From contig CAWVXU010000088.1 of assembly GCA_963934255.1 (NCBI GenBank), positions 1 through 10,661 of the forward strand: a DNA stretch of 10,661 nucleotides, read 5' to 3'. Position numbers and translations under genes: made by a program. Below the pieces are notes generated by a model that saw only the letters and a program-made list of their open reading frames with translations, ran no database searches and had not been told where the DNA came from. This DNA comes from an uncultured Fibrobacterales bacterium. Its GTDB lineage: Bacteria; Fibrobacterota; Fibrobacteria; Fibrobacterales; CAWVXU01. Below, one piece after another: positions 1 through 10,661 of the stretch. Within the stretch, counting starts at the first letter, position 1; each line of letters begins with the position of its first letter.

Positions 1-242
1 GCGAAATCATCTTGGGCTAATGCATGAGAAATACTCAAGTAGTTTGAATACATCGAATCTAAATGAACTGACACGATAGGACTCAGCTGTTCGGCTTGAG
101 TTTTAGCAGTCGCTTCTTGGATAGTGGATTTTGGTTTCATTTTCATCGGTTGATTCGGTCGATGACTATGGCTAGTTCCCGCCATTATTATTGTAGTTAA
201 CAATAAAACTATAAGTACTGTGAGGTTGTTTAACTTTTTCAT
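1..242 (-). CDS. Secreted/periplasmic DUF3347-like protein, 5' part only (runs off the window edge); likely accessory metal-binding protein of the efflux operon
   Basis: Not in the ORF track; translated by hand from ATG at 242: MKKLNNLTVLIVLLLTTIIMAGTSHSHRPNQPMKMKPKSTIQEATAKTQAEQLSPIVSVHLDSMYSNYLSISHALAQDDF..., open to the window edge. SD-like AAGGA at 255-251. Signal-peptide-like N-terminus and a His/Met-rich stretch. 'YLSISHALAQDD' resembles the Y-x-x-L/I-x-x-A-L-x-x-D-D start of DUF3347 domains associated with CusB/CusA loci. Confidence 0.8.
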   Translation of the reverse strand, partial: MKKLNNLTVLIVLLLTTIIMAGTSHSHRPNQPMKMKPKSTIQEATAKTQAEQLSPIVSVHLDSMYSNYLSISHALAQDDF

Positions 243-300
243 ACTCTATTTCCTTAGTTGGTATTTATACTATTTCGTTTTTCGATTTTAATGTTTAATT

Positions 301-3300
301 TTATTTTAAATATTTTTTCAATTTGTACTCCTCGACAATAGACGTCAGCACTGGTACGACAAATACGCTGACTATCACTATCAACATCCCACCAAAAGAA
401 GGAATGGACATAGGAAGCATGACATCTGAACCTCTTCCATCACTGGTCAATACAGGGGTAAGCGCAAGTAGAGTAGTTGATGTTGTCATGATACATGGCC
501 TGATACGTTTCTCACCTGCTTTGATAATCGCGTCAAAGAGTGATTTACGATCGAAAGATTTCGTGGCTTCAAGTTGTTGGGATATATATTCACTCATGAC
601 TACACCATCATCAGTTGCTATACCTGAAAGTGCTATGAACCCTACCCAAACTGCCACACTTAAATTGACCGTTCTGATTTGAAATAATTCTCTTAGGTCA
701 ATACTAAAAAAACTAAAGTTTAAAAACCAATCTGTGTTATATAAACCAATGAGTAAAAAGCCACCAGACCAAGCAATAAATACTCCGGTGTAGATCACTA
801 GGACCGTTGAAAACTTTCCAAACTGAAGGTACAGTATCAACATGACAATAAGAAGCGCGAGCGGCAGTACAATGGATAGTGTTTTAGCTGAACGCAATTG
901 GTTCTCGTAATTTCCAGTAAACTTGTAACTCACACCGGCTGGCACAGTCAATTGATTGTTGGCTATTTTATCATTCAAATGCTTTTGTGCTTTTTCAATC
1001 ACATCCGTTTCTGACTTCCCTGGAGTTTTGTCAAAAACAACATATCCGACTAAAAATCCATCTTCACTCTTAATCACCATAGGACCACGACTAAATTCAA
1101 TCGATGCTACTTGAGATACAGGTATTTGAGCGCCAGATTGAGTCGCAATTAGAACGTTTTTCATGGCCTCAATATTATCGCGTTCTTCACGTAGATATCT
1201 GACTCTTATCGGGTAACGCTCGCGGCCTTCCACCGTATAACTTGCCGTTCGACCACCAAGAGCAGCCATAAGTGTCATCTGAACATTCTGGATGGACAAA
1301 CCTAAACGTGCGGCTTTTTTGCGATCGATATTAAATTCCAAATAAGGTTTACCAACAATACGGTCTGCAATAACTGTGGCAGGCTCAACACCTTCGGACA
1401 TTTTAAGCTCTTGTTCGAGTTTAAGTCCGAAATCCTCAATTGTTTTTAGGTCTGGACCTTTTACTTTTATACCCATTGGGCCTCTCATACCACTTTGTAA
1501 CATGACAATTCTGGCGGCAATAGGCATTAATTTTGGAGCTGAAGTCATTCCTGGTATCTTTAACATCCCCACAATTTCGGTCCAGATATCATCCGGGCTT
1601 TTGATGTGACTACGCCATTGCCTTGTCCTGATACCCACACTATCTGTGGCATACTCAGTCTTATAGTTAATAATCACCTCAAACATAGATGGAGGCGCTG
1701 GGTCCAAAGATGATTCAGCACGTCCTAATTTGCCTACCACGAGCTCGACTTCAGGTATAGTCATCAAGAGTTGATCAAGGATTGAAAGCTGCTCTTGGGC
1801 TTCTTCAAAAGACGCATGCGGCATCGTAGTTGGCATCAGTAAAAAAGACCCCTCATCAAGTGCTGGCATAAATTCTTTGCCTGTATTGGACCAAGAGATA
1901 ACCCCGCCGACAAGTAAGGTACATGGGAAAGCCAAAAACATCGTTCGGTTATTGAGGCACCAACGAAGCATCATAGGATAGATCTTGATGAAATAGTTAA
2001 AGAGCAAGAGGACCCCATACAAAACCCCACTCACAAATAAAAGATTCCCTAGTTCTCCTGCATTGGGTCCCAGTGGCATCCAATGATGTGAAAGATAGAC
2101 TGTAGCTAAAATAAGCAGGCCACGTAAAAACCAAGTATTCGTTCTTTGCTTTGATTTTGATAGAACCTTTTTACCCTTATTAAACAACAATAGTGCTAAT
2201 GGTGGAATCACAATTAATCCAAGTAAAAGTGCCGACACTAAGGCGAAGGTTTTGGTATAAGCGAGTGGCTTAAAGAGCTTACCTTCTGCGGCAGTCATGG
2301 TAAATATGGGAATAAAACTAATCACTGTAGTTGACACAGCGGTTAGAATTGCACCGGCGACTTCCTTGGTAGCAAGATAGATCACTTGGATTTTAGAGTC
2401 TTTTTCCTTGGCCTTCTCTAGATGGACAATAATATTTTCACATAAAATAATCCCCATATCTACCATGGTACCAATGGCAATAGCAATCCCCGACAAGGCG
2501 ACCACATTGGCATCCACATTAAATATTTTCATTAAAACAAAACAAATTAAAACCGCAATAGGTAATAATATTGAGATGACTAAACTCGATCTCAGATGTC
2601 CCAGCATAAATAATATTACAATCACTGTGATAAGAATCTCTTCACTCAAAGCACTCTTTAAAGTATTTAAAGTCTCATTAATTAAACCCGCTCTATTGTA
2701 AAACGGTACAATAGAAACCTTACTCACAGTGCCATCAGCGAGTATTCGACTTGGTAGACCAGGGGCTATCTCCAAAACCTTGGCTTCAATTCCTTTAATT
2801 GCTTCAAGAGGGTTATCGCCATATCTTACAACGACTACTCCACCCGCTACATCTACACCCATTTTATCTAAAGCACCACGTCTTGGTGCCGGACCCAGAT
2901 GCACATGAGCAATTTGGTCAAGCATGATTGGCTGATTATCTCTTTCAACAATCAAGGTGGCTTTGAGATCCTCAATATTCTTGACATAGCCCTTCGCTCG
3001 TATCACATACTCAGCTCTATTAATTTCTACCGTCCGAGCGCCTACATCTTTATTTGATTCAGAAATCGCCTGGTAAACTTTTTCAAGTGAGATATTAAAG
3101 TGACGAAGTTTATCAGGATCAATATCGACTTGATATTCTCGGTTCATCCCACCAGCAGAAGCGACTTCGGCAATACCTTTGACTCCCTGTAATGCATATT
3201 TTATATAAAAGTCATTGATACTTTTTAATTCATCTAAATCCCAACCTCCAACTGGGTTCCCTAAACTATCAAGACCTTCAAGAGTGTACCAATAGACTTG

Positions 3301-3774
3301 GCCTAAGGCGGTCGCATCGGGCCCAAGAGTGGGTTGAACTTCTGTAGGCAAAACACCACTCGGTAAGCTACTGAGCTTTTCGAGGATCCTACTCCTAGAC
3401 CAATAAAAGTCAACATCCTCTTCAAATATCACATAGATAGAAGAAAATCCAAAATACGAATAGGATCTTATTGTCTTGACGCCGGGAACACCCATGAGCT
3501 GGACAGTCATCGGATAGGTGATTTGATCTTCTACATCTTGGGGGCTTCTACCATTCCATTCAGTAAATACGATTTGTTGGTTCTCACCAATGTCAGGGAT
3601 AGCATCTACAGGAACTGCGTATCTAGGAACTCCTATATTAAAATCAAAAGGTGATGTGGATAAGCCTGCAAAAATAAGGAAACCTAGAATGATGAAAACA
3701 ATCAGCTTTCTCTCTAAGCTAAATCGAATCAGGGCGTTTAAAAGGCCTTTATCTTCTGGTAGGAGATTGGACAT
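301..3774 (-). CDS. cusA: Heavy-metal efflux RND permease, CusA/SilA type (Cu+/Ag+)
   Basis: 1157 aa. CusA-type motifs: PVDAIPDI, W-x-GRSPQDVEDQITYP, LGPDATALG, TM4 AIAIGTMVDMGIILCEN (D439/E446, matching E. coli CusA D405/E412), EGKLFKPLAYTKTF, GKEFMPALDEG. Met triad M647/M697/M758 sits in contexts matching CusA M573/M623/M672. The start overlaps the upstream stop by 1 nt (TAATG at 3776-3772). Confidence 0.93.
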   Translation of the reverse strand: MSNLLPEDKGLLNALIRFSLERKLIVFIILGFLIFAGLSTSPFDFNIGVPRYAVPVDAIPDIGENQQIVFTEWNGRSPQDVEDQITYPMTVQLMGVPGVKTIRSYSYFGFSSIYVIFEEDVDFYWSRSRILEKLSSLPSGVLPTEVQPTLGPDATALGQVYWYTLEGLDSLGNPVGGWDLDELKSINDFYIKYALQGVKGIAEVASAGGMNREYQVDIDPDKLRHFNISLEKVYQAISESNKDVGARTVEINRAEYVIRAKGYVKNIEDLKATLIVERDNQPIMLDQIAHVHLGPAPRRGALDKMGVDVAGGVVVVRYGDNPLEAIKGIEAKVLEIAPGLPSRILADGTVSKVSIVPFYNRAGLINETLNTLKSALSEEILITVIVILFMLGHLRSSLVISILLPIAVLICFVLMKIFNVDANVVALSGIAIAIGTMVDMGIILCENIIVHLEKAKEKDSKIQVIYLATKEVAGAILTAVSTTVISFIPIFTMTAAEGKLFKPLAYTKTFALVSALLLGLIVIPPLALLLFNKGKKVLSKSKQRTNTWFLRGLLILATVYLSHHWMPLGPNAGELGNLLFVSGVLYGVLLLFNYFIKIYPMMLRWCLNNRTMFLAFPCTLLVGGVISWSNTGKEFMPALDEGSFLLMPTTMPHASFEEAQEQLSILDQLLMTIPEVELVVGKLGRAESSLDPAPPSMFEVIINYKTEYATDSVGIRTRQWRSHIKSPDDIWTEIVGMLKIPGMTSAPKLMPIAARIVMLQSGMRGPMGIKVKGPDLKTIEDFGLKLEQELKMSEGVEPATVIADRIVGKPYLEFNIDRKKAARLGLSIQNVQMTLMAALGGRTASYTVEGRERYPIRVRYLREERDNIEAMKNVLIATQSGAQIPVSQVASIEFSRGPMVIKSEDGFLVGYVVFDKTPGKSETDVIEKAQKHLNDKIANNQLTVPAGVSYKFTGNYENQLRSAKTLSIVLPLALLIVMLILYLQFGKFSTVLVIYTGVFIAWSGGFLLIGLYNTDWFLNFSFFSIDLRELFQIRTVNLSVAVWVGFIALSGIATDDGVVMSEYISQQLEATKSFDRKSLFDAIIKAGEKRIRPCIMTTSTTLLALTPVLTSDGRGSDVMLPMSIPSFGGMLIVIVSVFVVPVLTSIVEEYKLKKYLK

Positions 3775-5081
3775 TATTTGTCGCCTTGATGGAGAGTTTC
3801 TTTGTTATCACTCATGCTGCCGCGATTATGAACTGCATTCACGATTCCGGCTTGTGGATACATCATTGATGGATTTGCTTGAATCTGCATAGCAGCATCA
3901 ATTTTAAAAGCACCTCTTTTAACAATAGTTTCACCCCCGGTTAATCCACGTAGGACTTCATATTGTCCATTGATAATAGAACCTAATTCGACTACACGAT
4001 TAGTATAAACGCCTTCTGCTTCCTCGACATAAACTAAAGCTCTTTTTCCTGTGAACAAAGGAGCTGATTCCGGAATGTAAAGTTTATTTACGGTATCCTT
4101 AATTCTTAATTTCCCACGGACTAACATCCCTGGTTTAAGTAGCTTCTTTTTGTTTTTGACAGTCAGTCTGATTCTTATCGTTCTCGTTTTTGGATTGAGT
4201 ACTGGGTCGATAAATTCCACTTTTGATGTAAAAATGTGGCCTGGTAAATTTTCGGCACTCAGTTCAATCTTTTGTCCTCGTTGAATTAATGTCAAGTCCT
4301 TTTCAAAAACCTCCAACTCCACCCAAAGGCTATAACTCGAACCCAACTTAATTAAAGGAGTTCCTGTTTTGACGTATTGACCTTCTACTACTCCGAGAGA
4401 AACCACGACACCACTATTTTGGGCCCGCTGTACTACTCGTTCAGAGTTCATGCTAGTCAACTCTTTAATTCTTGAATCATCTAATCCTAGTAACTCAAGT
4501 TTTTTGTGTACCGCATGGATAAGTTTGATATCTCCATTTAAGTTGGCCTGCTTCCATTCTTCAGCTGCAGTATAAAGTTCTGGGCTATAAACCTCTGCTA
4601 TGACTTGACCTTTTTTAACATATTGGCCCGTATAGCTGACATGTAATTTTTCAATTCTACCTCCAAACCAAGCAGTCTCTGTTTTGAGAAGAGTTTCATT
4701 CCAGGCGATCATTCCATTTAGTTCTTTATCGCCATCTAATTGGCCATTGACAACTTTAACGGTTTGAACTTTTGCAAGCTGACGTGCATAAGGCGATAAC
4801 TGTATATTGGGTCCATCAACATCACTTGTGTTTTTATTTGATTCTAAGACAATGAGGTCCATCCCACAAATTGGGCATTGACCAGAGCTAGGTAATTTAA
4901 TCTGTGGGTGCATAGAACAGGTCCAAGTATCTACTTGCGTTTTGGATTGCTCCTCTGAAGCATGACTATGGCCTTCTTGGATTGAATGATTTCCCGACCC
5001 AATGCCAAATCCGACTACTAGGGAAATGACCATAATGAGTACCATAATAATTATTGAATTTTTATCAAAAGATTTTTTCAT
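3774..5081 (-). CDS. cusB: RND efflux periplasmic adaptor (membrane fusion protein), CusB type, with N-terminal heavy-metal-binding domain
   Basis: 435 aa. N-terminal membrane anchor, His-rich segment, WTCSMHPQI-x7-CPICGMDL motif (aa 53-76), GRIEKLHV...GQYVKKGQ...YSPEL lipoyl/hairpin motifs, FIDPVLNPKTRTIRIRL, LKPGM. SD AAGGAG at 5093-5088. Located between tolC-like and cusA-like genes. Confidence 0.92.
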   Translation of the reverse strand: MKKSFDKNSIIIMVLIMVISLVVGFGIGSGNHSIQEGHSHASEEQSKTQVDTWTCSMHPQIKLPSSGQCPICGMDLIVLESNKNTSDVDGPNIQLSPYARQLAKVQTVKVVNGQLDGDKELNGMIAWNETLLKTETAWFGGRIEKLHVSYTGQYVKKGQVIAEVYSPELYTAAEEWKQANLNGDIKLIHAVHKKLELLGLDDSRIKELTSMNSERVVQRAQNSGVVVSLGVVEGQYVKTGTPLIKLGSSYSLWVELEVFEKDLTLIQRGQKIELSAENLPGHIFTSKVEFIDPVLNPKTRTIRIRLTVKNKKKLLKPGMLVRGKLRIKDTVNKLYIPESAPLFTGKRALVYVEEAEGVYTNRVVELGSIINGQYEVLRGLTGGETIVKRGAFKIDAAMQIQANPSMMYPQAGIVNAVHNRGSMSDNKETLHQGDK

Positions 5082-5082
5082 T

Positions 5083-6393
5083 TTACTCTCCTTTGTCTAA
5101 TTGAGACGAGAAGCTATTCACAGCATAAGGGAACTCAAACTGAGATGATTCATCACCTAAAATCCAAAGCAATGTTGACTTGGCTTTAAACTCATTACCT
5201 GCGACTACATAAATTTTGCGTTGTAAATTTAACCGCATTCTATAATCATCTATTAGTTGCATAAACCCCTGTCTTCCAGACACATATGATTGTTCACTAA
5301 CAGCAATAGATTGTTCAATATTGGGTAAAATTGTATTTCGATACAAATTGATTCTTCGCATTGATTCTTCAATTTGATTGAAACTTTTTTTTGTTATTTT
5401 TGAAACCATTAAGGATTGTTCTTGTGTTAAAACATCGGCTTGCTTTTGACCGATCAGGGTTTCTTTAATTGAGGCAGAAGTCTTAGTGAAAGATAACGGC
5501 AGAGTCATGCCTACATTGATTAACCAAGAGTCATTACCACTCTTTGCAACACCTGGTGCTTCTCCAGTTTTTATATAGTCTAATCCAATTGTTAAGTTAG
5601 GTAAATATCCATTTCGGCTCAGTGATTCTTGAGCTGCCCAAAAAGACTTCTTAGCCATTGCCGCCTGCAGTAGTGGATTTGAAATAATTTCGGCAGGGAA
5701 TACTTGAGTACCTAGCTGCGTTGAAATATTTAGAAATGTATTGCTATCAATAGAGAAATTAATTTCCTTTTGATTAGTGGCTTCACTTAGATCGAAATAC
5801 CTATCAGCTAGCTTACGAGATAAGTTGCTAGATTCATCTTTTAAAACCTCAATTTCATTTTTCATTTTCAAAACATTTGCATAAGATGATTTCCCTGTTT
5901 GATAATCTATCATCAGCTTTTTCTTCCAATTTTGATACAGCTTAATTGTTTTCTCCACAACACCTTTATTCAAGCTCAGCACTTGAATATCTGACCAAGC
6001 ATGGCGTATACTTAAGATAAGTCTCGCTTTAGTTCCCAGAAGCATACTTTCTGTGATAGCCGCTTTTTTTCGAATCACATTTTTTTGATCTATTAATTTT
6101 CCAGGCCAAGGTATGCTTTGTTGAATTCCAAACTTCTGCTCTTGTGGGCCTACTTTTGTTTGTACGCTCTCACCAAACCAAGAATAAGTCATCATCGGAT
6201 CGGGTAATTCACCGACTTGGTTGACCTCTTGTAGTTGCATTTCTTTTTGTAAAACAACCTGCTTGATTTTAGGACTCTCTTGTAAAGCGAGTTGACTCAC
6301 TCTACTCAGATCTAATGTTTCTCCGGCCATCACAGAATAGCCAATTGTAACATAAACTAATAGCAGTAAATAATTCATTTTAATCTCATTCAT
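5083..6393 (-). CDS. TolC-family outer membrane efflux protein (CusC/CzcC role)
   Basis: 436 aa, signal-peptide-like N-terminus without a lipobox Cys. Motifs LPDPM...GPQEQKFGIQQSIPWPGKL, YLPNLTIG, VGMTLPL, SYVSGR-x-x-F-x-x-LID typical of metal-efflux outer membrane factors. Stop lies 1 nt before the cusB start. Start could be M1 (6393) or M6 (6378). Confidence 0.9.
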   Translation of the reverse strand: MNEIKMNYLLLLVYVTIGYSVMAGETLDLSRVSQLALQESPKIKQVVLQKEMQLQEVNQVGELPDPMMTYSWFGESVQTKVGPQEQKFGIQQSIPWPGKLIDQKNVIRKKAAITESMLLGTKARLILSIRHAWSDIQVLSLNKGVVEKTIKLYQNWKKKLMIDYQTGKSSYANVLKMKNEIEVLKDESSNLSRKLADRYFDLSEATNQKEINFSIDSNTFLNISTQLGTQVFPAEIISNPLLQAAMAKKSFWAAQESLSRNGYLPNLTIGLDYIKTGEAPGVAKSGNDSWLINVGMTLPLSFTKTSASIKETLIGQKQADVLTQEQSLMVSKITKKSFNQIEESMRRINLYRNTILPNIEQSIAVSEQSYVSGRQGFMQLIDDYRMRLNLQRKIYVVAGNEFKAKSTLLWILGDESSQFEFPYAVNSFSSQLDKGE

Positions 6394-6396
6394 TGT

Positions 6397-6440
6397 AAAA
6401 AACAGACATGCCTTTTGTATTAGTTATACAAGAAGGGTGT
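6397..6440 (-). promoter_or_regulatory. Hairpin followed by U6 tract immediately upstream of the tolC-like start; candidate attenuator/terminator-like or translational control element
   Basis: Minus-strand RNA ACAC-CCUU-C-UUGUAU-[AACUA]-AUACAA-AAGG-CAUGU-CUG-UUUUUU-ACA-AUG. Arms 6436-6426 and 6420-6411 give 10 bp with one bulge, plus outer ACA/UGU pairing. U-tract at 6402-6397. Confidence 0.5.
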
Positions 6441-6461
6441 GGTCCTAGAAATGAATGAAGT

Positions 6462-6944
6462 TTAAATTAAAAGCATTTGTTTGAACTGAAAATCAGTTGC
6501 CGTCCATTGAGTCAGATTTCTCTGGCTATTAATTTGGCTTTTGGAGTTTTCTCGAATAAGAGAATTAGAAATACTAAGAGCAAGTAGAGCACCATTAAAT
6601 GAATTGAATGATTTTAGTGTTTGATAAGGAGCTTTGTATGTTGTTTTTAGTTGAGTATAGTATTGAGGTTGTATTTGGATCAGTTCAGCCGAAGTTAAAG
6701 TACTTTGCCAAGCATCATTACATTCACAAAGTCCGATTGTTTCCGCGGTCTCCCTGGTCTCTATGTTCTCTGAAGTGATTTCCTCAGGAGCAATCTGATT
6801 TGGGCAACAACTATGCTCTACTCCCATCTCATCACGGCTCGTCAATTCACCCATCCACATAGATAGGCACGTATTTGGCATGCTTAAGCTAAATACTTGT
6901 ACGACCATTAAAACGGCCAAAATCTTGTGAATTGATGTGATCAT
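6462..6944 (-). CDS. Hypothetical Cys-rich exported/membrane-anchored protein heading the metal efflux operon (possible regulatory leader ORF)
   Basis: 160 aa with a hydrophobic N-terminus, C26, an HSCC motif, a CEC motif and a hydrophobic C-terminal tail (QMLLI). Co-oriented, 68 nt upstream of the tolC-like gene. Confidence 0.72.
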   Translation of the reverse strand: MITSIHKILAVLMVVQVFSLSMPNTCLSMWMGELTSRDEMGVEHSCCPNQIAPEEITSENIETRETAETIGLCECNDAWQSTLTSAELIQIQPQYYTQLKTTYKAPYQTLKSFNSFNGALLALSISNSLIRENSKSQINSQRNLTQWTATDFQFKQMLLI

Positions 6945-6950
6945 ATGATT

Positions 6951-6979
6951 AGTTTAAAACTTTTAGGATAAAAATGCAA
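6951..6979 (-). promoter_or_regulatory. Putative sigma70-type promoter of the metal efflux operon
   Basis: TTGCAT (6979-6974), 17-nt spacer, TAAACT (6956-6951), then 6 nt (AATCAT) to the ATG at 6944. The AT-rich background raises the chance-match rate. Confidence 0.5.
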
Positions 6980-7031
6980 TCAACTACTATGAGTTTTTAC
7001 AAAATGATGACACATAAAGGGCTTTAGCTCT

Positions 7032-7052
7032 AAAATTACCAGTCATTGGCAA
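7032..7052 (-). terminator. Weak candidate intrinsic terminator after the 170-aa gene
   Basis: Minus-strand UUGCCA-[AUGAC]-UGGUAA-UUUU starting 8 nt after the stop at 7061. Only a 6-bp stem with one G-U pair. Confidence 0.25.
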
Positions 7053-7060
7053 GTTAACCG

Positions 7061-7573
7061 CTAGTTCACCTCTTGATTTACATGGTTTTGGTTTAAACTA
7101 TCATGAGCCGATTTGATGACTTGAGCTAGCCTCAACCACGAGTCTTCTTGAATCGCCCACCCGGCTATAAGGAAAAAAGGGCGAGGCTCTAGAGTGTCAG
7201 GATCTTCTCTTAGTATGTAAAGTTTGCCATTTTGGATAATTAACTGAGAAAAGTCTTGATATCTATAACGCTTGGAGCCTGGACCAAAGAGGGCAAAGAT
7301 ATGGATATCTTGCTCTGTAATCGTTAATATGACTTTTTTGGACATTTTCAACGCAGTTAAAAGAAGAACTAAAGGCAAAAACCATACAAAGGGATCCAAC
7401 ATAATGACTGATAATTGCGATTCACTATCAAGGCCAGCTATTAATTTCCAAAGAAAAAATAGTATGGCAAATAATCCAATTATTACAGGGCGCTTAGAGG
7501 TGTACTTAAATAGCCAAGGAAATTGAATAACTATCTTTACCCCATTTACCACTTCTTTTTCTTTTTGATTCAT
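7061..7573 (-). CDS. Hypothetical membrane protein (two TM helices followed by a possible bacterial PH-like domain)
   Basis: 170 aa. Hydrophobic segments VIIGLFAILFFLWKLIAGL and PFVWFLPLVLLLTAL, followed by beta-rich VILTITEQDIHI...KRYRYQDFSQLII, a pattern common in bPH/YcxB-like proteins. Weak SD AAGAG upstream. Confidence 0.75.
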   Translation of the reverse strand: MNQKEKEVVNGVKIVIQFPWLFKYTSKRPVIIGLFAILFFLWKLIAGLDSESQLSVIMLDPFVWFLPLVLLLTALKMSKKVILTITEQDIHIFALFGPGSKRYRYQDFSQLIIQNGKLYILREDPDTLEPRPFFLIAGWAIQEDSWLRLAQVIKSAHDSLNQNHVNQEVN

Positions 7574-7627
7574 AGGCTCTTTTTAGCTATTTCATTTCTT
7601 TATTAGTTGTGTTTGCAATCAATTCAA

Positions 7628-7942
7628 TCAGTTCGATTTTTGTATTAACTTGAGTTGCTCTTTAATTAAATTTATCACAATGTCACGCTCATTATCGTCA
7701 CTCGCATCGCCAAAGTCATAGCTCCGTCTCACCCATTCTCCTTGAGTCGTCATCACTCCCCCCCAAGCGATTCCCGACCAAGCCACTTGACTTGCTTCTT
7801 GAACATCACGGTGTCGAGTATAGACAGGGGTCCACAAGATTTCATTTCCATGGGTTATGATAAAAGTCACGCCCTTTCCGCCGAAATTGACTTCGTCAAT
7901 TCTACGCAGAGTATAATCTATTATAGAATGGTTTTGTTCCAT
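7628..7942 (-). CDS. Hypothetical cytoplasmic protein, 104 aa
   Basis: ORF track starts at TTG 7960, but the ATG at 7942 has a strong SD (AGGAG at 7952-7948, 5-nt spacing), so it is the preferred start. Co-oriented, 52 nt downstream of the hemH-MFS stop. Confidence 0.72.
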   Translation of the reverse strand: MEQNHSIIDYTLRRIDEVNFGGKGVTFIITHGNEILWTPVYTRHRDVQEASQVAWSGIAWGGVMTTQGEWVRRSYDFGDASDDNERDIVINLIKEQLKLIQKSN

Positions 7943-7994
7943 CTCATCTCCTAGGCTCAAATTACCGCGATCATTTATTCACATTTATGGTTTT

Positions 7995-10430
7995 TTAGTC
8001 CGGATTGGGTAAATCATCTAATTTTTTAATCATACGCAAGAGGAGAATCGGTATCAAGAGTGCCGCAGCTCCGGCTATATATGGCATAGTAGCGTTAGCA
8101 CGCCAGTAAAGCACACACGCCACAAGTGGCCCAATAGTCCGCCCCAAAGCGCCCAAACTTCTAAATGTTCCTAATACACGCCCTTGCTCGCTTGCTGGGC
8201 TGTACTTAGATACCATTGCTGTAATACAGGGGATGACTTGAGCAGATCCAATCGCCATAAAGAAAGTTGAGAGATACAGCATCCAAGTATGATGACTAAA
8301 GCCCACACCAATAAGCGCCGGCATTAAGATCCAAAGCCCTTGGATAGCCATTTTATTTTCACCAACAATTGAGGCTTTGCGACGTACATAACCACCTTGT
8401 GTGAAAGCTAATGTCATCCCAATAAATAAGAATAGCAATCCGTTTTGAGCAGGGGTATAATTCAGCCTCTCAACAGCGAGGAATGTTAATGTGAACTCAG
8501 TCCCACTAAATGCAGCCAAAAAGAAAAAATTTGTCAAATTGACTTCTGAAACGCCAGGGTACTTCTCTTTTTTGAATAATTTAAAGACATTAAAAGTTCT
8601 TAGGCTTTTAGATAAATTTCTTCGACTTTTAGGCAGTGTCTCAGGCAAATTATGGTAAACAAAATGAAGTGCTACCATACTACTCACAAAGGAAATTAAA
8701 GCAGGCACACTAAACGGGTTGATTCCATACTCTTGCCATGAAGGGAAATAATCCAATAAATTAATCTGTGCACTGAGACCACCGATCACCGGACCAAATA
8801 TAAAGCCGAGCCCAAATGAAATCCCTACAATTGCCATGCCCTTAGACCTAGACTTTTTATCAGTAATATCAGCCACGACTGCAGTTGCCGTGGATATATT
8901 GGACCCCATCAAGCCACCTAATAAACGAGCGAAGAAGAGTGTTGTAAATGTCCCAGCAAACCCCCACCAAAGATAGGATAGTGCCAATCCAAAAACAGAG
9001 ACAAATAACACCGGCTTACGGCCAATTTTATCAGATAGAGTTCCCATGATAGGAGCCACGATAAATTGTATACCAGAATAAATGAAGCTTAAGAACCCAC
9101 CAAACAATACCGCAAGTGCAATCCTTGCTGAAGTCTCAGTGTCACCCGTAGCACCAGCCCAAGCTGCCAAAGAATTTAAGTGACCTACGATATAATTAAG
9201 TAGAGTTGATTCAGGAGCAGAGTAGAGGTAATAATCTAGAAGCGATGGGAAAAGCGGGAATATCATCGAGAAACTAACAAGATCCAGGAACAAAATCATA
9301 AATACGACTTTGAGGATCTTCTTGGCTTCAGGAGTCAGTGATGCGGGTTTTTCACCTAGTGGTGGAAATTCAAAAACCTCTGCCTCAGTCGGAACATGTC
9401 GCTCAATCGAAACTTGAGGATCGGCAATTTCACTGGCAAATCTTTTCACCCATCTCGGGTCGTCATTGAGACAAGGAATCGTAGCAAAATTTTCACCTCC
9501 ATTCTCAATAAAGGTCTCACGAAGTTCTATGTCGATTTCTTCATTTGTCTCAAGATTATCAACAGTAAAAGCTGGACAGATCACCGCAAGGTTTTTAATT
9601 CCTTTTTGAGCAAGTTCAATTGTTTTGTTTTCCGTTGAAGGCTTCAGCCATTCTTCACGACCAAATTGAGATTGAAAAGCACAAATATATTCAGGGATTG
9701 TAAAGTCAGAGTCAGACTCACTGCGGCGCTTTAATTCTTTACCAAGAAGTTGGAAAGTTTCACGACAATGGTAATAGTAGGGGTCACCATCATAGATTCT
9801 TTGTTTGGGAAGGCCATGGAAGGAAACGAGAAGGACTTCAGCGGCTTTATTTTGAACAGCTTGCTCTTTGAGAGTCTCGACCGTTCTGTCTGCCAGTGAG
9901 TCAATAAAGGCCTTCGTATTATGAAACCACTCAATCCAATCAAATTCAATCTTGGCCATATCATAGCCTTGACTTTCTAACTGCGGGATGACTTTCTCAT
10001 ACATCACATCGTGAATAGACAGTGTCGTTGAAGCAGAGTACTGAGGATACTGAGGTATGACGCGAATTGTCGTACAACCCTGATCTAGGAGGCTTTGGAC
10101 TCCTTCAGGGATAAAAGGCGCTTGCCCCAAAACAAAACAATGTCTTACAGGGTAATCAGGTAATTCACGTGCAACGGCTTGACTAAAATCTTCTGTCTGA
10201 AATATCAAGGGAAAGCCACGCTCCGTATGTATAGATGCATAGGCCGCAGCACTCTTAGGTGAGCGAGTCGGCAGGATGATTGCATTCAGCAAAATTTTCC
10301 AGCCTAAACCTTGATTGGTAATGAGTCGACGATCGCTTAAAAAATCGCGCAAATAAGCTTTGACATCCGGAACACTGGGACTTTTAGGTGAACCAAGCTG
10401 GACTAGTAAAATTCCTGTTTTCAATGTCAT
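7995..10430 (-). CDS. hemH: Fusion protein: ferrochelatase (HemH) domain, aa ~1-337, plus MFS transporter (TetA/MFSD10-like), aa ~371-811
   Basis: 811 aa uninterrupted frame with SD GAGG upstream. Ferrochelatase motifs: GILLVQLGSP, YLRDFLSD, YPQYSASTT, LLVSFHGLP (H205), GDPY, FQSQFG..EWLKPST, PAFTVDNLET..EI (E294), PCLND. MFS motifs: TM1 LFLDLVSFSMIFPLFP, motif A GTLSDKIGRK (aa 463-472), ARLLGG, VADIT, antiporter motif C GLGFIFGPVIGG, LPETL, QGRVLG...IGP. Confidence 0.93.
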   Translation of the reverse strand: MTLKTGILLVQLGSPKSPSVPDVKAYLRDFLSDRRLITNQGLGWKILLNAIILPTRSPKSAAAYASIHTERGFPLIFQTEDFSQAVARELPDYPVRHCFVLGQAPFIPEGVQSLLDQGCTTIRVIPQYPQYSASTTLSIHDVMYEKVIPQLESQGYDMAKIEFDWIEWFHNTKAFIDSLADRTVETLKEQAVQNKAAEVLLVSFHGLPKQRIYDGDPYYYHCRETFQLLGKELKRRSESDSDFTIPEYICAFQSQFGREEWLKPSTENKTIELAQKGIKNLAVICPAFTVDNLETNEEIDIELRETFIENGGENFATIPCLNDDPRWVKRFASEIADPQVSIERHVPTEAEVFEFPPLGEKPASLTPEAKKILKVVFMILFLDLVSFSMIFPLFPSLLDYYLYSAPESTLLNYIVGHLNSLAAWAGATGDTETSARIALAVLFGGFLSFIYSGIQFIVAPIMGTLSDKIGRKPVLFVSVFGLALSYLWWGFAGTFTTLFFARLLGGLMGSNISTATAVVADITDKKSRSKGMAIVGISFGLGFIFGPVIGGLSAQINLLDYFPSWQEYGINPFSVPALISFVSSMVALHFVYHNLPETLPKSRRNLSKSLRTFNVFKLFKKEKYPGVSEVNLTNFFFLAAFSGTEFTLTFLAVERLNYTPAQNGLLFLFIGMTLAFTQGGYVRRKASIVGENKMAIQGLWILMPALIGVGFSHHTWMLYLSTFFMAIGSAQVIPCITAMVSKYSPASEQGRVLGTFRSLGALGRTIGPLVACVLYWRANATMPYIAGAAALLIPILLLRMIKKLDDLPNPD

Positions 10431-10586
10431 GAAGACCTCATTTATTCAATCGTACCTAAAATAGTAATTCCACTCCAATTGGTGAAGTGAAAGACCACTA
10501 GTATCTATTGAATATTAAAAGCAAATACTCACCGAAATTGAGTTGATATTTCTGTATATTTCATCTAAAACAGAGCAGGCAGAATC

Positions 10587-10661
10587 ATGAACAATAGAAA
10601 TCAACACAATGGCAACAATCCTCAGCGCAAAACATCTGTACTTGCCAGGCCAGAACCTTGG
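10587..10661 (+). CDS. Possible N-terminus of a divergently transcribed gene (truncated by window edge)
   Basis: ATG at 10587 preceded by GCAGG. Frame MNNRNQHNGNNPQRKTSVLARPEPW is open to the edge. Too short to confirm, and the antisense frame (10661-10515) is also open. Confidence 0.35.
   Translation, partial: MNNRNQHNGNNPQRKTSVLARPEPW

Follow-up and report, generated by a model that had tools for sequence, protein, structure and literature searches.

A ferrochelatase fused to an MFSD10-like transporter in a Fibrobacterales bacterium, with unfused transporter orthologues beside heme-synthesis genes

Main finding

A single reading frame in an uncultured Fibrobacterales bacterium encodes a ferrochelatase joined to a major facilitator superfamily (MFS) transporter, and we could confirm that this fusion is real and not an assembly artefact. 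The architecture is already present in sequence databases, where it is labelled only as ferrochelatase. What is new here is that some unfused orthologues of the transporter directly flank heme genes, and that they do so in a clade apart from the fusions. The window, meaning the whole stretch of DNA that was analysed, is positions 1–10,661 of contig CAWVXU010000088.1, forward strand. The host of the fusion gene is a marine bacterium.

Gene, reading frame and assembly support

10435–10439, reverse strand: Shine-Dalgarno-like GAGGT preceding the ATG (sequence reading)
7995–10430, reverse strand: uninterrupted 811-aa fusion ORF of ferrochelatase, linker and MFS transporter (domain profiles; AlphaFold2 model, pLDDT 93.4, pTM 0.86)
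9333–9422, reverse strand: linker, aa 337–366, coil in the model (no in-frame ATG, GTG or TTG; spanned by contigs of two studies)
7628–7960, reverse strand: small ORF immediately downstream of the fusion, matching no known family (profile search, locus comparison)

The preliminary description of this DNA had argued for a real fusion rather than two merged genes, while naming as grounds for doubt a stop codon lost within 9300–9450, separate genes in close relatives, and the lack of a similar fusion elsewhere. The linker is spanned end to end with no gaps by contigs from two of four runs, which belong to two studies (X1, 7900–10523; X5, 9046–9767; run X1 may be the source sample of the contig), and no indel or joint was found in any of the four runs compared. 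The substitutions at 9312 and 9420 fall on third codon positions and leave the amino acid unchanged, as read from the codons by hand. In a bacterium of another genus of the same family (G001) the junction lies in a single frame. All of the best 120 protein matches, the query's own cluster included, are two-domain proteins of 782–881 aa, with 43–74% identity to the query apart from self. On the other hand, some database records (P0157, P0167) hold the transporter half alone and start at a linker Met; they share 99.8–100% identity with that half in fused proteins, which suggests annotation splits. The proposal that a lost stop codon or a misassembly joined two genes is already refuted at the DNA level, and we give it practically no weight.

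Over aa 300–390, in-frame ATG, GTG or TTG codons occur only at 328, 378, 380 and 389, and no Shine-Dalgarno sequence was seen at codon 328. The first transmembrane helix starts at aa 367 in the AlphaFold2 model, and the earlier observation that no start codon precedes it within the linker stands. The linker is Pro/Glu-rich as then described, but its length was not about 33 aa: the stretch quoted at the time has 35 aa (337–371, 9318–9422). Its end matches the N-terminus of the unfused transporter orthologues. The downstream small ORF marks the same locus in G001, which has the fusion, and in G004 and G007, which have the ferrochelatase alone. Promoter and terminator scans gave results at chance level.

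Ferrochelatase half and heme pathway

9423–10421, reverse strand: ferrochelatase domain, aa 4–336, protoporphyrin type by pathway context (PF00762, TIGR00109, alignment with human ferrochelatase)
9816–9818, reverse strand: H205, catalytic His equivalent to human H263 (alignment with human ferrochelatase; invariant in 52/52 fused representatives)
9549–9551, reverse strand: E294, catalytic Glu equivalent to human E343 (same alignment; invariant in 52/52 fused representatives)

PF00762 covers aa 4–333 (E 4e-85; 285.9 bits against a cut-off of 27), and TIGR00109 hemH gives 228 bits (cut-off 124.6). H205 and E294, reported earlier as retained, together with D291 and E298 match human H263, E343, D340 and E347 of the acidic path, where the human numbering offset of 64 was verified on the named variants F337, H341 and E343; all four are invariant in the 52 fused representatives. 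The active site of the fused enzyme is intact by alignment, and Fe(II) insertion into porphyrin is predicted. The W44/L53/R56 segment, which we take to be membrane-binding in ferrochelatases, is common to the unfused enzymes. A further hemH had been suggested as something to look for, and the enzyme half proved to be the sole PF00762 match in the genome.

The upstream pathway was found in the host genome, which has HemA, L, B, C, E, F and J-like genes; the HemJ-like gene is above the Pfam cut-off and scores 131 versus 138 bits for TIGR00701. HemB, HemE and HemF are present in all five fused genomes tested, and ChdC was not found in any of the five (the host genome is 92% complete). HemF and a HemJ-like gene with no ChdC found favour the protoporphyrin (PpfC) over the coproporphyrin (CpfC) type. 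The fused enzyme therefore resembles HemH/PpfC (PF00762, TIGR00109) in fold, active-site residues and pathway, but HemH/PpfC ends at about 320–370 aa whereas the fused enzyme runs on through a 30-aa linker to a 12-helix transporter. The search for Ccm or Ccs systems returned a CcsA/CcsB-like protein (CcsBA-type system). Since the host makes its own protoporphyrin and has this system, porphyrin import, an option raised earlier, and heme export for cytochrome c look unnecessary and are both weakened.

Transporter half

8016–9332, reverse strand: 12-helix MFS domain, aa 367–805, MFSD10/TETRAN-like DHA1 subfamily (PF07690, model, 6S4M match)
9012–9044, reverse strand: MFS motif A, aa 463–473 (G463, S466, D467, G470 and R471 invariant in 120/120)
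8778–8825, reverse strand: presumed antiporter motif C, aa 536–551 (G536, F539, G542, F543, G546, P547 and G550 invariant in 120/120)
9282–9284, reverse strand: D383 in TM1, candidate proton-coupling acid, also in MFSD10 (alignment)
8496–8498, reverse strand: E645 in TM7, candidate proton-coupling acid, also in MFSD10 (alignment)
8160–8162, reverse strand: R757 in TM11, subfamily-specific, candidate anion-binding residue, also in MFSD10 (alignment)

PF07690 matches from aa 376 (E 8e-40; 137 bits against a cut-off of 33.4). With 12 helices in the model and motifs A and C, the half is a DHA1-type MFS protein, and the earlier account of a complete MFS domain holds. Motif C is a mark of antiporters.

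The best solved match by sequence is human MFSD10/TETRAN (6S4M), with E 2e-61; in the profile search it reaches E 1e-93 and 318 bits, versus 3e-20 and 76 bits for NorA. Foldseek also ranks 6S4M first (TM 0.91 by target, 32% identity), and the Atlas MFSD10 cluster reaches TM 0.93 to the transporter half. D383, Q455, R502, N511, E645, Q678, R757 and R764 are common to both proteins. Judged from sequence and model, the transporter is MFSD10/TETRAN-like, and of the solved MFS proteins it is MFSD10 that it most resembles. MFSD10, however, is human and unfused, whereas the transporter half is bacterial and enzyme-fused, and our trees covered prokaryotic sequences. The PDB entry titles MFSD10 an organic anion transporter.

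An analogy to the metal-chelate antiport of TetA had been drawn previously. TetA(A/B/C) is also DHA1-type with motifs A and C and is the best NCBIfam match, but NF012174 gives 155.3 bits against a cut-off of 475, and both this identity and the analogy were dropped. In the tree, TetA-like proteins of bacteria branch apart as a clade of their own. R757 is found in 100% of 40 fused and 64 unfused rows, while 81% of 16 TetA-like rows have Gln. The Glu at the E645 site, a candidate iron ligand, occurs in 88% of the TetA-like rows as well; according to the accessible part of a review, Glu is an iron ligand in HrtB (PMC11442138). No His is conserved within the transmembrane helices, but several arginines are among the residues conserved there.

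The Atlas model has a pTM of 0.64 compared with 0.86 for AlphaFold2, so any fixed domain orientation is tentative. A mutual-information analysis covered 184 fused sequences, equivalent to about 108 effective ones. Pairs linking enzyme and transporter supplied 6 of the top 100, against a 46% share of all pairs; the highest-ranking of them fall on a loop across the membrane from the enzyme, and we read them as kinship noise.

Spread, origin and separability

The taxonomic spread of PF00762 with PF07690 in one protein, left open in the preliminary description, takes in many unrelated bacteria. The fusion is found in 18 of 121 Bdellovibrionota genomes, being the sole ferrochelatase match in each, in 1 of 151 Opitutales genomes (G346) and in 1 of 151 Planctomycetota genomes (G566). 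Harmless cultured bacteria with the fusion include Halobacteriovorax marinus and Lentisphaera profundi. The lone occurrences in Opitutales and Planctomycetota argue that the fusion travels intact. Among the matches listed in the contig scan, 73 of 80 loci are ordinary ferrochelatases and were used only as outgroup. With an AU p=0.45, a single origin of the fusion was not rejected. All the fused copies, many as they are, may thus trace back to one joining, and the idea of several independent fusions was not retained on the same test.

The halves are also found apart. G154 and G097 have the transporter but no enzyme half, and G004 and G007 have the enzyme alone. Ferrochelatase is present in 82 of the 83 transporter-positive Opitutales and was not detected in 4 of 22 transporter-positive planctomycetes, while 38 of 120 ferrochelatase-positive Opitutales have no transporter; such co-occurrence is confounded by genome reduction. 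A literature search on the ferrochelatase-MFS fusion, on MFSD10 with heme and on Bacteriovorax heme found no description of the fusion among the papers listed.

Neighbours of the unfused transporter

In the 83 transporter-positive Opitutales genomes, a hem gene lies within 600 bases of 8 of 82 unfused copies. Four genomes have the transporter head-to-head with hemC-hemF-hemE-hemY-hemH, and another has it head-to-head with hemE-hemN-hemH. In one genome it follows hemC in the same direction, with hemE-hemN-hemY-hemH running divergently, and it is tail-to-tail with hemB or with hemY in one genome each. A clade uniting the hem-adjoining Opitutales copies with the fusions was rejected (AU p=0.003, for a group defined after inspection of the tree). 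Adjacency to hem genes in a clade apart from the fusions therefore gives a second link to heme. One clade for the three Opitutales operon arrangements was not rejected (p=0.08), and their mutual independence was accordingly not adopted. Overall, the association with hem genes is seen in two separate clades and takes five arrangements. This neighbourhood hints that the transporter moves heme or the pigment precursor of heme.

Elsewhere, among unfused transporter loci from metagenomes that have a start of their own, a hem operon adjoins 1 of 31, hemH was found in none of these 31, and the tested hem genes were found near none of the unfused planctomycete copies (0/19 loci). In 7 Bdellovibrionota genomes a distant TetA-like MFS gene lies 3–17 kb away from hemH; these cases were set aside, as other genes intervene and most belong to one synteny block. 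Most unfused copies adjoin genes other than hem, which counts against a dedicated channel, as do the planctomycete result and the occurrence of each half alone. The gene coaD is within 5 kb of the transporter in 57 of 83 Opitutales and mostly co-directional and close, and queF stands in divergent orientation at 59 of the 147 loci that were scanned. Each of the two is limited to one lineage in the samples.

Proposed role and alternatives

Our tentative reading, held at slightly under even confidence, is that the transporter uses protons to drive the export of surplus heme or protoporphyrin, the enzyme being tethered at the cytoplasmic face. MFS proteins have a cytoplasmic N-terminus, and the enzyme is placed on that face because of this topology. 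The cargo would be an anionic tetrapyrrole, namely heme b, surplus protoporphyrin IX or mis-metallated porphyrin; D383 and E645 may couple protons, and arginines such as R502, R757 and R764 may take the propionates. The organic-anion title of MFSD10 and the part that PefA plays in porphyrin efflux (PMC2858704) fit such a cargo, while the lack of a conserved His in the helices counts against it. The tether would set the transporter where porphyrin and fresh heme accumulate, as a relief valve against toxic or phototoxic build-up. The link between enzyme and transporter would be helpful and not obligatory, with unfused orthologues possibly doing the same job in trans. From the role first suggested, the cytoplasmic-face tether and a possible tetrapyrrole cargo are kept, given the conservation of the fusion and the hem operons beside unfused orthologues of a separate clade. 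Nothing supports a make-and-export module of an obligatory kind, as each half stands alone in close relatives.

The main rival holds that the cargo is some other, unrelated organic anion or metabolite, and that the fusion is kept for holding ferrochelatase at the membrane and for co-expression. We regard this as credible, though we rather doubt it. The separable halves, the single fusion origin that was not rejected and the coaD and queF counts speak for it, as does the reported cargo of MFSD10, which in the accessible parts of the sources is confined to NSAIDs/indomethacin (PMC8154325, PMC9333335). However, coaD and queF are each found in one lineage whereas hem genes recur across two clades. 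The enzyme half also keeps the W44/L53/R56 segment and would, as we understand that segment, already bind the membrane. The neighbours under this rival would suggest a CoA- or queuosine-related cargo.

An importer, bringing in porphyrin or heme from prey or decaying cells and passing porphyrin to the enzyme for metallation, would suit the many carriers among Bacteriovoracia, which we take to be predatory, and the outer-membrane TonB/ExbBD set that adjoins hemB in the host genome. Yet salvage is not needed where HemB, HemE and HemF occur in all five fused genomes, with HemA, L and C-like genes here; motif C marks antiporters, and the unfused copies flank full biosynthetic operons. Import is thus improbable. 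Still further from what we expect is that the transporter might feed the tethered enzyme with iron, as Fe(II) or as a chelate, by analogy with mitoferrin, although mitoferrin and ABC proteins are partners of mitochondrial ferrochelatase (PMC7140478) and iron-related genes lie near some fusions (ferritin-like in G083 and G116, FeoB in G110). Across the loci scanned these iron genes are not a conserved feature; the transporter resembles MFSD10 in fold and sequence, with no ferroportin among the matches listed, and the conserved helix arginines suit anions.

Other heme and porphyrin systems

PefA, a porphyrin-induced DHA-family MFS protein in porphyrin efflux (PMC2858704), the Clostridioides MFS heme exporter, HrtBA, MacAB-TolC and CydDC remove or translocate heme or protoporphyrin IX, as proposed here (PMC2858704, PMC11442138, PMC4263509). 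In the accessible portions of these sources, however, none is described as ferrochelatase-fused, and PefA, whose organism makes no heme, is likened to the transporter half by function only. In the mitochondrial heme metabolon (FECH with mitoferrin, ABCB7/10 and TMEM14C; FLVCR1b), ferrochelatase is physically coupled to membrane transporters (PMC7140478), but the coupling is non-covalent and involves other transporter families, and the FECH-FLVCR1b interaction was not supported by purification data (PMC7140478).

Significance

How heme leaves ferrochelatase after synthesis is poorly understood. In its accessible text, a 2024 review counts heme efflux pumps of Gram-negative bacteria among the open questions and mentions a single reported MFS exporter (PMC11442138). 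For MFSD10, a poorly understood human carrier, the structure is solved while a drug is the only cargo given in the available text (PMC8154325, PMC9333335). The fusion gene bears on both matters in one polypeptide with separable halves. If the transporter carries another cargo, what is left is a membrane-anchored ferrochelatase that had gone undescribed, together with an annotation trap. A broader proposal, which we think unlikely, is that the MFSD10-like proteins are an ancient family of tetrapyrrole transporters, which in Gram-negatives would receive cargo straight from a covalently docked ferrochelatase, and that human MFSD10 may by homology move heme or porphyrins. If true, it would provide a natural enzyme-to-transporter channel and a heme or porphyrin efflux MFS in Gram-negative bacteria.

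Results

Structure and reality of the fused gene

The following open reading frames were annotated in the window.

Open reading frames of the window (coordinates, strand, description)
3-242: cut ORF, with the Cus-type cluster
301-6393, minus: CusA/CusB/CusC-type heavy-metal RND efflux cluster (PF00873, HlyD with HMBD, OEP)
6462-6944: 160-aa Cys-containing ORF, with the Cus-type cluster
7061-7573, minus: 170-aa membrane-type ORF of no known family
7628-7960, minus: 110-aa ORF without Pfam, NCBIfam or Atlas match
7995-10430, minus: fused ORF, 811 aa, a single open frame

Both halves of the fused protein are members of known families, with the ferrochelatase domain at residues 4-333 and the MFS domain from residue 376 onward (Pfam). 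The enzyme half passes TIGR00109 (228 bits against a cut-off of 124.6). H205, D291, E294 and E298 align with H263, D340, E343 and E347 of human ferrochelatase and are invariant in 52/52 fused representatives, which confirms the retention of catalytic H205 and E294 claimed in the preliminary description. The absence of a start codon ahead of the MFS part also held, since the linker of the window sequence contains no in-frame ATG, GTG or TTG. Four public runs were compared, one of which may be the window's source sample; no indel or joint was found in any of them, and in two, from different studies, a contig spans the whole linker without a gap. The fusion is therefore real and not two merged genes. 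It is also the sole PF00762 match of the window genome (92% complete), so that no second hemH was found there. The sequence-bearing public metagenomes among those listed were marine or seawater.

The Cus-type cluster lies downstream on the same strand, but none was found behind the fusion in G001, a relative from another genus of the same family, and hence it is not part of the fusion finding. Homologues of the 110-aa ORF come after the ferrochelatase gene in G001 and in G004 and G007 (window's order), and this ORF appears to be a conserved hemH neighbour with no family match. At the position matching 7061-7573, G001 has a 134-aa ORF, and tblastn gave no link between the two.

The preliminary description likened the MFS half to the TetA family, which did not hold: the Tet(A/B/C) model gives 155 bits against a cut-off of 475, and among solved proteins human MFSD10/TETRAN is the closest match (E 2e-61 with a single sequence; with a profile, E 1e-93 and 318 bits, compared with 76 bits for NorA). 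MFSD10 also ranks first in Foldseek (TM 0.91 by target), and the Atlas MFSD10 cluster matches the transporter half with TM 0.93. By sequence and fold, the transporter half is MFSD10/TETRAN-like. MFSD10 shares D383, Q455, R502, E645, Q678, R757 and R764 with every fused (40) and unfused (64) row, while R757, S388, Y401, Y486, W489 and R683 set the subfamily apart from 16 TetA-like rows; no conserved His was found inside the transmembrane helices. MFSD10 is described as a DHA1 drug:H+ antiporter conferring NSAID resistance (PMC8154325), with indomethacin as its listed substrate (PMC9333335). The full-length AlphaFold2 model (pLDDT 93.4, pTM 0.86) suggests that the halves may take a fixed arrangement, although the Atlas model has a pTM of only 0.64.

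Distribution and history

A protein search gave 852 matches at E<=1e-20 among 8000 candidates. Each of the best 120 has both domains in 782-881 aa, so the architecture sought elsewhere does exist; names among these 120 include Halobacteriovorax marinus, Bacteriovorax, Lentisphaera profundi, Oligoflexia and Planctomycetota, and their database label is 'ferrochelatase' only. An 89-member Atlas cluster also includes the architecture, unremarked. Searches of the open-access literature turned up neither an account of the fusion nor an MFSD10-heme link among the matches listed, and we regard it as an apparently undescribed variant already present in sequence databases, although supplementary domain-fusion tables may list it.

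Names of the sampled phyla and orders were taken from seed-locus records. In a sample of 121 genomes, drawn from the phylum to which a Halobacteriovoraceae record belongs, ferrochelatase was found in 104 and the fusion in 18, as the only ferrochelatase match of each. It is patchy elsewhere, with 1/151 in Opitutales (G346) and 1/151 in Planctomycetota (G566); of 151 genomes sampled in the phylum of the window, the window genome alone has it, and G001 was found in addition among its relatives. The best 80 metagenome loci, a top-scoring subset and no random sample, comprised 43 fused copies and 31 unfused ones that have a start of their own; 5 are truncated where the contig begins, and 1 was unparsed. 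The G346 transporter clusters with that of the window (SH-aLRT 94), which suggests that the whole fused gene may have been transferred.

The linkers of P0024 and P0030 (Lentisphaera-type proteins) are longer (76-81 aa between anchor residues) and Cys-rich, possibly a metal or Fe-S site. At L020 (G012:C18:57846-58856), a ferrochelatase match lies in a 439-aa open frame, against 324-371 aa in relatives.

The fused transporter halves form three subclades in one branch shared with unfused copies (FastTree), and the fused enzyme halves split into two groups; since a single enzyme-half clade is compatible with the data (AU p=0.45), repeated fusion cannot be claimed. The halves separate in both directions. 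G154 and G097 have the transporter half by itself at the same queF position, and in the tree these two copies branch from within the fused Bacteriovoracia copies. The G154 ferrochelatase is from a different clade; its gene belongs to a hemE-hemN-hemY-hemH operon some 1 Mb distant. In G004 and G007 the enzyme stands alone directly before the small ORF that follows the window fusion, and a close transporter relative is absent from both. Some 'stand-alone' entries (P0157, P0167 and others) contain the transporter half only; because they start at a linker Met and are 99.8-100% identical to fused proteins, they are probably annotation splits, although in Bacteriovoracia an internal start may be the alternative.

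The gene queF is divergent from the fused or unfused gene in 59/147 loci scanned (L024, L025, L111-L130, L173-L248), and tgt lies near it in G110. In G100, G125, G147, G155, G143, G064 and G096 (L151-L159), a stand-alone hemH has a more distantly related TetA-like MFS gene 3-17 kb away; most of these pairs belong to an MFS-queG-(CNNM)-deoxyhypusine synthase-hemH block. Ferritin-like genes lie near the fusion in two genomes and FeoB is convergent in one (L163, L164, L165, from G083, G110, G116); upstream in G083 is a 702-aa protein whose C-terminal part is a cytochrome c.

Unfused transporters and heme genes

In the 151-genome Opitutales sample, 83 genomes were transporter-positive (1 fused, 82 unfused). 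About 4-5 kb was fetched on each side, less at contig ends, with hemB, C, E, F, H, J, L, N and Y as the neighbour test genes. A heme gene lies within 600 bases of the unfused transporter in 8/82. In G336, G377, G306 and G358, as in metagenome locus L251, the transporter is head-to-head with hemC-hemF-hemE-hemY-hemH (hemY of G306 was detected with the second reference), and in G325 with hemE-hemN-hemH; in G326 it is co-directional behind hemC, with hemE-hemN-hemY-hemH divergent. Tail-to-tail neighbours are hemB in G209 and hemY in G329, and for two further copies a heme gene lies 3-4.6 kb away. NCBIfam or Pfam backed the gene names in G336, G325, G326 (hemC, hemY), G329 and G209. Because the four-genome group is one clade, there are five arrangements at most; the chance of a heme neighbour is roughly estimated, rather than computed from a control, at about 0.5% per independent context. 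One clade for three operon types is not rejected (p=0.08), and a single clade with the fusions is rejected (AU p=0.003 on a quick tree, for a group named after the tree was seen). Unfused copies associate with hem genes in a clade separate from the fusions, a second link to heme. The G325 operon continues into a CcsB/HemX-like membrane protein and hemA (L287:9077-10969).

Discussion

The analysis establishes an intact enzyme, a complete transporter and a conserved covalent link between them, as a real variant with a putative cargo. MFS topology puts the N-terminal side in the cytoplasm, and the enzyme half would accordingly sit at the cytoplasmic face. Motif C, D383 and E645 suggest that the transporter half would act as a proton antiporter, and the arginines and the MFSD10 title point to a cargo that would be anionic. 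On this basis the reading we tentatively favour is that surplus protoporphyrin or heme would be exported.

A membrane anchor with unrelated cargo is the main rival, somewhat less likely than export. Several observations point away from a dedicated heme role: coaD lies within 5 kb of the transporter in 57/83 Opitutales, in the dominant context of a coaD-MFS pair with pgsA-pgpA divergent (L289-L414), and given this pairing a CoA-related cargo is a candidate that deserves consideration; 0/19 unfused Planctomycetota loci fetched (of 21 unfused) are near the hem genes tested; ferrochelatase was undetected in 4/22 transporter-positive Planctomycetota against 61/151 overall; the transporter is absent from 38/120 ferrochelatase-positive Opitutales; and the transmembrane helices lack a conserved His. 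On the other side stand the heme-neighbouring Opitutales copies. In a 151-genome Verrucomicrobiota sample, ferrochelatase was present in 24/24 transporter-positive genomes against 45/151 overall, but this co-occurrence is confounded by lifestyle and genome reduction, since the Verrucomicrobiota carriers are kin and the Opitutales listed without ferrochelatase are mostly 0.8-1.3 Mb.

Import, also raised in the preliminary description, is improbable. The window genome encodes HemB, HemE and HemF, one HemJ-like gene, and HemA, HemL and HemC-like genes, and ChdC was not detected in it, from which it appears to use the protoporphyrin route, made from scratch. Of the Ccm and Ccs systems that were to be looked for, a CcsA/CcsB-like protein was found (636 aa, 134.5 bits, under the 187.6 cut-off) and CcmE was not; c-type heme motifs are present. 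System II cytochrome c maturation moves its own heme. Because of both, the transporter would be needed neither for porphyrin import nor for supplying heme to cytochrome c. Multi-heme and single-heme c-type cytochrome motifs occur on contigs C69, C55, C33 and C30 of this genome, and the C69 set presumably resembles alternative complex III. Iron supply is very unlikely.

For the export of surplus protoporphyrin or heme there are precedents. The DHA-family MFS protein PefA is described as induced by heme and PPIX and as part of porphyrin efflux (PMC2858704), and E. coli is reported to expel PPIX via MacAB-TolC, with mutants that turn light-sensitive (PMC4263509). A comparable porphyrin-removal job may be that of the transporter half, joined here to the enzyme itself.
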